Assembly (NCBI GenBank): GCA_019456185.1
Contig: VRUH01000019.1
Location: 1,534 to 65,533, forward strand
Source: Candidatus Glassbacteria bacterium
GTDB taxonomy: Bacteria > Gemmatimonadota > Glassbacteria > GWA2-58-10
Direction: 5' to 3'
DNA length: 64,000 bases
Shown here: piece after piece, positions 1 through 64,000 of the stretch
Layout: each line of letters opens with the position of its first letter
How positions within the stretch are numbered: the stretch's first letter is position 1
The notes under the pieces: generated by a model
Seen by the model: only the letters and a program-made list of their open reading frames with translations
What the model was told of the DNA's origin: nothing
Databases searched by the model: none
Position numbers and translations under genes: made by a program

Positions 1-589
1 GGCCAGATGGATCAACGACGACATGAAACTGTTTTTCCCAGCCCCCAATACCTAAAACCTCAGTAACTCCCGGCACTGTCTGCAGATGGAACTTGACCAG
101 CCAGTCCTGAATCGTACGCAGTTCCTCCAGCGACCGCTTGCCGGTTTCATCTTCAAGGTAATAAAAAAGAATCAGTCCCATGCCGGTCGAGATCGGGCCC
201 ATTTGCGGATCGCCGAACCCTTCCGGTATTTGCTCGCGGGCTTCCTGCAGCCGTTCGTTAACGAGCTGGCGGGCGAAATAGATATCCATCCCGTCTTCGA
301 AGTAGACATTAACTACCGAGAGTCCGAAATTGGAAATGGAGCGGATTTCTTTAATTTGCGGAAGACCGTTCATCGCGGCTTCCACAGGGTAGGTGATGTA
401 TTGTTCAATCTCTTCCGGCGCAAGTCCTTCAGTCTCGGTGAAAACCTGGACCAGGTTCGGCGACACGTCCGGGAAAGCATCCACAGGGAGCTTCTTGTAA
501 CTATAGTACCCGGAAGCCATCACCAGCACTCCCAGCACGACAATGAGAAGCTGGTTTCTGAGAGCATATTGAATAAGTTTATCAATCAT
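1..589 (-). CDS. czcA: Heavy-metal efflux RND transporter, CzcA/CusA family (N-terminal 196 aa; runs off the window start)
   Basis: Reverse-complement translation from the ATG at 589 reads MIDKLIQYALRNQLLIVVLGVLVMASGYYSYKKLPVDAFPD..., the typical N-terminus of HME-RND pumps. AGGAG RBS 7 nt upstream. It is missing from the ORF track only because it has no stop inside the window. It follows the MFP and OMF genes in the same orientation. Confidence 0.85.
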   Translation of the reverse strand, partial: MIDKLIQYALRNQLLIVVLGVLVMASGYYSYKKLPVDAFPDVSPNLVQVFTETEGLAPEEIEQYITYPVEAAMNGLPQIKEIRSISNFGLSVVNVYFEDGMDIYFARQLVNERLQEAREQIPEGFGDPQMGPISTGMGLILFYYLEDETGKRSLEELRTIQDWLVKFHLQTVPGVTEVLGIGGWEKQFHVVVDPSG

Positions 590-614
590 TTATAACTCCT
601 AGTGTTTTTACCAA

Positions 615-1850
615 TTAATGAGCGTGTCCCTCTCCACCAAATGAAGCTTTTTCCAGTTCCGATTTCAGCGTGAAGGATCCGCTGCTTACATAAAGCTGGC
701 CTTCTTCGAGGCCGGAAATTATTTCAACATGTGTCCCGTTCTTCCGACCCACCTTGACAGGATCGAGCTCGAAACCATCTGCTGTGCGGACAAACACGAA
801 CGTTTCCTCATCCATAGTCATCAGCGCTGTTTTCGGCACCAGCAGGGGAACCATGGTCTCTTCCACCGTAATCATGGCGTTAACGAAAAGTCCCGGGCGC
901 CAAAGACCCTCGGGATTGTTGAGTACGACCCGAGCCGTTGCTGTGCGGGTTTCCTCAAAAAGAATGGGGCTGACAAATGAGATAATACCGTCTGTCTTCA
1001 AATTCCCCTGTTTACTTGATATGATGACGGGTTGACCATTGTGGACATAGGGGAGATCCTTCTGGTAAACAGTAAGGCTCACCCAGACAATACTCAGGTC
1101 TGCAACAGTAAAAGCTTCTGCATCTTCGGTCAGCGCCTCCCCGAGGGTAGTATGCTTATTGATTACAGTGCCGTCAAAAGGCGCAGTAATTTCATAGCGA
1201 GTAAAAGGCACACCCTGATGGAAAGACAAATTGTGCACATATTCTTCAGAAAATCCCAAAGCATGAAGCTTTTGACCTGCTGCTTCAAGTTCAATCCTGG
1301 CTTTCGCCAGGGCCTGTTTCGCCTCCAGGTATACCCGCTCGGAGGAAACACTTTGTTTCCATAACCGCTCTTCCCGCTGAAAAGTTGTTTCAGTGAGAGT
1401 AACTTGTTCCTTTGCGACCAGAAATACGGACTTCAAGTCCGAAAGTTCACGGCTATCCAGGATGGCCATTACCTCGCCCCTTATTACTCGATCACCTATT
1501 TCCTTCCGAACCTTACGTATCACTCCTGCTACTTGTGGAACGATGTGAGCAAGCCGACTTGGATCGGTCGTAACTTCTCCGGGCAGAGAGATTTGCACCT
1601 TAAGTTTTCCTGGACCTGCGGCAGCTATTTCGATACCGAAAGCTTCCATTTCTTCTTCACTCAAATGAACTGTTTGGCCTTCTTCGTCCTCGCCATGTTC
1701 ATCATGTTCCGCCTGCTCGTTTTGAACATTTTCATCATGATCGGTAGTCGAACGACTGCCACCCTCATTCGACTGACAGCCTGCTGCCAAAGCCAGAAAA
1801 ATTCCAATAAAGGCAATAGTAAAAGGTTGCATCTTTTTTTTCATTTCCAT
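615..1850 (-). CDS. czcB: RND efflux membrane fusion protein (HlyD/CzcB/CusB family), lipoprotein with His/Asp/Glu-rich N-terminal metal-binding tract
   Basis: ORF 615..1880. Start chosen at MEMKKKMQPF (AGGAG RBS 8 nt upstream). Lipobox LALAAGC. His-rich HDENVQNEQAEHDEHGEDEEG tract. Biotinyl-lipoyl/beta-barrel MFP motifs. Lies between the OMF and RND genes. Confidence 0.85.
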   Translation of the reverse strand: MEMKKKMQPFTIAFIGIFLALAAGCQSNEGGSRSTTDHDENVQNEQAEHDEHGEDEEGQTVHLSEEEMEAFGIEIAAAGPGKLKVQISLPGEVTTDPSRLAHIVPQVAGVIRKVRKEIGDRVIRGEVMAILDSRELSDLKSVFLVAKEQVTLTETTFQREERLWKQSVSSERVYLEAKQALAKARIELEAAGQKLHALGFSEEYVHNLSFHQGVPFTRYEITAPFDGTVINKHTTLGEALTEDAEAFTVADLSIVWVSLTVYQKDLPYVHNGQPVIISSKQGNLKTDGIISFVSPILFEETRTATARVVLNNPEGLWRPGLFVNAMITVEETMVPLLVPKTALMTMDEETFVFVRTADGFELDPVKVGRKNGTHVEIISGLEEGQLYVSSGSFTLKSELEKASFGGEGHAH

Positions 1851-1876
1851 GATTAATCTCCTAATAATTTTATTAA

Positions 1877-3154
1877 TCACTCAGGCAAATTGCCGCCGAC
1901 CGCACGTTCGAGTGCAGCCAGTGCTGCCCTATGATTGAATAATGCTTGCGCATATTCCACACGGGTATCAGTCAAGGCCCTTTGGGATTCCAATAGTTCA
2001 AGATATGTTGCCTTTCCTTCCTGGTAGCTCAAACTGGCAACTTCATAGGCCCTTTCCGCCACTTGCAGAATCCGATCCTTGTATAATTGAACTCGGTCTT
2101 CTGCTGCCTTTAAATCCAGAAACGCACTCTCTACCTCCAGAAGCAATTGGTAACGAACTATATTCCTTTCAGCGTCCGCCAAGGCTGTCTCAGCTTTAGC
2201 CTGGACTATTTCACCACGCTGTCGGAACATTGCCCAAATTGGCAATTCCATACCAAAAGTCACATGCCAATAATTGTTTCTCTCGATACTACTCCTGATA
2301 CTCTGACGGAAAACACCAATATTCAAATCGGGAACTATTGACAAAACAGCCACAGATTTGTTGGACTGTGCGGCGGCCAAGTTGAGTTCAGATCCCAGCA
2401 TATCGGGACGGAGATCAATCGCTAACCTTTTTAGTTTTTCAAGATCAGCCTCTAACGGGCTGGAGGCTAAATCTCCATTCAATTCCATCGGGCTATTAGC
2501 CTCGCGAGCCAGCAAGGAGTTCAATGTCGCCCTGAATACTAATAGATCGTTCCTGGCAATTGTCACTCGATTTTCTGCTCGACCGGTTTCTACTTCGGCC
2601 CTCAAAACTTCAAGCTCCGGGACATCACCGGCTTCGAAACGCACTTTAGCCTTTTGCAGAAGATCTTGCGCAAATCGCAAATCCCGTTTTTTGTATTCAT
2701 GGATTTCTTGCGCCAAAAGTACTCGGTCAAAGGCAGTCTTGACCCGGGTTGCTACCTCCAATTTTGTCATCTCAAACACCGCCATCCTAACAGCATCTGA
2801 GCGTTTTCTTGCTACCTGGTTTCGTAGCCACCATTTTAGCGGAAACTCGACTCTCTGGCTTATCCCGATATTGCGCTCGCCATACCCAGCAATGTTAGAA
2901 ACTCCTGGCAACTCTTCATATTCCAGTCTCAATTCCGGATCTGGGAAAGCTCTTGCCTGGATTAACCGGGCCTTGGCGATTTCCCAGTTCTGTCGTGCTG
3001 CTGTAACTTCCGGGTTGTTTTCAATCGCAATCCGTATGGCCTCCGACTTTGTGAGTTGATCGGCGCGAACAAGTTCAACACCCAGACCGAGGATCAAAGT
3101 ACCTGCCATCAGTAAGCCACCAAAATATTGCCCATATAATTGTTTAGGATTCAT
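1877..3154 (-). CDS. czcC: Outer membrane efflux protein, TolC/CzcC family (OMF)
   Basis: ORF 1877..3325. The true start is probably MNPKQLYGQYFGGLLMAGTLILG (a signal-like N-terminus) at about 3154. Coiled-coil-rich TolC-like sequence. Adjacent to the MFP gene. Confidence 0.8.
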   Translation of the reverse strand: MNPKQLYGQYFGGLLMAGTLILGLGVELVRADQLTKSEAIRIAIENNPEVTAARQNWEIAKARLIQARAFPDPELRLEYEELPGVSNIAGYGERNIGISQRVEFPLKWWLRNQVARKRSDAVRMAVFEMTKLEVATRVKTAFDRVLLAQEIHEYKKRDLRFAQDLLQKAKVRFEAGDVPELEVLRAEVETGRAENRVTIARNDLLVFRATLNSLLAREANSPMELNGDLASSPLEADLEKLKRLAIDLRPDMLGSELNLAAAQSNKSVAVLSIVPDLNIGVFRQSIRSSIERNNYWHVTFGMELPIWAMFRQRGEIVQAKAETALADAERNIVRYQLLLEVESAFLDLKAAEDRVQLYKDRILQVAERAYEVASLSYQEGKATYLELLESQRALTDTRVEYAQALFNHRAALAALERAVGGNLPE

Positions 3155-3203
3155 AACTACACGCTCCCTTGCCCTGAAAAGTGCTAATTCGATACGTAGA
3201 ACC

Positions 3204-3240
3204 TGTGTCTTGCACACATGTTTAGAGGGTGCAAGACACA
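3204..3240. promoter_or_regulatory. Imperfect palindrome TGTGTCTTGCAC-N13-GTGCAAGACACA upstream of czcC; candidate operator for a metal-responsive regulator
   Basis: 12-bp perfect inverted arms seen directly, 50-85 bp upstream of the czcC start on the minus strand. No U-tract follows, so it is not an obvious terminator. Confidence 0.3.
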
Positions 3241-3294
3241 CGTATCCAAACTGGCTAAAAAGAATTCTGAGATGTTGAATTGACGCGCTGGAGA

Positions 3295-3741
3295 TTAAAT
3301 CAGGAGGACAACACTTCGCAGGCAAACGGAGTTGATGCTATATGCTGGACAGGGAGAAAACAAGTTTCTTCTGTAAGTAGTCTCAAGGGGTGAGAGTAAA
3401 GATGTAGGATTATCCACAAATTCATACTGAATAATGTGCCTGGCTGCATTTTGGCTTGAAGCGCTAGAAATGTGAGGAGTTTTAACAGACAGAGGTATAT
3501 CGGTACATATACCGCAGTGATCTATAGTACACGATCCTGTTTTCGTACAAAATTGAGATATAACATCTGGAAAATCTTTGGCACTCATTGCTGAAAGAGA
3601 TAGCACTCGAAAAGTGCGCTCGATTTCAATGTGGCCATTAGAATTCACACAAAGGACCGAATTCTCGCTGGCAAAGGCTACAAGCAGCAAGTAAATCAGC
3701 AAGCTAAGACTTGAAATAATATGTATGGAGCCTTTTAGCAA
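3295..3741 (-). CDS. Hypothetical small secreted Cys-rich protein (AT-rich ORF)
   Basis: 148-aa ORF with a signal-peptide-like N-terminus and the Cys cluster CTKTGSCTIDHCGICTD. It lies in a low-GC stretch (3300-4140) between czcC and the tRNA. Codon usage is atypical for the host, so whether it is real is uncertain. Confidence 0.35.
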   Translation of the reverse strand: MLKGSIHIISSLSLLIYLLLVAFASENSVLCVNSNGHIEIERTFRVLSLSAMSAKDFPDVISQFCTKTGSCTIDHCGICTDIPLSVKTPHISSASSQNAARHIIQYEFVDNPTSLLSPLETTYRRNLFSPCPAYSINSVCLRSVVLLI

Positions 3742-4142
3742 CCTTGAAAGTTCTCATTTTGAGTACAATAAAATTTCCTACGTGTTGGCGATAATAATAA
3801 GTCTATCCACAAAAGTCAAACGGGCATTAAGATGAAACAGAAATAAGTTCTTTCTTTCAAACAGCATCCAATGGAAAACATCGCTATGACAAGATAGAGT
3901 TAGGAGTAAGCTGTAAAATTCAAAGATATTTGATTGCAATTAATAAGTGCTCAACTCTTTGAATATTACTCCGGAAGAATTAGAGGAATTAAGTACACTA
4001 TCGCATATTTCCCTTGTGAATAGGAAGTGGGCGTGCATATGGGTATAAAAATCTTGAGACGGACAGCAGCAATATAAATGGAAATCTCGCTCTTGGTGAC
4101 TCGACATTGGGGGCAGGTCACCACGTAACTCATTGATAAATA

Positions 4143-4219
4143 TGGTGGGCACTACTGGATTCGAACCAGTGACCTCCTGCTTGTAAGGCAGGCGCTCTAA
4201 CCATCTGAGCTAAGCGCCC
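4143..4219 (-). tRNA. tRNA-Val (anticodon TAC), CCA encoded
   Basis: The reverse complement GGGCGCTTAGCTCAGATGGTTAGAGCGCCTGCCTTACAAGCAGGAGGTCACTGGTTCGAATCCAGTAGTGCCCACCA folds as a cloverleaf. The 7-bp acceptor stem has one G-U pair. Anticodon loop CUUACAA. T-loop TTCGAAT. Confidence 0.9.
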
Positions 4220-4228
4220 ACTGCCCGG

Positions 4229-4453
4229 CTAGATGATAATCGCCAGGGGCACCAGAATGCAGTAACCCACCACCAGGCAAATGGGAGCGAACGTAATCGA
4301 ACCCATGCCCAGAGCGATATGCCCGATCACGATCACCACCAGGGCGATCACGAACAGCAGCAGATTTTTCTGGCTGAAAGCGCGGGATAAATCAGTTGTG
4401 GCAGCCTGCGCCTGAGTTGCCCGACCTCTGTCCTTTTTCCTTTTTTCCGCCAT
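4229..4453 (-). CDS. Small hypothetical membrane protein (74 aa, two TM helices)
   Basis: GC-typical ORF. Basic N-terminus MAEKRKKDRGR followed by two hydrophobic helices. Stops 10 nt from the tRNA. Confidence 0.45.
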   Translation of the reverse strand: MAEKRKKDRGRATQAQAATTDLSRAFSQKNLLLFVIALVVIVIGHIALGMGSITFAPICLVVGYCILVPLAIII

Positions 4454-4545
4454 GACTCGTCTGCCGGTTAAGTTAATTCAGGTTTCGCGGGCTGTTTAAT
4501 TTACACTCCCGCCCCTGTCAGTCAAGCATCATTGGAAAATCCAGC

Positions 4546-5151
4546 TTACCCGGGTTTGACGACGGCCAGATATTCCGAGATGTGATGGTCGTATTCGCTG
4601 GTGCGACGGAAGACAGCCCGGGCCAGCTCGTAGCGCAGTTTCAGGTCCAGGGCACCGCTGTTGGCCCGCAACTGCCCGGTAACCTCTGCGTACTGCTGAG
4701 GCGATGTCACCACGGCGACCGCGGAGAAATTTTTAGCCGCGCTACGCAGCATTGTCGGACCGCCGATATCGATCTGCTCGACGGCTTCCTCGAGAGTCAC
4801 TCCCTGACGCGCCACGGTCTGCTCGAACGGGTACAGGTTGACCACCACCATGTCGATCAACTCGACATTCAGCTCACGACACTGGCGCATATGGTCATCC
4901 AGGTCGCGACGGGCCAGCAGAGCGCCGTGAACTTTAGGATGGAGGGTTTTGACCCGCCCGTCCAGCATCTCGGGATGGCCGGTGTACTGGTCGACACTGC
5001 GAATCTCGATCCCGGCTTCCGACAGGTGGCGGGCGGTTCCTCCCGTCGACAGTATTTCGGCGCCGAACTCTTTCAGCGTCCCGGCCAGCTCGACAACACC
5101 GCTCTTATCGCTGACACTAATCAGCGCCCGCTTGATCTTGATCTTGTTCAT
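4546..5151 (-). CDS. purH: IMP cyclohydrolase domain protein (PurH N-terminal MGS-like domain only, 201 aa; AICAR transformylase domain absent)
   Basis: VSDKSGVVELAGTL...LSTGGTARHL...DGRVKTLHPKVHGALLARRD...VVNLYPF...IDIGGPTMLRSAAKN are hallmark PurH N-domain motifs. The ORF ends after about 200 aa. Confidence 0.8.
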   Translation of the reverse strand: MNKIKIKRALISVSDKSGVVELAGTLKEFGAEILSTGGTARHLSEAGIEIRSVDQYTGHPEMLDGRVKTLHPKVHGALLARRDLDDHMRQCRELNVELIDMVVVNLYPFEQTVARQGVTLEEAVEQIDIGGPTMLRSAAKNFSAVAVVTSPQQYAEVTGQLRANSGALDLKLRYELARAVFRRTSEYDHHISEYLAVVKPG

Positions 5152-5185
5152 GTTATATCCTAAATCGATATAATTTTGTGAGTTA

Positions 5186-5479
5186 TTAATTCTTGGACCT
5201 TGAAATTATGAAAACAGCATCTTCGGAAAATTCGACCTGTTCACCGACAACTAAATCCTCAAATCCTTCCTCTGAAGTATATTTTGAAAGATTAAGAATT
5301 TCTCCTATTATTAAGCCGCTGGACTGTATATTAATTGATCGTATCTTAATTTCCGCCTCTTTATATCTTACGGTGACAATATCATTCTGCTGAATCGGTA
5401 ATTTTAGATATGTAATATCAGGTCCATCTCCACACCATAGAATATTCTTTTCTCTTTCTGTAAAATTTGGGTGTTTCAT
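5186..5479 (-). CDS. Hypothetical protein (97 aa) in an AT-rich ~300-bp insert between purN and purH-N
   Basis: The ORF fills the gap exactly (purN stop 5483, ORF start 5479). Local GC is far below its neighbours. I recognise no family. Confidence 0.4.
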   Translation of the reverse strand: MKHPNFTEREKNILWCGDGPDITYLKLPIQQNDIVTVRYKEAEIKIRSINIQSSGLIIGEILNLSKYTSEEGFEDLVVGEQVEFSEDAVFIISRSKN

Positions 5480-5482
5480 GTT

Positions 5483-6139
5483 TTACTCCTCTCTTAATTT
5501 CACCCGGCCTTCAACAACCTCCACCCGGCCGCTGGCGATCAGTCCGACTACTTCCGGCAGCAATTCGTGTTCCTTTTCGAGTACGCGGGCGGCCAGTTCC
5601 TCAGGCGTGTCCTCGTGGAAAACAGGTACTGCGCTCTGGGCGATAATCGGTCCCCGGTCGTACTCCTCGTTGATGAAATGCACCGTGGGTCCGGAGAGTT
5701 TCGCCCCGGATGCGATGACCGCCTCGTGCACGCGACGGCCGTACATCCCGCGGCCCCCGAACGATGGCAGCAGCGCCGGATGGATGTTGATCATCCTGTT
5801 GCTGTAAACGGCCACCACGTTGGGAGGAACCATCTTGAGATAGCCGGCCAGCACGACCAGCCCCACCCCTCTCTCTTCGAACAGTTCGAGAAGCCTGCGG
5901 CCGAAACCTTCCTGGCTGTCGAAATCCGCCGGGGGCACAATCTCGGTGGCAACTCCGGCTTTCGTTGCGCGATCCAGCGAGCCGGCTCCCGGCCGGTCGG
6001 TAACCACCAGCACCACGCGGGCATGGGCGGATGAACTGTTCCGGTCGGGGAACCGGTCCAGCAGCTTCTGAAGGTTGGTGCCGCCGCCGCTTGCCATCAC
6101 GGCCACCCTCAGTTTCTGCGTTTCGCCTGCATCGGACAT
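5483..6139 (-). CDS. purN: Phosphoribosylglycinamide formyltransferase
   Basis: RVAVMASGGGTNLQ...NIHPALLPSFGG...GPTVHF are the PurN formyl-transferase motifs. Start taken at MSDAGETQKLRVAV. Confidence 0.85.
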   Translation of the reverse strand: MSDAGETQKLRVAVMASGGGTNLQKLLDRFPDRNSSSAHARVVLVVTDRPGAGSLDRATKAGVATEIVPPADFDSQEGFGRRLLELFEERGVGLVVLAGYLKMVPPNVVAVYSNRMINIHPALLPSFGGRGMYGRRVHEAVIASGAKLSGPTVHFINEEYDRGPIIAQSAVPVFHEDTPEELAARVLEKEHELLPEVVGLIASGRVEVVEGRVKLREE

Positions 6140-6203
6140 CCAGTTAACCCGCAAGATCAAATAATTATGGAACCTAAGGAGCAGATAATTCCTGCTGAGG
6201 CGC

Positions 6204-7868
6204 TCAAGCCACCCAACCAGCACGGAACGGCTCTACCGGCCTGCCGTCGCTTGTGGTAAGCAGCTCTGCTTCCGGATCCCAATGCATCCGGCGTCCCAGC
6301 AGATAGCTGGCTGTGGCCATATGCATGGTGATCGCCTCCTGAAAACCATCCCCGATATGGCACAACGTATCCGGATCGTTTGCCCGGATATGCTCGATCC
6401 AGTTTTTGTGGTGCAGGTAGGTGGTACTGACCCTGCGCCCTTCCTTGAAAGTATAGAGCAGGCCTTTCGACAGGCTCCAGCTCGATGTAGCCGATGTTAT
6501 CGCCTCGACCCCCTTGCCTCCCACATTGCGATAGGTAATCATCGGCTTGTCCGGCTGAACCCTGCCACTTTCCAGCCACTCGGCATAGCGGGTGCTGCGG
6601 GGGTCGGCGTAGATATTAACTCCATCGTCGAATTCCATCGTGGCCTCACTGCCCAGATAAATCTGGTCGCGACTGCACGAATTACCCAGAGTGGCATTGT
6701 AAACCACTGTCAGACCCCTGTCAGGCCACTCATAGGTGACCTGGAAAACATCCGGCCACTCACGCTGGAGCAGAGGCACGTCCGGCCTTACCCTGGCTCC
6801 AGCCGGCACCGGCTCGTCCGTACCCAGCGGCTCGCCGTGCTCATCGACCACGGCCTGGTACTGTTTATAGTGGTAAATCCCTCCCGAAGCGGTAGCCGAA
6901 AAGGGAATCCCCAGTTGCATGATCATGTTGATCAGGTCCATCTCGTGAGAAAGCAACTGTCCGGCAAGACCAGTACTGTAATCCTTGAAACATGTCCAGT
7001 TGAAAAAGCGGTTGGGATCGTAGGGCCGGTATTCCCGATTGGATAGATACTGCTCCCAGTCCAAGTTGCGCGCGCCGGAAGAGGCGCTTTGCGGGCCGTG
7101 ACTCCTGGGAACGTCACGGAACCAGGCCCCGTTGTTCGAATTACGGTTCGTGTAGCATTGGATCAGCGTAATATCTCCGAGCATTCCCCTGGCCACCACA
7201 TCCATTGCCGAATCGTACTCCACGCTGTTGCGGTTCTGATGGCCAAGCTGGAATACGATCCCGGCTTTTTTTACCGCATCGCGTAACTCGTAAGCCTCCG
7301 GGATATTCTGGGTCATACACTTCTCTACGTAGACATGTTTGCCGGCCTCGGCCGCTGCCCTGGCAATCGGCGCGTGCCAATGATCGTCAGTTGCGATCAC
7401 CACGGCATCCACGTCACTTTCCGACAACAGTTCCTGGTGAGTGCGATAAGATTTGGCCGTTCCACCCGAAGCACGAACAGCGTAGTCCACGTTAGGCTGA
7501 TACAAGTCACAGACAGCCGTGCAACGAACGTTGAGCGATTCCCTGCTTTCGAGTTCCAGCTTCAGCTCGGCACTCAGCTCTTCGGGCGGGAAGAAACCCA
7601 GGTCGTGGAGATGGTCTTTACCCCTGCTGCCCACGCCAATAAAGCCGATGTTGATCGTATCGTTCGCGCTCTGATAGGAGGCGAGTTTCTTATATTTACG
7701 CTCCATAAAGGGATGAGATTTCGCCGGACCGCCTGCTTGATCAAGGATAATCTCCCGCTTGCTTTGATCATCTCGCCCCTTCCGGAAAGCAGAATATGCA
7801 AAAGCCCCCAGCACGGGAGTACCGGCGGCCGCTTTAAGGAATTCCCGGCGGTCAGGAAATTTATCCAT
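6204..7868 (-). CDS. Tat-exported Gfo/Idh/MocA-family NAD(P)-dependent oxidoreductase (glucose-fructose oxidoreductase-like), ~555 aa
   Basis: Twin-arginine signal DRREFLKAAAGTPVLGAFA. Rossmann motif IGFIGVGSRGKDH. Conserved EKCMT motif. Start at MDKFPDRREFL. The C-terminal extension is larger than in canonical Gfo. Confidence 0.8.
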   Translation of the reverse strand: MDKFPDRREFLKAAAGTPVLGAFAYSAFRKGRDDQSKREIILDQAGGPAKSHPFMERKYKKLASYQSANDTINIGFIGVGSRGKDHLHDLGFFPPEELSAELKLELESRESLNVRCTAVCDLYQPNVDYAVRASGGTAKSYRTHQELLSESDVDAVVIATDDHWHAPIARAAAEAGKHVYVEKCMTQNIPEAYELRDAVKKAGIVFQLGHQNRNSVEYDSAMDVVARGMLGDITLIQCYTNRNSNNGAWFRDVPRSHGPQSASSGARNLDWEQYLSNREYRPYDPNRFFNWTCFKDYSTGLAGQLLSHEMDLINMIMQLGIPFSATASGGIYHYKQYQAVVDEHGEPLGTDEPVPAGARVRPDVPLLQREWPDVFQVTYEWPDRGLTVVYNATLGNSCSRDQIYLGSEATMEFDDGVNIYADPRSTRYAEWLESGRVQPDKPMITYRNVGGKGVEAITSATSSWSLSKGLLYTFKEGRRVSTTYLHHKNWIEHIRANDPDTLCHIGDGFQEAITMHMATASYLLGRRMHWDPEAELLTTSDGRPVEPFRAGWVA

Positions 7869-8070
7869 CTCATTTACCTTTCGGTCATCGATTGAACTCT
7901 CACCACTAAACCTTAGCTCACAAAAAGTGATCCCCTGAAGCCGGTTGTACGGCTTCAGGGGAGCACCCGGCTTTTTCGCGCACAATCTGGAACCATGCCG
8001 CCGCAGTGTTAAGTAATCGGGAATGACGACACAACCGCCCACCGTGTTGCGGCTTATCTAACGGCCGCCC

Positions 8071-9720
8071 TCAGCTCAACGCCGGAATCGACGGCTCGTG
8101 TTCGAACTCGACCTCGTCGGTTTCCGCATTCCAGTTGATCCGTGTCCCGTTCAGCAGGGCATATGTCGCCATGTGGGCCGTAATCGCCTCCTGGAACCCG
8201 TCGTCGATATCGCACATCGTCTCGTGATTATTATCGCGGATATGGTCGATCCAGTCCTTGATATGCAGGTGGGTGGTATTGACCAGCCTGCCGCCGCGGT
8301 AGGTGTAGAGCAGACCCTTGGCCACGGTCCACTGGGCGGTGGCGGCGGTAATCGCCTCGATACCCTTGCCGGCCACATTGCGGAAAGAGATCATCGGTTC
8401 ATCGGGCTTTACCTTGCCGCTGTCGAGCCATTTGCGGTATTTCCCGCTGCGGCGGTCGGCGTAGACGTCCACGCCGTTGGTCAGGTCCATCGTCGCCTCG
8501 CTGCCCAGGTAGATCTGGCCGCGGCCCCAGCTGTTGCCCAGGGTGGCATTGTAGACCACTGTCAGGTCGTGGCCCTTCCACTCATAGACCACCTGGTACA
8601 CATCGGGCACCTCACGGCACAGCACGGGAACGTCGGACCTGGGTAGCGCGCCGTCGGGGACCGGCACGTCGCTGCTCAGCGGCTCGCCCTCGGCGGTCAT
8701 CAGCGTGGTGTACTCCTTGTGATGGTACACACCGCCGGATGCGGTGGCGCTGGAGGGGATCCCCAGGTTCATCACCATGTTGATCACGTCGAGTTCATGG
8801 GTCAGCAGATCGCCGGAGAGCCCGGTGCCGTAGTCCCAGAAACAGCGCCAGCGGAAAAAGCGGTTGGGATCGTAGGGCCGCTGCACGGTGTTCGATACGT
8901 ATTGATCCCAATCCACGTTGCGCGCGCCGGAGGAGGCGCTCATCGGTCCGTGCTCCTTGGGGATGCCGTAGACCCAGGCGCCGCTGCGGCTGTTGCGGTT
9001 GGTGAAGCACTGGATCAGACTGACATGGCCCAGCATGCCCTTGTCGATCACTTCCATCGCTGAATCGTAGCGGTTGCTGTTACGGTTCTGGTGGCCCAGC
9101 TGGAAGACGACGCCGTTTTTCTTGACCGCATCGCGGACCGCGTAGGCTTCCGGAATCGTTTTAGTCATGCACTTTTCGCAGTAAACATGCTTGCCCGCAT
9201 TGGCCGCGGCGATTGTCACCGGTGCGTGGACGTGGTCGCTGGTGGCGCAGATCACCGCGTCCACGTCGCTGTCGGCCATCAGTTCCTCGTAAGTCTTGTA
9301 CACTTTCGCCGTGCCGCCGGAGGCTTCGACCGCCCATTCAATATTCGGGGTGTGCAGGTCGCAGACCGCGGTGAGCCGGACGTTCAGGTCCTCGGCGCCA
9401 TCCAGCCCGCGGGCGCCTTCCTCGCTGGGCGGATGGAACCCGGCCGCACGCAGCAGGCTCTTGCCCCGGCCGCCGCAGCCGACAATCGCGAGATTCAGCG
9501 TATCGTTGGCGCTGGCTTTGCGCTGGTAATTGCGCTTGAGCACGTTCGGGTTGGTTCCGGCCGTTTCCTTGCCGATCGAGAGGATTTCTTCCCGGGCCAG
9601 TGTATCGCGTTGTTTTTTATCGTAAAGCGAGAGTCCGAAAGCGCCGAGCACTGGGGTGGTGGCGGCCGCTTTCAGGAAGTCCCTCCTGTTTACGCCGGAT
9701 CTTCTATCATTGTCAGCCAT
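8071..9720 (-). CDS. Tat-exported Gfo/Idh/MocA-family oxidoreductase, tandem paralog of 6204..7868
   Basis: Tat motif NRRDFLKAAATTPVLGAFG. About 60-65% identity to the neighbour over the core (AVCDL..P..AV.ASGGTAK.Y..EL...DVDAV..AT.DH.HAP..AAA.AGKHVY.EKCMT). GAGGAG RBS. Confidence 0.8.
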   Translation of the reverse strand: MADNDRRSGVNRRDFLKAAATTPVLGAFGLSLYDKKQRDTLAREEILSIGKETAGTNPNVLKRNYQRKASANDTLNLAIVGCGGRGKSLLRAAGFHPPSEEGARGLDGAEDLNVRLTAVCDLHTPNIEWAVEASGGTAKVYKTYEELMADSDVDAVICATSDHVHAPVTIAAANAGKHVYCEKCMTKTIPEAYAVRDAVKKNGVVFQLGHQNRNSNRYDSAMEVIDKGMLGHVSLIQCFTNRNSRSGAWVYGIPKEHGPMSASSGARNVDWDQYVSNTVQRPYDPNRFFRWRCFWDYGTGLSGDLLTHELDVINMVMNLGIPSSATASGGVYHHKEYTTLMTAEGEPLSSDVPVPDGALPRSDVPVLCREVPDVYQVVYEWKGHDLTVVYNATLGNSWGRGQIYLGSEATMDLTNGVDVYADRRSGKYRKWLDSGKVKPDEPMISFRNVAGKGIEAITAATAQWTVAKGLLYTYRGGRLVNTTHLHIKDWIDHIRDNNHETMCDIDDGFQEAITAHMATYALLNGTRINWNAETDEVEFEHEPSIPALS

Positions 9721-9809
9721 CTTTGGTTACTCCTCGCAGCAACAAGCTTCATCCCGCTTGATGAAGCTCATGGTCGATTTTAACGTAGGAATCCCGCTTC
9801 GATCCCGGC

Positions 9810-10304
9810 TCACCGCCGGGATAAGATCCGGTCAAATCCCCAAACAATGCCGGACGGGAAAACCAGCAGCACAATAACCGCCGCCAGTTCGACCAGGTTC
9901 TTGTTCACTATCATGTAACTGCCCTCGCCCGGCAGGAACTGCACGCCCACCCAGGGAGGATTCGACAGGTAGAACATCAGCAGGAACGCTCCGGCGACAA
10001 CCAGTCCGGTCCTGGTGAACAGACCCAGGATCAGAGCGATCCCGGTTAATGTCAGGCCCCAGGCCATCACGCCATCCACCACGGCCACCATCGACGGCGA
10101 ACCGGCCAACGATTCGAAGATCGGCCCGAACGGTCCGGGCGCCGCTCTGAGGTACCCCGCCGCCGACCAGGCCTCGGAACTCAGCTTGACATAGCCCTCG
10201 TAGAGGAAATGCCAGCCGATCACAACCCGGAGAAAGGCGAGGAATAATTTTTGCGCACCTGAGTATTTCCTCAGAGTTTCGCTCAACCCGCTTTCATGTG
10301 CCAC
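9810..10304 (-). CDS. DoxX family membrane protein
   Basis: 164 aa with 4 TM helices. The LAFLRVVIGWHFLYEGYVKL motif is typical of DoxX. Confidence 0.7.
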   Translation of the reverse strand: MAHESGLSETLRKYSGAQKLFLAFLRVVIGWHFLYEGYVKLSSEAWSAAGYLRAAPGPFGPIFESLAGSPSMVAVVDGVMAWGLTLTGIALILGLFTRTGLVVAGAFLLMFYLSNPPWVGVQFLPGEGSYMIVNKNLVELAAVIVLLVFPSGIVWGFDRILSRR

Positions 10305-10531
10305 TGAACGTACCCCTGTCTGATTGTGGAAAGAAAGAAAAATGCAGCGTTATCTTCTTAACAACACGACACTTACCCGTCCCGGGATGCTGTAGCCGGG
10401 AAAACCAAGTATTAAACTAACCAGGCTGAAGTTCTCTAGCAAGGAATTTCTCAATTTATTGACGACCCGGCTGAAACGTAAGTTGCTTGGTATTAGTAGT
10501 TTGAGTGCTGACCGCAGGCCGGGGCGTTAGC

Positions 10532-10560
10532 TTGACATCAGCTCCGGCGGCGGATATAAT
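10532..10560 (+). promoter_or_regulatory. Consensus sigma70 promoter (TTGACA-17 bp-TATAAT) upstream of the MFS gene
   Basis: Perfect -35 and -10 hexamers with a 17-bp spacer, read directly at about 10532-10537 and 10555-10560. Confidence 0.5.
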
Positions 10561-10641
10561 GTGCGGGTGATACGGTTTCCCCGCCTTTGCAGACGCCGGT
10601 TTCCTGAAAAGCAGACTTCATTATCCACTCAGGAGCATCAG

Positions 10642-11868
10642 TTGACAACCAGCCGCAGCCCCATATACCTGACAGCCGCCTGCTGTTCGGGATATCTGGT
10701 GATGGGGCTGGTTTTTTCGCTGATCGGCGTGGGTCTGGAATCGTTCGCGGTCCAGATCGGATCGAGCGTTGCCAGGGTGGGCAGCCTGTTTTTTCTGTTC
10801 ATGGGCGGGGCTACTTTCCTGATGCTTTTCGCGGTCGGCCCGCTGATCGACAGGTTCGGCCAGCGTCCGGTGCTGATGGCCGGCGGGCTTGTGTGCGCTT
10901 TGAGCATGTGGCTGCTGGTGCACGCTGAATCCCTGCTGTCCGCCTGCGCGCTGATGTTTTTTCTGGGAGCCGGTTCCGCCGGACTCAACGGCGGAGTCAA
11001 CACGCTGATTAACCACCTCCACCGCGACAATCCTGAGCGGATGCTCAATGTCGGCAACCTGTTTTTCGGCGTGGGCGCGGTGCTGATGCCGCTCACAGGC
11101 AGCTGGCTGATCGGCGGGGCAGGACTTGGCGCGCTGCTCATGTTCGCCGCTTGCGGCTGCCTGCTGCCGGTGGTGATGTTCGCCGCGGCGCGGTTTCCGG
11201 ACGATGTCGGCGTGGAGGATTTCCGGCTGGCCGACGCCGGCAAGGCAGTCAGCGATCCGCTGGTGGTCCTGTTCTGCGTCCTGATCTTTCTCTACGTGGG
11301 CCTCGAAGCCAGTATGGGAATCTGGAGCAGGCCGGTGGTGGCGGACGCCTGGGGGCTCAAGGCCCCGCTCGACCAGTTGCTGCTGGCCGGTTACTGGGGC
11401 TCGTTGATGACCGGCCGCCTGTTGGCCGGAACGTTATTTCATAAAATTCCCGGGCGCAAGCTGGTGCTGCGCTGTTCGATCGGCGCCGTGATCGGCCTGA
11501 CCATGTTCGCCATGGCCGACTCTCTGTGGGTGGCCGCGTTCGCGCTCTGGTTTTCCGGCCTGTGCTTCGCGCCGGTGTTCCCCACCAGCCTGGGCAGCGC
11601 CGGCCGGGTTTTCCGACGCTATACCGGGACTATTTTCTCGATGATTATCGCCTGCAGCGTGCTGGGGGGCGTATCGATCGCAGGGCTGGTGGGCTCGTTC
11701 GCCGGAGCGGGTTCGATGCGGGCCGGTCTCTTTGTTGTGGCGGGATGTGCCCTGGCGATGTTATTAATACAGGTAACTATCAGCCGCCGTGTCGAACTGC
11801 GGCTCGGCGAGGCTGCAGCTGCGGCCAATGCAAATTCAACCACACACTTGCTGGAAAGATACCAGTAA
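10642..11868 (+). CDS. MFS transporter
   Basis: 12-TM major-facilitator-like sequence. The ORF begins at 10561, which overlaps the -10 box. The likely real start is TTG at about 10642 after an AGGAG RBS, or ATG at 10699. Confidence 0.7.
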   Translation: MTTSRSPIYLTAACCSGYLVMGLVFSLIGVGLESFAVQIGSSVARVGSLFFLFMGGATFLMLFAVGPLIDRFGQRPVLMAGGLVCALSMWLLVHAESLLSACALMFFLGAGSAGLNGGVNTLINHLHRDNPERMLNVGNLFFGVGAVLMPLTGSWLIGGAGLGALLMFAACGCLLPVVMFAAARFPDDVGVEDFRLADAGKAVSDPLVVLFCVLIFLYVGLEASMGIWSRPVVADAWGLKAPLDQLLLAGYWGSLMTGRLLAGTLFHKIPGRKLVLRCSIGAVIGLTMFAMADSLWVAAFALWFSGLCFAPVFPTSLGSAGRVFRRYTGTIFSMIIACSVLGGVSIAGLVGSFAGAGSMRAGLFVVAGCALAMLLIQVTISRRVELRLGEAAAAANANSTTHLLERYQ

Positions 11869-11903
11869 ATTCTTTTTCAACATGTCAACCGAGGGAGGGC
11901 GCC

Positions 11904-12794
11904 ATGAGGATTATCAGCCGCAGGAGTTTTATCAGATCGGCGATGGCCGCCGGGGGTGCGGCGGCGATCAGCCCCGTGTTCTCGATGGCCCAGCAGATGA
12001 AGAAATATGATTTCAAGATTTCGCTGGCCGCCTGGTCGCTTCGGCCCTGGTTCGACAAGACCTGGACCAATCTGGACCTGCCGCGGATCGTGCGTGAGGA
12101 TTTCAATCTCGACGGCCTGGAGTTCGTCAACAGCTTTTTCACCCTGCCGCGCTACAACTACCTCAACGATCTCAAGAAACGCGCCGACGACTACGGGGTC
12201 ACGCTGGTGCTGATCATGTGCGATGATGACGGCGATATGTCGCACAACGAGAAGAGCGAGCGCGAGATAGCGGTCCGTCTGCACCACAAATGGATCGACT
12301 GCGCCTGGTTCCTGGGCTGCCACGCTATCCGGGGCAACGCCCGCACGCGGACGCCCGGTACCGACGAGGAACGGGTGAAGCGCTGCGCCGAGAGCTACCA
12401 CTCCCTCTGCGAGTACGCAGACCAGGCGGGGATCAACGTGACCGTGGAAAACCACGGCGGGTTCAGCTCCGATCCGGTCCACCTGGTTTCGCTGGCCAAA
12501 CAGGTCGACCATCCACGTTTCGGCCTCCTGCCGGACTACGGTAATTTCGACAAGAGCGTGGACAGGTACGAGGCGCTCGAGATGACCATGCCCTACGCCA
12601 AGGCGGTGAGTGTCAAATGCCGCGATTTCGACGAGAACGGCCACCACGAAGCCTGGGACCTGGACCGGATGGTCAAGATCACGTTCGACTCCGGCTACCG
12701 CGGGTTCATGGGTATCGAGGCCGGCAGCAGGAACATGCGCCACTGGGATAATGTCCGCGCCTGCCGCGATCTCATGCTCAAGTATAAAGCCTGA
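11904..12794 (+). CDS. Tat-exported sugar phosphate isomerase/epimerase (xylose-isomerase-like TIM barrel)
   Basis: Start MRIISRRSFIRSAMAAGGAAA (Tat motif) after a GAGGGAGGG RBS. TIM-barrel AP-endonuclease 2/xylose isomerase-like motifs (ENHGG, GIEAGS). Confidence 0.8.
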   Translation: MRIISRRSFIRSAMAAGGAAAISPVFSMAQQMKKYDFKISLAAWSLRPWFDKTWTNLDLPRIVREDFNLDGLEFVNSFFTLPRYNYLNDLKKRADDYGVTLVLIMCDDDGDMSHNEKSEREIAVRLHHKWIDCAWFLGCHAIRGNARTRTPGTDEERVKRCAESYHSLCEYADQAGINVTVENHGGFSSDPVHLVSLAKQVDHPRFGLLPDYGNFDKSVDRYEALEMTMPYAKAVSVKCRDFDENGHHEAWDLDRMVKITFDSGYRGFMGIEAGSRNMRHWDNVRACRDLMLKYKA

Positions 12795-12868
12795 TATTCA
12801 GCCGATACGGGGGCGGGCCAGCCCGCTCCGCCCCCGCTCCACCATTCTTCCCCGGCCGGAACTCTTCC

Positions 12869-15800
12869 ATGAATACAATCCCGCCTCAGCAGGATTCCGC
12901 CGGCCAGTCGATCAGCCCCGGCGCGCTGGCGATCTACGCCCTCTTTTTCCTGTCGGGCTTCTGCGGCCTGGTGTACGAAATTATCTGGATGCGGCGTTTC
13001 GCGGTCGGTTTCGGCAATACGACCTATGCGATCACGGTCGTGCTGGCGGCGTTCATGGCCGGTCTGGCCGCCGGCAGCAAGCTGTTCGGCCGGCTGGCCG
13101 ACAGCCCCCGGCGGACGAATTCCCTGCTGACATATTACGGCTGGATGGAAATCGCGATCGGTGTCTACTGCCTGGCCTTCGACAGCCTGCTGGGAGTCCA
13201 GCGCTCGCTGATGCTCCTTGCCTACGGGGCTGTCGACCCGACCGGCGTGCTGAGCCTGCTGATCAAGTTCCTCATCTCCGCCCTGCTGCTGATCGTGCCC
13301 ACGCTGCTGATGGGCGGCACGCTGCCGGTGCTGATCAAAGCGCTCAGCCGCCGTCTGCCGGAGGTGGGCAAGGTTACCGGGCGGCTGTATTTTATCAACT
13401 GCACCGGCGCGGTTGCCGGTACGCTGGCCGCCGCGTTCTGGATGATTCCATCCCTGGGACTGCCGTTCTCCACCGCCGTCGCCGCCGCGATCAATATCCT
13501 GGTGGGCCTGGCGGCCCTGGGAATGCGCGGCCGCCTGGACGAACCGGTCTACGGCGAGGCGCTGGCTGCATCCACCAGTGCAGACACACCGCCAGGCGAG
13601 CCGCTCTCCGGCCGCGTTATTACGCTGGCGCTGGCCGGGATATTCGTCAGCGGGTTCACGGCGATGGTTTACGAGATCAGCTGGACCCGGATCCTGTCGA
13701 TGGTGCTGGGCAGCAGCACCTATTCGTTCGCGCTGATGCTGGCGGCGTTTATTACCGGTATCGCTCTGGGCGGGCTGCTGATCAGCGCGTTCATGGACCG
13801 GATAGCCAACCCGGCGCGCGCGTTCGCCGTGCTGCAGGGAGTTGTCGCGCTGTCGGTACTGGCGATGCTGCCGCTGTACAGCCGTCTGCCCCTGTTCTTC
13901 CTCACAGTGCGCGAGCTGATCGCTTTCAGCTACGAAACCCACGAAGCGTTCAAATTCCTGGTCTGCCTGCTGGTGATGATCGTGCCGGCGACCGCGTTCG
14001 GGATGGGCTTTCCGCTGGTGGCCAGGCTGGCCGCCGACAGGATGAGCGAGGTGGCGGGCAAGGTGGGCGGTGTGTACGCGCTGAACACGCTGGGTAATAT
14101 CGGCGGCAGCGTGCTCTGCGGCCTGGCGATGATCCCGCTGCTGGGGATCAAGCTCACGATCGAAATTGCCGTGCTGCTGAATCTGGCCACCTGCCTGTCG
14201 ATCCTGGCTGCGCTGGGCGGCAGGCGGCGACTGGCGGTGGTTTCGTATGCACTCAGCGCCGGAGCGGTGCTGGTCTATTTTCTGCTGGCTCCCGGCTGGG
14301 ACCGTCACCTGCTCACCGGCGGAGCGTTCCGCTATCACTCGGTAAGCCCGGGCGCCACCGCCGAGAATTTCTACCGCAGCGCCCACGAGCGCGAGTTTGT
14401 CTACTACCGCGAGGGGATCAGCACCACGGTCAGCGTGGAGCGGGACGGCGAGGCGCTGATGCTGCGGGTCAACGGCAAGGTGGACGCCTCCAACGAATTC
14501 GACATGAGCACCCAGTACCTGCTGGCCCACCTGCCGATGCTGCTCCACCCCGATCCGTCGCGCATCCTCGTAATCGGCGCGGGCAGCGGCGCCACCTGCG
14601 GAGCGGCGTTGTCTCATCAGAGTCTCGAAAGGCTCGTGTGTGTCGAGATCAGCCCCGGAGTGGCCGAGGCCAGCCGTTATTTCGATGCTATCAACCACCG
14701 CTACTGGGAAGACCCGCGGGTGGAGCTAGTGATTGACGACGGCCGTAATTTCCTGTTCCGCGACGACAGCCCCTGGGACGTGATCACCAGCGAGCCGTCC
14801 AACCCCTGGATCGCCGGGATCGGCAACCTCTACACCGAGCAGTTCTACGCCGACTGCGCGCGCCGCCTGGCTCCGGGCGGACTGATCTGCCAGTGGATCC
14901 ATCTCTACGAGATGGACGAGATCGTGCTTAAAACGATCCTGACCACGTTCACCCGCACGTTCCCCCACGCGGTGGCGTTCAGTTCGGTGGAAAACAGCGA
15001 CCTGCTGCTGATCGGCTCGGCCCGGCCCCTGGAGACGGATTTCGAGGCGATCAGCCGCAGGATGGGCCAGCCGGAAGTGGCCGAAGACCTGAAGCGCATC
15101 GGGATCAGCAGCCTGTTCACCCTGCTTGCCACCCAGGTGTTCAACGAGCGCGGAATGCGCCGCTGGTCGGGGATTGCTCCGGTGAACTCCGATGACTTCC
15201 CGATAGTCGAATACAGCGCGCCTCGGGGTTTTTTCTACGCCAGTCACGTGGAGCTGCCAAGCGAGTACCGCCTGGCGGGAGCCGATAATCTGCTGGCGCG
15301 CTACCTGGCGGGACACCGGGCCACGGCCGACGAGCTGGTGGAAACCGCCCGCTACCAGATGGTGTCCTCCGGGATGACCTACCTGGTGTTCTCCACCCTG
15401 GCCGATGCGCTGGAGCGAGAGCCGGACCATCGCGAAGGACTGGCGCTGAAAGTGGAGCTGCTGACCGAGCGCAGGAAGTACGCCGAGGCTGTCCAGGTGC
15501 TGGAGCGCTACCGCGCGGTTGAGAGCGACGAGAAAAAGCTGCTGGAAATGGAGTTCCCGCTGGCGACCGCCCTGGCCCAGCGTCACAGCGCCTCTCTGCT
15601 GGACAAGCCCGATTTCTCCCGGGCGCTCGAGATCAAGCGCAGGCTGATCGAACTGGAGCCCTCGCGCGGTATTCATTATTACGGGCTTGGGGAGACTTTC
15701 AGGAGCGCCCGCCAGTGGAGCAGCGCGGCCGCGGCGTTCGAGACGGCCCTGGAGAATGACGCCGGAACCGAAGAGAGCGGACTGCCCGAGGTGCCGCTGG

Positions 15801-15997
15801 TGCTGCACCGGATCGGCGAGTGCTGGATCTCGGCCGGGCAGTTGGATCGGGCCGAAGCCGTATATGTCCGTCTGCTGCGGGAATATCCCGCTAATCCGCT
15901 TTGGGCCTCCATGCTGCAGCTTATCGCCTATCAGCGGCTGTTGGAGGAACCCGGGACCCCCGACCCCGAAAGGATCAGGCAGTTGTTCGGCAACTGA
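12869..15997 (+). CDS. Fused protein: N-terminal multi-TM (MFS-like) domain + spermidine-synthase-like aminopropyl/methyltransferase domain + C-terminal TPR repeats (1042 aa)
   Basis: N-terminal LFFLSGFCGLVYEIIWMRRF and 10+ TM helices. Central LVIGAGSGATCGAALSHQSLERLVCVEISP...ITSEPSNPWIAGIGNLYTEQFY (spermidine synthase fold). C-terminal TPR-like repeats. Confidence 0.8.
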   Translation: MNTIPPQQDSAGQSISPGALAIYALFFLSGFCGLVYEIIWMRRFAVGFGNTTYAITVVLAAFMAGLAAGSKLFGRLADSPRRTNSLLTYYGWMEIAIGVYCLAFDSLLGVQRSLMLLAYGAVDPTGVLSLLIKFLISALLLIVPTLLMGGTLPVLIKALSRRLPEVGKVTGRLYFINCTGAVAGTLAAAFWMIPSLGLPFSTAVAAAINILVGLAALGMRGRLDEPVYGEALAASTSADTPPGEPLSGRVITLALAGIFVSGFTAMVYEISWTRILSMVLGSSTYSFALMLAAFITGIALGGLLISAFMDRIANPARAFAVLQGVVALSVLAMLPLYSRLPLFFLTVRELIAFSYETHEAFKFLVCLLVMIVPATAFGMGFPLVARLAADRMSEVAGKVGGVYALNTLGNIGGSVLCGLAMIPLLGIKLTIEIAVLLNLATCLSILAALGGRRRLAVVSYALSAGAVLVYFLLAPGWDRHLLTGGAFRYHSVSPGATAENFYRSAHEREFVYYREGISTTVSVERDGEALMLRVNGKVDASNEFDMSTQYLLAHLPMLLHPDPSRILVIGAGSGATCGAALSHQSLERLVCVEISPGVAEASRYFDAINHRYWEDPRVELVIDDGRNFLFRDDSPWDVITSEPSNPWIAGIGNLYTEQFYADCARRLAPGGLICQWIHLYEMDEIVLKTILTTFTRTFPHAVAFSSVENSDLLLIGSARPLETDFEAISRRMGQPEVAEDLKRIGISSLFTLLATQVFNERGMRRWSGIAPVNSDDFPIVEYSAPRGFFYASHVELPSEYRLAGADNLLARYLAGHRATADELVETARYQMVSSGMTYLVFSTLADALEREPDHREGLALKVELLTERRKYAEAVQVLERYRAVESDEKKLLEMEFPLATALAQRHSASLLDKPDFSRALEIKRRLIELEPSRGIHYYGLGETFRSARQWSSAAAAFETALENDAGTEESGLPEVPLVLHRIGECWISAGQLDRAEAVYVRLLREYPANPLWASMLQLIAYQRLLEEPGTPDPERIRQLFGN

Positions 15998-16140
15998 GTC
16001 GGCAGGGGGTGAGGCCGGATGCAATGCAAAAAGCCGGATTCCTTTCAGATTGCATCCGCTAATTTTGCAAATCCCGGCTCTGATTTTCTTACGCATCGCT
16101 AACTAACTGATATTTCTTTGGTTACAAATCGGCGAAATTG

Positions 16141-16155
16141 TGGCACGATACCTGC
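16141..16155 (+). promoter_or_regulatory. Sigma54-type promoter TGGCAC-N5-CTGC upstream of the pilin gene
   Basis: GG and GC dinucleotides at the canonical 10-nt spacing, about 65 nt upstream of the pilA ATG. pilA genes are often RpoN-dependent. Confidence 0.4.
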
Positions 16156-16218
16156 CTTTCTTGTGAGCCGTCTCGATGTCCTTTCTCTCTCCAACCACCT
16201 TTGAAAGGAGCTACTCAG

Positions 16219-16602
16219 ATGAGAGGGCTACGCAACGCCAAGGGTTTCACCCTTATCGAGCTGTTGATTGTCGTGGTCATTATCGGTATCCTGGCCACAG
16301 TGTTGATCAGCCGGTTCGCCGGCGCCAAGGATTCAGCCTACATCGCCCACGCCAACACGATGGCTGAAGCTGTCAAAACCGCCGCGATAGCCTACAGCGT
16401 GTCGCGTATCGACGGCGCCGCGGCGACCACGATCGCCGACCTGCAGAAGATCGACTCCGATATCGCCGCCGACGTCAACGACATGTTACTGACCATCGCC
16501 GGTACGGTCCTGACGATCGATCACCAGGCGATCACCGAAAGCAGAAAAGCATCGGTGACCCTGGTAACGGGAATAGTCACTACGGCCTCGATGGTCGAAT
16601 AG
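16219..16602 (+). CDS. pilA: Type IV pilin (major-pilin-like), prepilin N-methylation signal
   Basis: MRGLRNAKGFTLIELLIVVVIIGILA (G|FTLIEL class III signal peptide). AAAGGAG RBS. 127 aa. Confidence 0.8.
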   Translation: MRGLRNAKGFTLIELLIVVVIIGILATVLISRFAGAKDSAYIAHANTMAEAVKTAAIAYSVSRIDGAAATTIADLQKIDSDIAADVNDMLLTIAGTVLTIDHQAITESRKASVTLVTGIVTTASMVE

Positions 16603-16624
16603 TTTTGCCCTCGACACACGCTTG

Positions 16625-16713
16625 AAAGGCCGCGGCGATTCGTTGCCTGCGGCCTTTCAGTATCTGGATGCCTCTCATCGGACCCGGCGCAAAATACAGC
16701 GCCGGGTCCGATG
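16625..16713 (+). terminator. Two tandem strong hairpins downstream of the pilin gene (9-bp stem AAAGGCCGC/GCGGCCTTT; 15-bp perfect stem CATCGGACCCGGCGC/GCGCCGGGTCCGATG)
   Basis: Inverted repeats read directly. The likely function is termination/attenuation between the major pilin and the minor-pilin genes. Confidence 0.5.
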
Positions 16714-16833
16714 ATTTAACACAAACGCAAATATATCAGTTGTAAGAAGTGAAGGCATGATCGGCGCAAAGTGAAACCGAGCGAAGAAAGCCTAACAATC
16801 AGACCGTCTCACGGGGGGGCGCAAGAGGAGACC

Positions 16834-17430
16834 ATGCTCCCGTCAGCACGATCAACACGGGGTATTACCCTGATCGAACTGATGATCGTCATGACCATGC
16901 TGGCGATCGTCATTACCGTGGGTGCGCCGAGTTTCGGCGGTTTCATCAAGGAAGGGCGGCTCAAGTCCGGCATGCGGGCGGTTGCTGTCTCGATCCAGAC
17001 CGCCCGCCTCAAGGCAATCAATTCCAACCGCCGGGCCTATCTCGATTTCGCCCCCGGTTCGCTTACTCCCGCCGACAGTTTCTACACGATCTGGCTGGAT
17101 GTCGACGGCGACCTGAGCTACGATGACGGCGAGGCCGACAGCAGCGGCCTGGCAATGCCGGAGACTAAAAGCGGAATCAGCGGGTTCAGGCTTCCCCGGG
17201 GAGTCAATTTCGGAATCAGCGGAGTTGCTACCGGGCCCGACGGGATGGCGATAGCCGCGGACGGAGTCAATTTCGGCGGCAACGACGATGTCAGTTTCAA
17301 CGGTCGCGGCGAGGCCTCCTCGGCCGGAGTAGTCTATATCACCGGCGAGAACGGCAGTATCTATTCCGTGACGGTTACCTCGCTGGGAGCGGTGCGCACC
17401 TGGCGCTGGGAGGACAACCAGTGGAAATAA
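16834..17430 (+). CDS. fimT: Minor pilin, GspH/FimT family
   Basis: Start MLPSARSTRGITLIELMIVMTMLAIV after AGGAG. Prepilin signal plus FimT-like body. Confidence 0.7.
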   Translation: MLPSARSTRGITLIELMIVMTMLAIVITVGAPSFGGFIKEGRLKSGMRAVAVSIQTARLKAINSNRRAYLDFAPGSLTPADSFYTIWLDVDGDLSYDDGEADSSGLAMPETKSGISGFRLPRGVNFGISGVATGPDGMAIAADGVNFGGNDDVSFNGRGEASSAGVVYITGENGSIYSVTVTSLGAVRTWRWEDNQWK

Positions 17431-17831
17431 AAAGTATCCTTAACGACCGCCGGGGGTTCTCCCTCGTGGAGATAACGCTCGCGATGGTAATCGGCTCAAT
17501 CGGCCTGCTGGCCCTGGCCGGCATCCTGGCCTACACCATGAAGAGCAACCGCATGGCCACCGACATCTCGATCGCCACCTCGCTGTGCCGTCAGAAAATA
17601 GAACGGATCAAGCTCACCGAGTACAACTACGTTGTCGATGAGACTGAGACAGGGCTCGACGCCAGCGGCGCCAGTATCGAAGGCGAGGAAGGCAAGTATA
17701 TCCGGGTCACCGAGGTGGTAGCCGACGAAGCCGCGATCAACACTAAAACCATCACGGTCACTGTCTATTACGGCGGAAACACCGAAAATGAAGCCAAACG
17801 GGCTCAGATCAAAACGATTATTTATCCCTGA
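17421..17831 (+). CDS. pilV: Minor pilin PilV-like
   Basis: GTG start overlapping the upstream stop. RRGFSLVEITLAMVIGSIGLLA prepilin signal. GGGAGG RBS. Confidence 0.7.
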   Translation: MEIKSILNDRRGFSLVEITLAMVIGSIGLLALAGILAYTMKSNRMATDISIATSLCRQKIERIKLTEYNYVVDETETGLDASGASIEGEEGKYIRVTEVVADEAAINTKTITVTVYYGGNTENEAKRAQIKTIIYP

Positions 17832-17855
17832 GCTCCGCAGAGCGGAGGCGGCAAG

Positions 17856-18740
17856 ATGAGAACAGCCCCATGGAAAGGCACCGGCGGGTTCAGCCTGGTG
17901 GAGATGTTGATCGGGCTGACGATCACGATGATCATGGTCGGAGCTTTTATCAACCTGTTGATCAACCAGAATAAGGGCTACTCCAGCGAAAGCCTGCGCC
18001 AGGAGATGAATATCACCGGCCGCGTGGCCATGGACGAAATCCACCGCGAGGCGATGAACGCCGGCACCGGACTGCCCGGCCTGTTCCCCTCGATTCAGAT
18101 CCGCGACGGGGGCAGCACGGAGCCGGACACGATCACGTTTATCTACGTGCCCCAGACCAATATTTTTCTCGAGTTCTCCACCAGTCCACCGCCCAACGCC
18201 AACGCCAACTCGATGAAGTTCAGCGCCTCATCCGACGACGACTCGCTGATAGTCGGCGAGCACCTGATAATCTACGACGAATCCTCGTTCAACATCATCG
18301 AGATTACCAGTATTAACACTTCCTCGCATACCGCCGTTTTCATACCGCCTGCGGGTGTCAACACCCCCGACGGCCTCGCCAAAGCCTATGACCCGGCCAC
18401 CACGGTCATTACAAGAGTAAGCGTCTCATCCATAACGGTGGACAAAACCGACGCCGATCACCCGTCGCTGATCAAATTCAAGGGCAGTACAATTCTCGGC
18501 GAAGTTGCCTACGACATTGAAAACCTCCAGGTTGTTATTTACTTCGAGGACGGCGACACGGCCAGCGTGGCCGACACAACCGACGGGGACAGTACGAACG
18601 ACCCGATGGATCTGGTCGCTGTGGAGGTGACCGCCACGGCGCGATCGAGCCGGCCCGACACGGAACGCAATCAGGTAGGCGACCACTACTGGCGTCAGAA
18701 GTTCACCGCGATGGTGGCGCCGCGTAACCTGATCTACTGA
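17856..18740 (+). CDS. pilW: Minor pilin PilW-like
   Basis: GGFSLVEMLIGLTITMIMVGA prepilin signal. 294 aa. GGAGG RBS. Confidence 0.7.
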   Translation: MRTAPWKGTGGFSLVEMLIGLTITMIMVGAFINLLINQNKGYSSESLRQEMNITGRVAMDEIHREAMNAGTGLPGLFPSIQIRDGGSTEPDTITFIYVPQTNIFLEFSTSPPPNANANSMKFSASSDDDSLIVGEHLIIYDESSFNIIEITSINTSSHTAVFIPPAGVNTPDGLAKAYDPATTVITRVSVSSITVDKTDADHPSLIKFKGSTILGEVAYDIENLQVVIYFEDGDTASVADTTDGDSTNDPMDLVAVEVTATARSSRPDTERNQVGDHYWRQKFTAMVAPRNLIY

Positions 18741-18778
18741 GCACTCTTCGGGGGGGGGCCATCCCTAGGAGCGCAACA

Positions 18779-20434
18779 ATGGGAGTTCTTCGCAGGACTA
18801 TCACCAGCCAGCGCGGGGTCGCGCTGGTGACGATGCTGCTGCTGTTGAGCGCGCTGACAATCCTGTCCGTCGGATATATCTATGTCAGCTCGATAGATAC
18901 CCAGTTGGCAGGCAACATGTATCAGAACAGCCGCGCGTTCTACGCCGCCGAGGCCGGCGTGGAGAAAGCGCTGTCGAATATCCAGAGCCTGCTCGACGGT
19001 TCCGGGGCGATGACGGACGACGATCTGGCCGCGATCCTGCCCCCCGATATCGACGATTTCAGCTGGGAGGAGTTCAGTGTCGTCCGGGCCGATTCCAGTT
19101 TCGTGGACACTGTCACCACCGGACCCTACCAGGGGATGGTCTCTGTCAACCAGCCGATCACGATCACCTCAAGGGTGCTCGGGCCCAGAAACAGCCGCTA
19201 CCACATCGTCGTGGAAGTGGAGGGTATCCAGATCCCGGTGTTCCAGTTCGGCGTGTTCTACAACGACAGCCTGGAAATCCACAACGGCCCCGTCATGGAC
19301 TTTATCGGCCGAATCCACACCAACAGCGACCTGTTCCTGGGCACCAACTCCACCACCTGGTTCCACAAAATGATCACTATCGCCGGTGACCTCTACCGCT
19401 TCCGGATCTGGAACGGCGAGACTTTCGGCGGTTCGCTGATGATCTCCGATCCCGACAGCAATTTCGTGGCCCTGACCTACGACAGCCAGACTTACGCAGG
19501 TAACGACGAGGGGTTCGTCACCCAGACCACCGCCGATTTCAACGGCCGGCTGCGTACCCGCGCCCACAATATCACTCCCCTGGGCATGCCGATCGCCGCC
19601 GGGCTGGACCCGATCGAGATTATCCAGCGGCGCATCGGCGGAGATGACGCCAGCCTGGTTTCCGAACGGCTTGACTGGAAAGCCGATACCCGGATTTACG
19701 CGGATCCCTCGCTGAGCACGGTTTCGATCATGAACAACGACGGCAATCCCAAGGTGCTGGCTGATCCCTCGGCCGTTTACGCCAGTTACGACGCTTTCTA
19801 CGACGACCGCGAGGGCGAGTGGACCGACCTGATGATTATCGATGTGTCCAAGCTGACCGCCGCCGACCTCGGCGACGGGGTAATCTACGTCTCGATCGAA
19901 GAGGATCCCGGGCGGCACAAAGGCATTAAGCTGATTAACGCCGGCTCCCTGCCGGCGCCGATGACGGTGGCCAGCGATAACGCGATCTACATCCAGGGCG
20001 ATTACAACACGACTTCCTGGCAGCCCTCGGCCATAATGGGCGATGCGGTCATCCTGCTGAGCAACAGTTGGGTGGATGCCGACAACGCCAACGTCAGCGC
20101 CAACACCCAAGTGGCGTCCAGCACCACCTACTACCTGGCGATGATTTCCGGCGATACTCCGAACGCGAGTGCCTACAACGGAGGGCTGGAGAATTTCCCG
20201 CGCTTCCTGGAGAACTGGAGCGGGCAGACCGCTACAATCTACGGCTCGATGGTCAACCTGTTCCTGAGTGAAAACGCCGTCGGCCAGTGGAGCTACGGCG
20301 ACCCGGTTTACCGGGCCCCCACCCGGGACTGGTGGTTCGAGGTCCGCTTTCTGGACTTCAACAACCTTCCGCCGGGGACCCCGTCGGTGGGAACCGTGCT
20401 CAGGATCGCCTTCCGCCAGGAGTTTTTCCTCTGA
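18779..20434 (+). CDS. pilX: PilX N-terminal-domain pilus assembly protein, unusually large (551 aa)
   Basis: QRGVALVTMLLLLSALTILSVGYIYV...NSRAFYAAEAGVEKAL matches the PilX N-domain. Long C-terminal region of unknown fold. Confidence 0.65.
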   Translation: MGVLRRTITSQRGVALVTMLLLLSALTILSVGYIYVSSIDTQLAGNMYQNSRAFYAAEAGVEKALSNIQSLLDGSGAMTDDDLAAILPPDIDDFSWEEFSVVRADSSFVDTVTTGPYQGMVSVNQPITITSRVLGPRNSRYHIVVEVEGIQIPVFQFGVFYNDSLEIHNGPVMDFIGRIHTNSDLFLGTNSTTWFHKMITIAGDLYRFRIWNGETFGGSLMISDPDSNFVALTYDSQTYAGNDEGFVTQTTADFNGRLRTRAHNITPLGMPIAAGLDPIEIIQRRIGGDDASLVSERLDWKADTRIYADPSLSTVSIMNNDGNPKVLADPSAVYASYDAFYDDREGEWTDLMIIDVSKLTAADLGDGVIYVSIEEDPGRHKGIKLINAGSLPAPMTVASDNAIYIQGDYNTTSWQPSAIMGDAVILLSNSWVDADNANVSANTQVASSTTYYLAMISGDTPNASAYNGGLENFPRFLENWSGQTATIYGSMVNLFLSENAVGQWSYGDPVYRAPTRDWWFEVRFLDFNNLPPGTPSVGTVLRIAFRQEFFL

Positions 20435-20454
20435 AGCCTGGAGAGACTCATCGT

Positions 20455-20495
20455 AAAAAAAGCCGTCCGGGATAACCCGGACAGCTTTTTTTACG
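20455..20495. terminator. Bidirectional rho-independent terminator (A7-stem-loop-T7)
   Basis: aaaaaaAGCCGTCCGGGataaCCCGGACAGCttttttt, seen directly between the convergent pilX and OMP genes. Confidence 0.65.
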
Positions 20496-20537
20496 GTGAT
20501 ATGAACAAGAAATACGCTTTTGCCGATAAAATCATGG

Positions 20538-21551
20538 CTAGAAACTGTACCCCAGCGAAACCCGGTGTGTCTGCTCCAGGTCGCGATGGCCCACCCAGGC
20601 GTAGTCGGCGGCCAGTCCGCGCAGGATGAACCCGGCCCCGAACGAGGGGTTGTTCTCATCGAGGCCGCCCCGCAGGAACATCCTCTCGTACATTGAATAC
20701 TCGGCTCCCAGATGCAACAGGCTCATCAGGTAGCGGCTGTCGCTGCGGTAGTTTCTGCGGCGACTTTCCAGCGGCACCGAGATTTCCACCGCCGGGCGCA
20801 GCAGGCCTCCCGGGATACGGACTCCCTCGGCCAGCGCGACCCCGCCGGAGAGCCACGGCTTGATATACTCCCGCTTGCCGGTGGAAAATGCGAGAAACGA
20901 TGTGGTCACATCCCTGGCCGACAGGCTCCACAACAGGGAGACTCCGCGGAATTCGGCGGCAAACACCGCGCCGATATCGAAGCCGAACCCCGTGGCGGTA
21001 ACATCGAGATAGCGCTCGTGGAGCAGCTTGAAGTTGGCACCGATATGGTGCCGCTCGCCCAGTTTTCTGCCCAGACCGGCGATCAGGGCGAAATCGTTCT
21101 TGCTCACGTAACGCTCGATCACAGGCCGGTTGTCCTCACCCGGCGGCCTGTCCGGGTCGGGCAGCCCGGTGACCGGGATCCCGCCCACTCCCAGATGAAT
21201 CAGCCCCAGCGCAACTGTCAGAGGAGTCTCCCTCTGCTCCAGCCTGCGCGAGTAGCCGACGAAATTATAGCTGACCTCGCCGCCGAACCGCTCGCTGTGC
21301 ATGAACACAAAACTGTGCGGCCGCTCGCCCTCGGTGCGCGACAAGCCTGCCGGGTTCCAGTAGAGCGCCTCCGGTCCGGTCGCCAGGGTATGGAACGCGC
21401 TGCCCATCCCCAGCCCCCGCGCCCCGACCCCGATACTGAACGGTTCACCGGCATACTTGCTCTGGGCAAACAGTGGCTGAGCCGCTGCCAGCAGGCAGCT
21501 CAGCACCAGCAAATTGATTCTATTCATCAGCTTGTTCACAACAGCTTTCAT
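20538..21551 (-). CDS. Outer-membrane beta-barrel protein (FadL/PorV-like)
   Basis: Signal peptide MKAVVNKLMNRINLLVLSCLLAAAQPLFAQ. NPAGL motif. Alternating amphipathic strands. C-terminal ...VSLGYSF, with the terminal Phe typical of OM barrels. Confidence 0.6.
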   Translation of the reverse strand: MKAVVNKLMNRINLLVLSCLLAAAQPLFAQSKYAGEPFSIGVGARGLGMGSAFHTLATGPEALYWNPAGLSRTEGERPHSFVFMHSERFGGEVSYNFVGYSRRLEQRETPLTVALGLIHLGVGGIPVTGLPDPDRPPGEDNRPVIERYVSKNDFALIAGLGRKLGERHHIGANFKLLHERYLDVTATGFGFDIGAVFAAEFRGVSLLWSLSARDVTTSFLAFSTGKREYIKPWLSGGVALAEGVRIPGGLLRPAVEISVPLESRRRNYRSDSRYLMSLLHLGAEYSMYERMFLRGGLDENNPSFGAGFILRGLAADYAWVGHRDLEQTHRVSLGYSF

Positions 21552-21690
21552 TGTCCAGGAATCACTTGACAACAGGGGATCGGAAAGGATAAAATGGGCT
21601 ATTCCCGCGGGGGTGGTTCGCGGCAATTGCTCTTCACGGCCGCGCCACCGGCCGGCACTGCCCCGCAAAAAGCACTTACCGGAACGCTGC

Positions 21691-22068
21691 ATGAAAAAAC
21701 TCAGTCTCTTCACACTTCTGCTCTGCCTGGTGCTGATCGGTCTCATGCCCGAGGACAGCGGCAGAAAAATCCAGGCGTCCTTCCCGAATTTCGTCACCGA
21801 AGCGGTCTCGGCCGACAGCGAGTTCGCTGTCATGGACCAGGGACGGCCTGTAATCATCAGTGCCGAAAACCTGGCCGAAGGTGAAAAGATGTTCGAGCGT
21901 TTCTGCACCGGCTGCCATTCCGCTCCGCTGGTATTCAAAAGCGGAGCCCTGGCAGGTGAAGTCGACTCGCTGGTGGTGGCGATGTTCGAGAAAGACGGCA
22001 CCGTTATCGAGGCTCACGAACACAGACAACTCGTGCTCTACCTCAAGTCCCGCCTGCCCCGCCAGTAA
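21691..22068 (+). CDS. Small secreted c-type cytochrome-like protein (single CxxCH)
   Basis: Start MKKLSLFTLLLCLVLIG (signal peptide). CTGCH haem-binding motif. 126 aa. Confidence 0.55.
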   Translation: MKKLSLFTLLLCLVLIGLMPEDSGRKIQASFPNFVTEAVSADSEFAVMDQGRPVIISAENLAEGEKMFERFCTGCHSAPLVFKSGALAGEVDSLVVAMFEKDGTVIEAHEHRQLVLYLKSRLPRQ

Positions 22069-22137
22069 ACTCAGCCCTCGGGCTGTTTCCTGGGGCCCGC
22101 TGCTGATACCCGGCTAACCGGTTGCCTGTTTCAAATC

Positions 22138-22548
22138 TCATTCATTATCCGGCAAAATTTCGGTGATCACCGGAATATTGGCCGTCAGGTATTTAGAACG
22201 GCCGCTCCAGAGGCGGATCACGGGCAGGGACAGCGCCAGCCCGCCCAGCGCCGAGAGCAGCGCCAGCGTATCGTCACCCAGACCAAGGCCAAGCCGCTCC
22301 TTAAGCCCCAGCGCGAGCAATATAGCGCCCAGCATGAATGCCAGCGGTAAGATGTAGAGCACGACACTGCCGCGGATCACCACCTCCTCGTCAACCGCGA
22401 TCTCCACCCGGTCGCCGGGCTTTGCGTCCAGGGGGTTTCTGACCAGGGCAATCGTGTTCTGGCCGGATTCGAGCAGGGTGACATGGCAGGCCCCCTCCTG
22501 ATGGCAGCCATCGCACATGGCGCTGCGCGAGACCTCGACCTGGGCCAT
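22138..22548 (-). CDS. RseC/MucC family protein (SoxR-reducing system / sigma-E regulator family)
   Basis: N-terminal Cys motif CDGCHQEGAC, then two TM helices. The architecture is that of RseC. The start is uncertain (22548 or 22611). Confidence 0.55.
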   Translation of the reverse strand: MAQVEVSRSAMCDGCHQEGACHVTLLESGQNTIALVRNPLDAKPGDRVEIAVDEEVVIRGSVVLYILPLAFMLGAILLALGLKERLGLGLGDDTLALLSALGGLALSLPVIRLWSGRSKYLTANIPVITEILPDNE

Positions 22549-22555
22549 CCCGCCT

Positions 22556-23065
22556 TCACTGCCGATCACTTTCCCCCGGCTGCAGATCGTCGCTGTGCTC
22601 GTCGGCTTCATCGCTGATCCCCGTCGGGATTCCGGCCAGTTCCGCCAGGTGTTCCGCCTGAGATTTCAGGCCGGTCATCCCGCTCAAGTCGTATTCGGTA
22701 TAGTCGCAGTCGGCCTCATCCAGCCGCAGCAGCACTCCCTCGATCACTTCGGCGATCCGGTCCGACGGGATACTGGCCTTGCGGCTCTCCAGACGGGTCG
22801 TGACCGCCCCGCTTTCATCCAGCTCGAACGCCACCGCCGCCAGTTCGAGACGGTTGCCGTCCTGCCTGCGGGTGGCGATCAGGAAGTTCCAGTCGTGCTC
22901 TCCGCGCTGGAGACGATCGAACAGGTAGAGCCGATGGTAATCCACTTCCTGTCCCGGCCAGGCGCTGCCGATCACCTCCAGCAGCTGGGATGCGCTGAAC
23001 GCGGCCTTTTCCCCTGACTTCTGTCCGTCCGTATCGTTCAATTGCTCACTCCGCACCGTTTCCAC
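22556..23065 (-). CDS. Hypothetical acidic protein
   Basis: 169-aa ORF with host-like GC. It overlaps the metE stop by 20 nt. I recognise no motif. Confidence 0.4.
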   Translation of the reverse strand: METVRSEQLNDTDGQKSGEKAAFSASQLLEVIGSAWPGQEVDYHRLYLFDRLQRGEHDWNFLIATRRQDGNRLELAAVAFELDESGAVTTRLESRKASIPSDRIAEVIEGVLLRLDEADCDYTEYDLSGMTGLKSQAEHLAELAGIPTGISDEADEHSDDLQPGESDRQ

Positions 23066-25352
23066 CGTGCTCTCTGCGCAGTTGCCTGACCGCGTCCACC
23101 ATGTTGCGCAGGCTGGGCTTAACTTCCTCCCAGCCCCTGGTTTTCAGGCCGCAGTCGGGATTGACCCACACGTTCTCGGGCGGAAGGTACTCCAGAATCT
23201 GATGCAAGTGCTCCACCATCTCGGCGGTAGTCGGCACCAGCGGCGAGTGGATATCCCAGACGCCCGGGCCGATATGGTTCGGGTATTTACGGTCGCGGAA
23301 CACCTGCAGCAGCTGTCCTCCGGCCCGCGAGTTCTCGATCGAGATCACATCGGCGTCCATGGCCTCGATCTGCTCGATAATAGTGTTAAAATCGCTGTAG
23401 CACATGTGACTGTGGACCTGAGTGGATGAGTCGGCTCCACCGGCCGAAAGCCGGAACGCATCGACCGCCCATTTCAGATAGGCGTCCTGTTTGTCCTTCT
23501 GCAGGGGCAGCCCCTCGCGCAGCGCCGGTTCGTCGACCTGCACCACTCCGATTCCTGCTTTTTCCAGGTCGGTGAGTTCATCTCGTATCGCCAGCGCAAT
23601 CTGCCGGCAGACATCGCCGCGGGGAATGTCCGAGCGCACGAACGACCAGTTGAGCATGGTCACCGGCCCGGTGAGCATACCTTTCATCGGCTTCCGGGTG
23701 CGCGACTGGGCATACTCGCTCCAGCGCACGGTCATCGGCCCGCGACGGTGGACGTCGCCGTAGATCACCGGCGGCTTAACACCCCGGCTGCCGTAGGAGA
23801 TAACCCAGCCGTTGCGGGTGAAATAATAGCCCTCGAGCTGCTCGCCGAAATACTCCACCATGTCGTTGCGCTCGAATTCACCGTGCACCAGCACATCGAT
23901 ACCGTATTCCTCCTGGAGTTCCACCAGGTCGTCCACCAGTTTAGCGATCTGCCTGTCGTATTCCTCCTGGGTCAGCTCCCCCTTGCGCAGACGGGCGCGC
24001 AGACGCCTGACCTCGCGGGTCTGCGGGAAAGAACCGATAGTCGTGGTGGGGAACAGCGGCAGGCCCAGCTTTTCGTTCTGTTTCACGATCCTTGTTTCGA
24101 ACGGTTCGCTGCGGCTGAAATCCTTGTCGCTGAGACTGTTCATCCGCTCGCGCACGGAGGGTACGTTTTTCAGCGCACTGCCCGCGGCAGCCTCCGTCGC
24201 CCGGCGGCTGCGATCCAGCACGGCCCGGTCGCTGTCCGATGCGTTCCCGGCCACAGTCCGGGCCAGGGCGGTCAGTTCGGACACTTTCTCGCGGGCGAAC
24301 GCCATCGAATCCTGGACTTCCCGAGGCAGGTGGTCCTCACCGGCCATCGTGACCGGCACGTGCATCAACGAGCAGCTGCTGGAAAGCGCCAGCTTGTCCT
24401 CGCCGACTGCATCGCCAAGACCGCTGACCAGTTCCAGCACGGCGTCCGGATCGCAGACCCAGATATTGCGCCCGTCGACCACACCGGCGAACAGTGTTTT
24501 GTCCGCGGGAAAGCCCTTGCCGCGGATCAGCTCCAGGTTTTCCGGCCCGTGCACGAAGTCCAGCCCGATCCCGTCGACAGGCAGGTTGGTGAGCGTATCG
24601 TAGTTGGGTCCCACGTGATCGAAATAGGTCTGGATCACTAGTTTCGCCTCGCCGGCCGCGCTTTTCAGTTCGCCGCAGGCCTTGGCCAGCGCCGCGCGCG
24701 CACTGTCGCCATAATCGGCGGCGAAACAGGGTTCATCGAGCTGGATCCAGTTTACAGCGCGGCCCGCCAGTTTTCCGAGCAGTTCGCGGTAGACCGGCAG
24801 CAGGCTGTCCAGCAGGTTCAGGGTATCGAATCCGTCCTCTCCGCGGCCAAGCAGGAGGAAACTCAGCGGACCGATCAGCACGGGCATAGCCGGAACGCCC
24901 TGCTCCAGTGCCTCGTCCACCAGGGCCAGCAGGCTATCCGGCGCCAGCTTGAACGTGGTCCGCTCCGAAAATTCGGGGACCATGTAATGGTAGTTGGTAT
25001 TGAACCATTTGAGCATGCTCAACGGCCGCACGTTGCCGGAGTCTCCTTTGGCGCCGCGGGCCATCGCGAAATAACGCTCCAGGTCCAGAGCCTGGCCGGC
25101 GAACGGGAACCTGGCCGGCACGGCGCCGGTCATGGCGATCGTGTCCAGCATTTTATCGTAATAGGAGAAATCTCCCACCGGCACCATGTCCAGGCCTGCG
25201 GAGTTAAGAAATTGGTAGTTTTCACGACGCAATGCAGCGCTCTTCCGCTCCAACTCGTCTTCGGAAATATCCCCGCGCCAGAAGGCCTCCACGGCAAACT
25301 TCAACTCGCGTTGAACGCCTAACCTGGGGAAACCCTGGAGACTCGAAAGCAT
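23046..25352 (-). CDS. metE: Cobalamin-independent methionine synthase (5-methyltetrahydropteroyltriglutamate--homocysteine S-methyltransferase)
   Basis: 768 aa from MLSSLQGFPRLGVQRELKFAVEAFWRG. Duplicated UroD/MetE barrels. The C-terminal Zn-ligand region ...HSHMCYSDFN...ENSRAGG is MetE-like. GGAGAG RBS. Confidence 0.9.
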   Translation of the reverse strand: MLSSLQGFPRLGVQRELKFAVEAFWRGDISEDELERKSAALRRENYQFLNSAGLDMVPVGDFSYYDKMLDTIAMTGAVPARFPFAGQALDLERYFAMARGAKGDSGNVRPLSMLKWFNTNYHYMVPEFSERTTFKLAPDSLLALVDEALEQGVPAMPVLIGPLSFLLLGRGEDGFDTLNLLDSLLPVYRELLGKLAGRAVNWIQLDEPCFAADYGDSARAALAKACGELKSAAGEAKLVIQTYFDHVGPNYDTLTNLPVDGIGLDFVHGPENLELIRGKGFPADKTLFAGVVDGRNIWVCDPDAVLELVSGLGDAVGEDKLALSSSCSLMHVPVTMAGEDHLPREVQDSMAFAREKVSELTALARTVAGNASDSDRAVLDRSRRATEAAAGSALKNVPSVRERMNSLSDKDFSRSEPFETRIVKQNEKLGLPLFPTTTIGSFPQTREVRRLRARLRKGELTQEEYDRQIAKLVDDLVELQEEYGIDVLVHGEFERNDMVEYFGEQLEGYYFTRNGWVISYGSRGVKPPVIYGDVHRRGPMTVRWSEYAQSRTRKPMKGMLTGPVTMLNWSFVRSDIPRGDVCRQIALAIRDELTDLEKAGIGVVQVDEPALREGLPLQKDKQDAYLKWAVDAFRLSAGGADSSTQVHSHMCYSDFNTIIEQIEAMDADVISIENSRAGGQLLQVFRDRKYPNHIGPGVWDIHSPLVPTTAEMVEHLHQILEYLPPENVWVNPDCGLKTRGWEEVKPSLRNMVDAVRQLRREHGGNGAE

Positions 25353-26054
25353 TCTACTCTCCTTTATTGGAAAAAATAGCCCGAAAAAGCCACTTATCAC
25401 CTCAACCGGCATCAATATAATCAATGGCGGCGGCGGGGAAAATGTTTTGGACGGAAAAATCTACTATTGAGAGATATCCGGGCCGGCAATCTTGATTGTG
25501 AACCGGATTCGGCGTAACCGGGCGATTACGCTCACTGTCCGGCCAGGAAACAGGAGTGTGGCATAAGGAGGAGATATTTCAAATCAAGCCTGACCGGGAC
25601 AGGCTCACGCACCGATACCCCAGGCCGAGAGATCGTCATCCTGGTCCGGACGGCCTTGTTTGCGGCCGCCGGTGTCCTTGCTGCTCCGTAAGCCTTCCGT
25701 ACTGCACAGCAGCGCGATACCGGCCACCAGAAAGATAACCTCGCAGACCTGGACGGCTTTTTTCAGCTTCGCCATCGTCGCAACCTTCGTGAGAGGGAAG
25801 AATCTATACATTCAACCATTTGCAAGTCTCATTCCAACTTTCATCACTGCGCCCAGTTACTCCAAAGGCGGTTCCCGCCTGCATTCAATCAACAATACGA
25901 AGCACTGATAGTTGCGCATCGTCAGGAAAATCCTTCCGTTTCCGTGCCTCCCCCCCATACCGGTCGGCCGGTTGACAGATCAGTATCGATCTCGTATTAT
26001 GCTTACATCGCCACCTCAGTCACATGCACCGTCCACCGCAACAGGAGCAGCCGG

Positions 26055-27287
26055 ATGCCATCCGATTGGAGAATGAGACGTAAGGAGTTTTTGACCAGGT
26101 GCGCCCAGGCGGCGGCAGGGATGGGTATGGGAATAAGCTTGTCCTGCGGCAGGTCCTCAGAAACAGCCGGCGAAAACGGCGATAATGGGAACCCGGATGC
26201 CACCCCCCCGGTCAGCACTTCCTCGGGAATCCGCAAACTGGGCCGCCCGGAGATCGAGGTGACCGAAATCGGATTCGGAGCCAGCCGGACGATGGACCCG
26301 ACGCTGATGAATTACGCGTATGAGAAAGGAATCACTTTTTTCGATACGGGCCGCGCCTACTACAACGGCCAGAACGAGATCGTGGTGGGCAAGGTGTTTA
26401 AGGATCGCCGGCATCAGATCGTGATCAACAGCAAGTTGCCGCCCAACGGGCTGGAAAAAATGCGCGGCGATCTGGAAGCCAGCCTGACCGCCCTGCAGAC
26501 CGACTATATCGACTGCCTGCTGATCCACGGCGCGTCCGAACCGGAACACATCTACAGCGACCAGACGATTGAACTGCTGGAAACCGCGCGGGAGCAGGGA
26601 AAAATCCGCACGTTCGGATTCAGCGTGCATACCGAAGCATTCCGCCTGCTGGGCCTGGCGGCGGAAAAAGGCTTCCACGAGGTGGTGATGGTGCCCTACA
26701 ACTTCCTGGGCGGTTTCACGCACATGCTCGGCGGCCACACGTCCCAGTGGGACGCCGAAGTATTAGAAGACAAAATCGAGGCCTGCGGCAAAGCGGGAAT
26801 CGATATTATCGGGATAAAAACCTGCTCCGGCGGTTATCTGAAAGACAGCCAGGGGCGGGAGAGCTATGCGGCAGCGCTTAAGTGGGTGCTGCAGAACCCT
26901 TACGTGAAAACCACGGCCACGGCGATGGGCAATTTCCAGCAGATCGAGGAGAATATTGCGGCGATGGGGTCCGAAGGCGCGCTCGATGACCGCGATCAGC
27001 GGGCGCTGGCCGCATACGCCGCGGCCTACGGCGCGGAGTTCTGCCGGATGTGCGGCTCGTGCAGCGGGCAATGCCCGGCGGGGGTCCGGGTGGCCGAGAT
27101 CAACCGCCTGCAGATGTACGCCGAGAGCTATGGCGGGGACATGGCGCGTGAAGCGCACAAATCCTATGCGGCCCTGGGTGGAAGCAACGCGGCTTCATGC
27201 AGCGGCTGCGACCAATGCCGGGTTGACTGCCCCTGGGGCCTGGCCCTGGGCCCCAAACTGAGAAGGGCGCACAGCCTGCTGGGGTGA
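26055..27287 (+). CDS. Tat-exported aldo/keto reductase with C-terminal ferredoxin-like Cys cluster
   Basis: MPSDWRMRRKEFLTRCAQAAAGMG Tat signal. AKR motifs (GITFFDTGRAYYNGQNE...IDCLLIHG). C-terminal CRMCGSCSGQCP ... CSGCDQCRVDCP. Confidence 0.8.
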   Translation: MPSDWRMRRKEFLTRCAQAAAGMGMGISLSCGRSSETAGENGDNGNPDATPPVSTSSGIRKLGRPEIEVTEIGFGASRTMDPTLMNYAYEKGITFFDTGRAYYNGQNEIVVGKVFKDRRHQIVINSKLPPNGLEKMRGDLEASLTALQTDYIDCLLIHGASEPEHIYSDQTIELLETAREQGKIRTFGFSVHTEAFRLLGLAAEKGFHEVVMVPYNFLGGFTHMLGGHTSQWDAEVLEDKIEACGKAGIDIIGIKTCSGGYLKDSQGRESYAAALKWVLQNPYVKTTATAMGNFQQIEENIAAMGSEGALDDRDQRALAAYAAAYGAEFCRMCGSCSGQCPAGVRVAEINRLQMYAESYGGDMAREAHKSYAALGGSNAASCSGCDQCRVDCPWGLALGPKLRRAHSLLG

Positions 27288-27310
27288 GATAAAAATTAAA
27301 TCTTGTTAAC

Positions 27311-27345
27311 AAAAAAGGCGGACCCTGATTGTCCGCCTTTTTTTA
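27311..27345. terminator. Bidirectional rho-independent terminator
   Basis: aaaaaaGGCGGACcctgattGTCCGCCttttttt, between the convergent AKR and the 27373 gene. Confidence 0.7.
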
Positions 27346-27372
27346 TTTCCAATCAACCCATTTTTCAACTCG

Positions 27373-29535
27373 TTACTGTATGTCCAGCCGCAGAACTCCG
27401 GCCGGTCCGAACGGCGGCACGACAATTTCAATCCTGTTCTCGGCCGGTGAACTGACTCGCAGCGGCACAGCCCGTGGCGCTCGCGACGCCGCCTGCCAGC
27501 TTGCCCGGTTAAATCTGTCCGCTCCCGGGAATGACAATGCAACAGTGAAACTCGCGCTGCGGATCTCCTCGGTGATCGCCACACCGGGCTGAACCAGACA
27601 AAGCACCAGCTCGAACTCACCGCTCACCCGGGCGGAGGGCACCTGAAAGAGCTGACTCCGGACTCCCGAAGGCAGTTCAAGCCCCACGGGATCAAGCCGC
27701 CACTGACGGCCGGTCAGCTGAGCGAACAATGGACGGTAAGCCCGGCCGAGCTGCTGGTCCCGCTCCAGCTCGCCGTGCGAGGCGATTACACCCTGAACCA
27801 GTTTTTCCTTGAGCAGTTCCTCCAGTTCAACCAGCGTCAGATCGTCGCCAGCCACTCCCGGATCGGAAATCACGGGACGCCACAAGCCGAGCAGCGCCGC
27901 GCCGCGCAAGTCGGCCGGATCGACACCGGTGAAGCAGATCATATCCACACCTTTGGCCTCGACAACCCTGGAGGGCGGCGAGATGATTGTCAACTTGCGC
28001 TGCTGGCTGACCAGCTCGATCAGCTTTTCCCCGACCCTGACCCTGTTGGCTGCCAGGTCGCTGGCCGGGCGGTTGTGCACCACAGTCAGGCTGTCGTCGT
28101 GGGCGAAATCGATACCCGTTGTGCTCCAGTCAGCGAAATAGTATCCCAGCGCCTGCGGGTAGAGGTCGAGCATCTGCCTCTGCTGCTCCATCATCGCTCT
28201 GCCGAACGGGCTCTCAGCACCGGCGTGCATCATCAGCCTGCCCGGTCCGGCGGAAATCGGCTCGCCCTCTTCGTTCTCGGCAATGTCCGAACCATAACTG
28301 CTCTCAGCGATAAAACGTTCGCAATAGGAGTTCCACGCTCCGTCCAGCACGGCGCTGATCTTGTACTGGATCAGGTTGTCGATCACACCGCGCACCCGGC
28401 TCACCGAGATTTCTCCGTAGGCGCTGTCGGGTTCGCTGCGCCAGGAGAAATCATCGAACCGCAGCGCCTGGGGCGGTACCCATTCGCCGCTGCGGAATAC
28501 GTTCCAGGCCAGACGGACCGTGCGCACGCCCGAGTTCTGGTCCCGGGTCAGACGCCAGACCGGGGGAAGTTCCGGGGCCATCGAACTGAGCGGGGTTTCG
28601 GCGGAGGCGATCCGCCTGGGAGCTTCGAAATACTCCCTGTATTTTTCAGCATATACCCGCAGGGCGTCGCGCCATCCCGGCTCATGGGCGTAAAGCCACA
28701 GACCGGTCCGCAGGCTCCTGGTTCCCGATGCGCCAGCCAGGTCGAACGTTACGCGCAGCCAGTCGCACTCATCGATACGCGGTGCAACGCCGCCGGGCAC
28801 CAGCGACGGCTCCACTTCGAACACGACCCGCACCACCGGCAACTCCAACGGGACAGCCACGGTGATTGCCGGGCCGTCATGCCGCCAGAGGGAAATCAGT
28901 GGAATCCGCATCCGGCAGTCATCGCCTGCGCCCGGTCCGTAGACGAATCGCCTGCGCCTGCGGCCGACTGTTTCGCACCTGGTTTCGCACCCGGGCACCC
29001 AGACCGTGCTGCCGCGCTGAATCGGGAGCATGACCGTAAAATCCAGCGAGCGCAGAGGAGCGTCTTCGTCATCCGGTCTCACCTCGTAGTCCAGGAACAC
29101 ACCCTCGCGGGTGCCGATTACACGCTGGGCCACGCGGTAACCATCCGGCAGAATCAGCTTATCGAACTCTACCTTGTCCTCACCGTCCTCGAATCCCAGC
29201 ACGAGCACGGAATCGGTCAGCGAACTGACAGTCCTCCCGGTAAGCCCGTCGGTGATAGAGGTCGAAAACCAGGCGAGTCGGTCCTGATCGGGCCAGGGCC
29301 GCAGCAGTTCCTCGCCGCTGGCGGTGTGAACAATGCTGGTGATCCGGGCGCTGAGCGAGTGCAGTTTCAACTCGACACCGCCGCCTTTAACCTCGATTAT
29401 CTTGTCCTCGAGATTCTTCAGCGGAGGTTGCAGCGAGCAGGAAACACTCAGCAAAGCCGAGGCAGCCAGAGAGATGGCTGCTGCACCGAATCCGTGATTA
29501 TGAGATATCAATTTCAACTGTCGCTCCCGGCGCAT
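27373..29535 (-). CDS. Large hypothetical secreted protein (~720 aa)
   Basis: Signal peptide MRRERQLKLISHNHGFGAAAISLAASALLSVSC. Unbroken ORF with host codon bias. I recognise no family. Confidence 0.6.
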   Translation of the reverse strand: MRRERQLKLISHNHGFGAAAISLAASALLSVSCSLQPPLKNLEDKIIEVKGGGVELKLHSLSARITSIVHTASGEELLRPWPDQDRLAWFSTSITDGLTGRTVSSLTDSVLVLGFEDGEDKVEFDKLILPDGYRVAQRVIGTREGVFLDYEVRPDDEDAPLRSLDFTVMLPIQRGSTVWVPGCETRCETVGRRRRRFVYGPGAGDDCRMRIPLISLWRHDGPAITVAVPLELPVVRVVFEVEPSLVPGGVAPRIDECDWLRVTFDLAGASGTRSLRTGLWLYAHEPGWRDALRVYAEKYREYFEAPRRIASAETPLSSMAPELPPVWRLTRDQNSGVRTVRLAWNVFRSGEWVPPQALRFDDFSWRSEPDSAYGEISVSRVRGVIDNLIQYKISAVLDGAWNSYCERFIAESSYGSDIAENEEGEPISAGPGRLMMHAGAESPFGRAMMEQQRQMLDLYPQALGYYFADWSTTGIDFAHDDSLTVVHNRPASDLAANRVRVGEKLIELVSQQRKLTIISPPSRVVEAKGVDMICFTGVDPADLRGAALLGLWRPVISDPGVAGDDLTLVELEELLKEKLVQGVIASHGELERDQQLGRAYRPLFAQLTGRQWRLDPVGLELPSGVRSQLFQVPSARVSGEFELVLCLVQPGVAITEEIRSASFTVALSFPGADRFNRASWQAASRAPRAVPLRVSSPAENRIEIVVPPFGPAGVLRLDIQ

Positions 29536-29598
29536 TGGTAATTGGATACGAAGACCTGAGCCTGACAACCTTCATCTGAATTTAATACTTAATTCCGC

Positions 29599-31026
29599 TC
29601 ATGTCTCGCTCAAGGTTTTACGGATCAATCCGGCGGCCTTTTCCGCTCCGATTACGCTGACCACCGACGGCAGGTCGGGGCCGTGGGGGGTCCCGGTCAA
29701 CGCCAGCCGGACCGGCATGTACAGCAGCTTGCCTTTAACTCCGGTGCCCTCCTCAACATCCTTGAACAGGGTCTTGACTTGCCCGGGCTCAATTTCACCC
29801 TTAACCCGCTCCAGGCCGCCGGCCATCGCCTCCAGCACCTTGCGGGCGTCGGGGTGAGCGGCCAGCTCCCGGTTCTCGCCCTCCAGGGGCGCGCTCCGGC
29901 CGGCAAAACCCTCCAACCGCCCCGTTACATCGGTCAGCAATTCCAGCTTGTCCCGGCAGGCTTCCACCACTAACCGCCACTGGCGGCTGTCGAAACTTTT
30001 CCGGGCACCGCCGGCGAATTCGGCCATCAGCCCGGCCAGCCTGTCTTCTGGAAGATGCCTGATATGCTTGCCGTTAAGCCAGCGCAGTTTTAGTGGATCG
30101 AACACAGCCGCGCTCTTACCCAGCCGGTCGAAATCGATCTCGGAGCGGATCCGCTCCACTCCAAGGAACTCCTCGCCCGAGGGCGACGACCAGCTCAGCA
30201 GGCTGAGGTAATTGATCAGTGCCTGGGGGAGATAACCCGAGCGGCGGTACTCGGCGAGGCTGGTGGCCCCGTGGCGCTTGCTCAACAGCTTGCCGTCGGG
30301 GCCGAGGATCATCGGGATATGGGCGAAACCGGGCGCCCGGGCGCCCAGCGCCCGGTAAAGCATCAACTGGCGCGGAGTGTTGCTGATATGCCCGTCGCCG
30401 CGCACGACGTGGCTGATCCTCATCGCCAGATCGTCGGCCACGACAGCGAAATTATATGTCGGCCGGCCGTCTGAGCGCAGGATGATGAAATCGGAAATCG
30501 TGGCGTTTCCCACCTCGATCGCGCCTTTGGCCAGATCGGTCCAGGCACTGGAGCCTTCGGGTACGCGGAAACGGATCGAGGCCGGATCATCATCGCTTCC
30601 GGGCCTGTCCGGGCCGCTCAGGTGCCCGCGGTATACCGGCTGGCCCCCGTCAGCAAGCCGCTCCCTGCGCCAGGCTTCCATCTGCTCATCGTCCAGCCGG
30701 CACCAGTAGGCAACCCCCTGCTCAACAAGCTGCAGCGCCAGCTTACGGTATGTATCCTTGCGCTCGCTCTGGCGGTACGGGCCGAAATCGCCGCCCGTAT
30801 CCGGCCCCTCAGCCCAGTCCAAGCCAAGCCAGCGGAGGTCCTCGAGGATACTGGCTTCACTCTGGCGGGTGGAGCGCTCGGTGTCGGTGTCCTCGATCCG
30901 CAGGATAAACTGACCGCCGAACCGACCGGCCAGCAGCCAGTTCAGGATCGCCGTACGCGCGTTGCCGATATGCAGCAGTCCAGTGGGCGATGGCGCGAAC
31001 CGTACCCTGAATTTTTTATCGTTCAC
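29599..31026 (-). CDS. gltX: Glutamyl-tRNA synthetase
   Basis: RVRFAPSPTGLLHIGNARTA (HIGH) ... KLSKR-like KMSKS region. 475 aa. Confidence 0.9.
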   Translation of the reverse strand: MNDKKFRVRFAPSPTGLLHIGNARTAILNWLLAGRFGGQFILRIEDTDTERSTRQSEASILEDLRWLGLDWAEGPDTGGDFGPYRQSERKDTYRKLALQLVEQGVAYWCRLDDEQMEAWRRERLADGGQPVYRGHLSGPDRPGSDDDPASIRFRVPEGSSAWTDLAKGAIEVGNATISDFIILRSDGRPTYNFAVVADDLAMRISHVVRGDGHISNTPRQLMLYRALGARAPGFAHIPMILGPDGKLLSKRHGATSLAEYRRSGYLPQALINYLSLLSWSSPSGEEFLGVERIRSEIDFDRLGKSAAVFDPLKLRWLNGKHIRHLPEDRLAGLMAEFAGGARKSFDSRQWRLVVEACRDKLELLTDVTGRLEGFAGRSAPLEGENRELAAHPDARKVLEAMAGGLERVKGEIEPGQVKTLFKDVEEGTGVKGKLLYMPVRLALTGTPHGPDLPSVVSVIGAEKAAGLIRKTLSET

Positions 31027-31057
31027 AGACCGTCACCTTCCAAATTATTCGCGCTGG

Positions 31058-31675
31058 TTATTTTGTTCCGTTCCCGTTGCGCCGGGCCAGGCGCTGTGCC
31101 CGGTGACGGCGAACGCTGCGAAACCAGAAAAAGATGCCCACAACTACCGCCGCCGCCGCCAAGCCCAGCCCCAGGTTCACTTCCCGCAGCAATGACTTGA
31201 TAAACTCCCAGCGCCGTCCCAGCGAATACCCCAGCCAGACCAGCAGGCCGTGCTGAACCACGATCGAGCAGGCCACCGGGACAATGAACTTACGCGCCTT
31301 GAACCTGCTCACACCCGCGAACAGGGGCACAACCGAGCGCAGGCCCACCAGAAAACGGCTGAAAAAAATCGCAAGCTGGCCCCACTTACGGTAAAACAGG
31401 GCTACCCGGGCCAGCAAGTCATGGTGGAACAACCTTTTATGCCGGATGATAAATTCCCGGCCACGGCTGATACCGATGTAATAGAGCAGGATATTACTGC
31501 CCAGATTGCCCGCGGCGGTAAACAGAAACACAGGCAGCGGCGCAAGCATCCCTCGTCCGGCCAGGTACGCACCGAATACCGTGATCGTATCTCCGGGGAA
31601 GGGCGGGAAGATGTTCTCCAGCGCCGAGGTGGTCATCAGCAGAACGTAAATCAGCCAGGGCGGGACCGCTGCCAC
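31058..31675 (-). CDS. DedA/VTT-domain (SNARE-associated) membrane protein
   Basis: The motif ENIFPPFPGDTITVFGAYL...YYIGISRGREFI is typical of DedA. Confidence 0.8.
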   Translation of the reverse strand: MAAVPPWLIYVLLMTTSALENIFPPFPGDTITVFGAYLAGRGMLAPLPVFLFTAAGNLGSNILLYYIGISRGREFIIRHKRLFHHDLLARVALFYRKWGQLAIFFSRFLVGLRSVVPLFAGVSRFKARKFIVPVACSIVVQHGLLVWLGYSLGRRWEFIKSLLREVNLGLGLAAAAVVVGIFFWFRSVRRHRAQRLARRNGNGTK

Positions 31676-31728
31676 CGTATCGAATATCAGTGTTTCGAGT
31701 GAGATTTCGACTCGCCTTTCGTGGTTAC

Positions 31729-32934
31729 TTAAGAATCTTTGGCTTCCCCGCCGACCAGTACCACAGCCCGTGCGGCCACAGCCTCCTCCCGCCCTACCGG
31801 CCCGACACCCTCGTTGGTCTTGGCCTTGACATTCACCGCTGCGAGATCCATCTCCAGGATACCGGCGATCCTGGCCCTGATTTTTTCCATGTGAGGTGCT
31901 AGCCTGGGCCGCTGGGCGATAACAGTCGCGTCCAGATTGACCGGTATCCAGCCGAGAGCGGCCACTTTTGCGGCTGCCCGCCGCAGCAGCACCGCGCTGT
32001 CCGCGTCTTTATATTCGGGATCGTCGTCGGGGAACAGCCGGCCGATATCCCCGGCGGCGGCCGCTCCCAGCAGCGCGTCGGTGATTGCGTGCAGCAGCAC
32101 GTCGGCGTCGCTGTGGCCGGCCAGCCCGAACTCGTAAGGAATTTCCACACCGCCGATTATCAGCCGACGGCCCCGCTCCAGGCGGTGGAGGTCATAGCCC
32201 TCGCCAATCCTGAACGGCAGACCCGTCATCGGCCCCTCCAGTTTCCAGCGGACAAAGTCCAGGTCCGCCTCTGCGGTCAGCTTGATATTCCCGTGGTCGC
32301 CCGGTACGATCCTGACCTCGTGGCCGAACCTCTCGCAAAGCGCCGCGTCGTCGGTGGCCTCGACTCCCTCCCGCCGCGCCCGACGGTGAGCGTCCAGGAT
32401 CAGCTTGAGGCGGAATGTCTGCGGAGTCTGGGCCAGCCACAGGTTCTCCCGGTCCAATGTGCCGGCAACCACGCCGCCCTCGCCGCGCTTAACCGTATCG
32501 CGCATCGAGGCGCAGAGCATCGCGCAACCAAACTCGTCGGCCACCTCGAACGTGCGGCGGACAAGCTCCGGGTTTACCAGCGGACGGGCCGCATCATGGA
32601 TTGCGACCAGCTTGGCGCCGCTGTCCTCCAGCGTTGCGAGAGCGTTGTACACCGACTGCTGCCTGGTTTCGCCGCCCTCGGCCAGATGGACGATTCCACG
32701 CTCGCGCTCATTCAGTTCAGGGCTGAAATTTTCCAGCGTGTCGCCCGGCAAAGCCACGACAATCCTGACAACTTCCGGCAGCGCCAGGAACGGGCGGAAA
32801 CTGTGCTGCAGGATACTCGCCCCGCCGATCCGGATAAACTGCTTGCGGATGTCGCCGCCCATGCGCAGGCCCCTGCCCCCGGCGGCGATCACCGCCGCGC
32901 AAGGCGGCAGTTTTTTCGCTTTGGATTTACTCAT
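31729..32934 (-). CDS. ispDF: Bifunctional 2-C-methyl-D-erythritol 4-phosphate cytidylyltransferase / 2-C-methyl-D-erythritol 2,4-cyclodiphosphate synthase
   Basis: N-terminal IspD ([12 protein letters not shown]). C-terminal IspF ([11 protein letters not shown]...[21 protein letters not shown]). Start MSKSKAKK at about 32934. Confidence 0.9.
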
Positions 32935-33000
32935 CGGATATCCGTTGCTTTTCAGAAATACGATCAAAAACCCGGAATGCCAGCAGAAGGGCAAAAAACA

Positions 33001-33130
33001 CAACCCCCTGTTTCCCCCTTTATCAAGGGGGACTAAAACTACATCGCTCTGACCCCGATGGAAGTCCGATCATAGCTTTTCAATTTCCTCTAGGCAAAGG
33101 GGGTGCCCGCCGCGGGCAGGGGTGGGTAGT
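33001..33130 (+). repeat. Intergenic repeat copy A (~130 bp), partner of copy B at 34687..34809
   Basis: Shares a 23-nt identical start (CAACCCCCTGTTTCCCCCTTTAT) and a conserved 3' block (TTTCCyCTwrGCAAAGGnGGTGCCyGC..GCGGG..GGTGGG) with copy B. The middle is variable. Contains the hairpin CCCCCTTTATCAAGGGGG. Confidence 0.6.
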
Positions 33131-33173
33131 CATGCTCCGGGGTGGTGCAAGATAAAGCCGCCCGGCGCCAGGT

Positions 33174-34583
33174 TCAAGCATCGCGTGCGGAATCCGGCGC
33201 CAGGGCTTCCCGGACAGCCTCGGCCAGACGGTCGCAGGAGGAAACTTCAATGCGTCCGCCCCCACCGTCCTCATCACGCACCGGCGGGCAGACTATCCTG
33301 CCGAATCCCAGCTTGGCGGCCTCCGCGCAACGCCGCTGCATGTGTCCCACCGAACGCAGTTCACCGCCCAGGCCGACCTCGCCGGCGAACACCGCCCGCG
33401 GGTCGAGCGGCTTGTCACGCAGGGCGCTGAAAAGTCCCAGGCAGATACCCAGGTCGGCGGCCGGTTCCACCAGCCGAAGGCCGCCGGCGACATTGACAAA
33501 CACGTCATGGCTCGAAAGCGGCAGACCCAGCCGTTTTTCGAGAATCGCGAGCATGATCGCCAGGCGGCGGCTGTCGTAACCGGTGCTGACTCGCTGGGCG
33601 GTCCCGTAGCCCGTGGGCGTTACCAGCGCCTGGACCTCCACCAGCAGCGGGCGGGTACCCTCCATGGTGCAGACCACCGCCGAGCCGGGCGCTCCCTCGG
33701 TGCGGCCCTCCAGGAAATAGCCGCTCAGGTCGCTCACCTCTTCCAGACCGGAGCCGCTCATGCGAAACAGGCCGATCTCGTTGGTGGAGCCGAACCGGTT
33801 CTTGACCACGCGCAGGATGCGGTGGGTCTGGCTGCCCTCGCCCTCGAAATAGAGTACGGTGTCCACCATGTGCTCCAGCAGACGGGGGCCGGCAATCGAG
33901 CCGTCCTTGGTGACATGGCCGACAAGGATCACTGTCACCCCGCCGCTCTTGGCCAGCCGGAGGAATCCGGCCGCTGTCTCACGCACTTGCGAGACACTGC
34001 CGGGGATCGAGTCCAGGGCGGAGACATAGACCGTCTGGATCGAGTCGACAATCAGCACGTCGGGACGGTCGCGCTCCAGCACCTGCTCCACAGTCTCGAA
34101 ACAGGTCTCGGTGATCAGCTTCAGCCCATCTCCTCCATCGACTCCCAACCTGCGGGCACGCATGGCGATCTGGCTCGCGCTCTCCTCTCCCGAGAGATAG
34201 AGCACCCTGCCGCCACCGTCGGCCAGCCGCCCGGCGAGCTGGAGCATCAGCGTACTCTTGCCGATCCCCGGATCGCCGCCCAGCAGCAGGAGAGATCCCG
34301 GCACGAGTCCGCCGCCGAGGATATGGTCCAGTTCGCCGATCCCGGAGCGTAACCTGGGAGGTTCGCCCCCGCCGCCCCTGATCACCTCGGCCAGCAGCAC
34401 CGCGCCTCCCGGCCCGGCAGCGCCATTACCGACCCTGTGCGACGGCTGGCGGGAGGGGCCGGAGTTCTGGACCACGCGTTCAACCAGGCTGTCCCAGTCT
34501 CCGCAGTTGGAACAGCGGCCCTGCCATTTGGCGAACGATGCTGCGCAGGAGGTGCATTCGTATCTGGTTCTTGTTTTAGCCAT
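33174..34583 (-). CDS. radA: DNA repair protein RadA/Sms
   Basis: N-terminal Zn-ribbon CTSCAASFAKWQGRCSNCGDW. Walker A GDPGIGKST. Lon-like C-domain. Confidence 0.9.
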   Translation of the reverse strand: MAKTRTRYECTSCAASFAKWQGRCSNCGDWDSLVERVVQNSGPSRQPSHRVGNGAAGPGGAVLLAEVIRGGGGEPPRLRSGIGELDHILGGGLVPGSLLLLGGDPGIGKSTLMLQLAGRLADGGGRVLYLSGEESASQIAMRARRLGVDGGDGLKLITETCFETVEQVLERDRPDVLIVDSIQTVYVSALDSIPGSVSQVRETAAGFLRLAKSGGVTVILVGHVTKDGSIAGPRLLEHMVDTVLYFEGEGSQTHRILRVVKNRFGSTNEIGLFRMSGSGLEEVSDLSGYFLEGRTEGAPGSAVVCTMEGTRPLLVEVQALVTPTGYGTAQRVSTGYDSRRLAIMLAILEKRLGLPLSSHDVFVNVAGGLRLVEPAADLGICLGLFSALRDKPLDPRAVFAGEVGLGGELRSVGHMQRRCAEAAKLGFGRIVCPPVRDEDGGGGRIEVSSCDRLAEAVREALAPDSARDA

Positions 34584-34686
34584 AATTTGGTACTAAAGCG
34601 CCGGGCGGACACATGTGTCCGCCCCTGCAAAAATGCTGATCTCATGGGCGACGCAGGCGTTACCCCTACGGTTAAACTAAAATTAA

Positions 34687-34809
34687 CAACCCCCTGTTTC
34701 CCCCTTTATTAAGGGTAAGGGGGATTTTCCAGCGAGTAATCCAGCGGAGGTAAAAATAATATTTCCCCTTAGCAAAGGTGGTGCCTGCTGAAAGCGGGTG
34801 GGGGTTGTC
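34687..34809 (+). repeat. Intergenic repeat copy B (~123 bp)
   Basis: See copy A. Same orientation, about 1.55 kb away, on the other side of radA. Contains the hairpin CCCCCTTTATTAAGGG(taa)GGGGG. Confidence 0.6.
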
Positions 34810-34851
34810 TGCAAGAAACAGCTGGCAAATACATAAAAAACCAGTTCAGGA

Positions 34852-35733
34852 TCAAAACGGCGAAATATTAATAAACTTGTCGGGCTGTTCGCGGAATTCG
34901 CGGATCAGGTTGCGCGCTTCGAGCGTGGTCGCGCGAAGGTCTTCGTAGAGCCGCTCGTCCCGCATCAGCCTGCCCAGCGTCCCGCGGCCGTCCTCGATTG
35001 CCACCAGCATGGTATCCAGCCTGGCCGAGGTGCTTTTCAGCTTGGCGAGCACAGTTGAGATATCGTCCTGATTTTCATCCACGGCACGGCGGATCCTGAC
35101 GGCGGCGGAATCGAGCGAGGCCATGGTTTCCTCCAGCAGGCGGCCGTAGCTGTCGAACCGCTCACTGAACTCGAGTCCGTTTTTGGTGAGCTGCTCCACG
35201 TTATCGAGAGTGCGGTTGAACGTGCCTCCCGGCCCCAGCAGGCTGTCGATCCGGTTGATCAGCCTGCTGGCGTCGGCCAGCAGCAGGTTCGAGCGCTGAG
35301 CCACCACCACGCCCTCCTTGATCAGATCGCGCAGCCCGGGCGCCAGATCACCTCTGATCCTCGCGCCGGGACGGATCGGTGCGCCATCGTTGATTTCGAG
35401 TTGAAGGTAGGCCTCGCCGAACACGTCGGAGGCATCGATCAGGGCTACGGAGTTTTCATAAAGCGCGATACCGCTGCCCACCGTGAAATTTACCACCGCC
35501 TGCCTGCCCTCCAGGAAAATCGACCGCACTCGCCCCACCGGCACACCGGCGACAGTCACGTTATCGCCGACTTTCAGCAGACCCACCTGCTCGTAGCCCG
35601 CACTGTAGTTAACCTTGTCCTGACTGGAGAGATAGCCCCTCAGGAAGAACACTGTCCAGAGCACGACCGCAAATGCAGCCACCACCACCACACCGACAAT
35701 TATCGTTTCCCTGCTGCGGGAATCCATTGTCAC
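34852..35733 (-). CDS. mlaD: MlaD/MCE-domain protein (ABC transporter periplasmic component)
   Basis: N-terminal TM helix plus Mce domain (GLLKVGDNVTVAGVPVGRV). Adjacent to mlaE and mlaF. Confidence 0.75.
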   Translation of the reverse strand: MTMDSRSRETIIVGVVVVAAFAVVLWTVFFLRGYLSSQDKVNYSAGYEQVGLLKVGDNVTVAGVPVGRVRSIFLEGRQAVVNFTVGSGIALYENSVALIDASDVFGEAYLQLEINDGAPIRPGARIRGDLAPGLRDLIKEGVVVAQRSNLLLADASRLINRIDSLLGPGGTFNRTLDNVEQLTKNGLEFSERFDSYGRLLEETMASLDSAAVRIRRAVDENQDDISTVLAKLKSTSARLDTMLVAIEDGRGTLGRLMRDERLYEDLRATTLEARNLIREFREQPDKFINISPF

Positions 35734-35758
35734 AAGCTCCGTTAATGGTTAAACATAT

Positions 35759-36517
35759 TCAGGCTTCGGCCCGGCCGGCCGTTCCGGCCAGGAACTTATC
35801 CATCAGCGGATGATCCGTACGGCGGACCTCGCCGGGCGTACCCTCATAGACAATCCGGCCGCCGTCGAGCAGACAGATCCTGGTCCCCACCTTGAGCGCG
35901 TTGGCCACCTCATGGGTAACCACGACAGCGGTGACTCCCAGGCTTTCGCGGGTATCGAGAATCAGTTCGTTGATCGAATCGGCGGTGATCGGGTCCAGGC
36001 CGGTGGTCGGCTCGTCGTAGAACACTAACTCCGGGTCCATCGCGATTGCGCGGGCCAGGCCGACCCGCTTGCGCATCCCGCCCGAGAGTTCGGCGGGCAT
36101 TTTGGCGGAGGTGCCGGCGAGTCCCACCAGGTTCAGTTTTTCCTCCACCACCAGCTCTATCTCCGCCGCACTCAGCCGTGTATGCTTGCGCAGGCCCAGG
36201 GAGATATTCTCGCCCACGCTCATCGAGTCGAACAGCGCCGAGCTCTGGAACAGCATGCCCATCCGCTTGCGTACTTCCCTCAACTGATGGCGCTCCATCA
36301 CGTCCAGCCGGCGGCCGTCGAAAAAAATCTCGCCGTCGTCGGGCCGCATCAGGCCGACCATGTGCTTGAGGATCACGCTCTTGCCGGAGCCGCTACGGCC
36401 CATGATTACCAAGGTTTCACCGTGCATCACGCTGAGATTCAGGCCATCCAGCACACGCTGGTTCCCCAAGTCCTTGCGGACGTTCACCAGTTGAAGAATC
36501 GTATCGCTGTCGGGCAT
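35759..36517 (-). CDS. mlaF: ABC transporter ATP-binding protein MlaF-like
   Basis: Walker A GRSGSGKS. Signature LSGGMRKRVGLARA. Walker B LVFYDEPT. Confidence 0.85.
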   Translation of the reverse strand: MPDSDTILQLVNVRKDLGNQRVLDGLNLSVMHGETLVIMGRSGSGKSVILKHMVGLMRPDDGEIFFDGRRLDVMERHQLREVRKRMGMLFQSSALFDSMSVGENISLGLRKHTRLSAAEIELVVEEKLNLVGLAGTSAKMPAELSGGMRKRVGLARAIAMDPELVFYDEPTTGLDPITADSINELILDTRESLGVTAVVVTHEVANALKVGTRICLLDGGRIVYEGTPGEVRRTDHPLMDKFLAGTAGRAEA

Positions 36518-36520
36518 GGC

Positions 36521-37303
36521 TCACCCCGCGGGAAACATCAGCATTGCCAGGAAATAATCGAACACCAGGATCAGCAGGCAGTTGGTCACCACGCTGCGGG
36601 TGGTGGCCAGACCCACACCCGCCGCGCCCTTGCGGGCGCAGAAGCCGTAGTAGCAACCCACCATCGTAATCGTACCGCCGAACACGAACGACTTGAACAG
36701 CCCGCTGTAGATGTCGTAGGGGTAGACGAACTGGCGCATGCCCTCCAGGAAAGCTGTGCTGGACATACCCAGGTAATAGACACAGACCGCCCAGCCGCCG
36801 GAGATCGCGATCAGGCAGCCGTAGGTGACTATCACCGGCATCATCACCAGCCCGGCGAAAAAGCGCGGCAGCAGGAGGAACTGCACCGGGTCGAACGCCA
36901 TCGTTTCCAGCGCGTCGATCTGCTCGGTAACTCGCATGGTGCCGAGTTCCGCGGCTATCGAAGCTCCCACCCGGCCGGAAAGAACCAGGGCGGTGATAAC
37001 GGGTCCGAGTTCGATAATCGTGGCCTTGGCCACCGCCGCGGCGATAAAAATCCGTGGGACGTATTCCTCGATCTGATAGCTGGTCTGCACGGCCAGCACC
37101 ATCCCGGTGAACAGGCTGGTGACAGCCACCAGGGGCAGGCTGTCCACTCCGATCCGAATCATCTGGGTGACAGTCTCTCCGCGCACGCGCCAGATAAACG
37201 GCAGCTCGGCCAACACTCGGCCCATCAGGCAGGCGGATTCACCGAGGCGGTAGAAAGTCGCCAGCACCCTGTCGCCCACGAAATGGAGCAGACTTATCAG
37301 CAC
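36521..37303 (-). CDS. mlaE: ABC transporter permease MlaE-like
   Basis: MlaE/Ttg2B family motifs (GPVITALVLSGRVGASIAAELGTMRVTEQIDALE). Confidence 0.85.
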   Translation of the reverse strand: MLISLLHFVGDRVLATFYRLGESACLMGRVLAELPFIWRVRGETVTQMIRIGVDSLPLVAVTSLFTGMVLAVQTSYQIEEYVPRIFIAAAVAKATIIELGPVITALVLSGRVGASIAAELGTMRVTEQIDALETMAFDPVQFLLLPRFFAGLVMMPVIVTYGCLIAISGGWAVCVYYLGMSSTAFLEGMRQFVYPYDIYSGLFKSFVFGGTITMVGCYYGFCARKGAAGVGLATTRSVVTNCLLILVFDYFLAMLMFPAG

Positions 37304-37304
37304 C

Positions 37305-38705
37305 TCAGGTCCCCTGTTCCAGTTCCTGCCGCCGCGAACGGTTCTCGAACCTGGTAAATTCCTTGATGAAATTCAGCTCGACCTTTCCAGTCGGGCCGTT
37401 CCGGTTTTTTTCCAGGAGAATCAGGGCCAGGCCCTCGGTGCTCTGGCCATCAAGATCCGGGATATCCGCCTCTTCGGGACGGAAAATGAATATCACCATG
37501 TCCGCGTCCTGCTCGATAGCGCCGGACTCGCGAAGGTCGGCCAGCTTGGGTTTCTGGTCGGTGCGGCCCTCCACGGCGCGGGAGAGCTGGCTCATGGCCA
37601 TCACCGGTACGTTCAGCTCCTTGGCCAGCGCCTTGAGCGAGCGGCTGATCAGGCTGACCTCCTGCTGGCGGCTCTCGATCCGGCCGGTGGTGCGCATCAG
37701 CTGCATATAATCGACAATCAGCAGGCCGATCCCCTCCTGCTTGAACAGCCTCCTGGCCTTGGCGCGCATCTCCAGCACGCTCATCGCCGGGGTGTCGTCG
37801 ATATAGATCGGGGCCTCGAACAGGCGGTTGGCCGCCTTATTGAGGTTGTGCCATTCGAGATCGGTCAGTTTGGCGCGGCGCATCCTGTTGTTGTTGACCC
37901 GCGCCAGGGTGCAGAGCATGCGCTGGACAATCTGGGTCTTGCTCATCTCCAGGCTGAACACCGCCACCGGGACCGGCTCGGGGTGCTCGGCGGTGCCCAT
38001 CGCCAGCGACAGGGCCACATTGAGGCTGAACGCGGTTTTGCCCATACTGGGGCGGCCGGCGATAATAATCAGGTCCGAGGGCTGCAGGCCCACCGTGAGG
38101 TGGTCGAGGTCGACAAAACCGGTGGGCACCCCGGTCATCGAGTCCTTGCTCTGGGAGCGGATCTCGAGATCGTTGATGATGTCGTGGATCAGGTCCTTGA
38201 CCGAGCTGAATCCATCCTGGAGCCGGAAGTCCTGGATGTTGAATATCCGCTCCTCGGCTTTGTCGATCAGGTTGTCGACATCCTCGACAGGCGTATAGGA
38301 CTCCTGGATGATCGCCGTGCAGCTTTCGATAAGCTTGCGCAGCATCGTCTTTTCGCGGACGATCCGGGCGTGGAAAGTGATATTGGCCGCGGTCGGCACG
38401 CTGCCGGCGATATCATAGATGAACTGCAACCCGCCCACTTCCTCCAGCGCGCCGTCCTTCTTGAGCTGGTCGGAGAGCGTTACCGGGTCGACCTCGACTG
38501 ATTTTTCGTAGAGCGCCATGATCGCCGTAAACAGGAGGCGATGGGGTTCGAGATAAAAACATCCCGGATCGAGCATCTGCACGACCGTGCCGATCGCCTC
38601 GCGGTCCATCAACATCGCCCCCAGCACGCTGGCTTCCGCGTCCTGGGCGAACGGTATCTTGCGGTCCAGCTGCTCGGCAATCTGTTGTTGAAGTTGGTCT
38701 GCCAC
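37305..38705 (-). CDS. dnaB: Replicative DNA helicase
   Basis: DnaB N-domain. Walker A GRPSMGKTAF. ...SQLSRAVE... 466 aa. Confidence 0.9.
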   Translation of the reverse strand: MADQLQQQIAEQLDRKIPFAQDAEASVLGAMLMDREAIGTVVQMLDPGCFYLEPHRLLFTAIMALYEKSVEVDPVTLSDQLKKDGALEEVGGLQFIYDIAGSVPTAANITFHARIVREKTMLRKLIESCTAIIQESYTPVEDVDNLIDKAEERIFNIQDFRLQDGFSSVKDLIHDIINDLEIRSQSKDSMTGVPTGFVDLDHLTVGLQPSDLIIIAGRPSMGKTAFSLNVALSLAMGTAEHPEPVPVAVFSLEMSKTQIVQRMLCTLARVNNNRMRRAKLTDLEWHNLNKAANRLFEAPIYIDDTPAMSVLEMRAKARRLFKQEGIGLLIVDYMQLMRTTGRIESRQQEVSLISRSLKALAKELNVPVMAMSQLSRAVEGRTDQKPKLADLRESGAIEQDADMVIFIFRPEEADIPDLDGQSTEGLALILLEKNRNGPTGKVELNFIKEFTRFENRSRRQELEQGT

Positions 38706-38775
38706 TGGTTTCGACCTCGCTTATCTTAATCAAAACGTGGACACGGCCTGCCGTGTCCCTACAATATATTACATC

Positions 38776-39549
38776 CTAATTACCCGGCTGATAGACCTCT
38801 CCGCTCGATTCTCTCCCGCCCGCCTCGTCGTAGACCTTGCGGGCCAGGAGCATGTCCTCCCAGCAGCCGCGCTTCCAGTTGGAGTTGCGCAGCAGGGCGG
38901 CCGGGTGGTAGGTGCTGACCACCTTGACCCCGTGGAACTCGCCCAACTGGCCACGAAGGTCGCGCATGGCCGCGCCGGGTCTGCCGTGAAAATATCCCGC
39001 GCTGAAGCGTCCCAGGGTGACAATCACCTTGGGCCGGATCAGATCGAGCTGGGCCAGCAGGTAGCCGTTGCAGGCGTCGATTTCCTCGGGCCTTGGATCA
39101 CGGTTGCCCGGCGGCCGGCACTTGACCATGTTGGCGATATAGACTTCCTCTCGGGCAAACCCGATCGAGGCGATAATTTTGGTCAGCAGCTGGCCGCTGG
39201 CGCCCACGAACGGCAGACCCTGGCGGTCCTCCTCCGCACCCGGCCCCTCGCCGATAAACAGCATGTCGGCGTCCGGGTGGCCCGAGCCGAACACGAAATT
39301 GGTCCGGCTCTCGTGGAGACGGCAGCGGGTGCAGCCGGCAATCCGGCGGCCGAACTCTTCCAGGCTCTCGCCGGGTTCAGCCTCGCCGGCGCCGGTTACA
39401 GCGCCGGCCTCCGCGGCTTCCACCGTCGACTCCACAACCGCAAAATTCTTCAAATCTATCTCATCCAGCAGTAAAAATCTCTCGCCGCGTTCCTCGAGCT
39501 GGCGAAGGAACTGGGCCGCGAGCTGTTTCAACTCAGAATAAGAATCCAA
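38776..39549 (-). CDS. Uracil-DNA glycosylase, family 4
   Basis: CTRCRLHESRTNFVFGSGHPDADMLFIGEGPGAEED...GYLLAQL....VVSTYHPAALLR are family-4 UDG motifs. Confidence 0.8.
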   Translation of the reverse strand: MDSYSELKQLAAQFLRQLEERGERFLLLDEIDLKNFAVVESTVEAAEAGAVTGAGEAEPGESLEEFGRRIAGCTRCRLHESRTNFVFGSGHPDADMLFIGEGPGAEEDRQGLPFVGASGQLLTKIIASIGFAREEVYIANMVKCRPPGNRDPRPEEIDACNGYLLAQLDLIRPKVIVTLGRFSAGYFHGRPGAAMRDLRGQLGEFHGVKVVSTYHPAALLRNSNWKRGCWEDMLLARKVYDEAGGRESSGEVYQPGN

Positions 39550-39562
39550 TATTCCGCTTTCC

Positions 39563-40786
39563 TCAATTTTTTTCTTTTGTTTGGATTACGGCCAGTTCAA
39601 TCAGCTTGTCGGCCAGTTCGTCCTTGCTCATCAGCGCGTATTCCTGACGCAGGCCGCCGGGTCCCAGCGCCACCGCCTTGTTGGTATCGCCAGCGAATCC
39701 AGCACCTGCGTGCGATGGATTATTGAGCACGACCAGATCCAGCGCCTTCTTTTCCAGCTTGGCGAGGGCGTGCTCCTCCTCGCGCTCGGTCTCGACCGCG
39801 AAGCCCACCACAACCGCGCCCTTCTTCCTGTTGGCCGACAGCCAGGCGAGCACGTCCGGGGTGCGCTCGAGCTTCAGGATAAGCTCACCAGCGTCCTCTT
39901 TTTTGATCTTCTGCTGCTGGGCCTGTGCCGGAGTAAAATCGCCCACCGCGGCGGCGGCGAAAATGAGATCGGCCTGTGCTGCCACGGATTCGACCGCCTC
40001 CAGCATCTGCTCCGCGCCGGTCACGTCGTGGCGCTCGACACCCAGGGGAGTGGTGAGCGCAACCGGACCCGTCACGAGCTGAACTCGTTTCGCACCCTGC
40101 CTGCGGGCCGCGCGCGCCAGGGCGAACCCCATCCGTCCGCTGGAGGGATTGGAGATAAAGCGCACCGGATCGAGCATCTCCCGGGTGGGACCGGCGGTGA
40201 CCAGCACCGTCTTGCCGGCCAGCAGGTCGCCGGCGCCAAGCACCCCGGCTATCGCTTCCACCAGCACCTCCCGCCCGGGCAGCCGACCCGCGCCGGTGGC
40301 TCCGCTGGCCAGCCTGCCGGTTTCAGGCGGGAGAACGTGCACACCGCGCTCTGCGAGCAGCTCTAGATTCGCCCGGGTGGCCGGGTGATTCCACATCCGG
40401 CTCTCCATTGCCGGGGCCACCAGTACCGGGGCCGGACAGGAGAGCAGAGTCGTGCTCAGCAGATCGTCGGCCAGGCCATGTGCCATCCTGGCCAGGATAT
40501 CGGCCGTAGCCGGAGCGACCACCAGCAGCTCAGCGAACTCGGCCAGGCGGAGATGGTCTATCCCGCCGGGCTCCTCGTTGCCGAACGTGTCAGTATAGAC
40601 TGGTTCGCCGGTGAGCGCGCGCAGGGTAACCGGACCGACGAACCGGGTGGCGTTCTCGGTCATCACCACCCGCACCCGCGCGCCGAGCTGCACCAGATGG
40701 CTGGCAAGGTCGCAGACCTTGTAACATGCGATTCCGCCGGTGAGACCCAGCACGATCCGTTTACCGCCGATAAGGTGTTCCATCAC
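39563..40786 (-). CDS. coaBC: Bifunctional phosphopantothenoylcysteine decarboxylase / phosphopantothenate--cysteine ligase
   Basis: N-terminal flavoprotein (GLTGGIACYK). C-terminal CoaB (VTAGPTREMLDPVRFISNPSSG). Confidence 0.9.
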   Translation of the reverse strand: MMEHLIGGKRIVLGLTGGIACYKVCDLASHLVQLGARVRVVMTENATRFVGPVTLRALTGEPVYTDTFGNEEPGGIDHLRLAEFAELLVVAPATADILARMAHGLADDLLSTTLLSCPAPVLVAPAMESRMWNHPATRANLELLAERGVHVLPPETGRLASGATGAGRLPGREVLVEAIAGVLGAGDLLAGKTVLVTAGPTREMLDPVRFISNPSSGRMGFALARAARRQGAKRVQLVTGPVALTTPLGVERHDVTGAEQMLEAVESVAAQADLIFAAAAVGDFTPAQAQQQKIKKEDAGELILKLERTPDVLAWLSANRKKGAVVVGFAVETEREEEHALAKLEKKALDLVVLNNPSHAGAGFAGDTNKAVALGPGGLRQEYALMSKDELADKLIELAVIQTKEKN

Positions 40787-41415
40787 TCACCGCTCCCGCG
40801 TCCCAGGAACTGGTTAATCAGGCGGGCCGTATCCGGCAGGCGGCTGACTTTAAGTTTTTCCGCGGCGATTATGTTTTCGATCCTCTCGCAGGCGGTCTCG
40901 ATATCATCGTTGACCACCAGGTAGTCGAACTTGTCCATTTCCTCGATCTCCTTTACCGCGCTGTCGAGCCGTTTCTGCAGAGCAGCCTCGTCCTCGGTGC
41001 CGCGTGTTGACAAGCGCCGGCGGAGTTCGTCCATGCTGGGCGGGATCAGCTGGATATAAACGCCGTCGCTGTAAACCTGCCGCAGGGACCGGGCGCCCTG
41101 GATATCGACATCCATCAGCATGTAATGCCCGGCGGCCAGCACCTGGTCGATCTGGCTCTTGAGCGTACCGTAGAGGTTGCCGTGAACCTCGGCCCACTCG
41201 GCGAACTCGCCGGCCTCGATCCCGCGTTCAAACTCCTTGCAGTCCATGAAGTAATAGTCGCGGCCATGCTCCTCGCCCCCGCGTCTGGGCCGGGTGGTGG
41301 CCGAAACCGAGTAACGGTAGTTGTCGCCGCGCTTGAGCAAGCGGTCGATAACCGTTGTTTTACCCGCCCCGCTGGGGGCCGTGATAACTACAATGAATTT
41401 TTTTCCGTCGAACAT
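40783..41415 (-). CDS. gmk: Guanylate kinase
   Basis: VVITAPSGAGKTT P-loop. 4-bp overlap with coaBC. Confidence 0.9.
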   Translation of the reverse strand: MFDGKKFIVVITAPSGAGKTTVIDRLLKRGDNYRYSVSATTRPRRGGEEHGRDYYFMDCKEFERGIEAGEFAEWAEVHGNLYGTLKSQIDQVLAAGHYMLMDVDIQGARSLRQVYSDGVYIQLIPPSMDELRRRLSTRGTEDEAALQKRLDSAVKEIEEMDKFDYLVVNDDIETACERIENIIAAEKLKVSRLPDTARLINQFLGRGSGE

Positions 41416-41454
41416 CTTAGCCGGTTCACCTGTGTTTGTCAGCCTGCCGGAGGA

Positions 41455-42333
41455 TCACTCGATATTCTCCACCTGCTCGCGCACTTTCTCCAATTCCTCC
41501 TTGACCGCCACCATCAATTGGGCGATCTCGGCGTCGTTGGCCTTGCTGCCCACCGTGTTGGCCTCGCGGTTCAGTTCCTGGACCAGAAAATTGAGCTTGC
41601 GCCCCACCACTCCGCCCTTGGAAATAGTTTCGCGCATGGCCGACAGGTGATGGGCGAAGCGCACATCCTCCTCGCTGAAATCCCACTTGTCGGCATAGTA
41701 GGTTACTTCCGAAACCAGCCGGTTCTCGTCCACCTGTTCATCGCCCACGGCTTCGAGGACTTTGGTGCGAAGGTCATCGCGGAGTTTTTTCAACCGTTCC
41801 GGCCCCTTTTCAGCGGCCTGGCCCATATGTTTCTCCATCTCGTCAATCCGGGCGTTGAGATCGTCGGCCAGGGTCTTGCCCTCGCTCGCTCGCATACCCG
41901 TCAGCGCATCCAGAGCCAGCGAGGTGGCCTGTTGCACTCCCTGCCACAACTGCTTCTCGTCGAACTCCTGCGTTTCGGTCTTGAACGCGTCCGACAGCCG
42001 CGTGATCATCTCCAGGCTCACTTCTCCGCCGATCCCGAACTTGTCCTTCAACCTACCGAAAAGTTCCAGATAGCGCGAGATCATTTCCTCGTTAAGCACC
42101 ACCTGCGAGCTGCCGTTTTCGCTGGTGTCCCAACTGAGCTGGTAAGTAACGTAGCCACGAGTAAGCCGCTTTCGGATCATCTCCTTGATCCGCGGTTCGA
42201 ACGAGGACATCGAGCGCGGGGTACGGATGTTGAAATCCGAGTAGCGATGGTTGACTGTTTTTATCTCCACGGCGAACGTGCCGCACTCCAGGGTGATTTC
42301 CCCCCGGCCGAATCCCGTCATGCTGTTAATCAT
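41455..42333 (-). CDS. yicC: YicC/YloC family stress-induced protein
   Basis: MINSMTGFGRGE... is the YicC N-domain signature. 292 aa. Confidence 0.85.
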   Translation of the reverse strand: MINSMTGFGRGEITLECGTFAVEIKTVNHRYSDFNIRTPRSMSSFEPRIKEMIRKRLTRGYVTYQLSWDTSENGSSQVVLNEEMISRYLELFGRLKDKFGIGGEVSLEMITRLSDAFKTETQEFDEKQLWQGVQQATSLALDALTGMRASEGKTLADDLNARIDEMEKHMGQAAEKGPERLKKLRDDLRTKVLEAVGDEQVDENRLVSEVTYYADKWDFSEEDVRFAHHLSAMRETISKGGVVGRKLNFLVQELNREANTVGSKANDAEIAQLMVAVKEELEKVREQVENIE

Positions 42334-42381
42334 CGTTACCTTTCTGTCGTCAAGATACTCCTTATCGATTCAGCTTCAGAG

Positions 42382-43125
42382 TCATAACGCCGGTTCCTGC
42401 GCTTCGTGGTAGCGCGGAAGAAAACCGGCAACGAGCAGACATTTATCAGTATTCGAGTAGTCGCAGCGGAGCCGGTAACGGTGTACGCCTTCAAGCGCCT
42501 TGATGATAAATACTCCCGGCTCGCTAAGATACCAGCCCGGGTGCCCGTATAGCCCGATCGCCTCCGACGGCGAGGTGGCGAAGGAGATCTCTCCCAGGTC
42601 GCGGCGGTCCTCCTCGATAAACACGGTATATCTTTTCAGGCATTTGGCTCCGCGGCGCGAGGCCGCGCTGAGGGTGACGACAATCATCTCGGCCGGACCC
42701 GCGATCTCGTACTCCAGTCTCTCTCCCGCCTCCCGGTGAAACACCTCGCCTTCCCAGCGGCTGTCCTCGCTTGATATCACGGCCATGCCTGCTGCCGACA
42801 CCGGCCGCACGAATTCCAGCGAGGTAAGCGAGACCAGCAGATCGGCGGGGATCCGCTCCAGGATCGATGGCGGCACGGGCCGTTCGATCAGGTTGAGCAT
42901 TTCCAGCGTGGCCGTGGTGCCTTCCACCGTGCGCGCCCCGGTCCAGGTTACCACCCGTCGTCCGCCCTTATAAGTGTACTTAGAGGCAATCGCGCCGGCC
43001 CTGGCGGTTTTGACCGCCACCACCCGCGCTCCTTCCAGGGCGGCGTTACCCCCGGTCTCGAGCCATGAGCAGGCTAGCGGGCATGCCAGGGCCAGCAGCA
43101 GGAAGAACGCTGTCGTTTTCATCAC
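42382..43125 (-). CDS. Hypothetical secreted/lipoprotein
   Basis: Signal peptide MMKTTAFFLLLALACPLACS. 247 aa. Host codon bias. Confidence 0.5.
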   Translation of the reverse strand: MMKTTAFFLLLALACPLACSWLETGGNAALEGARVVAVKTARAGAIASKYTYKGGRRVVTWTGARTVEGTTATLEMLNLIERPVPPSILERIPADLLVSLTSLEFVRPVSAAGMAVISSEDSRWEGEVFHREAGERLEYEIAGPAEMIVVTLSAASRRGAKCLKRYTVFIEEDRRDLGEISFATSPSEAIGLYGHPGWYLSEPGVFIIKALEGVHRYRLRCDYSNTDKCLLVAGFLPRYHEAQEPAL

Positions 43126-43159
43126 ATCGCCCCTCTCCCCGCCCGCTGCGCCGTCGGCC

Positions 43160-43600
43160 TCAGCCGCCGCCGTCGAGCGACCGCCGCAGGGCGCGGTAGA
43201 GCGGGGACGGTATCTTCCGCGGCTTCATCTCCCGGTCCACGCAGACGTGCACGGTACGGCCATCAACTATCAACTCTTCGCCGCGCACAAGCCGGTAGCT
43301 GAATGCCACCTTCCGGCTGCGCAGCAGTTCGAGCGTGGTCAGCACGCTCAGGTTGTCTTCATAGTAGCTTGGGCTACGCAGCCGGACATTGGCCTCGACA
43401 ACCGGAAACATCACACCGCCGTCCTCCAGCCCGCTGTAGGGAAAACCGAGCAAAGCCAGGTAGTCTGTCCGCCCCACCTCCATCCACACCAGGTAGTTGG
43501 CGTGGTAAACAGCCCCCATCCTGTCGGTTTCGGCATACCTGACCGTAATCGGCGACTCGGCGCACAGAGGCGCTCCGCCGGTCCCGCCGCGCTCAGTCAA
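43160..43600 (-). CDS. Acyl-CoA thioesterase, YbgC/4HBT hotdog family
   Basis: The motif VRYAETDRMGAVYHANYLVWMEVGR is the hotdog-fold thioesterase signature. Confidence 0.75.
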   Translation of the reverse strand: MTERGGTGGAPLCAESPITVRYAETDRMGAVYHANYLVWMEVGRTDYLALLGFPYSGLEDGGVMFPVVEANVRLRSPSYYEDNLSVLTTLELLRSRKVAFSYRLVRGEELIVDGRTVHVCVDREMKPRKIPSPLYRALRRSLDGGG

Positions 43601-44453
43601 TTTTCAGCTCCAGCAGGCTGCCTGGGTTTATCCGGGCGTCGCGCCAGCGGATCCCCCAGTGGAGGTGCGGGCCGGTCACCCGCCCGGTGGCGCCCACCCT
43701 GCCGATCACATGCCCCTGCTCGACCATCTCGCCCTCGGCCACGTCGATCTCGGACAGGTGGAAGAACATCCCGATCATGCCCAGACCGTGGTCAATATAG
43801 ATACTGTTGCCCGTGAAAAAAAAATCGCCTGTCAGCAGCACCCTGCCGCCCGCCGGGGCAATAACCGGAGTACCGGCCGGCGCGCTGATATCCGCACCTG
43901 AGTGCGGGCCGCGCGACGCGCCGTTGATAATCCTCCGGCTGCCGAACCGGTTCAGTTCGCCTTCCAGCGGCGCGATAAACCTGTCGCCCCAGAACGGCCT
44001 GTCGGACCAGTCTTTCCAGCGGCGGTTGCGCAGCGCAGATTCGCGGTTGATCCGGGCAGTGGCGGCCGAATCCGGAAACACCTTGGCCGGCGGCAGAGTC
44101 AACCTCTGTACCGGGAATCCCGCATCACGTACAGGGATCGTGCGGGTTATCGCCGCAATATCATCACCGCCGTAACCCGACAGGCGGACTGCGAGCTTGT
44201 AATCGCCGGGCTTTTTATCCATATCGACAGCCAGCAGGGTGTAGAACGAGTCCGGAGCAGAGCGGACAAACGGCAGTTCGGAACCGTCGAACGTACCGGT
44301 CACCGTATCCAGCGGGAGACCGTAGACACGGACGGTGACGATCTGTCCCTGGACGAGTACGCTGTCGGCGACAGCAAGTTCAGCATCCGCGGCGAATACC
44401 GGCAAACAGGCCGGAAACAACACGACAGAAGCAAGTGCGAAAAAACGGCTCAT
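43593..44453 (-). CDS. M23 family metallopeptidase
   Basis: Signal peptide. HSGADISAPAGTPV...HLHWGI are the M23 catalytic motifs. Confidence 0.8.
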   Translation of the reverse strand: MSRFFALASVVLFPACLPVFAADAELAVADSVLVQGQIVTVRVYGLPLDTVTGTFDGSELPFVRSAPDSFYTLLAVDMDKKPGDYKLAVRLSGYGGDDIAAITRTIPVRDAGFPVQRLTLPPAKVFPDSAATARINRESALRNRRWKDWSDRPFWGDRFIAPLEGELNRFGSRRIINGASRGPHSGADISAPAGTPVIAPAGGRVLLTGDFFFTGNSIYIDHGLGMIGMFFHLSEIDVAEGEMVEQGHVIGRVGATGRVTGPHLHWGIRWRDARINPGSLLELKID

Positions 44454-44590
44454 GCAAACCTGACTGTTTTAAATTTTTCGTATTTAGGCTATGCCCGCCA
44501 AGCGGGTAGATTAATATAACGATTAGCCTGATCGAGATAAAGGGATAAGCCCCCGTGACGCCAAGCCAGAAAACAGTTGCCCGTCCGTGA

Positions 44591-45448
44591 GTGGGCGGTC
44601 TATTTTATGCTGCGGATAATCTGCCGCGGACAATCCACTCAACTGTGAGTGAAATCCTGGAACTGCCTGCCTGCATAGAAGCCGGAATCGGTGAGAACGA
44701 GCGGGTCGTGTTTTTCAGCGACGCCCATCTGGGCAGCGGCAACGATCACGATTCACGCGCCAGGACCGAACGGGTTTGCGCTTTCCTGGACAGCCTGCCG
44801 GGCCGCGCGGAGGTACTCGTCATCCTGGGAGACCTCTTCGATTTTTACTTCGAGTTCCGCAACGTCGTTCCGGCCCGTCACCTGAGAGTACTGGCCTGCC
44901 TGGAGGCGCTGACCCGCTCCGGAGTGCGCTGCTACTACGTGGCCGGCAACCACGATTTCTGGCTCGGGGACTTGTTCACGACCACGCTGGGGATCACGGT
45001 GGCTCCCGACGGGCTGCTGATGGAACGGGCAGGAGAGGGCGGCTGCACGGTACTGGCCGCCCACGGCGACGGTCTCGGGGAGGGGGATAAGGGCTACAAG
45101 ATCTTCAAAACCCTGCTGCGCAACCGGGCGCTGATTGCGATGTTCCGCCTGATCCATCCGGACAGGGGCTATGCGCTCGCCAATCTGACCAGCCGTACCA
45201 GCCGGAAACATACCTCGAAAAGACAGGACGCCCGGATCGAGGCCTCGGCGGACGTGGCTCACTCCCTGCTGGACTCCAACGACAAGCTGGACACCGTGAT
45301 CCTCTCCCACACCCACCATCCGGACGACCGCCGGTTCTCGTCGGGCCGCTACCTTAATACCGGCGACTGGTGCACTCATTTTTCGTTGGTGAGGTGGAAC
45401 AATGCGGATAATTTCGAGATGGATTATTTTAACGAACCAGGGAGATAA
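44591..45448 (+). CDS. Metallophosphoesterase, UDP-2,3-diacylglucosamine hydrolase (LpxH)-like
   Basis: The motif VFFSDAHLG...ILGDLFDF...GNHD is calcineurin-like phosphoesterase. The start is uncertain (GTG 44591 or about 44645). Confidence 0.65.
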   Translation: MGGLFYAADNLPRTIHSTVSEILELPACIEAGIGENERVVFFSDAHLGSGNDHDSRARTERVCAFLDSLPGRAEVLVILGDLFDFYFEFRNVVPARHLRVLACLEALTRSGVRCYYVAGNHDFWLGDLFTTTLGITVAPDGLLMERAGEGGCTVLAAHGDGLGEGDKGYKIFKTLLRNRALIAMFRLIHPDRGYALANLTSRTSRKHTSKRQDARIEASADVAHSLLDSNDKLDTVILSHTHHPDDRRFSSGRYLNTGDWCTHFSLVRWNNADNFEMDYFNEPGR

Positions 45449-45487
45449 TTCTGCTGCAACGCACTATTGCTCAGTATTCCCGCAAGA

Positions 45488-47740
45488 TTACCTTCCTCCG
45501 CCCAGCGCCTGCTGCATCCAGTACACCTCATCCAGCAGTTCGCGCCGCCAACACTCGGCCACGTAGGTCTCCAGCCGGTGATGCAGCTGGTAGATCACCG
45601 CCGGGCCCGACGGCTCGACCTGACCGAGTATCGCCTCAAGCTTTTCCGCCGCGTCACGGCCGCGCTGTTTCACCTGCTCATCGTTGACCGCCAGGCAGCG
45701 GGCGGAGAGGTCCCTGACCATGTACACCAGGCGCAGGTCCTCGATACCGCGCCGGATCCCCTGCCATTCCGGGGAGGGCCTCAGCAACTCGTCGCCGGGG
45801 GCGGGGTAGGCGGCGCACCAGTCGCGGTGGCGGCCGTCGAGTTCATCGTACGGGTCGCCGGTTGTGGACTGGTAGGCGAAATAGTAGATTCCGCCGGCGC
45901 CGCTGCGGGGCAGGAACCACCCGGGGATTGCGCGATGGTAGGCGGCGTCGGAGCCGACATCGGAGCTGCCGAAAGCGGGTAGATAGAAAAACGTGGCCAG
46001 CCCGTTACCGGCAGTGAGCTCCACCGAGCGTGGCGAGACCGAGCTGATCTGAATCACGACCGCATCGAGATATTTCGAGAGTTCCACGATCGAGGAGGGT
46101 GTGTTGAGATCGCAGAGCGAGGTGATCCCCTCCATCCCGTCAAGCAGGCGGAGCGTGTGACGGGCCAGTTCCATGTGCTCTTCGTTGTTGGCCGGCTCAT
46201 CGACCGTGAAAAACATCAGCGGACTCCAGCCCCGGTTGATCGCCGTGCTGTTCATCAGACGGATCGCCGAGGTGAACAGGCGGTCGTGCCGCTCCGTCCA
46301 TTCGCCGGCGCTGCCGGGCAGATTGAGCCTGGCGAAGATGTCCGCCACGTAGAGCGATGTGGGCCGGTGCATGCCGTAACGGCGCATCAGGGCCATGATC
46401 CGGTCCAGGCGCACCACCCGTTCCCAGTCGATCCGCAGGCTGCCGGCCTCGCTGAGCATCACGAACGAACCTGAAAGGCTGACTCCGTTGACACCGTGGG
46501 CGGCCATGTCGCGAAACTGGGCGTTCATTGTCCGGGGATCGTCCGGCGGGTAGTAGTACATACCCACTACAACACTGTCCGGCAGCGGCGGCAGGGTGAT
46601 GTCGACGACCTCGATCCTGAACGGCACCTCCAGCGCAGCCCGTCCCCGGGCGGTTACCGAGAGTTTACCCTCGTAGATTCCCGGCTTCGTGTTTTTCGGC
46701 ACCGGGATGTCGAGCCAGTAGTAGAGGTTCTCTCCGGCGGGAATGTTCATCGGCGACAGTCGTTCGAGCATCCGGGCGCGTACGCCGAACACGCTGCTCC
46801 AGCTTCCTTCCAGACGAGTAGCCGCGAAGCGTCCCTGATAGAGCGACGGCCCGCTGCGAAGAGTTCCGGCCTCACCGGTCGGAGGGACAGAGAGACTAGC
46901 CTCCACTCCGGACAGGTTGTCCAGGGCCTTGACCGCAAAGGCCAGCGGGGCCACCGTACCGCGCGGCACACGCTCGTAGAGCACCTCCATCCTGTCCCCG
47001 TCGCGCGGGTTGGCGTACGGGGTAGCGTCCACCCAGCCCTTGCGCTCGAACATCAGCAATCCCGCCGCCTGCTCCCGCTCGTCGGGCTCCGGCGCCGCCT
47101 CCGGCTGAATCAGCCGGCCGGCCGTAAACAGATACTTGTCTTCCGGGTTACGTCCCAGGTGGGTGGAGAAAGTGGCTGCGTAACTGAGCCAGCCCTCGTC
47201 GCGGCCGAACCTGCAGGGGCCCAGAACGACCATGCCGGATTCGGGTGCGCTAACCACGCTCACGCGCACGAAAGCGATTGTCTCCGGCACCCTGAGCGAT
47301 CGCGTATATTCTATCCAGCCACGCGTGTCGCCGGGGACATTGCGTCCCGATGAGCCTCTGATCGAATGCAGGAGCGTATCGCCCGAAACCTCCAGAGAGT
47401 CGTCGAGCAGCTGGAGTCTGACTTCGATAAGTTGCCCCGCCGCCTCGAAAGTCCGCACCGCATAGGCGAACGATACCGGACGGCCGCCGGCTACCGCCAG
47501 CGGCTCGCTAGTCAGTTCCAGACGGCCCGCGCTGTCCGAATCGACCACGAAGCAGACCAGCGTATCGCCTGAGTCCAGGTAATGGCTCTCGTAAATCCCG
47601 GCACTGCCGGTGCTGTCCCAGATCGCCTGGCCACGGTCGGTTTCCAGAAACATGTCGGGCGCGTGTTCCTGCCCTGCGCAGCCAAAGAGCACAATCAGCG
47701 GAACAAGAAAAGCGAATACCTGACGATAAACCCTGCTCAT
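45488..47740 (-). CDS. Large hypothetical lipoprotein, possible glycoside-hydrolase-like (750 aa)
   Basis: Lipobox LFGCAG. Long ORF with host codon bias. The family call is a guess. Confidence 0.6.
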   Translation of the reverse strand: MSRVYRQVFAFLVPLIVLFGCAGQEHAPDMFLETDRGQAIWDSTGSAGIYESHYLDSGDTLVCFVVDSDSAGRLELTSEPLAVAGGRPVSFAYAVRTFEAAGQLIEVRLQLLDDSLEVSGDTLLHSIRGSSGRNVPGDTRGWIEYTRSLRVPETIAFVRVSVVSAPESGMVVLGPCRFGRDEGWLSYAATFSTHLGRNPEDKYLFTAGRLIQPEAAPEPDEREQAAGLLMFERKGWVDATPYANPRDGDRMEVLYERVPRGTVAPLAFAVKALDNLSGVEASLSVPPTGEAGTLRSGPSLYQGRFAATRLEGSWSSVFGVRARMLERLSPMNIPAGENLYYWLDIPVPKNTKPGIYEGKLSVTARGRAALEVPFRIEVVDITLPPLPDSVVVGMYYYPPDDPRTMNAQFRDMAAHGVNGVSLSGSFVMLSEAGSLRIDWERVVRLDRIMALMRRYGMHRPTSLYVADIFARLNLPGSAGEWTERHDRLFTSAIRLMNSTAINRGWSPLMFFTVDEPANNEEHMELARHTLRLLDGMEGITSLCDLNTPSSIVELSKYLDAVVIQISSVSPRSVELTAGNGLATFFYLPAFGSSDVGSDAAYHRAIPGWFLPRSGAGGIYYFAYQSTTGDPYDELDGRHRDWCAAYPAPGDELLRPSPEWQGIRRGIEDLRLVYMVRDLSARCLAVNDEQVKQRGRDAAEKLEAILGQVEPSGPAVIYQLHHRLETYVAECWRRELLDEVYWMQQALGGGR

Positions 47741-47895
47741 CCTTCGGATTCCTTGTAATTACGGTATCCGGCCCAGTTGACATCAGTATCATACCACACT
47801 GTGGAGCGGAGGGCAATCGTCAGGCAAAAAAAAGCGCAGGCTCCAAAAAGAGAGCCTGCGCCGATCCATGCCTGAGCGCGATCTCGGGCAGCCGG

Positions 47896-48336
47896 TTATT
47901 TGATTTCGATCGCGCGTCCCTTTACCTCTTCCCGCTTGGGAAGGGTAAGCCGCAGCACGCCGTCCTTGAAGTTGGCGTCGATCTTGTCGCCCTCCACCTG
48001 GCTGTTGAGCCTGAAGGAGCGGCTGAAACTGCCGTAGCGGCGTTCGGCATGATAACTGCCTTCGTCGCTGTCGCTGAACTCGGACTTCTTCTCGGCCTCG
48101 ATCGTCAGCACGTCGCCCTCGACCTTCACCCTCAAGTCCTCTTTGCTCACGCCGGGCAGTTCGGCGGTCAGGATATAGTGGTCTTCCTTCTCGAAGACAT
48201 CCGCGTCCATCCCCCGGCCGACATTATCCGGAGTGACCCAGTCACGCATCAGTCCGAAAAACGGATCGCCGTTCCAGCAACTGCGGGTAGCCACCGGGTT
48301 GCCGGCAGCCGTCGGGTTCCATCTGACCAGTCTCAT
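47896..48336 (-). CDS. Hsp20/alpha-crystallin small heat-shock protein
   Basis: ACD motifs (DVFEKEDHYILTAELPGV...GVLTI...AIEIK). Confidence 0.85.
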   Translation of the reverse strand: MRLVRWNPTAAGNPVATRSCWNGDPFFGLMRDWVTPDNVGRGMDADVFEKEDHYILTAELPGVSKEDLRVKVEGDVLTIEAEKKSEFSDSDEGSYHAERRYGSFSRSFRLNSQVEGDKIDANFKDGVLRLTLPKREEVKGRAIEIK

Positions 48337-48420
48337 CGTAACACCTCCTGCTGATATTTAGAGAGTACTGTTAGTTATCGAGCCGTCTGCCGGCTCATCC
48401 GCTATCCGCCCACAGTAAAA

Positions 48421-48435
48421 GCAAGGGCCGTGCCA
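48421..48435 (-). promoter_or_regulatory. Sigma54-type promoter (minus strand TGGCACGGCCCTTGCT) ~85 nt upstream of hsp20
   Basis: Exact match to YTGGCACG-N4-TTGCW, read as the reverse complement of GCAAGGGCCGTGCCA. Confidence 0.4.
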
Positions 48436-48621
48436 AACCGGACCATCAACCATTATATCATTAACAGTCAATGCGTTACGCAATTTTCTTTTGGTCGGTT
48501 TAATAAAAGGTTTCGAATAAAACAAACAGCTAAAGAGCCATAATGGCAGCATTCTGCCATCTTAACTTAAGAACATGCCATATTGGCACTTCAGCTGTCT
48601 ACGAACTCCAGGCGCAATCAC

Positions 48622-48660
48622 AAAAACGGCCGCCGGAGATGAAACCGGCGGCCGTTTTTG
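48622..48660. terminator. Bidirectional rho-independent terminator after the holB-yaaT operon
   Basis: aaaaACGGCCGCCGGagatgaaaCCGGCGGCCGTttttt. Confidence 0.65.
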
Positions 48661-48683
48661 GCAGCACCAAATGATGGAATCTT

Positions 48684-49586
48684 TTATTCCTGCTTGTCCT
48701 GTTCGTTCTTGCAGTTGTCGTGCTGGTGACGGTTCCCGCTTCTGCGCGGACATTCGGTAGCGGTGGCGCTGAATTCCTCCAGTGGAACCCGCCGCTTGTA
48801 GCCTTCGCGGTTCACAAGCTCCACTTCCTCCTGGAACAGGTCGACAGCCGAGACGCGCTCCTCGCGCCCCTCGCCGGTACAAAAGAGCTTGCCCTCTTTC
48901 GGAAATTTACGCGTCTGTTTCTTGTAGAATTCCCGCTCGTACATCAGGCAGCACATCAGCCTGCCGCACAAACCCGAGATCTGGCTGGGATTGAGCGAGA
49001 GGTGCTGGTCCTTGGCCGCGCGCAGGGTAACCGGCTCGAATTCGCTAATGAAACTGGTGCAGCACAGCTTGTAGCCACAGCGTCCGCAGCCGCCCAGCCT
49101 GCGGGCCTCGTCGCGTACGCCGATCTGCTTGAGCTCGATCCTGGTGCGGAACACCGCGGCCAGGTCCTTGACCAACTGGCGGAAATCGACACGTTTGTCG
49201 GCGGTGAAATAGAAAATCACCTTGTTCCCGTCGAACTGCCATTCGGCGTCGACCAACTTCATCTCGAGACCGTGTTCAGCCACTTTTTTCTCACAGACCT
49301 CGAACGCTTCGCCCTCTTTCTCGCTCATCCGGCCGAGTTTCTCCGTTTCGTGCGGGCTGGCCATCCTGCGGATGATTCCCAGCGAGCCTTTCTTGTCCGG
49401 CATTTTGCGCCCGGCCACATCGCCTGTTTCAGTCACCTGGCCCAGGTCCTCGCCGCGATCGACCTCGACTATCACGTAATCGCCGACCTTGATTTTCAAG
49501 CCCTGGCGGTTGCGAAAATAGTCTTTTCGCTCGCGTTTGAACTGCACCTCTATAACATCCGACTGTTTATTCTCGGGTTCTTTCAC
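48684..49586 (-). CDS. PSP1 C-terminal domain protein (YaaT/RicT-like)
   Basis: PSP1 domain with Cys motifs (GGCGRCGYKLCC..., LCGRLMCCLMYE). Overlaps holB by 20 nt, as in the Firmicute holB-yaaT arrangement. Confidence 0.75.
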   Translation of the reverse strand: MKEPENKQSDVIEVQFKRERKDYFRNRQGLKIKVGDYVIVEVDRGEDLGQVTETGDVAGRKMPDKKGSLGIIRRMASPHETEKLGRMSEKEGEAFEVCEKKVAEHGLEMKLVDAEWQFDGNKVIFYFTADKRVDFRQLVKDLAAVFRTRIELKQIGVRDEARRLGGCGRCGYKLCCTSFISEFEPVTLRAAKDQHLSLNPSQISGLCGRLMCCLMYEREFYKKQTRKFPKEGKLFCTGEGREERVSAVDLFQEEVELVNREGYKRRVPLEEFSATATECPRRSGNRHQHDNCKNEQDKQE

Positions 49587-50715
49587 CGATAACCTCTCTC
49601 ATTTCGTTCAGCAGCGACCAGCCCAGCAAACGCAGGTTGACATTCCGGTTGAGGCTGTCGCCTAGGTTGACCATTCTCTCGACTAATTTAATTAAACTCC
49701 CTGAATCCGCAACCCGTTCGGCGAACCCGGCGACTGCCTTCGAATCCGGCTCCCGCGAGGCGACACAGCCAAGCAGCGCGTCGCGAAGAGAACCGGCCAG
49801 CACCGCCGCGTAGCGCTCGAAATCTCCGCGGTTATGAAACGGTCCCTTACGCTCATCCAGCAGGGCCAGCAGCGGTCCCGCGGAGCGATTCATCACCGCC
49901 TCGAACGTTCGCTCCACCCACTCGCGGTCTGACTCCAGATCTCCCTTGTCGCCCATGGCCAGGGCCGCCGGCAGGCTGCCCCCGGCAAGACGCGCGGTAC
50001 TGGCCGCGGTATCAGGCTCCATCCCGAAACGCCCGGCCAGCAGGCGCTCGACAGTCGAGAGCGCCGGACGGGTAAGCTGAAGTCGCTGGCAGCGGCTGAG
50101 GATAGTGGGCAGCAGGCTGGAGGGCCGTTCAGTGCAGAGGATGATCTTCACATCCTTCCGGGGTTCCTCCAGCAGCTTGAGAAACGCGTTGGCGGCTTCC
50201 TGGCGGAGACGGTCGGCGTGGGTGACGACAAACACCTTGCAGCGTCCCTCGTAGCAACTCCGCCCGGCCTCGGCCCTGATCCGGGCGACCGATGGCAGGT
50301 GATGCTCGGCCTTCTCGGCGAACTCGACGGCCTGCGACGGGTTCTGGCGCTTGCGGTTGAACAGCTCTTCGAGCTTGCCCGCGTCCGGAGCGCCACCGCT
50401 GTAATAGCTGCCGGGCAGGGGGAAGATCCAGAAAACATCGGGGTGGTTGAGCGAGGCCACCTTGCGGCAACTGTTGCACTCTCGGCATGCGGGGGTGTTT
50501 CCCCCGCCGGTTTCGCAGTTGAGCGAGGCCGCCAGCCAGAACGCCAGGCTGCTTTTTCCGCTGCCGTCGCCGCCGAAAAACAGCAGCGTTCCACCCAGGC
50601 GGTCGCGGGTCATCGCGCTGATCAGCATCGCAACCTGCAGGTCCTTGTCCACCAGTTCGCTCAGCCCCAGGGGGTTTATCCGTGTGGCGCTTTCAGCCAT
50701 CTGCATTCCCCGCAC
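49567..50715 (-). CDS. holB: DNA polymerase III delta-prime subunit
   Basis: Modified Walker A GGDGSGKSS. Zn module CRECNSCRKV. The motif VFVVTHAD is clamp-loader-like. Confidence 0.8.
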   Translation of the reverse strand: MRGMQMAESATRINPLGLSELVDKDLQVAMLISAMTRDRLGGTLLFFGGDGSGKSSLAFWLAASLNCETGGGNTPACRECNSCRKVASLNHPDVFWIFPLPGSYYSGGAPDAGKLEELFNRKRQNPSQAVEFAEKAEHHLPSVARIRAEAGRSCYEGRCKVFVVTHADRLRQEAANAFLKLLEEPRKDVKIILCTERPSSLLPTILSRCQRLQLTRPALSTVERLLAGRFGMEPDTAASTARLAGGSLPAALAMGDKGDLESDREWVERTFEAVMNRSAGPLLALLDERKGPFHNRGDFERYAAVLAGSLRDALLGCVASREPDSKAVAGFAERVADSGSLIKLVERMVNLGDSLNRNVNLRLLGWSLLNEMREVIGERTRE

Positions 50716-50716
50716 A

Positions 50717-51946
50717 TTATTTTTTGCCCAGCCAGGTTATCGGATTAACCGCCCTGGTGCCGTCGCGAAGCTCGAAATACAGCATCGGCCCCTGCAGGCT
50801 GCCCGTTTCGCCGACACTGGCGATCACCTGGCCCTCGCCGACAAAATCGCCCGCGTCCACGTAAACGTCACTCAAGTGGGCATAGATAGTCCACATCCGC
50901 GACCCGTGGTTGATCATTACCGTCTTCCCGTAACTCAGATACCACTCGGCCATCACCACGTTGCCCGCGGCGACAGTGTGGACTTCCTCACCGCGCGGCG
51001 CCCTGATTTCGAGGCCGTTGTTGATCACTTTCGTCTTGGTGGTCCGGTCGGTGTAGGGGCCGAACCCGCGGACAACCTCGCCGCGCGCCACCGGCCAGTT
51101 CAGCCGGCCCATCCTGCCATCCAGGTAGGCGATCTCGGGCGGCAGTGTCCGGCCCTCGCGGCGGGCGCGCTCCAGGGCCTCCTTGCGCCGGCGTTCGATC
51201 TCGGCGATCAGGGCCACTATCTGCTGACGGTCGGCCTTGCGCTGCTCGAGAATTTTCAATACCTCGGCCCGCTCCGCCTTGACCGAACCGAGGAGCTTCT
51301 GACGCTGGTTTTCGGAGCGCTCCAGGCTCGCCTGTTCCCGCTCAAGCTCGCCCCGCCGCTGAATACGAAGGGACAGCTTACGCTCGCTGGCTCCCCGGTA
51401 CTCGCCGTAGGTGCGCTGCAGCTCGCGCACCTCGCGCACCAGCCGCTTGTCCTGGGCCGCTATCAGGGTCAGGTATTTGATCCGCTTGAGAAAATCGGTA
51501 AACGAGTGACTTTCCAGCAGCACCTGCACCGAATGGAGGCGGCCGCGTTTGTAAATCTCGCGCAGCCTGCGGTCCAGAATCGACTGCTTGCGCTCCAACT
51601 GCTCGGAAAGCGACGAGAGCTGGCGGTTGATATAGTTCAGCTCGGCGTTGAGTTCGCTGATCTCGCTGTTGAGGCTTTTCAGGTTGCGCCGCGACTGGTC
51701 GATCCTGCGTTCTACATCCTGGATCTGGCGGACGAGGCTCAGTTCTCGTTTGCGCAGCTGGGCCGCCTTGCCCTCGTTAGCCTCGATCTCGCCCTCAAGC
51801 TGCTCGAGCTTACTGCGGCTGCTTTCCAGCTCCTGTTCGGCCTGACGTACTTTTTCCCGCTGGGCGGGACAGTCGCGCCAGAGCAATGCGCCCAGCAGCA
51901 GCAGCGGGAAAAGGGAGGATTTTATGAGAGTCGATGCTGTCCGCAT
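50717..51946 (-). CDS. envC: Murein hydrolase activator EnvC-like (coiled coil + M23/LytM domain)
   Basis: Signal peptide, long coiled coil, C-terminal LytM domain. Directly downstream of ftsEX. Confidence 0.8.
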   Translation of the reverse strand: MRTASTLIKSSLFPLLLLGALLWRDCPAQREKVRQAEQELESSRSKLEQLEGEIEANEGKAAQLRKRELSLVRQIQDVERRIDQSRRNLKSLNSEISELNAELNYINRQLSSLSEQLERKQSILDRRLREIYKRGRLHSVQVLLESHSFTDFLKRIKYLTLIAAQDKRLVREVRELQRTYGEYRGASERKLSLRIQRRGELEREQASLERSENQRQKLLGSVKAERAEVLKILEQRKADRQQIVALIAEIERRRKEALERARREGRTLPPEIAYLDGRMGRLNWPVARGEVVRGFGPYTDRTTKTKVINNGLEIRAPRGEEVHTVAAGNVVMAEWYLSYGKTVMINHGSRMWTIYAHLSDVYVDAGDFVGEGQVIASVGETGSLQGPMLYFELRDGTRAVNPITWLGKK

Positions 51947-51994
51947 CGTTCCGTTCGCAGTGAGAGTTGGCAGTTGAACCGTGCGCCGGCCCGG

Positions 51995-52852
51995 CTAGAT
52001 TCTGCGGAGGTATCTGCCCAGCGAGATCCAGCTCCCGATCAGCCCCATCAGCGCTCCGGCGGCCACGGTATAGAGGTAATAGCGGTCGGTGAAACTGGTG
52101 ACCTGGATCAGCCGGCGGCTGAAAACCTCGGTGAGGGCATAGATCATCCCCACCGCCAGGATTCCGCCGAGAGTGCCTTTCAGGAAACCCTCGATCAGGA
52201 ACGAGCTCCGGATGTAGCCGTTGGTGGCCCCGACAATCTTCATGATGAAGATTTCCCGGCTGCGGCTGAAAACCGCGATCTTGATCGCGCTGGAGATCAG
52301 CACAATGGCGATTATCCCGAGCAGTGTTCCGCTGATCATGCCCACGACGCTGACCGCGTGTTTGAAGATGTCCATCCTTCGCAGCCATTCACGGCCGTAA
52401 TCGACTTCCTCGACGAACGGCAGTTCCGCGGCGCGTCCGGCCACGGCCTGTACATGCAGGGTATCGCGGTAGCCGGGCTTCATCGTGATATTCAGCGAGG
52501 CCGGCACAGGGTTGGTTTCCAGGTCTCGAAGCAGGTCGCTGTCCGCGCCCAGGTCGCGGCGGAAATTCTCGAGAGCCTCTTTTTTGCTCAGGAAGCTTAC
52601 CCGGTCCACACCCTCGATCCGGCCCAGGTCCTCGACCGCCATTCCCACCCGGCCGGTGTCCGCGTTGTCACGCAGATAAACGACTATCTCGACCTTGCTT
52701 TCAAAATAGCGGATCAAGGTGTTGAGGTTAAGCAGCGCCAGGCCGAACATCCCCAGCACCAGCAGGCTGAAGCCGGTGGAAAGCACGGCGAAAAAGGACA
52801 TCGTCTTGGCCCGGCTGAATCCGAGCAGCGCCTCACGCAAGGATCGCAACAC
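51995..52852 (-). CDS. ftsX: Cell division permease FtsX
   Basis: 4-TM FtsX fold with a periplasmic loop. Adjacent to ftsE. Confidence 0.85.
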   Translation of the reverse strand: MLRSLREALLGFSRAKTMSFFAVLSTGFSLLVLGMFGLALLNLNTLIRYFESKVEIVVYLRDNADTGRVGMAVEDLGRIEGVDRVSFLSKKEALENFRRDLGADSDLLRDLETNPVPASLNITMKPGYRDTLHVQAVAGRAAELPFVEEVDYGREWLRRMDIFKHAVSVVGMISGTLLGIIAIVLISSAIKIAVFSRSREIFIMKIVGATNGYIRSSFLIEGFLKGTLGGILAVGMIYALTEVFSRRLIQVTSFTDRYYLYTVAAGALMGLIGSWISLGRYLRRI

Positions 52853-52885
52853 TTACCGCCTCCCCGACCACGAAAAAAATTACCA

Positions 52886-53611
52886 TCATCTCACCGGCTG
52901 CGCTTCCCCGCCGGCCAGCGGCGGCTCTTCCGGGGCAAACCCGCTGTTGGGGCCGTCGTAGATCAACCTGCCGCCGGAGACATGCAGCCGGCGCACCTGG
53001 TCGCGGCCCTGCAGCAGGCCGTAATCGTGGGTAGCCATCAGCACGGCCATGCCCATGGCGTTGATATCCTCGAGCCGCTTCAGAATCTCGCGGCTGATTC
53101 CCGGGTCGAGGTTACCCGTCGGCTCATCGGCGATCAGCACGAACGGCTCACCCACCAGGGCGCGGGCGATCGCTACCCGCTGCTGCTCGCCCCCCGAAAG
53201 TTCGAGAGGGAAGCGGCGTTCCTTGCCGGCCAGGCCCATCTGCTCCATCACCTCGGCAACGCGCCTGCGGACAACCGAACGCGGCGTGCCGGTAACTTCC
53301 AGGGCGTAGGCCACATTCTCGCCGGCGGTCCGGTTTTCCAGCAAGCCGAAATCCTGGAACACGATTCCGAGCTTGCGGCGGAGATAAGGGATCCTGCGGC
53401 GGGAAAGCTTGCGGGAGGAGAATTCGGCTACCCGGACCTCGCCGGAGAGCGGACGGAGATCGTGGTAGATCAGCTTGAGCAGGGTGCTTTTACCGCTCCC
53501 GCTCGGCCCGGTCAGGAAAACGAACTCGCCTTTCCGGATATGGAAATCGATACCGTCAAGCACGCGCGCGCTTTTGGCATAACCGGCCGAGACATTGTTG
53601 AATTGAATCAT
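52886..53611 (-). CDS. ftsE: Cell division ATP-binding protein FtsE
   Basis: GPSGSGKSTLLK. LSGGEQQRVAIARAL. ADEPTGNLD. Confidence 0.9.
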   Translation of the reverse strand: MIQFNNVSAGYAKSARVLDGIDFHIRKGEFVFLTGPSGSGKSTLLKLIYHDLRPLSGEVRVAEFSSRKLSRRRIPYLRRKLGIVFQDFGLLENRTAGENVAYALEVTGTPRSVVRRRVAEVMEQMGLAGKERRFPLELSGGEQQRVAIARALVGEPFVLIADEPTGNLDPGISREILKRLEDINAMGMAVLMATHDYGLLQGRDQVRRLHVSGGRLIYDGPNSGFAPEEPPLAGGEAQPVR

Positions 53612-54642
53612 CCTTTGTTCTCCAGCCGGGCCGATTTGACAGCCAGTTCCAGTGCGTGGGCCATACTGCTCTCATCGGCAATCCCGCGGCCGGCGATATC
53701 CAGGGCGGTGCCGTGGTCGGGCGAGGTGCGTACGAAGGGCAATCCCAGGGTCACATTCACTCCGCCGCCGAACGCGTGCATTTTTATCGCCACCATCGCC
53801 TGGTCGTGATACATCGCCAGGACGGCGTCGAACTCACCGCGCGCCGCCCGGACGAAAACCGTATCGGCGGGGAACGGCCCGGCCACATCGAGACCAGCGG
53901 CGCGGGCGTCTTCCACCGCCGGGGCGGTGATGCGCTGGTCCTCGTCACCCGCCACCCCGCCATCGCCCAGATGCGGATTCAGGCCGCAGACAGCGATCCT
54001 GGGGCCGGTGATCCCGAATACCGATTTCAGCCCGCGGTCGATCACCCGGCACTGACGGACAATCAACTCGCGGTCAACCAGCGAGGGGACCCGGGCCAGG
54101 GCCACGTGGGTAGTGGCCGGCACCACGCGAAGGTCTCCGCCGGCGAGCATCATCGACACATCCACGCCGCCGCTTAGCTCGGCCAGCATCTCCGTGTGGC
54201 CCGGGTAATTGTAACCGGCCAGGTTGAGCGCGTGCTTGTCCAGCGGAGCTGTCACCAGGGCGGAGGCCGCGCCGCGGCCGATCAGCTCCACCGCCAGCTC
54301 GACAGCTCGGCCCGCCCAACGCCCGGCCAGGGTTTCGTCACCGGCCAGACTTGTTCTGATCCCGGACATCGACCCCGATTCCAGCTCGGAGTCACCACCT
54401 TCGGCGATATCGACGATGTTATCCAAAGCCGTCCGCACCATCTCCGGGCAGTCTCCAGCGGGCCACAGTTCCACGGCCTGCATCCTCAGCGCCACGGCCG
54501 GACCGACAACAAGCGGGTGGAGCCTTGCCCGGAACTGATTGCGAGCGAGCGCTTTGAACAGCACCTCGGGCCCTATCCCGCGGACATCCCCGGCGGACAG
54601 GACCACGACCGGTAAATCCTGATTATCCGATGCGTTGCTCAT
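53608..54642 (-). CDS. pdxA: 4-hydroxythreonine-4-phosphate dehydrogenase
   Basis: PdxA motifs (GDVRGIGPEV...GYNYPGHTE...PDHGTA). 4-bp overlap with ftsE. Confidence 0.9.
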   Translation of the reverse strand: MSNASDNQDLPVVVLSAGDVRGIGPEVLFKALARNQFRARLHPLVVGPAVALRMQAVELWPAGDCPEMVRTALDNIVDIAEGGDSELESGSMSGIRTSLAGDETLAGRWAGRAVELAVELIGRGAASALVTAPLDKHALNLAGYNYPGHTEMLAELSGGVDVSMMLAGGDLRVVPATTHVALARVPSLVDRELIVRQCRVIDRGLKSVFGITGPRIAVCGLNPHLGDGGVAGDEDQRITAPAVEDARAAGLDVAGPFPADTVFVRAARGEFDAVLAMYHDQAMVAIKMHAFGGGVNVTLGLPFVRTSPDHGTALDIAGRGIADESSMAHALELAVKSARLENKG

Positions 54643-54659
54643 CTGTCCCAGCTCCCCGC

Positions 54660-55997
54660 TCAGGAGCTGCCGTCCAAAGGCGACCAGCCCTCGAAACGAA
54701 CGTCGATATAGGTTTTCTTGCGCAGCTGATCGACATAGGCCCTGATCCGCTTGGGATACTCCAGGCGCTCGATCACCTGGTGCTTGATGTCCTCGAAGGC
54801 CAGCGGGGCCTCTTCCTTGCGTTCCAGTTCGCAGACCATCAGCCAGCCGTGGGGCTTCATCTCGATCACAGGGGAGATGCGGTGACCGCCGCTGTCCGGC
54901 ACGGGAGTCAACTCACCCCAGAGCGCGTCGCGAAACTCGGCCGGCTCGATATTTGCGACGACCGAGAAACTGGGAGATTGGCTCATTCCCTCTTTCTGGT
55001 CGCTGTATTCCATGGCCAGTTGGTAGAAACTCTCGCCGGCCAGAATCCGTTCCCGCAGCGATTCGGTGAGATTGTACGCCCGCTGCCAGTCGTCCTCGCC
55101 GATCACGGCGGCGGCCAGGATATGCCGCGCCTTGACCTCTTTCTGGCGGCGGGCCTCGACACGGATCAGGTGCCAGCCGAACTTGGTCTGCACCATCCGC
55201 ACGTCGCCCACCTTCATGCTGAACGCCGCACCCTCGAATTCTTCCACCATCTCGCCGCGGCTAAAAAACCCCAGATCGCCGCCGGACGAGGCACTGGGTC
55301 CATCGGAGTTATGCTCGGCCAGCCAGGCGAAATCCACCTGCCTCTCCAGAAAGACCCTGTACAGGGAATCGATCCTGGCCTTGGCCCGCAAGACTTCGGC
55401 CTCGCCGGGTTCTGGCGGCACGATCAGATACTGGAACTTGACCTGTTCCGGGCTGTTGCCCATCGGCTGCTGCTCGAACAGCTCGCGGGCCTCGTCCTCG
55501 GTAATTTTGACCTGGGGAAGTTCGTGGCTGTGCTCCTGAAGGTATTTCTGGCGCAGGAGTTCCTCGGTGGCCTGCTGACGGTACATCTCTTTGAGTCCGA
55601 CCATGGTCTGGCCGACAGCAGCCAGGTCGCGCTGAAAGGCGGCATCGGATGAATAGCGGCTGCGAAGTTCGCCCAGGTGGCTTTCCACCAACCGGTTCAC
55701 TTCGTCGTTGGTGACTTCGATCTTGGCCGCGCGGGCGTGATGGAGCAGCACGTTTTCGGAGATTTCCTTCTCCATCACTTCCAGGGACAGCAGCCTCATC
55801 GCGGTCGTATCGTTGACATCGACCCCCCGCTGCTGGGCGGTCGTGATCGTGAGCATCTTAATTTCGCTCGAAAGGATGATCTCGCTGCCCACCACCGCGG
55901 CGATATCATCGAGTACCAGTCTGCCGCTGCCATCGCGCTGCTGGGCGGCGGCAGACCCGGCGGCGAGCAGCAGGGCAAGGATCAATCTGACTGTCAT
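54660..55997 (-). CDS. surA: Periplasmic chaperone/peptidyl-prolyl isomerase SurA-like
   Basis: Signal peptide. SurA N-domain. PpiC-type parvulin domain (GGDLGFFSRGEMVEEFE...GWHLI). Confidence 0.8.
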   Translation of the reverse strand: MTVRLILALLLAAGSAAAQQRDGSGRLVLDDIAAVVGSEIILSSEIKMLTITTAQQRGVDVNDTTAMRLLSLEVMEKEISENVLLHHARAAKIEVTNDEVNRLVESHLGELRSRYSSDAAFQRDLAAVGQTMVGLKEMYRQQATEELLRQKYLQEHSHELPQVKITEDEARELFEQQPMGNSPEQVKFQYLIVPPEPGEAEVLRAKARIDSLYRVFLERQVDFAWLAEHNSDGPSASSGGDLGFFSRGEMVEEFEGAAFSMKVGDVRMVQTKFGWHLIRVEARRQKEVKARHILAAAVIGEDDWQRAYNLTESLRERILAGESFYQLAMEYSDQKEGMSQSPSFSVVANIEPAEFRDALWGELTPVPDSGGHRISPVIEMKPHGWLMVCELERKEEAPLAFEDIKHQVIERLEYPKRIRAYVDQLRKKTYIDVRFEGWSPLDGSS

Positions 55998-56170
55998 CGG
56001 TTACACCTCTTTCGGGCAGCGATTCTTTTTTATCGGCGTAGGTTAGAAAAAAAGTACGCGTAAATTGTGCTACCGTTTAGTATCCCCTGCGGGGAAAAAT
56101 GTTCGCATCCGGTGAGCGCAGGCCGAACCGCGGATGGCACGGCTATCCTGCTGTCCTGTCGTAAATTGAA

Positions 56171-56199
56171 AATATAACGAGCGTGGGCGGGAGTGTCAA
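56171..56199 (-). promoter_or_regulatory. Near-consensus sigma70 promoter (TTGACA-17-TATATT) for the surA-pdxA operon
   Basis: Reverse complement of AATATAacgagcgtgggcgggagTGTCAA. Confidence 0.4.
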
Positions 56200-56215
56200 T
56201 CCGCTCCCTGGGATA

Positions 56216-58894
56216 TCAGGGAACCACCCGGATGTCGGCGTCGGGGTGGGCGGCCGGGTCGAAAGTGATCACCTCGGAGTCCCCGCCCCAGATCACCCTT
56301 ACGCTCAGCCTGTCCAGACGGACAACCTCCGGCGCCGGATCACCCTCGCGCCAGGGATAGATTACCGCGAGGTAGCGAATCCGGCGGCAGGGTTCCGTAT
56401 TCGAGAGCCAGATATTGTGGGTGACCACCTCGGGGTAATCGCCCTCCCAGTTGCGGTCGTAGCGGGTGATCGGCCTGACATGGGGACGGTAATCCTCCCC
56501 GGTGATCGGGTTGACCAATCCCTGCCCGGCCAGCCTGTCCTCGAATTCGGTTTTCCTGTCGGCGGCCACGCTGACCAGGATGTTGACCCCGCCGAGAGTG
56601 TAGGTGAACTCTCCCCGGCCGCCGTCCCATTCAAGCGGGACCTCCTGCAGAACGTGATAGAGCCAGCTGAATGTGCTGCCCTCCGGCCGCTGAGCCGAGT
56701 CTACCTCGAGATCGTCGAGCATCACGAAATAGCGGCCGTCGACGAAGAGCACGTGACGGTCGGCGCGCAGGAGATACGACAGGTCGCGCTCTTCGTAGGG
56801 ATCGTTTGTCCCGTCACCCAGCTTGCCCCAGAACTCGCGGTAGAGGTAAGGGTACTGGATGTACGAGTTCGCCGCCTCGCCCTTGATGTAGACCGTCCCG
56901 TCGCGCTCGGCGTAGCGCTCGATCCTGGCCGCCCAGGGATTGTGAAGTTCCAGCCGGAAATTGTTCATCCGCGCCGGGTTGGGCTGCGCCTGCCCCAGCC
57001 CGTCAACCAGCACGATATTGTGGCTCATCGAGTGGTGGGCGTGACGGTCTCCGTTCTGGGTGCTGCCGCCGGCGTGGGTGATATTCTCGCCGTAGGCGTA
57101 AATCTGGTAGCCGTTGTCGCTGAAAAAGCTGTGGTTGTAGGCGCCGCGCGGCCGCGCGCGGAAGGTTATCCCCACGTTATCGGCAAAGTTGTCGAGTTCG
57201 CCGGGGTAGAGGTTGCTGGCGCTCACCCAGCCGCCGTCGGGGAACAGCCGCGAGCGCGGGGCCGGTTCCCTGGTCTCCGGCTTTTTGTAGTAATGCGGCA
57301 GGGCATACTCGATCCAGGGCCTGTGGTACTTGCGATGGGTGCCGTAGCCGATCTGCTCCAGCCTGCGGAGGGCATCGCTCCAGCCGGTCAGGAACCGGGC
57401 GTTGCCGGTAAGATAGGCCAGTTTGCGGAAACTGCTGACCCGGTTATTAAGGTAATACGGCTCCATCAGGCCGATATTGCCGAACGAGAGGTGCGGCAGA
57501 CCCATCACGGCCGTCCTGGTGAACCATTCGCCGATATCGTGCAGAAACGGATTGCGGCCGAAATTCGCATCGGCCAGCGCCATGTCGTAGTAACTGACGG
57601 CGAACGTGTGCCACTTGAACTTGGAGAGTCCGTAGCCGGGACCCTCGTTCCACGCATCCTGGCCGAACGGGCTGTTGACGCCGGTGTAATAGTTGACCGC
57701 CAGCTCGTAGGTGGTCTGGAAAATCCCGCCCTCCTCGTAAGCGGCCAGCCCGGCCGGGACTGTGTAGTTGATATTCTCGAACGGGTGGCTGGAGGGCCCC
57801 ACCGCTATGCTGCCGGCGGATACGCGGGTGCCCCTGCGCTGACGCCAGGAGTAGCTGTTGACGATATGGTCGGTGCGCCAGCGGAGGCTTTCGAGCACGA
57901 TCTTGCGCATATCGGCGGTCAGGCGGTCGTGGAACCAGTCGTAGAACAGGCTCAGGTATTCATTGAGCGCAACCGCGTCCTCGCCGCCGCCCTCGGTGCC
58001 GGAGGGCGCGGTAGCCCCGCCGGTGGTCCAGCCGGCGACAGTCACCATCCGGCCGGCTACGGCCAGGAACCTGTTATCGCCGGTGAGCATGTGGGCGAAC
58101 GCCATGTTCATCAGCCGCTCGATTATCAGCATATACGGGTCATCGCCGCCGTCGGGGTCGGGCCAGGCCGGGATATCCGGGTACAGGGCGCGCAGGGAAT
58201 CACGGCCGATAGTGTCGGTGCGGGGGAAGTCGGCGAACCAGGACGCCCGCAGGTCGGCGGTGGCCTCGCCGAGGACTTTCTCGTAGATCTCGCGGCTGAA
58301 CGGGTGGGTTCTGGCCAGGGCGCGCAGGCTGTCGGTGTTGGAGCGGGTAAAGATGATCCGCGGGTGGCCGACGCCCTTGAAATCCGGTTTCGCCAGGCCG
58401 GAGCGGTCCCAGGTGACGGCTTCCGGCGCAATGACGAACGAGCGGGTTTTCCGCCAGTCGATCCCATTTACGAGTTCAGGGTCGTAGTAACCGACCCGCC
58501 AGTAAATCGCGCCCGGCGCTGGAAAGGGGGAGAGCGTGTTGTAGAAATTGAACGGAGTGGCCGGGATATCCACCAGCACGCTGTCGAAATCCGGGTCGGC
58601 GGAGACCTGGAAGCGCCAGTGGCGGATGGGCAGGTGGTTCCGGTCCTCGCGGCCCGGCGGGAGCATGATTGTCGGTTCGTAAGGCCAGCTGAACCGCGGG
58701 GGGTTGAGCCGCACGGTGTCGCGGTCGCCGGGCCGCCAGACCACGGCCAGGTTGTAGAGCATGCTCTCGGACACCGGCTGGCCGCTGTTGGCCCCGGTGA
58801 AGACTACTAATCTCTTTCCTTCAGTAACGGCACCTTTATTACAACCATAAACGAAAACAAAAAAAAGCACTAAGAGTAAGTTACCAGTGCTCAT
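56216..58894 (-). CDS. Heparinase II/III-like (polysaccharide lyase family) lipoprotein, 892 aa; N-terminal ~37 codons are AT-rich
   Basis: Lipobox VYGC. Alpha/alpha-toroid plus beta-sandwich heparinase II/III-like sequence (…GENITHAGGSTQNGDRHAHHSMSHNIVLVDGLGQ…). The first codons use tta/aga/gta, unlike the rest of the gene. Confidence 0.6.
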   Translation of the reverse strand: MSTGNLLLVLFFVFVYGCNKGAVTEGKRLVVFTGANSGQPVSESMLYNLAVVWRPGDRDTVRLNPPRFSWPYEPTIMLPPGREDRNHLPIRHWRFQVSADPDFDSVLVDIPATPFNFYNTLSPFPAPGAIYWRVGYYDPELVNGIDWRKTRSFVIAPEAVTWDRSGLAKPDFKGVGHPRIIFTRSNTDSLRALARTHPFSREIYEKVLGEATADLRASWFADFPRTDTIGRDSLRALYPDIPAWPDPDGGDDPYMLIIERLMNMAFAHMLTGDNRFLAVAGRMVTVAGWTTGGATAPSGTEGGGEDAVALNEYLSLFYDWFHDRLTADMRKIVLESLRWRTDHIVNSYSWRQRRGTRVSAGSIAVGPSSHPFENINYTVPAGLAAYEEGGIFQTTYELAVNYYTGVNSPFGQDAWNEGPGYGLSKFKWHTFAVSYYDMALADANFGRNPFLHDIGEWFTRTAVMGLPHLSFGNIGLMEPYYLNNRVSSFRKLAYLTGNARFLTGWSDALRRLEQIGYGTHRKYHRPWIEYALPHYYKKPETREPAPRSRLFPDGGWVSASNLYPGELDNFADNVGITFRARPRGAYNHSFFSDNGYQIYAYGENITHAGGSTQNGDRHAHHSMSHNIVLVDGLGQAQPNPARMNNFRLELHNPWAARIERYAERDGTVYIKGEAANSYIQYPYLYREFWGKLGDGTNDPYEERDLSYLLRADRHVLFVDGRYFVMLDDLEVDSAQRPEGSTFSWLYHVLQEVPLEWDGGRGEFTYTLGGVNILVSVAADRKTEFEDRLAGQGLVNPITGEDYRPHVRPITRYDRNWEGDYPEVVTHNIWLSNTEPCRRIRYLAVIYPWREGDPAPEVVRLDRLSVRVIWGGDSEVITFDPAAHPDADIRVVP

Positions 58895-58908
58895 ATTAAG
58901 GCGATGAT

Positions 58909-59682
58909 TTATATTGCATTCACTAAAAATTTTTGAATCCCCGATTCATTTGATTCAATATTTGAAAATATCTTTTCCCCAACATCACAATATCTCGCGA
59001 CCACTTTTGTATTTATTTGTTCCAAATCTTCAAAAATGCCCAATGAGCTAAATTCAAATCCCCATTTCTCAAATTGGAAAAGAGTAATTGTTGCGTCTCT
59101 AGTTTTGTCCTCATTAGCCAGAGCAAAAATAAGTAGTGGCCTTTTCATGCTATTGATTCTACAATCAACAACATATTTCTTTTTATTATCTCTTTCCTTG
59201 CTAAACCAATCGAATTCAACTCTACTTTCATCCATATTTTCTAAAATAACTCGCCTGAAATCTTCGTAAAAAATCGATTTTGCTCTTTCTTGAGCTAAAT
59301 ACTCTATATCCGAGATTTTTATTAATCCTTGAATAAAAGAAAATACTGAGTCGCCAAATTCACCATTTTCAATTTTGAGTCTCAACTCCCCTCTATTATC
59401 TTTTATACCGTACTGCTCCAAAGTTGTATTTATTATTTTGTTTCTTGTTCCTCGACTCAAATCGTTTTCTTCCATTTCATATGTCAGATGCATGATTGTA
59501 TGGCCTTCATCTGACAAATACCAGTGCGCACCACTTTTTTTGATTAAAACAACGAAGTGATCACCATCACTAAATGTGAAAGGCGTGGATACAAAATACC
59601 TGTCTATACCTTCTTTTTGTATGTGAACTTTCTCACATATTTTTTTCTTAACTTCTTCTTCTATTTTGGTTATGTTCACCAT
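58909..59682 (-). CDS. Hypothetical protein, DUF1828/DUF1829-like (257 aa), very AT-rich
   Basis: About 30% GC. The N-terminal pattern ...STPFTFSDGDHFVVLIKKSGAHWYLSDEGHT... resembles DUF1828, which is usually paired with DUF1829 in about 250-aa proteins. Stops 14 nt before the heparinase-like gene start. Confidence 0.5.
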   Translation of the reverse strand: MVNITKIEEEVKKKICEKVHIQKEGIDRYFVSTPFTFSDGDHFVVLIKKSGAHWYLSDEGHTIMHLTYEMEENDLSRGTRNKIINTTLEQYGIKDNRGELRLKIENGEFGDSVFSFIQGLIKISDIEYLAQERAKSIFYEDFRRVILENMDESRVEFDWFSKERDNKKKYVVDCRINSMKRPLLIFALANEDKTRDATITLFQFEKWGFEFSSLGIFEDLEQINTKVVARYCDVGEKIFSNIESNESGIQKFLVNAI

Positions 59683-59688
59683 AATAAA

Positions 59689-60159
59689 TCACCAAAGCTT
59701 CATTTGTCCGTCAAGTGACGGTGTAAAACCACATTCTTGCAACATCAAACTCAGTGCACTATCTAAATCAAAAAAACTTTTTGATAATTCTGCGTAAGTT
59801 TCATCCTTCCATGGACTGTCTACATATTTTTCTGTAGCTGTGTGTTTGTGAAAACCACGGAATGTTTCCTTTTCCAAATGATTTGTATGTTCATGTGTAT
59901 TTCCGTTGTAGCGCCGAAGAATTATTATCCTGTTGGTTTCCTGTGGACAATACGCTAAGATCACAGAAAATGACAAGTGATTATGTTGGCTTTGACGCAA
60001 AAGCAACCTGAAATAATTCCCATTCTCGCCCTCTAATTCAAGTTGAGCTTCCTTATTTCTATTTCTAATCTTTAATGTTAGCCTCTTTTTATAATCGGGA
60101 GGTAATCTTTTCTCCTCTCTCAATAACTCTTCTATCCAATCATCTGTTAATTCTTTCAC
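59689..60159 (-). CDS. Hypothetical protein (156 aa), very AT-rich; contains R-x(4-6)-H segment (RRYNGNTHEH)
   Basis: Clean ORF 6 nt upstream of the DUF1828-like gene. I recognise no family. An HEPN-like Rx4-6H motif is only a guess. Confidence 0.5.
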   Translation of the reverse strand: MKELTDDWIEELLREEKRLPPDYKKRLTLKIRNRNKEAQLELEGENGNYFRLLLRQSQHNHLSFSVILAYCPQETNRIIILRRYNGNTHEHTNHLEKETFRGFHKHTATEKYVDSPWKDETYAELSKSFFDLDSALSLMLQECGFTPSLDGQMKLW

Positions 60160-60240
60160 GTCATTCTCCTCAACTAAACATTAAAACCTCCTTAGAATTT
60201 ATTCAAATCAAAACCCTAAATCAATTGTCTTTGTATAAAA

Positions 60241-61686
60241 TCAAAACAGCACCCTGGCCCCGGCCGAGGGCCGCAGGGCCAGCAGGGCGTCCTGGGGGCG
60301 CTGGGCGTAGCGCTCGGCGGCGGCGGGGAATTCCTTGATCGCGTCTTCGTAATATTTCTCCTTCAATGCCGCCAGGACCGTGTCCACCTTGTCATCGGCA
60401 ACGAGGTGGACCGTGCAGCCGCCCCAGCCCGCGCCGGTCAGACGGCTGCCGCTGGTGCCCGCCTCGCGGCCGAAATCGACCAGCAGCTCCAGGCTGGGGT
60501 GGGAAATCTCGAAATCATCGCGGCAACTGATCCAACTGCCGTTCATCCGGCGGCCGAACGCCTCCCCGTCGCCGGCCTCGATCACTTTCACGCTCTCCTC
60601 GACCCGGATCGCCTCTGAGATCACGTGGCGCGCCCGCGCACCGATCCGCAGGCCGTCCTCCGGCTCGGGCAGCGGCTCGCCGGAGCGGGCCGTGTAGAGC
60701 GTGCTTTCCACCTCTTCCAGGGGTTTGTCCAGGAATTCGGCGACATCATGCCTGGTGTAGCGCTCGCGGGTGAAAGTCCGCTCGTGGCCCCTGAGGGTTT
60801 CGACCCTGCCGAGCTTGAAAAAGATATCCCCGATCCGCTCGATACCCTCGCCCTCCAGCCCCATGGTTTTAACCATCATGGCGCAGGCGATCTGGCAGGC
60901 GGCGGGCAGGAGGTTGAACCTGATCCGCGAGACCTCGGTCTTGGCCGAGACAACCATCGAGTTGGCCACGACGATCGTGAAGCCGGCGGGGAGCGCCACG
61001 GGCCGGGCGGAGAGCGGAAAGAAACCGATCCTGAGCGCCTTGCCTTTTTCGCTGAGGATACTGGCGGCGTGATCCATCCCGCCGCCCTGGGTGCCGACAT
61101 ACCACTCGGCCCTGGCCATCAGGTCGGCCAACTCCAGCGGCGGCATGCCGAGGCCGGAGGACTCCAGCACGGCCATCGCCGAGGCGACCACCAGGGTGCT
61201 GCTGCTGGACAGGCCGGAACCGACCGGCACGGTGCCGAGAAACGAGCCGTTGAATCCCTTGAGCTTTTCCACGCCGCCCTGGTGATCGACAATCCCCTGC
61301 ACGCCGGCCTTGATATAGTTGCCCCAGTCGCCGGTGTCGAACTTGGGAATGTCGGGGGAGATCTCGAACTCGCGGTCGTCGTATTCCGGGTTGACCGCAA
61401 TCACCTTCCTGTCATCGCGGGGAGAGAGTGCGATCAGCATATCGTAGTCGATAGCCATCGGGAACACGGGGAGTCCGTTGTAGTCCAGATGTTCGCCGAT
61501 CACGTTGACCCTGCCCGGAGCCTTGAGCACGATTACCTGCTTATCCTCGGGAAACCTTTCGGCGTGGTATTCCAGCACTCGCAGGAAACGGTCGGTGACG
61601 TCGATGTTGTAATGCTTGTCGAGCTGAGCCAGCAGTTCGGAGTCCCTGTCGCCGAGACGGGCGATCAGCTTATCTCTGTCTGTCAT
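60241..61686 (-). CDS. galK: Galactokinase (GHMP kinase)
   Basis: PGRVNVIGEHLDYNG (GalK signature). GHMP motif PVGSGLSSSS. Start MTDRDKLIARL at about 61686. Confidence 0.85.
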   Translation of the reverse strand: MTDRDKLIARLGDRDSELLAQLDKHYNIDVTDRFLRVLEYHAERFPEDKQVIVLKAPGRVNVIGEHLDYNGLPVFPMAIDYDMLIALSPRDDRKVIAVNPEYDDREFEISPDIPKFDTGDWGNYIKAGVQGIVDHQGGVEKLKGFNGSFLGTVPVGSGLSSSSTLVVASAMAVLESSGLGMPPLELADLMARAEWYVGTQGGGMDHAASILSEKGKALRIGFFPLSARPVALPAGFTIVVANSMVVSAKTEVSRIRFNLLPAACQIACAMMVKTMGLEGEGIERIGDIFFKLGRVETLRGHERTFTRERYTRHDVAEFLDKPLEEVESTLYTARSGEPLPEPEDGLRIGARARHVISEAIRVEESVKVIEAGDGEAFGRRMNGSWISCRDDFEISHPSLELLVDFGREAGTSGSRLTGAGWGGCTVHLVADDKVDTVLAALKEKYYEDAIKEFPAAAERYAQRPQDALLALRPSAGARVLF

Positions 61687-61763
61687 CTTGCGGTCTCCCC
61701 GGAGTACTTTTCTGTTGGTATAGTTAACGGCGGAAGCGCTCAAGCCGCCGGCGGATTACCCGT

Positions 61764-62042
61764 TTATCCCATCCTGGGCTTTTCGCCGGTGCGAAACACC
61801 ACGCGGTCGTAGGCCGCCCCGGGCCGGAGGTTGCGGAAGTTGACTGGGAGGCAGGCCGCGAATTTTTTATCGTCGATCGTAACGCGGAACGGCCCGCCGA
61901 TTTCGAACTTCACCGTATCGACCATCTGCACATCGTTCAGGGTGATCTCGCTGCCCCCCTCATCGAGAGGCATCACCGCACCCAGCTTGCCCCAGCCGAC
62001 ATCGTTATCTCCCTGAGCGATCCTGACAACCGGTAAGTCCAT
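61764..62042 (-). CDS. Small conserved hypothetical protein (92 aa)
   Basis: Host codon bias. AGGAG RBS 7 nt before MDLPVVRIAQGDND.... Lies between galK and purD. Confidence 0.45.
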   Translation of the reverse strand: MDLPVVRIAQGDNDVGWGKLGAVMPLDEGGSEITLNDVQMVDTVKFEIGGPFRVTIDDKKFAACLPVNFRNLRPGAAYDRVVFRTGEKPRMG

Positions 62043-62162
62043 TGCCTGCTCCTGTTGTTTTGGCCGAATCAGGGCGGACACGTGGGTCCGCCCCTACATC
62101 AAATCCTTAGCGGACGAAACAGTGAATTGGTCTGGTGAAAATGATTAGAAATATTAACCTGT

Positions 62163-63449
62163 TCAGGTTTTTTTCTTTAGCCGTTCGATCTCGCGCCAGG
62201 CGATATCCCGGCGGCAGTAGCCGCCATCGAACGAGATCAGGTCCACGCCCTCGTACGCCCTGGCGGCGGCATCGGTCACATTGCCGCCCAGGCCTGTCAC
62301 ACCCAGCACGCGGCCGCCGGCGGTAACCATCGAACCATCGCACTCAGACGTGCCGGCATGGTAGACGATAATATCTTCCCTGCCGTCCAGCTCCGGAGCG
62401 AATTCGATTCGCTTGCCCTTTTGATAGCCGCCCGGATAGCCGCCGCTGGCCATCACCACGCACACTGCCGCCCCGTCGGTGACCCCCGCTTCCGCGCCGG
62501 AGAGCGACCCCACCGCGGACTCTTTCATCAGCTCCAGCAGGTTCCCCTCGAGCAGGGGCAGCACGACCTGGGTTTCGGGATCGCCGAACCGGCAGTTGAA
62601 CTCGACCACTTTGGGTCCATCGGCGGTAATCATCAAGCCGGCATACAGGCAGCCCCGGTAGGGAGTTCCCCTGAGCGCCAGCTCCGCCACCACCGGCTCC
62701 ATAATCCGCCGCATCACAGTGCCCATCAGCAACGGAGTGGCGATTGCCACGGGGGCGTATGAACCCATACCGCCGGTATTGGGTCCGGTGTCTCCCTCGC
62801 CGACCGCCTTGTGGTCCTGGCTGGGCACGAGCGGCACCACGTTCCGGCCATCGGCCAGGGCCAGCACACTCAGCTCCTCGCCGGTCATCATCTCTTCGAT
62901 CACCACCGCAGCGCCCGCCTCGCCGAATGCACGGTCGGCAAGGATCAAGTTAACGGCGTCGCGGGCCGCCAGCCGGCTGCGGCAGACAATCGCACCCTTG
63001 CCCGCAGCCAGGCCATCGGCCTTGACCACACACTGCTCGGGTCCATTGCCGATATGGGACAGCGCCGCGCCGAGTTCGGTGAACACTTCGAACGATGCTG
63101 ACGGCACACCGGCATCGCGCATCAACTGCTTGGAGAACACCTTGCTGCTTTCGATTCTGGCCGCCCCGGCACCGGGACCGAACACATCGCGCCCGGCGGC
63201 GATCAGGGAGTCGGCCAGGCCATCCGCCAGCGGGACCTCCGGCCCCACCACCACCAGATCGGAATCGATTTCATTTGCCGTCCGCACGACTGCTCCCACG
63301 TCGGTGGGACCGACATCCACACTCCGCGCAAGGCCGGCCATGCCGGGGTTACCGCGGGTGATATAGAATTCACTTTCAGGGCTGTCGGCGGCAAGCCGCC
63401 ACAGGAGGGCATGCTCACGCCCCCCGTTACCGACAATCAGCACTTTCAT
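62163..63449 (-). CDS. purD: Phosphoribosylamine--glycine ligase
   Basis: MKVLIVGNGGREHAL...EEMMTGEELSV...GGMGSYAPV are PurD ATP-grasp motifs. Confidence 0.9.
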   Translation of the reverse strand: MKVLIVGNGGREHALLWRLAADSPESEFYITRGNPGMAGLARSVDVGPTDVGAVVRTANEIDSDLVVVGPEVPLADGLADSLIAAGRDVFGPGAGAARIESSKVFSKQLMRDAGVPSASFEVFTELGAALSHIGNGPEQCVVKADGLAAGKGAIVCRSRLAARDAVNLILADRAFGEAGAAVVIEEMMTGEELSVLALADGRNVVPLVPSQDHKAVGEGDTGPNTGGMGSYAPVAIATPLLMGTVMRRIMEPVVAELALRGTPYRGCLYAGLMITADGPKVVEFNCRFGDPETQVVLPLLEGNLLELMKESAVGSLSGAEAGVTDGAAVCVVMASGGYPGGYQKGKRIEFAPELDGREDIIVYHAGTSECDGSMVTAGGRVLGVTGLGGNVTDAAARAYEGVDLISFDGGYCRRDIAWREIERLKKKT

Positions 63450-63467
63450 TTCAACTCTCCGCGGGGC

Positions 63468-63803
63468 TTAACTTGACGTATTCTCTCTAATCCAGTCCAG
63501 GTAGGGTCCGTGCCCGGCCTCGATCGGCAGGGCGACCACCTCGGGGACCTCGTATGCGTGCAGCTCAACCACCCGGCTGCGCAGGGACTCGAAGAGCGCC
63601 GCGCGGGTCTTGAGCATCAGCAGGACCTCGAGCTCATCCTCCACTTTACCCTGCCAGCGGTAGATTGAACGGACCGAGCCCAGCACGTTGCCGCAGGCGG
63701 CCAGGCGCTCCTCCACCACTGTCCGCGCGATTAGCAGAGCGTCGTTTTCACTGCCGACGGTTACGAACACAGCAATAAATTTTTGTTCGTGCTTTGAGTT
63801 CAA
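63468..63803 (-). CDS. cutA: Divalent-cation tolerance protein CutA
   Basis: 111 aa. The motif ...AACGNVLGSVRSIYRWQGKVEDE...HAYEVPEVVALPI is CutA1-like. Confidence 0.8.
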   Translation of the reverse strand: MNSKHEQKFIAVFVTVGSENDALLIARTVVEERLAACGNVLGSVRSIYRWQGKVEDELEVLLMLKTRAALFESLRSRVVELHAYEVPEVVALPIEAGHGPYLDWIRENTSS

Positions 63804-64000
63804 AGACTGCCTGCTTATTATGTTATCTCGTCGCCAACCTGAAATTCGGTGTGAAAATCAAGCTAACACCTACCAGTTGTGATGGCAATACCACCCGGCC
63901 AGGGCGAGTGACGGGAATACCCAGCCGAATATTTGCCGCAACCGAGTAGGTATAAATGGCAAGTTTCCCCATTCACCAGTTTTGACAGGAGTGTTCGACT

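Follow-up and report, generated by a model that had tools for sequence, protein, structure and literature searches.

The two direct repeats that bracket radA in a 64-kb stretch of Candidatus Glassbacteria DNA (hereafter the window) probably represent two insertions of a non-coding, non-autonomous, MITE/REPIN-like family of ~125-150 nt residing in the intergenic regions of these bacteria, a reading to which we assign a probability of about 0.75. A MITE/REP-like element was one of several options raised in an earlier note on this DNA, and it is the option favoured by a multi-copy dispersed family, inverted-repeat ends, orthologous sites that are filled, fragmentary or empty, nesting, and tandem arrays. 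The one unusual feature of the family is the conservation of its core across phyla.

Two copies with inverted, hairpin-bearing ends

Copy A (~135 nt; 32993..33130, minus strand; delimited by sequence, modular parse and fold) lies between radA and ispDF, and copy B (~131 nt; 34679..34811, minus strand; sequence and fold) between mlaD and radA. The three genes are all on the minus strand: an mlaD-like gene of 293 aa upstream of copy B (34852..35733; ORF, with an MlaD domain in the syntenic genes of the relatives L202-L205 and L210), radA of 469 aa (33174..34583; ORF, Pfam families and RadA homologues) and, downstream of copy A, ispDF (31729..32935, its start set at the ATG at 32935; ORF, its syntenic counterparts in L202 and L203 having IspD and YgbB domains). 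Both copies are intergenic and noncoding, the listed ORFs (at least 60 aa) that cross them being frames that run through from adjacent sequence. A scan of the whole 64 kb, covariance model included, found these two copies only.

The identical 23-nt block by which the repeats had been recognised, CAACCCCCTGTTTCCCCCTTTAT, is exact at 33001-33023 and 34687-34709, on the plus strand in both cases; it is the longest perfect identity between the copies, and with up to 3 mismatches allowed it has 2 matches in the window versus 0 in 100 shuffles. It forms part of a shared block of 37 nt at 89% identity (32993-33029 versus 34679-34715). Both copies also have the conserved 3' block and its GC hairpin. 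The repeats extend a little beyond the limits first given, to the T-runs at 32993 and 34679 on one side and to the terminal GGGGTGGGTA (33119-33128) and GGGGGTTGTC (34800-34809) on the other. The C5-loop-G5 hairpin described for both copies is a clean C5TT/AAG5 stem in copy A but not in copy B, where 14 nt separate the outer C5 from the outer G5 and an inner stem, CCCTT/AAGGG, lies between them.

Read on the minus strand, each copy runs through ACAACCCCC, a GC hairpin, a CCCCYYT/ARRGGGG hairpin, a variable stretch of 40-60 nt and a right end of the form RTCCCCCTT-loop-AAAGGGGG-AMACN-GGGGGTTGTG, followed by a T-run; the left end is the inverted counterpart of the right end, with a GC-rich hairpin in place of the short spacer. 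In copy A, the left end (33087..33128, minus strand; sequence and parse), which mirrors the right-end unit in inverted orientation, consists of the terminal TACCCACCCC (33119-33128), the GC hairpin TGCCCGCGGCGGGCA (33104-33118) and a degenerate CCCCCTTTGCCTAGAGG hairpin (33087-33103). It is followed by a variable middle (33042..33086, minus strand), not conserved in copy B or the other copies, and by the right-end unit of 46 nt, TAGTTTTAGTCCCCCTTGATAAAGGGGGAAACAGGGGGTTGTGTTT (32996..33041, minus strand; covariance-model match of 59.5 bits, E 6e-20), in which we distinguish the hairpin (33014-33031), the second G5 (33004-33008) and the terminal TTGTG (32999-33003), the T-run occupying 32993-32998. 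The left end of copy B (34765..34809, minus strand; sequence, parse and a matching left end at the orthologous site in L203) comprises the terminal GACAACCCCC (34800-34809), the GC hairpin ACCCGCTTTCAGCAGGC (34783-34799) and a CCACCTTTGCTAAGGGG hairpin (34765-34782), and its right-end unit (34682..34733, minus strand; 47.4 bits, E 3e-15) carries an 8-nt insertion in the hairpin (ATCCCCCTTACCCTTAATAAAGGGGGAAACAGGGGGTTGTTAAT). These common modules were parsed in 12 of 13 full-length copies, which measure 125-168 nt, and in the same proportion of them the ends form terminal inverted repeats, the left (C)ACA(A)CCCC(C)...CCCCYYT-loop-ARRGGGGA mirroring the right TCCCCCTT-loop-AAAGGGGG...GGGGGTTGTG.

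Folding predictions agree with this parse. Copy A is predicted to form an end-to-end helix (RNAfold, -53.4 kcal/mol, z -2.0) and copy B a structure closed by ACAACCCCC/GGGGGUUGU (-46.7 kcal/mol, z -3.1); the end-to-end pairing is predicted on both strands, and either strand gives a multi-hairpin fold, whereas a closing helix plus the U-tract UUGUGUUUUUU occurs in one orientation only, and a simple terminator scan did not call any. The GC hairpin is found with at least 6 different stem sequences, the predicted hairpin being kept throughout, and its variation is compensatory, which is equally compatible with a DNA palindrome. It is predicted at -8.8 kcal/mol in copy A. The change seen in copy B, previously described as U-G-compatible, is so on the plus strand, which is antisense to all neighbouring genes; on the minus, gene-sense strand both positions become A.C mismatches, and the predicted fold there is only -3.5 kcal/mol. 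The unit hairpin is nearly invariant, with 364 of 384 cells C-G or T-A, 3 T.G and 5 C.A, so that a wobble-asymmetry test has no power, and this near-invariance extends to unpaired positions; the bases preceding the unit stem are variable, mostly R-R-T.

Dispersed copies and empty orthologous sites

The repeat is multi-copy and dispersed, and not limited to the two loci of the window. An exact scan with the 18-mer core, with one genome per species, found at least 120 loci against ~17 expected by chance in 596 Gb; in a single Glassbacteria MAG of ~4 Mb (CAVVYO01), 9 contigs together carry at least 29 exact-core loci, besides diverged copies, and the covariance model recovered more than 50 units across 36 Glassbacteria-type loci. 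Units occur solo (L203, L208), in head-to-head pairs (L011, L111), in tail-to-tail pairs (L012, L079, L082, L094, L116), in tandem arrays of whole elements and in nested insertions, and in the Glassbacteria MAG they are interleaved with classical GTAG-tagged REPs. Where an inverted unit pair encloses ORFs, these are ordinary genes, namely purD (L082) and one for a TPR/MAP3K-like protein (L094), and in L023 such a pair encloses a membrane protein gene plus an unassigned 162-aa ORF. One contig, L208, terminates within a unit, an example of how these repeats explain assembly breaks in such MAGs. This dispersal refutes a local duplication of promoter or UTR sequence confined to the radA neighbourhood, to which we give practically no credence: it is true that only 1.7 kb separates the two direct copies, both of them fuller than many remote ones, but the unit is present in well over 100 unrelated loci of many genomes, and that of copy A is closer to remote copies (95-98%) than to copy B with its 8-nt hairpin insertion.

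Among the listed loci, 13 are in tandem and co-oriented with the flanking genes, 14 in tandem and anti-oriented, 11 convergent, 3 divergent and 1 genic. Orientation relative to the flanking genes is thus random, while the elements prefer gene 3' ends and avoid divergent, promoter-containing regions, convergent regions being enriched and divergent ones depleted. The neighbouring genes are unrelated housekeeping genes of no common class.

These context statistics largely refute the proposal that the copies act within the radA and ispDF 5' leaders as structured cis-regulatory RNAs or as members of a family of small ncRNA genes, which we now regard as very improbable. The proposal drew on the position of both window copies upstream of, and co-oriented with, a gene, on their stable predicted folds, on GC-hairpin pairing retained through differing sequences and on promoter-like hexamers in copy A. 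Those sigma-70-like hexamers, TTGCCT-17-TATGAT on the minus strand at 33097-33069, are indeed there, and a promoter scan called 1 site versus 0.4 expected; however, they overlap the left edge of the middle, which is not conserved, and neither copy B nor the other copies have them. In addition to the random orientation in the 41 intergenic contexts and the lack of a common function among the downstream genes, (i) the element is absent from the radA and ispDF leaders of L204, L205 and L209; (ii) both strands fold equally, as for DNA palindromes; (iii) the GC hairpin of copy B has its A.C mismatches on the gene-sense strand; and (iv) an Rfam scan gave no match on the elements, at the gathering threshold or even at E<=10, nor in 14 loci from several phyla. 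With strands oriented at random, an attenuator in which the C5 run would pair alternately with either G5 run could also be rejected as a general function. The string ACAACCCC, which we take to resemble ACANCCCC of the nadA/NAD+-I riboswitch, was also considered and rejected, having no Rfam match at E<=10 and lying on the antisense strand. For annotation purposes, the radA and ispDF "leaders" of this window are better marked as repeat insertions than as regulatory RNA.

Orthologous loci, gathered by protein search plus contig look-ups, allowed sites to be compared in seven relatives, and the cluster dnaB-mlaE-mlaF-mlaD-radA-ispDF is syntenic in relatives; the RadA-related loci obtained from the metagenome scan, at 54% identity or less, had no useful synteny. 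The mlaD-radA intergenic region, 268 nt long with its element in the window, is empty in L204 (74 nt), L205 (120 nt) and L209 (52 nt), and in L202 and L203 it holds a nested or fragmentary element. Between radA and ispDF there is a full element in the window and in L202, a solo unit in L208 and a solo hairpin in L203, whereas in L205 the region is empty (73 nt). Just upstream of radA and outside the repeat, a pre-existing GC palindrome, GGGGCGGACACATGTGTCCGCCC (34603..34633, minus strand), preceded by TTTTTGCAG, aligns with the empty site of L204 (...GTTCTTGCA|GGGGCACGGCATGCCGTGCCC); from this alignment, it appears to mark the ancestral intergenic sequence beside which a block of ~190 nt was inserted. 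TTGCAG directly precedes the left end of copy B (34810-34815), and a TTGCAG duplication (up to ~14 nt) flanks the ~190-nt block containing this copy, the only such case, there being no consistent target-site duplication in the 13 full-length copies; TTGCA(G/C) is found at both insertion sites of the window. The comparison of sites points to mobility, and presence or absence could in part reflect deletion. The suggestion that the direct repeats might mediate excision or duplication of radA found no support: each of the seven relatives has a single copy of the gene, at an unchanged position.

A core conserved across phyla

The core of ~45-46 nt is nearly unchanged in more than 10 phyla, its hosts including Glassbacteria, anammox Planctomycetota, Balneolaceae/Bacteroidota, Ignavibacteria, Elusimicrobiota, WOR-3, Nitrospirota, Chloroflexota, Desulfobacterota and Omnitrophota, among others. 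Over 42-46 nt, the copy A unit shares 95-98% identity with those of Glassbacteria and Planctomycetota MAGs, whereas the RadA relatives recovered from other lineages are only ~50% identical, a disparity that would imply either recent transfer of a tiny non-coding element between phyla or strong selection on a shared recognition site. In the other phyla, the units mostly take the form of two-stem hairpins set between A- and T-tracts. A neutral selfish repeat would not need conservation of the degree seen in the unit, which could be a sign of a function in the host.

In a rival reading, the 45-nt unit would be a selected, host-recruited module, for example a terminator-like or mRNA-stabilising hairpin or a site bound by a conserved DNA- or RNA-binding protein, for which the surrounding repeat is simply the vehicle. 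The near-invariance of the unit, unpaired positions included, and the identity between Glassbacteria and Planctomycetota units set against that of RadA speak for it, as do the T-run after the unit (the closing helix would set a U-tract behind a strong stem), the excess of convergent and scarcity of divergent contexts, and the two-stem hairpins between A- and T-tracts of other phyla. Yet only 24 of the 41 units follow a gene of the same orientation, no U-tract is present in the reverse orientation, the units went uncalled in the simple terminator scan, many relatives do without the element at equivalent sites, and a terminator under selection would not be expected to form tandem arrays or to nest. 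We judge it unlikely. Far less probable still is that the units are solitary derivatives of CRISPR repeats: the 30-mer GTTTTAGTCCCCCTTGATAAAGGGGGAAAC of copy A is superficially alike in length, internal hairpin and GAAAC end, with a GTTTTAG...GAAAC look, but the window has no array or regular spacing, conservation runs 16 nt past the GAAAC, the GTTTTAG prefix is not conserved among copies, the units form the inverted terminal pairs of a larger element, and no Cas family is found among the recurrent neighbours. Moreover, the tandem cases seen elsewhere repeat an entire unit of 127 or 213 nt at 87-89% identity, inter-unit sequence included, and so have no unique spacers.

If the copies are MITE/REPIN-like insertions, as we favour, they would be mobilised in trans, now or formerly, by the product of a gene located elsewhere, an enzyme recognising the near-invariant 45-nt terminal unit; together with the REP-like doublets, the palindromes contained in the terminal repeats hint that this may be an HUH/Y1-type (RAYT-like) enzyme reading single-stranded DNA hairpins. 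The elements of the window would then be passengers. If co-transcribed with mlaD-radA-ispDF, they are predicted to form a stable structure with a 9-10-bp GC closing helix and then a U-rich tract, which could incidentally attenuate read-through or stabilise the upstream mRNA, effects known for REPs and SPRITE-type MITEs.

The ~8-kb neighbourhoods of the 120 loci listed contained no transposase or RAYT near any unit and no cognate IS with like ends. No associated enzyme emerged from all-versus-all clustering of the ORFs in these loci with Pfam searches on the recurrent clusters, from Pfam on 131 neighbouring genes (with no Y1_Tnp, TnpA or TnpB among the recurrent families) or from Pfam on the 10 genes directly flanked by units, and phmmer with the E. 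coli RayT against the 3939 ORFs of all fetched loci (~1 Mb of flanking DNA) gave nothing at E<=1. BLAST of the repeat against plasmids and phages returned nothing, and a search of IMG/VR one match only. A full-text literature search for the core sequence retrieved only unrelated papers matching shorter strings, and literature searches on the repeats of anammox bacteria and of Glassbacteria brought up no description; the repeats of Candidatus Glassbacteria and of comparable uncultured lineages seem not to have been described.

A bolder proposal, which we hold as speculative, is that the ~45-nt unit (hairpin C5TT/AAG5, AMACN, G5-(T/A)T) may serve as the recognition module for a so far undescribed superfamily of repeats that spreads horizontally; present in more than 10 phyla, the unit would be embedded in larger lineage-specific repeats and serviced by an HUH-type or other enzyme or by a conserved host factor, and it would be a third class of "tagged palindrome" beside the GTAG and CGTC REPs. 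Should transfer of, or selection on, the core hold, it could lead to a new transposase-repeat partnership.

Comparison with known repeat systems

The family shares traits with several known systems. Like the IS200/IS605-derived PATEs and HUH ends in general, it has subterminal hairpins, a conserved short stretch between hairpin foot and terminus and no consistent target duplication, and it may insert beside a specific short sequence, TTGCA(G/C) being present at both sites of the window. The ends of IS200/IS605 carry hairpins in direct orientation, whereas those of the Glassbacteria repeat are inverted; no TnpA or TnpB was found nearby, and the IS605-orfB RNA motif had no Rfam match on the elements or in the 14 loci from several phyla. 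Rickettsia palindromic elements (RPE) insert into ORFs (PMC10969869), and one unit in a Planctomycetota MAG (L004) does lie in frame inside the ORF of a PLD-SNF2 helicase, within the Helicase_C match; unlike RPE, this is a single case in a family that is overwhelmingly intergenic (1 of 42 contexts genic).

Prokaryotic MITEs with structured ends include the Correia elements of Neisseria and the pneumococcal SPRITE, BOX and RUP repeats (PMC10969869). As in these, the Glassbacteria elements are non-coding, 100-200 nt long and inverted at their ends, with many dispersed intergenic copies, stable predicted folds, clustering, mutual insertion, occasional promoter- or terminator-like content and presence/absence from strain to strain. 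In contrast to them, the Glassbacteria repeat has no identified cognate IS or transposase and no consistent target-site duplication, each of its terminal repeats holds a perfect hairpin of its own, and its core is common to more than 10 phyla, the other families being genus-specific.

With the REP/BIME/REPIN elements, which are mobilised by RAYT (Y1 HUH) transposases (PMC3116915, PMC3337134, PMC3733652), the family has in common a short GC-rich palindromic unit found as singletons, as inverted doublets in both arrangements and in mosaics, extragenic location, a preference for gene 3' ends and no consistent target duplication. It differs from them in that its unit has neither of the tags, GTAG and CGTC, by which the two REP superfamilies are defined (PMC3733652), and that no RAYT is found in the ~1 Mb of flanking DNA. 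Finally, REPIN/RAYT systems have been described as vertically inherited and lineage-specific, whereas the 45-nt unit crosses phyla.

The two copies beside radA

Copies A (32993-33130, between radA and ispDF) and B (34679-34811, between mlaD and radA) are best explained as two insertions of a genomic repeat that is of an ordinary kind but undescribed. The mlaD-like gene (34852-35733), radA (33174-34583) and ispDF (31729-32935) all lie on the minus strand, so that each copy falls between genes and runs in their direction. The earlier note had described direct repeats around radA, and these are real: the 23-mer CAACCCCCTGTTTCCCCCTTTAT has two exact matches in the window, at 33001 and 34687 of the plus strand, and none in dinucleotide-preserving shuffles at up to 3 mismatches, while the block common to both copies reaches 37 nt at 89% identity in the repeat finder. 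Alignment of the two intergenic regions also recovered the conserved 3' block and the GC hairpin within it, and the promoter-like TTGCCT-17-TATGAT is present in copy A. Other details needed amendment: (i) the elements run a few bases further, at both ends, than the limits first proposed (33001-33130 and 34687-34809); (ii) the C5-loop-G5 hairpin ascribed to both copies is interrupted in copy B; and (iii) the GC-hairpin change described as U-G-compatible is so on the plus strand, antisense to the genes, but gives two A.C mismatches on the sense strand.

Read on the minus strand, the element opens with (G)ACAACCCCC (TACCCACCCC in copy A), followed by a GC-rich hairpin, a CCCCYYT-loop-ARRGGGG hairpin, a variable middle of 40-60 nt, a right-end hairpin (RTCCCCCTT-loop-AAAGGGGG), an AAACA spacer and the right terminus GGGGGTTGTG, then a T-run; this order is common to 12 of the 13 full-length copies collected. 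The left end follows the plan of the right in inverted form, with the GC hairpin in place of the TGTTT spacer, and in RNAfold an end-to-end helix closes both copies. The predicted minus-strand folds (copy A, -53.4 kcal/mol, z -2.0; copy B, -46.7 kcal/mol, z -3.1) are nearly equalled on the plus strand (z -1.4 and -2.5), a result to be expected of DNA palindromes. At least six stem sequences occur in the left GC hairpin, each still a predicted hairpin, which shows a structural constraint that a DNA palindrome would satisfy equally well; the hairpin of the right-end module (hereafter the unit, of 45-46 nt) is nearly invariant and therefore offers no covariation.

Elsewhere in the window, a direct repeat of 195 nt at 72% identity (6594-6836 and 8446-8688, spacing 1852 nt) and shorter ones (7801-7846 and 9638-9683, spacing 1837 nt) lie at constant spacings and suggest two tandem paralogous genes. 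A 24-nt inverted repeat at 20448-20499 (92% complementary, 4-nt loop, A- and T-runs beside it, TCATCGTAAAAAAAGCCGTCCGGG/CCCGGACAGCTTTTTTTACGGTGA) looks like a bidirectional intrinsic terminator. The sole Rfam match in the window is a tRNA gene (4146-4219, minus strand, 75.5 bits).

Occupied and empty sites in relatives

By its best RadA homologues, the source belongs to Candidatus Glassbacteria. Seven relatives were compared at the radA locus (RadA identity 71-87%), and the order dnaB-mlaE-mlaF-mlaD-radA-ispDF is kept in those with long enough contigs. Between mlaD and radA, where the window has 268 nt with the element, it is absent from L204 (74 nt), L205 (120 nt) and L209 (52 nt); L202 carries several nested elements, L203 the left end only plus about 600 nt of other material, and L208 and L210 unrelated content. 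Between radA and ispDF, the window and L202 have the full element (with a decayed right end in L202), L208 has a solo unit and L203 a solo hairpin, and L205 is empty (73 nt). Against the empty sites the junctions can be read: for copy B, ...GTTTCTTGCAG/ACAACCCCC... in the window versus ...GTTCTTGCAG/GGGCACGGCATGCCGTGCCC in L204; for copy A, ...TATCTTGCAC/CACCCC... versus ...TATCTTGCAC/GGGCCGCC...GGCGGCCTTTTT in L205. Each insertion thus follows TTGCA(G/C) and has a pre-existing GC hairpin immediately 3' of it, and at the copy B site a second TTGCAG before the retained hairpin (34603-34625) delimits an insertion of about 190 nt.

On the minus strand, that retained hairpin is the GC palindrome GGGGCGGACACATGTGTCCGCCC, preceded by GCAG and placed shortly before the start of radA. 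Its site is kept with compensatory changes (GGGGCACGGCATGCCGTGCCC in L204, GGGGACACGGCATGCCGTGTCCC in L203, GGGGCAGACCCATGTGTCTGCCC in L210), and it resembles GTAGGGGCGCGGCATGCCGCGCCC, the GTAG REP that is abundant in the Glassbacteria MAG; it may belong to a second repeat family, or be a leader or terminator hairpin conserved at radA. The Logan contig with the closest RadA relative (L208, 87% identity) ends exactly inside a unit (1876-1917), which would fit a multi-copy repeat at which assembly broke off.

A core shared among phyla

The similarity is not confined to these two loci. The 18-mer core AAAGGGGGAAACAGGGGG, searched in one genome per species (596 Gb), occurs at at least 120 loci, with about 17 matches expected by chance, and one Glassbacteria MAG of about 4 Mb (CAVVYO01) accounts for at least 29. 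Among the matches listed are other Glassbacteria, a 'Gemmatimonadales'-labelled MAG (RadA 83% identical, synteny as in the window), anammox Planctomycetota (Brocadia, Kuenenia, Scalindua, Wunengus), Balneolaceae/Rhodohalobacter, Chitinophagaceae, Ignavibacteria, Elusimicrobiota, WOR-3, Nitrospirota, Chloroflexota/Dehalococcoidia, Desulfobacterota, Omnitrophota and others. Among the occurrences listed, 107 of 125 have the complementary TCCCCCTT arm upstream at the right distance, and a T two bases past the second G5 is invariant; the search pattern required neither. A covariance model built on the 46-nt unit found only copies A and B in the window (E 6e-20 for A, 3e-15 for B). In 36 loci of Glassbacteria type it found more than 50 units and, at E<=1e-6, 115 matches in 80 other loci, mostly of other phyla. 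Over 42-46 nt, the copy A unit has 95-98% identity with units of Glassbacteria and of AT-rich Planctomycetota contigs, whereas the RadA relatives recovered in other lineages have only about 50%. The near-identity of this 45-nt core across many phyla is the unusual residue; it suggests that the core spread between phyla or that selection acts strongly on a recognition site, and merits genome-scale study.

Gene contexts were taken from a GC3-based caller, which recovers the known minus-strand order at about 27-41 kb of the window. In GC-rich loci, 41 units are intergenic (13 co-oriented tandem, 14 anti-oriented tandem, 11 convergent, 3 divergent) and one further unit is genic; they thus favour neither strand and avoid only divergent spacers, those in which promoters lie. 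The neighbouring genes have unrelated housekeeping functions, the promoter-like hexamers fall in copy A's non-conserved middle, and the Rfam scan proposed earlier gave no match on the elements, at the gathering threshold or E<=10, in the window and 14 loci from several phyla. The repeat is no known RNA family, and the radA-specific readings of the earlier note fall away.

Units occur solo or in tandem, and also paired head-to-head or tail-to-tail. Tandem arrays of whole elements are present in a Bacteroidetes MAG (L027, 5316-5719, 127-nt period, 3.2 copies) and a Flavobacteriales MAG (L033, 2954-3461, 213-nt period, 2.4 copies), an inverted unit pair is the core of a larger MITE of about 190 nt with termini TGTAACAGTTCA...TGAACTGTTACA (L011, L086, L111, L112; Brocadiaceae and a Planctomycetota MAG), and in the Glassbacteria MAG classical GTAG REPs flank many units on both sides.

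A Glassbacteria contig (L078, about 2730-2895) has head-to-tail 31-nt hairpin units with the full unit last. The Balneolaceae repeat differs, reading AACCTGAGTTCGATTAATAAATTATTTATTGGAAGT-unit-ATGTTCATCAGAATATCGCAAAATCCAGTGAACACCCCTC (L018, L028, L032, L037, L069, L077, L108, L109 and L117 in MAG JBBDPF01; L084 in a Rhodohalobacter isolate), and its second G5 pairs with a downstream C-run, not with an upstream one. After the T-run, a subset of Glassbacteria copies (L013, L016, L038, L044, L051, L057, L072, L103) has a further conserved block, roughly CAYYTTTCAACACRC, which recurs in L208 (about 80-120), upstream of radA, in palindromic form (TTTTTTCAACGC...GCGTGTTGAAAAA) and may be another repeat module. 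In a Planctomycetota MAG (L004), a unit at 6016-6061 lies in frame inside the ORF (3685-7083) of a 1132-aa PLD-SNF2 helicase, within the Helicase_C match (residues 719-841), resembling the in-frame insertions of Rickettsia palindromic elements. In Acinetobacter kookii and A. cumulans isolates (L040, L096), a single unit stands 17-65 nt past an apparent stop codon, after genes of identical C-terminal sequence; the sites seem to be orthologous, and the unit there has the look of a terminator hairpin, not of a dispersed repeat.

Mobilisation and known families

Neighbourhoods of about 8 kb yielded no mobilising enzyme: clustering over the 120 loci gave no recurrent ORFs, Pfam scans of recurrent and flanking genes nothing relevant, and phmmer with RayT no match among 3939 ORFs, a negative that is weak evidence given so short a span. 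Nor do the copies show a consistent target-site duplication. The REPIN-like doublets, and the hairpins that lie within the terminal repeats, hint at a possible single-strand hairpin recognition of the HUH type. The repeat is not a CRISPR remnant, and phage and plasmid collections gave no match. No published description of the sequence came to light; in full-text literature the core sequence returned only unrelated papers matching shorter strings.

Set against the definitions and precedents for MITEs and REPs (PMC10969869, PMC3116915, PMC3733652), the repeat behaves much as REPs and REPINs do, but it lacks the GTAG/CGTC tag that defines them and its neighbourhoods of about 8 kb gave no RAYT, and it is therefore not to be filed as a REP sensu stricto. 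No consistent target duplication and, in those neighbourhoods, no parent IS came to light; the repeat matches MITEs in size, inverted ends, copy number and site polymorphism, which bears out the MITE/REP-like option of the earlier note: by structure and behaviour, the repeat is MITE/REPIN-like.

Follow-up and report, generated by a model that had tools for sequence, protein, structure and literature searches.

In the 64,000-nucleotide stretch of Candidatus Glassbacteria bacterium DNA that was analysed (hereafter the window), a galK-like kinase gene and a heparinase II/III-like lipoprotein lyase gene are separated by a short AT-rich segment with two genes, which raises the question of whether this segment is a horizontally acquired defence cassette and what its arrival did to its neighbours. 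The galK-like gene (60241..61743, minus strand; Pfam GalKase_gal_bdg and GHMP_kinases N and C) forms the left flank, and its C-terminus (GARVLF, then stop) is common to relatives L003 and L086. The native, high-GC part of the lyase gene (codons 31-892; 56216..58804, minus strand) matched Pfam DUF4962; its orthologues are 60-68% identical, about 900 aa long and match Hepar_II_III_C. Two tightly packed, co-oriented genes were found on the minus strand as originally predicted, ORF-A (59689..60159; 156 aa, GTG start in the ORF list) and, 6 nt downstream, ORF-B (58909..59682; 257 aa). A Shine-Dalgarno-like GAGGAG (60166..60171, minus strand) was read from the sequence 6 nt upstream of the ORF-A GTG. 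Simple scans gave no promoter-like site upstream of ORF-A, the listed sites falling inside coding sequences, and no terminator-like site.

The composition profile dropped from 0.64-0.71 GC to 0.32-0.36 at approximately 58.80-60.24 kb and recovered beyond. Third-position GC was 0.325 in ORF-A, 0.283 in ORF-B and 0.267 in lyase codons 1-30; in the host genes it was 0.853 (lyase codons 31-892), 0.84 (galK) and 0.77 (purD). Codon-position GC and running-GC mapping placed the right junction at lyase codon 30/31 (~58805), and the left junction was at 60241, directly past the galK stop codon, so the AT-rich island was delimited to 58805..60240 (1436 bp, 32-36% GC, with flanks of ~64% GC). These checks agreed within 10 nt with the coordinates first proposed for the compositional break beside galK. 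A second lower-GC stretch was observed at 0.6-5.6 kb, and the island is not the sole one of the window. Across both junctions the window sequence agreed at 100% identity with an ENA scaffold (121 kb) and with a Logan contig that was assembled independently, and the NCBI records of the same metagenome-assembled genome (MAG) carry identical ORF-A, ORF-B and lyase sequences. The sharp breaks in GC and third-position GC, the three identical assemblies and the distance of the best homologues of ORF-A and ORF-B, which are only 46-53% identical, show that the island DNA is foreign. As had been noted earlier, no integrase or transposase gene was present within ±10 kb of the island. Direct or inverted repeats flanking the island were no more than chance would give, and the sole tRNA in the window lies at 4143-4219. 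An integrase-mediated genomic island was rejected, given a site with no integrase or recombinase, flanking repeats or tRNA.

Comparison with related loci addressed how the cassette came to lie here. In three relatives, the order at this position is galK, a TPR-S gene, a GC-rich palindrome and the lyase gene with its native 5' end. Because these relatives retain all three elements, the TPR-S gene and the first 30 lyase codons were replaced by the cassette, and the event was a replacement and not a simple insertion. The relatives' loci uphold the original prediction of a two-gene cassette gained by horizontal transfer in a region of conserved synteny; of the proposed insertion between galK and the lyase gene, the foreign cassette stands and the simple insertion does not, since the relatives show what was displaced.

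The foreign lyase codons 1-30 (MSTGNLLLVLFFVFVYGCNKGAVTEGKRLV; 58805..58894, minus strand), delimited by orthologue alignment and third-position GC, begin 14 nt past the ORF-B stop codon and encode a putative lipoprotein-like signal peptide. Similarity to 16 orthologues starts at residue ~29-31, exactly at the GC switch, which bears out the chimeric 5' end predicted for this gene and reduces its foreign part from ~37 codons to about 30. Criteria for a signal peptidase II signal were a positive n-region, a hydrophobic h-region and the lipobox [LVI][ASTVI][GAS]C. The N-terminus (MSTGN-LLLVLFFVFVY-GC) has the h-region and Gly-Cys; its n-region contains no Lys or Arg, and the Tyr at -2 is atypical. 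In all full-length orthologues aligned (15/15) a hydrophobic N-terminal stretch runs up to a Cys, with Lys or Arg in most n-regions. The chance of random island-like DNA yielding such a lyase N-terminus was ~3e-5. The alignment and composition indicate that the putative export signal of the lyase comes from foreign DNA and has taken the place of the native one. Within the signal-peptide codons, a weak hairpin (AGCACTGG...CTTAGTGCT) precedes 8 consecutive T (58859..58891, minus strand; read from the sequence), which code for the hydrophobic core of the putative signal peptide. The RNA fold of this segment (-11.2 kcal/mol, z=-1.24) was not significant and the terminator scan missed it; hairpin and T-run together are a possible terminator of the cassette.

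To characterise the proteins, ORF-B was assigned to DUF1828 (Pfam PF08861) if it scored above the gathering score of 22 bits. Residues 33-123 covered the full model with 90.4 bits (E=9e-26), confirming the DUF1828 N-terminus that had been proposed, and all 35 aligned ORF-B homologues matched it too. The domain has a T3SS-chaperone/DUF2170-like fold. In the predicted structure, the C-terminal half has an alpha-beta-beta-beta-alpha-beta core, as in PD-(D/E)xK restriction endonucleases. D173 in the second strand is invariant, and D/E191-x-K193 follows 17 residues on, at a strand-helix junction; K193 is Arg in some members, which makes the (D/E)xK motif non-canonical. R195, D196, E205, E218 and E221 are also invariant. 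From this model we infer that ORF-B is an effector nuclease. Its likeness to sensor-plus-PD-(D/E)xK-nuclease effectors such as the CARF-nuclease Can2 and NucC is at fold level only (4-15% identity), its N-terminus being DUF1828 and not CARF, and no cyclic-nucleotide synthase lies near the cassette. No significant sequence similarity was found between ORF-B and type II restriction endonucleases of the CCGG family (PspGI, NgoMIV, AgeI, Cfr10I, BsaWI and SgrAI); unlike these enzymes, ORF-B adds the DUF1828 domain and an obligate small partner, and the cassette has no cognate methyltransferase.

Window ORF-A had no match in Pfam or PADLOC, and matched phrog_27326 at 4e-21. For ORF-A, 157 homologues were found. 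It carries the conserved core FSVILAY...RLRRYNGxSHEHTNxxE...FHxHTATExY (alignment A1), and Arg, Tyr, Asn, His and Glu residues form an invariant cluster in the protein. The AlphaFold2 model (pLDDT 90) is a small beta-rich protein with no fold relatives in PDB or BFVD. Membership of DUF6978 (Pfam PF22398) was defined by the gathering score of 29.6 bits. Window ORF-A gave no match to this model at E<=1; of five relatives tested, P0007 and P0051 scored 29.9 and 31.2 bits and the other three gave none, while a phage homologue reached 46.2 bits. As the homology is chained, with no match of ORF-A itself to the model, window ORF-A is best described as a remote relative of DUF6978 below the model's own threshold, and not as a member. 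The HEPN-like R-x(4-6)-H segment reported earlier did not hold up: ORF-A has the conserved R-x5-H string (R83...H89) in common with HEPN-domain toxins, but the string lies in predicted beta strands and not on a helix, the protein is beta-rich and not an all-alpha bundle, and no HEPN profile or fold match was obtained. HEPN identity was rejected, and we infer that ORF-A acts as the partner of ORF-B.

The two genes form an obligate pair. ORF-B was located directly downstream of ORF-A in 78 of 80 other loci, the remaining two ending at a contig edge, and the two proteins co-diverge (Mantel r=0.76, reached by 0 of 999 permutations). Relatives occur in 361 of 185,579 species genomes, covering many bacterial phyla and methanogenic archaea (Methanoregula, Methanoculleus), and also in Pseudomonas phages; the family comprises 1326 clusters at 50% identity. 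Across loci, the GC of the pair is usually lower than that of its flanks, and the pair has been transferred among bacterial phyla, archaea and phages. A pair of small genes that are tightly coupled in a fixed order, co-diverge, spread promiscuously (phages included) and encode one nuclease-like fold is also what would be expected of a toxin-antitoxin or addiction module, in which ORF-B would be a nuclease toxin and ORF-A its neutraliser, kept since its loss harms the cell and not for protection against phages. This explanation is unlikely: no toxin or antitoxin family was matched in Pfam, NCBIfam or PADLOC, ORF-A is strongly conserved, with enzyme-like invariant residues and no DNA-binding domain, unlike typical type II antitoxins, and inside defence operons the pair runs in the direction of the operon. 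Toxin-antitoxin and defence roles are not mutually exclusive.

Neighbours of the pair at other loci include BrxF, BrxC, HmaA, HmaB, a type III-like methyltransferase, HEC-01A and an HNH protein. Of 80 loci, at least 28 had such defence neighbours, which always ran in the direction of the pair; this is a raw count that is not matched to a random-gene background. They stood on both sides of the pair in 10 loci, and embedded pairs lay as close as 15-27 nt to components of BREX, Hma and type III-like systems. These figures would also fit a non-autonomous accessory (for example an added nuclease or regulator) of BREX, Hma or type III restriction-modification, of which the window copy would be an orphan with no function. 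We regard this as improbable: such partners are missing at at least 52 of the 80 loci, in the Pseudomonas phages and in the window, where no defence gene lies within ±10 kb of the pair and it stands alone among sugar-metabolism genes. Autonomous systems such as Septu, moreover, also occur embedded in other systems (Payne et al., bioRxiv 10.1101/2024.01.29.577857).

A further line of context came from phages. In Pseudomonas phage 5399 the gene order is cI, an 84-aa gene, A and B, and in phages 5399, 5371 and phita81A the pair is co-oriented downstream of cI, a position like that of lambda rexA-rexB. The rexAB genes of lambda are expressed in lysogens from their position downstream of cI. The likeness is positional only, with no sequence or fold relationship between RexA/RexB and the pair, and the window copy, unlike rexAB, lies outside any prophage. 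Besides the known embedding in defence operons, the position at phage cI gives an independent contextual line for defence.

The closest described system is PDC-M24, a 'phage defence candidate' of PADLOC-DB v2 with the cassette FAM_00129>>FAM_00065, flagged by guilt-by-embedding (Table S8 in Payne et al., bioRxiv 10.1101/2024.01.29.577857). It came to light because it sits inside BREX, DISARM or type I restriction-modification systems and, like the window pair, consists of two genes with the small protein first and the DUF1828-containing protein second. Membership was defined as an adjacent pair of which the first protein matches PDC-M24A and the second PDC-M24B. ORF-B matched two PDC-M24B models (PDLC04539, 6.3e-23, residues 13-148; PDLC04540, 1.3e-12, residues 31-200), the best match covering the DUF1828 half only; no PDC-M24A match was found in PADLOC for window ORF-A, and 6 of 41 members of the ORF-A clade matched it weakly (best 2.9e-5). 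The phage proteins matched DUF6978/PDC-M24A and DUF1828/PDC-M24B (phage ORF-A against PDC-M24A, 1.2e-8). By these profile matches the window pair is a divergent, distant relative of PDC-M24. The anti-phage setting that had been suspected was upheld by the PDC-M24B match and by relatives in BREX, Hma and type III-like operons and in a prophage immunity region. As PDC-M24 is itself a candidate, it supplies no mechanism for the window pair. Four of eight other PDC and HEC candidates were protective on testing, PDC-M24 being absent among the candidates tested (PMC12881386), and no experimental study of any family member, PDC-M24 included, was found in the literature searched.

Among 74 sequences, the window copies diverge most. 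Of the columns conserved at >=90%, A retains 78% and B 75%, where the median is 98%, and ORF-A has lost the near-invariant G34, H35, Q113 and G116. Such losses, together with the want of a defence context and of a promoter-like site upstream of ORF-A or a terminator in simple scans, could point to an inert, decaying passenger of a chance transfer, with the rewiring of the lyase gene as its sole real consequence. We give this little credence, as neither ORF is disrupted or truncated, the invariant core residues persist and a good Shine-Dalgarno sequence precedes ORF-A; the divergence may reflect an unsampled low-GC donor lineage, and the very low GC suggests a recent arrival, which would have left little time for decay. 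An assembly chimera, in which reads of a low-GC organism were joined into a high-GC contig, might be suspected from the MAG source and the extreme compositional break, but is hardly credible given the two further assemblies identical across both junctions, the identical proteins in the same-MAG NCBI records (DNA not aligned) and a lyase frame that is unbroken across the junction and opens with a plausible signal peptide.

We favour the reading that the island is a recently acquired operon of a PDC-M24-related paired family, most likely a self-contained anti-phage module, and put its probability at roughly 0.6. In such a module, the restriction-endonuclease-like domain of ORF-B would cut nucleic acid and its DUF1828 domain would serve as a sensing or regulatory module, while ORF-A, with its invariant residue cluster, would join it as a stoichiometric partner, in the role of infection sensor or nuclease gate. 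The cassette would have arrived by illegitimate recombination with no integrase, displacing the ancestral TPR-S gene, the GC-rich palindrome and the first ~30 lyase codons. The lyase is probably co-transcribed with the cassette, whose composition would not yet have drifted toward that of the host. A bolder version, which we hold only tentatively and consider doubtful, is that of a mechanistically new two-component immune module in which ORF-A, with a fold absent from the PDB, would employ its invariant residue cluster in a new sensing or catalytic step to control a restriction-like nuclease, and in which the lyase signal was born from the 3' non-coding DNA of the cassette, with the terminator T-run as its core. 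If true, this would be a documented signal peptide born of foreign DNA in a gene-replacement event.

The window pair opens no new category, and its chief value is as a well-characterised experimental target. It belongs to a family that has members in bacteria, archaea and phages, hundreds of species in all, that genomic context has flagged as a likely immune system and whose small subunit has no structural or biochemical precedent. The stand-alone, undrifted copy in the window suggests that the two genes can enter a new genome and persist there on their own. The locus also shows that a housekeeping gene can be partly overwritten, and its wiring changed, when such a cassette is acquired next to it, here through a putative replacement export signal.

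GC content in 200-nt windows fell from 0.64–0.71 to 0.32–0.36 at about 58.80–60.24 kb and returned to 0.68 beyond. The compositional break is sharp and real, and the AT-rich segment proposed beside galK in the original prediction was thereby borne out. Third-codon-position GC was 0.325 in ORF-A, 0.283 in ORF-B and 0.267 in codons 1–30 of the downstream DUF4962/heparinase-like gene (hereafter the lyase); it was 0.853 in lyase codons 31–892, 0.84 in galK and 0.77 in purD. By running GC, the right junction falls at codon 30/31 of the lyase (about 58805), and the left junction lies immediately past the galK stop codon (60241), so that the island measures 1436 bp. All genes are on the minus strand: galK (60241–61743), ORF-A (59689–60159, 156 aa, GTG start with GAGGAG 5' of it), ORF-B (58909–59682, 257 aa, 6 nt from ORF-A) and the lyase (56216–58894, ATG 14 nt past the ORF-B stop). 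Ahead of ORF-A lies a mini-ORF of three codons, ATG TTT AGT TGA, with a perfect Shine-Dalgarno sequence, AAGGAGG, 5 nt in front of it (60170–60193, minus); the stop codon of the mini-ORF overlaps the GAGGAG Shine-Dalgarno of ORF-A. The mini-ORF may act as a leader or a coupling element, or have arisen by chance.

The window derives from a Candidatus Glassbacteria metagenome-assembled genome. Both junctions were 100% identical in a 121-kb ENA scaffold and in an independent Logan contig, which ruled out a chimeric assembly. No integrase or transposase was found within ±10 kb of the island, as had been claimed, and neither a target-site duplication nor terminal inverted repeats were found at it. 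A nucleotide-level donor was not matched in plasmids, nor did a 37-mer have a match in JGI metagenomes. The nearest protein relatives of ORF-A and ORF-B were only about 50% identical.

The lyase carries a chimeric 5' end, as proposed: similarity to its orthologues starts at 'VFTGANSGQP', precisely where the GC changes, and the N-terminus, MSTGNLLLVLFFVFVYGC..., comes from foreign DNA. This N-terminus has a hydrophobic core followed by Gly-Cys, lacks a charged n-region and has an atypical Tyr at lipobox position -2. The NCBI annotation (852 aa, protein record P0241) starts at GTG V41 in the high-GC part and omits the signal peptide; the start region under the two annotations spans 58774–58894. 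Of the two forms, the longer one (892 aa) is the more plausible, because all 15 full-length orthologues aligned carry an N-terminal hydrophobic stretch ending in Cys. Only about 3e-5 of trials with random DNA of island composition, read in frame, yielded an N-terminus resembling that of a lipoprotein, and no lipoprotein gene was found downstream of the pair at other A-B loci. The signal peptide may stem from selection among junctions or be a piece of a lipoprotein gene from the donor; it may also reuse the T-run of a weak hairpin resembling a terminator. The hairpin with eight T after ORF-B was not significant as an intrinsic terminator (z=-1.24; the scan makes no call) and is kept as a possible candidate.

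The locus was compared with three Glassbacteria relatives (L003, L005 and L086), whose lyases are 63–68% identical to that of the window. As far as the contigs extend, L003 and L086 share the upstream order CutA-purD-92aa-galK with the window, and L003 and L005 share the downstream order lyase-SurA-PdxA-ABC-FtsX-M23. Immediately 5' of the lyase, all three carry a TPR_12/TPR-S gene (L003 5478–7853; L086 3989–6739; L005 3–599), a GC-rich palindrome and a native high-GC lyase 5' end. The TPR-S genes are 52–60% identical among the relatives, with a GC of 0.36–0.49 vs about 0.60 in the flanks; being common to the relatives at this identity, the gene is probably ancestral to the clade. For the same reason, a reading of the galK-lyase slot as a hotspot whose cargo is unrelated from genome to genome was rejected. 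The encoded protein is large, with a hydrophobic N-terminal stretch that is a possible membrane anchor. Since TPR-S is described as a sensor domain, the replaced gene may itself have been conflict-related.

The palindrome, GGGCGACCGGCCGGTCGCCC and variants, is perfect and conserved in the relatives, ~25–40 nt ahead of where the lyase gene starts (L003 ~7950; L086 ~6950; L005 ~700); it may terminate the gene upstream or be a site of regulation. It is absent across the whole window, where it was therefore rejected as a repeated element, and no trace of the TPR-S gene was found in the window. The event was thus a replacement: the foreign cassette in a core region stands, and the simple insertion originally proposed does not. 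An empty galK/lyase site was not found, all three closest syntenic relatives carrying the TPR-S gene. One relative only, L003, has a DUF559 (Vsr/restriction-endonuclease-like) gene with a GC of 0.41 between galK and TPR-S (4591–5001), so foreign DNA entered the galK-lyase interval on more than one occasion. Of the more distant orthologues of the lyase, L087, L089 and L093 have different neighbourhoods, and L091 keeps the downstream genes only.

A second stretch of lower GC (0.36–0.50 vs about 0.60) was observed at 600–5600 of the window. It contains HlyD/CusB-like (615–1880) and OEP (1877–3325) efflux genes, a 148-aa ORF without assigned family, tRNA-Val(tac) (4143–4219) and a 201-aa ORF (4546–5151) with an MGS domain and only the first 58 AICARFT positions, apparently a truncated purH. 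The stretch may be another island acquired at a tRNA.

ORF-B contains a full-length DUF1828 domain (E=9e-26), confirming the DUF1828-like N-terminus read from the sequence, and matches the PADLOC model PDC-M24B (6e-23), one half of a two-gene phage defence candidate, as well as phrog_5059. The family is highly conserved (mean column identity 71%; 57 invariant columns), and the AlphaFold2 model has two domains (pLDDT 85). D173 is invariant, and a D/E191-x-K/R193 motif, not strictly canonical, lies 17 residues further. The C-terminal half matched no Pfam family in any of 35 members, DUF1829 being rejected with the other named families (0/35). A weak profile match of this half to the CRISPR-associated protein 8y75 was not significant (E=0.03).

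The window copy of ORF-A had no match in Pfam, NCBIfam or PADLOC, and matched phrog_27326 at 4e-21. Its 157 homologues (38–52% identity) share the invariant core FSVILAY...RLRRYNGxSHEHTNxxE...FHxHTATExY. The HEPN-like character suggested for this protein failed: the R-x5-H string is conserved yet sits in beta strands of a confident, beta-rich predicted structure (pLDDT 90, pTM 0.85), and no HEPN profile matched. The DUF6978 cut-off was just passed by 2/5 ORF-A relatives tested, and PDC-M24A was weakly matched by 6/41 members of the ORF-A clade.

A scan of 185,579 species, with one genome per species, found 361 loci across many bacterial phyla and the archaea Methanoregula and Methanoculleus; the profile search gave 1326 clusters at 50% identity. 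Of the 80 fetched loci, 78 have an ORF-B homologue that begins 0–69 nt past ORF-A in the same orientation, and the remaining two stop at a contig edge. Across loci, the pairwise identities of A track those of B (Mantel r=0.76; 0/999 permutations as high), and the two are therefore inherited and transferred together. In an ORF-B homologue of 280 aa (P0134), the annotated N-terminal extension MPELLSEEEISDLISEKKSL resembles the ORF-A family N-terminus LxDxEIxxLLxExKxLP; it may be an ORF-A remnant, or ORF-A and ORF-B read as one ORF. A rival reading of such a linked pair is that it forms a toxin-antitoxin or addiction module. Pair GC is usually lower than that of the flanks, as in locus L039 (0.46 vs 0.63) and in a Desulfobaccales MAG (L065, 8001–9250; 0.36, flanks 0.63). 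The latter pair is as compositionally extreme as the window copy and is not close kin of it (43% and 51% identity). Methanoregula and Methanoculleus pairs (L009, L016, L053, L066, L067 and others) are 47–51% identical to bacterial ones, a similarity which implies that the module moved between bacteria and archaea.

Recurrent neighbours were identified by clustering neighbouring ORFs, followed by PADLOC and Pfam scans. Defence-type neighbours, all co-oriented with the pair, occurred at 28/80 loci at least, a lower bound from nine query proteins only and without matched control. They included BrxF-BrxC directly upstream; the SNF2 helicase HmaA upstream with the DUF1156 methylase HmaB downstream; and a type III-like methyltransferase downstream with an 880-aa protein lacking Pfam or PADLOC matches upstream. 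HEC-01A, an HNH protein and a DUF488 protein also recurred. In 10 loci the pair was embedded between such neighbours, at distances down to 15–27 nt. A second rival takes the pair as a non-autonomous accessory of methylation-based systems; in the window, it stands alone.

Three Pseudomonas phages (5399, 5371 and phita81A) carry the pair co-oriented with cI and directly downstream of it. Their ORF-A is a clear DUF6978/PDC-M24A member and their ORF-B matches DUF1828/PDC-M24B; the clade of the window is linked through them to the catalogued PDC-M24 family. A viral origin for the clade was rejected, only 3 IMG/VR contigs/loci carrying it. PDC-M24 belongs to a set of 145 candidates that were predicted by guilt-by-embedding, with BREX, DISARM and type I restriction-modification systems as hosts (Payne et al., bioRxiv 10.1101/2024.01.29.577857, Table S8). 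When assayed, 4/8 other PDC or HEC candidates protected cells (PMC12881386).

The last rival is an inert passenger. Among 74 sequences, none diverges more than the window copy, which keeps 78% of the well-conserved columns in A and 75% in B (median 98%); both ORFs are intact and retain the invariant core. The best-supported reading is that the island is a recently acquired, self-contained defence candidate, in which ORF-B would be a putative sensor-plus-nuclease effector and ORF-A its obligate partner. The pair is a divergent member of a catalogued candidate family.
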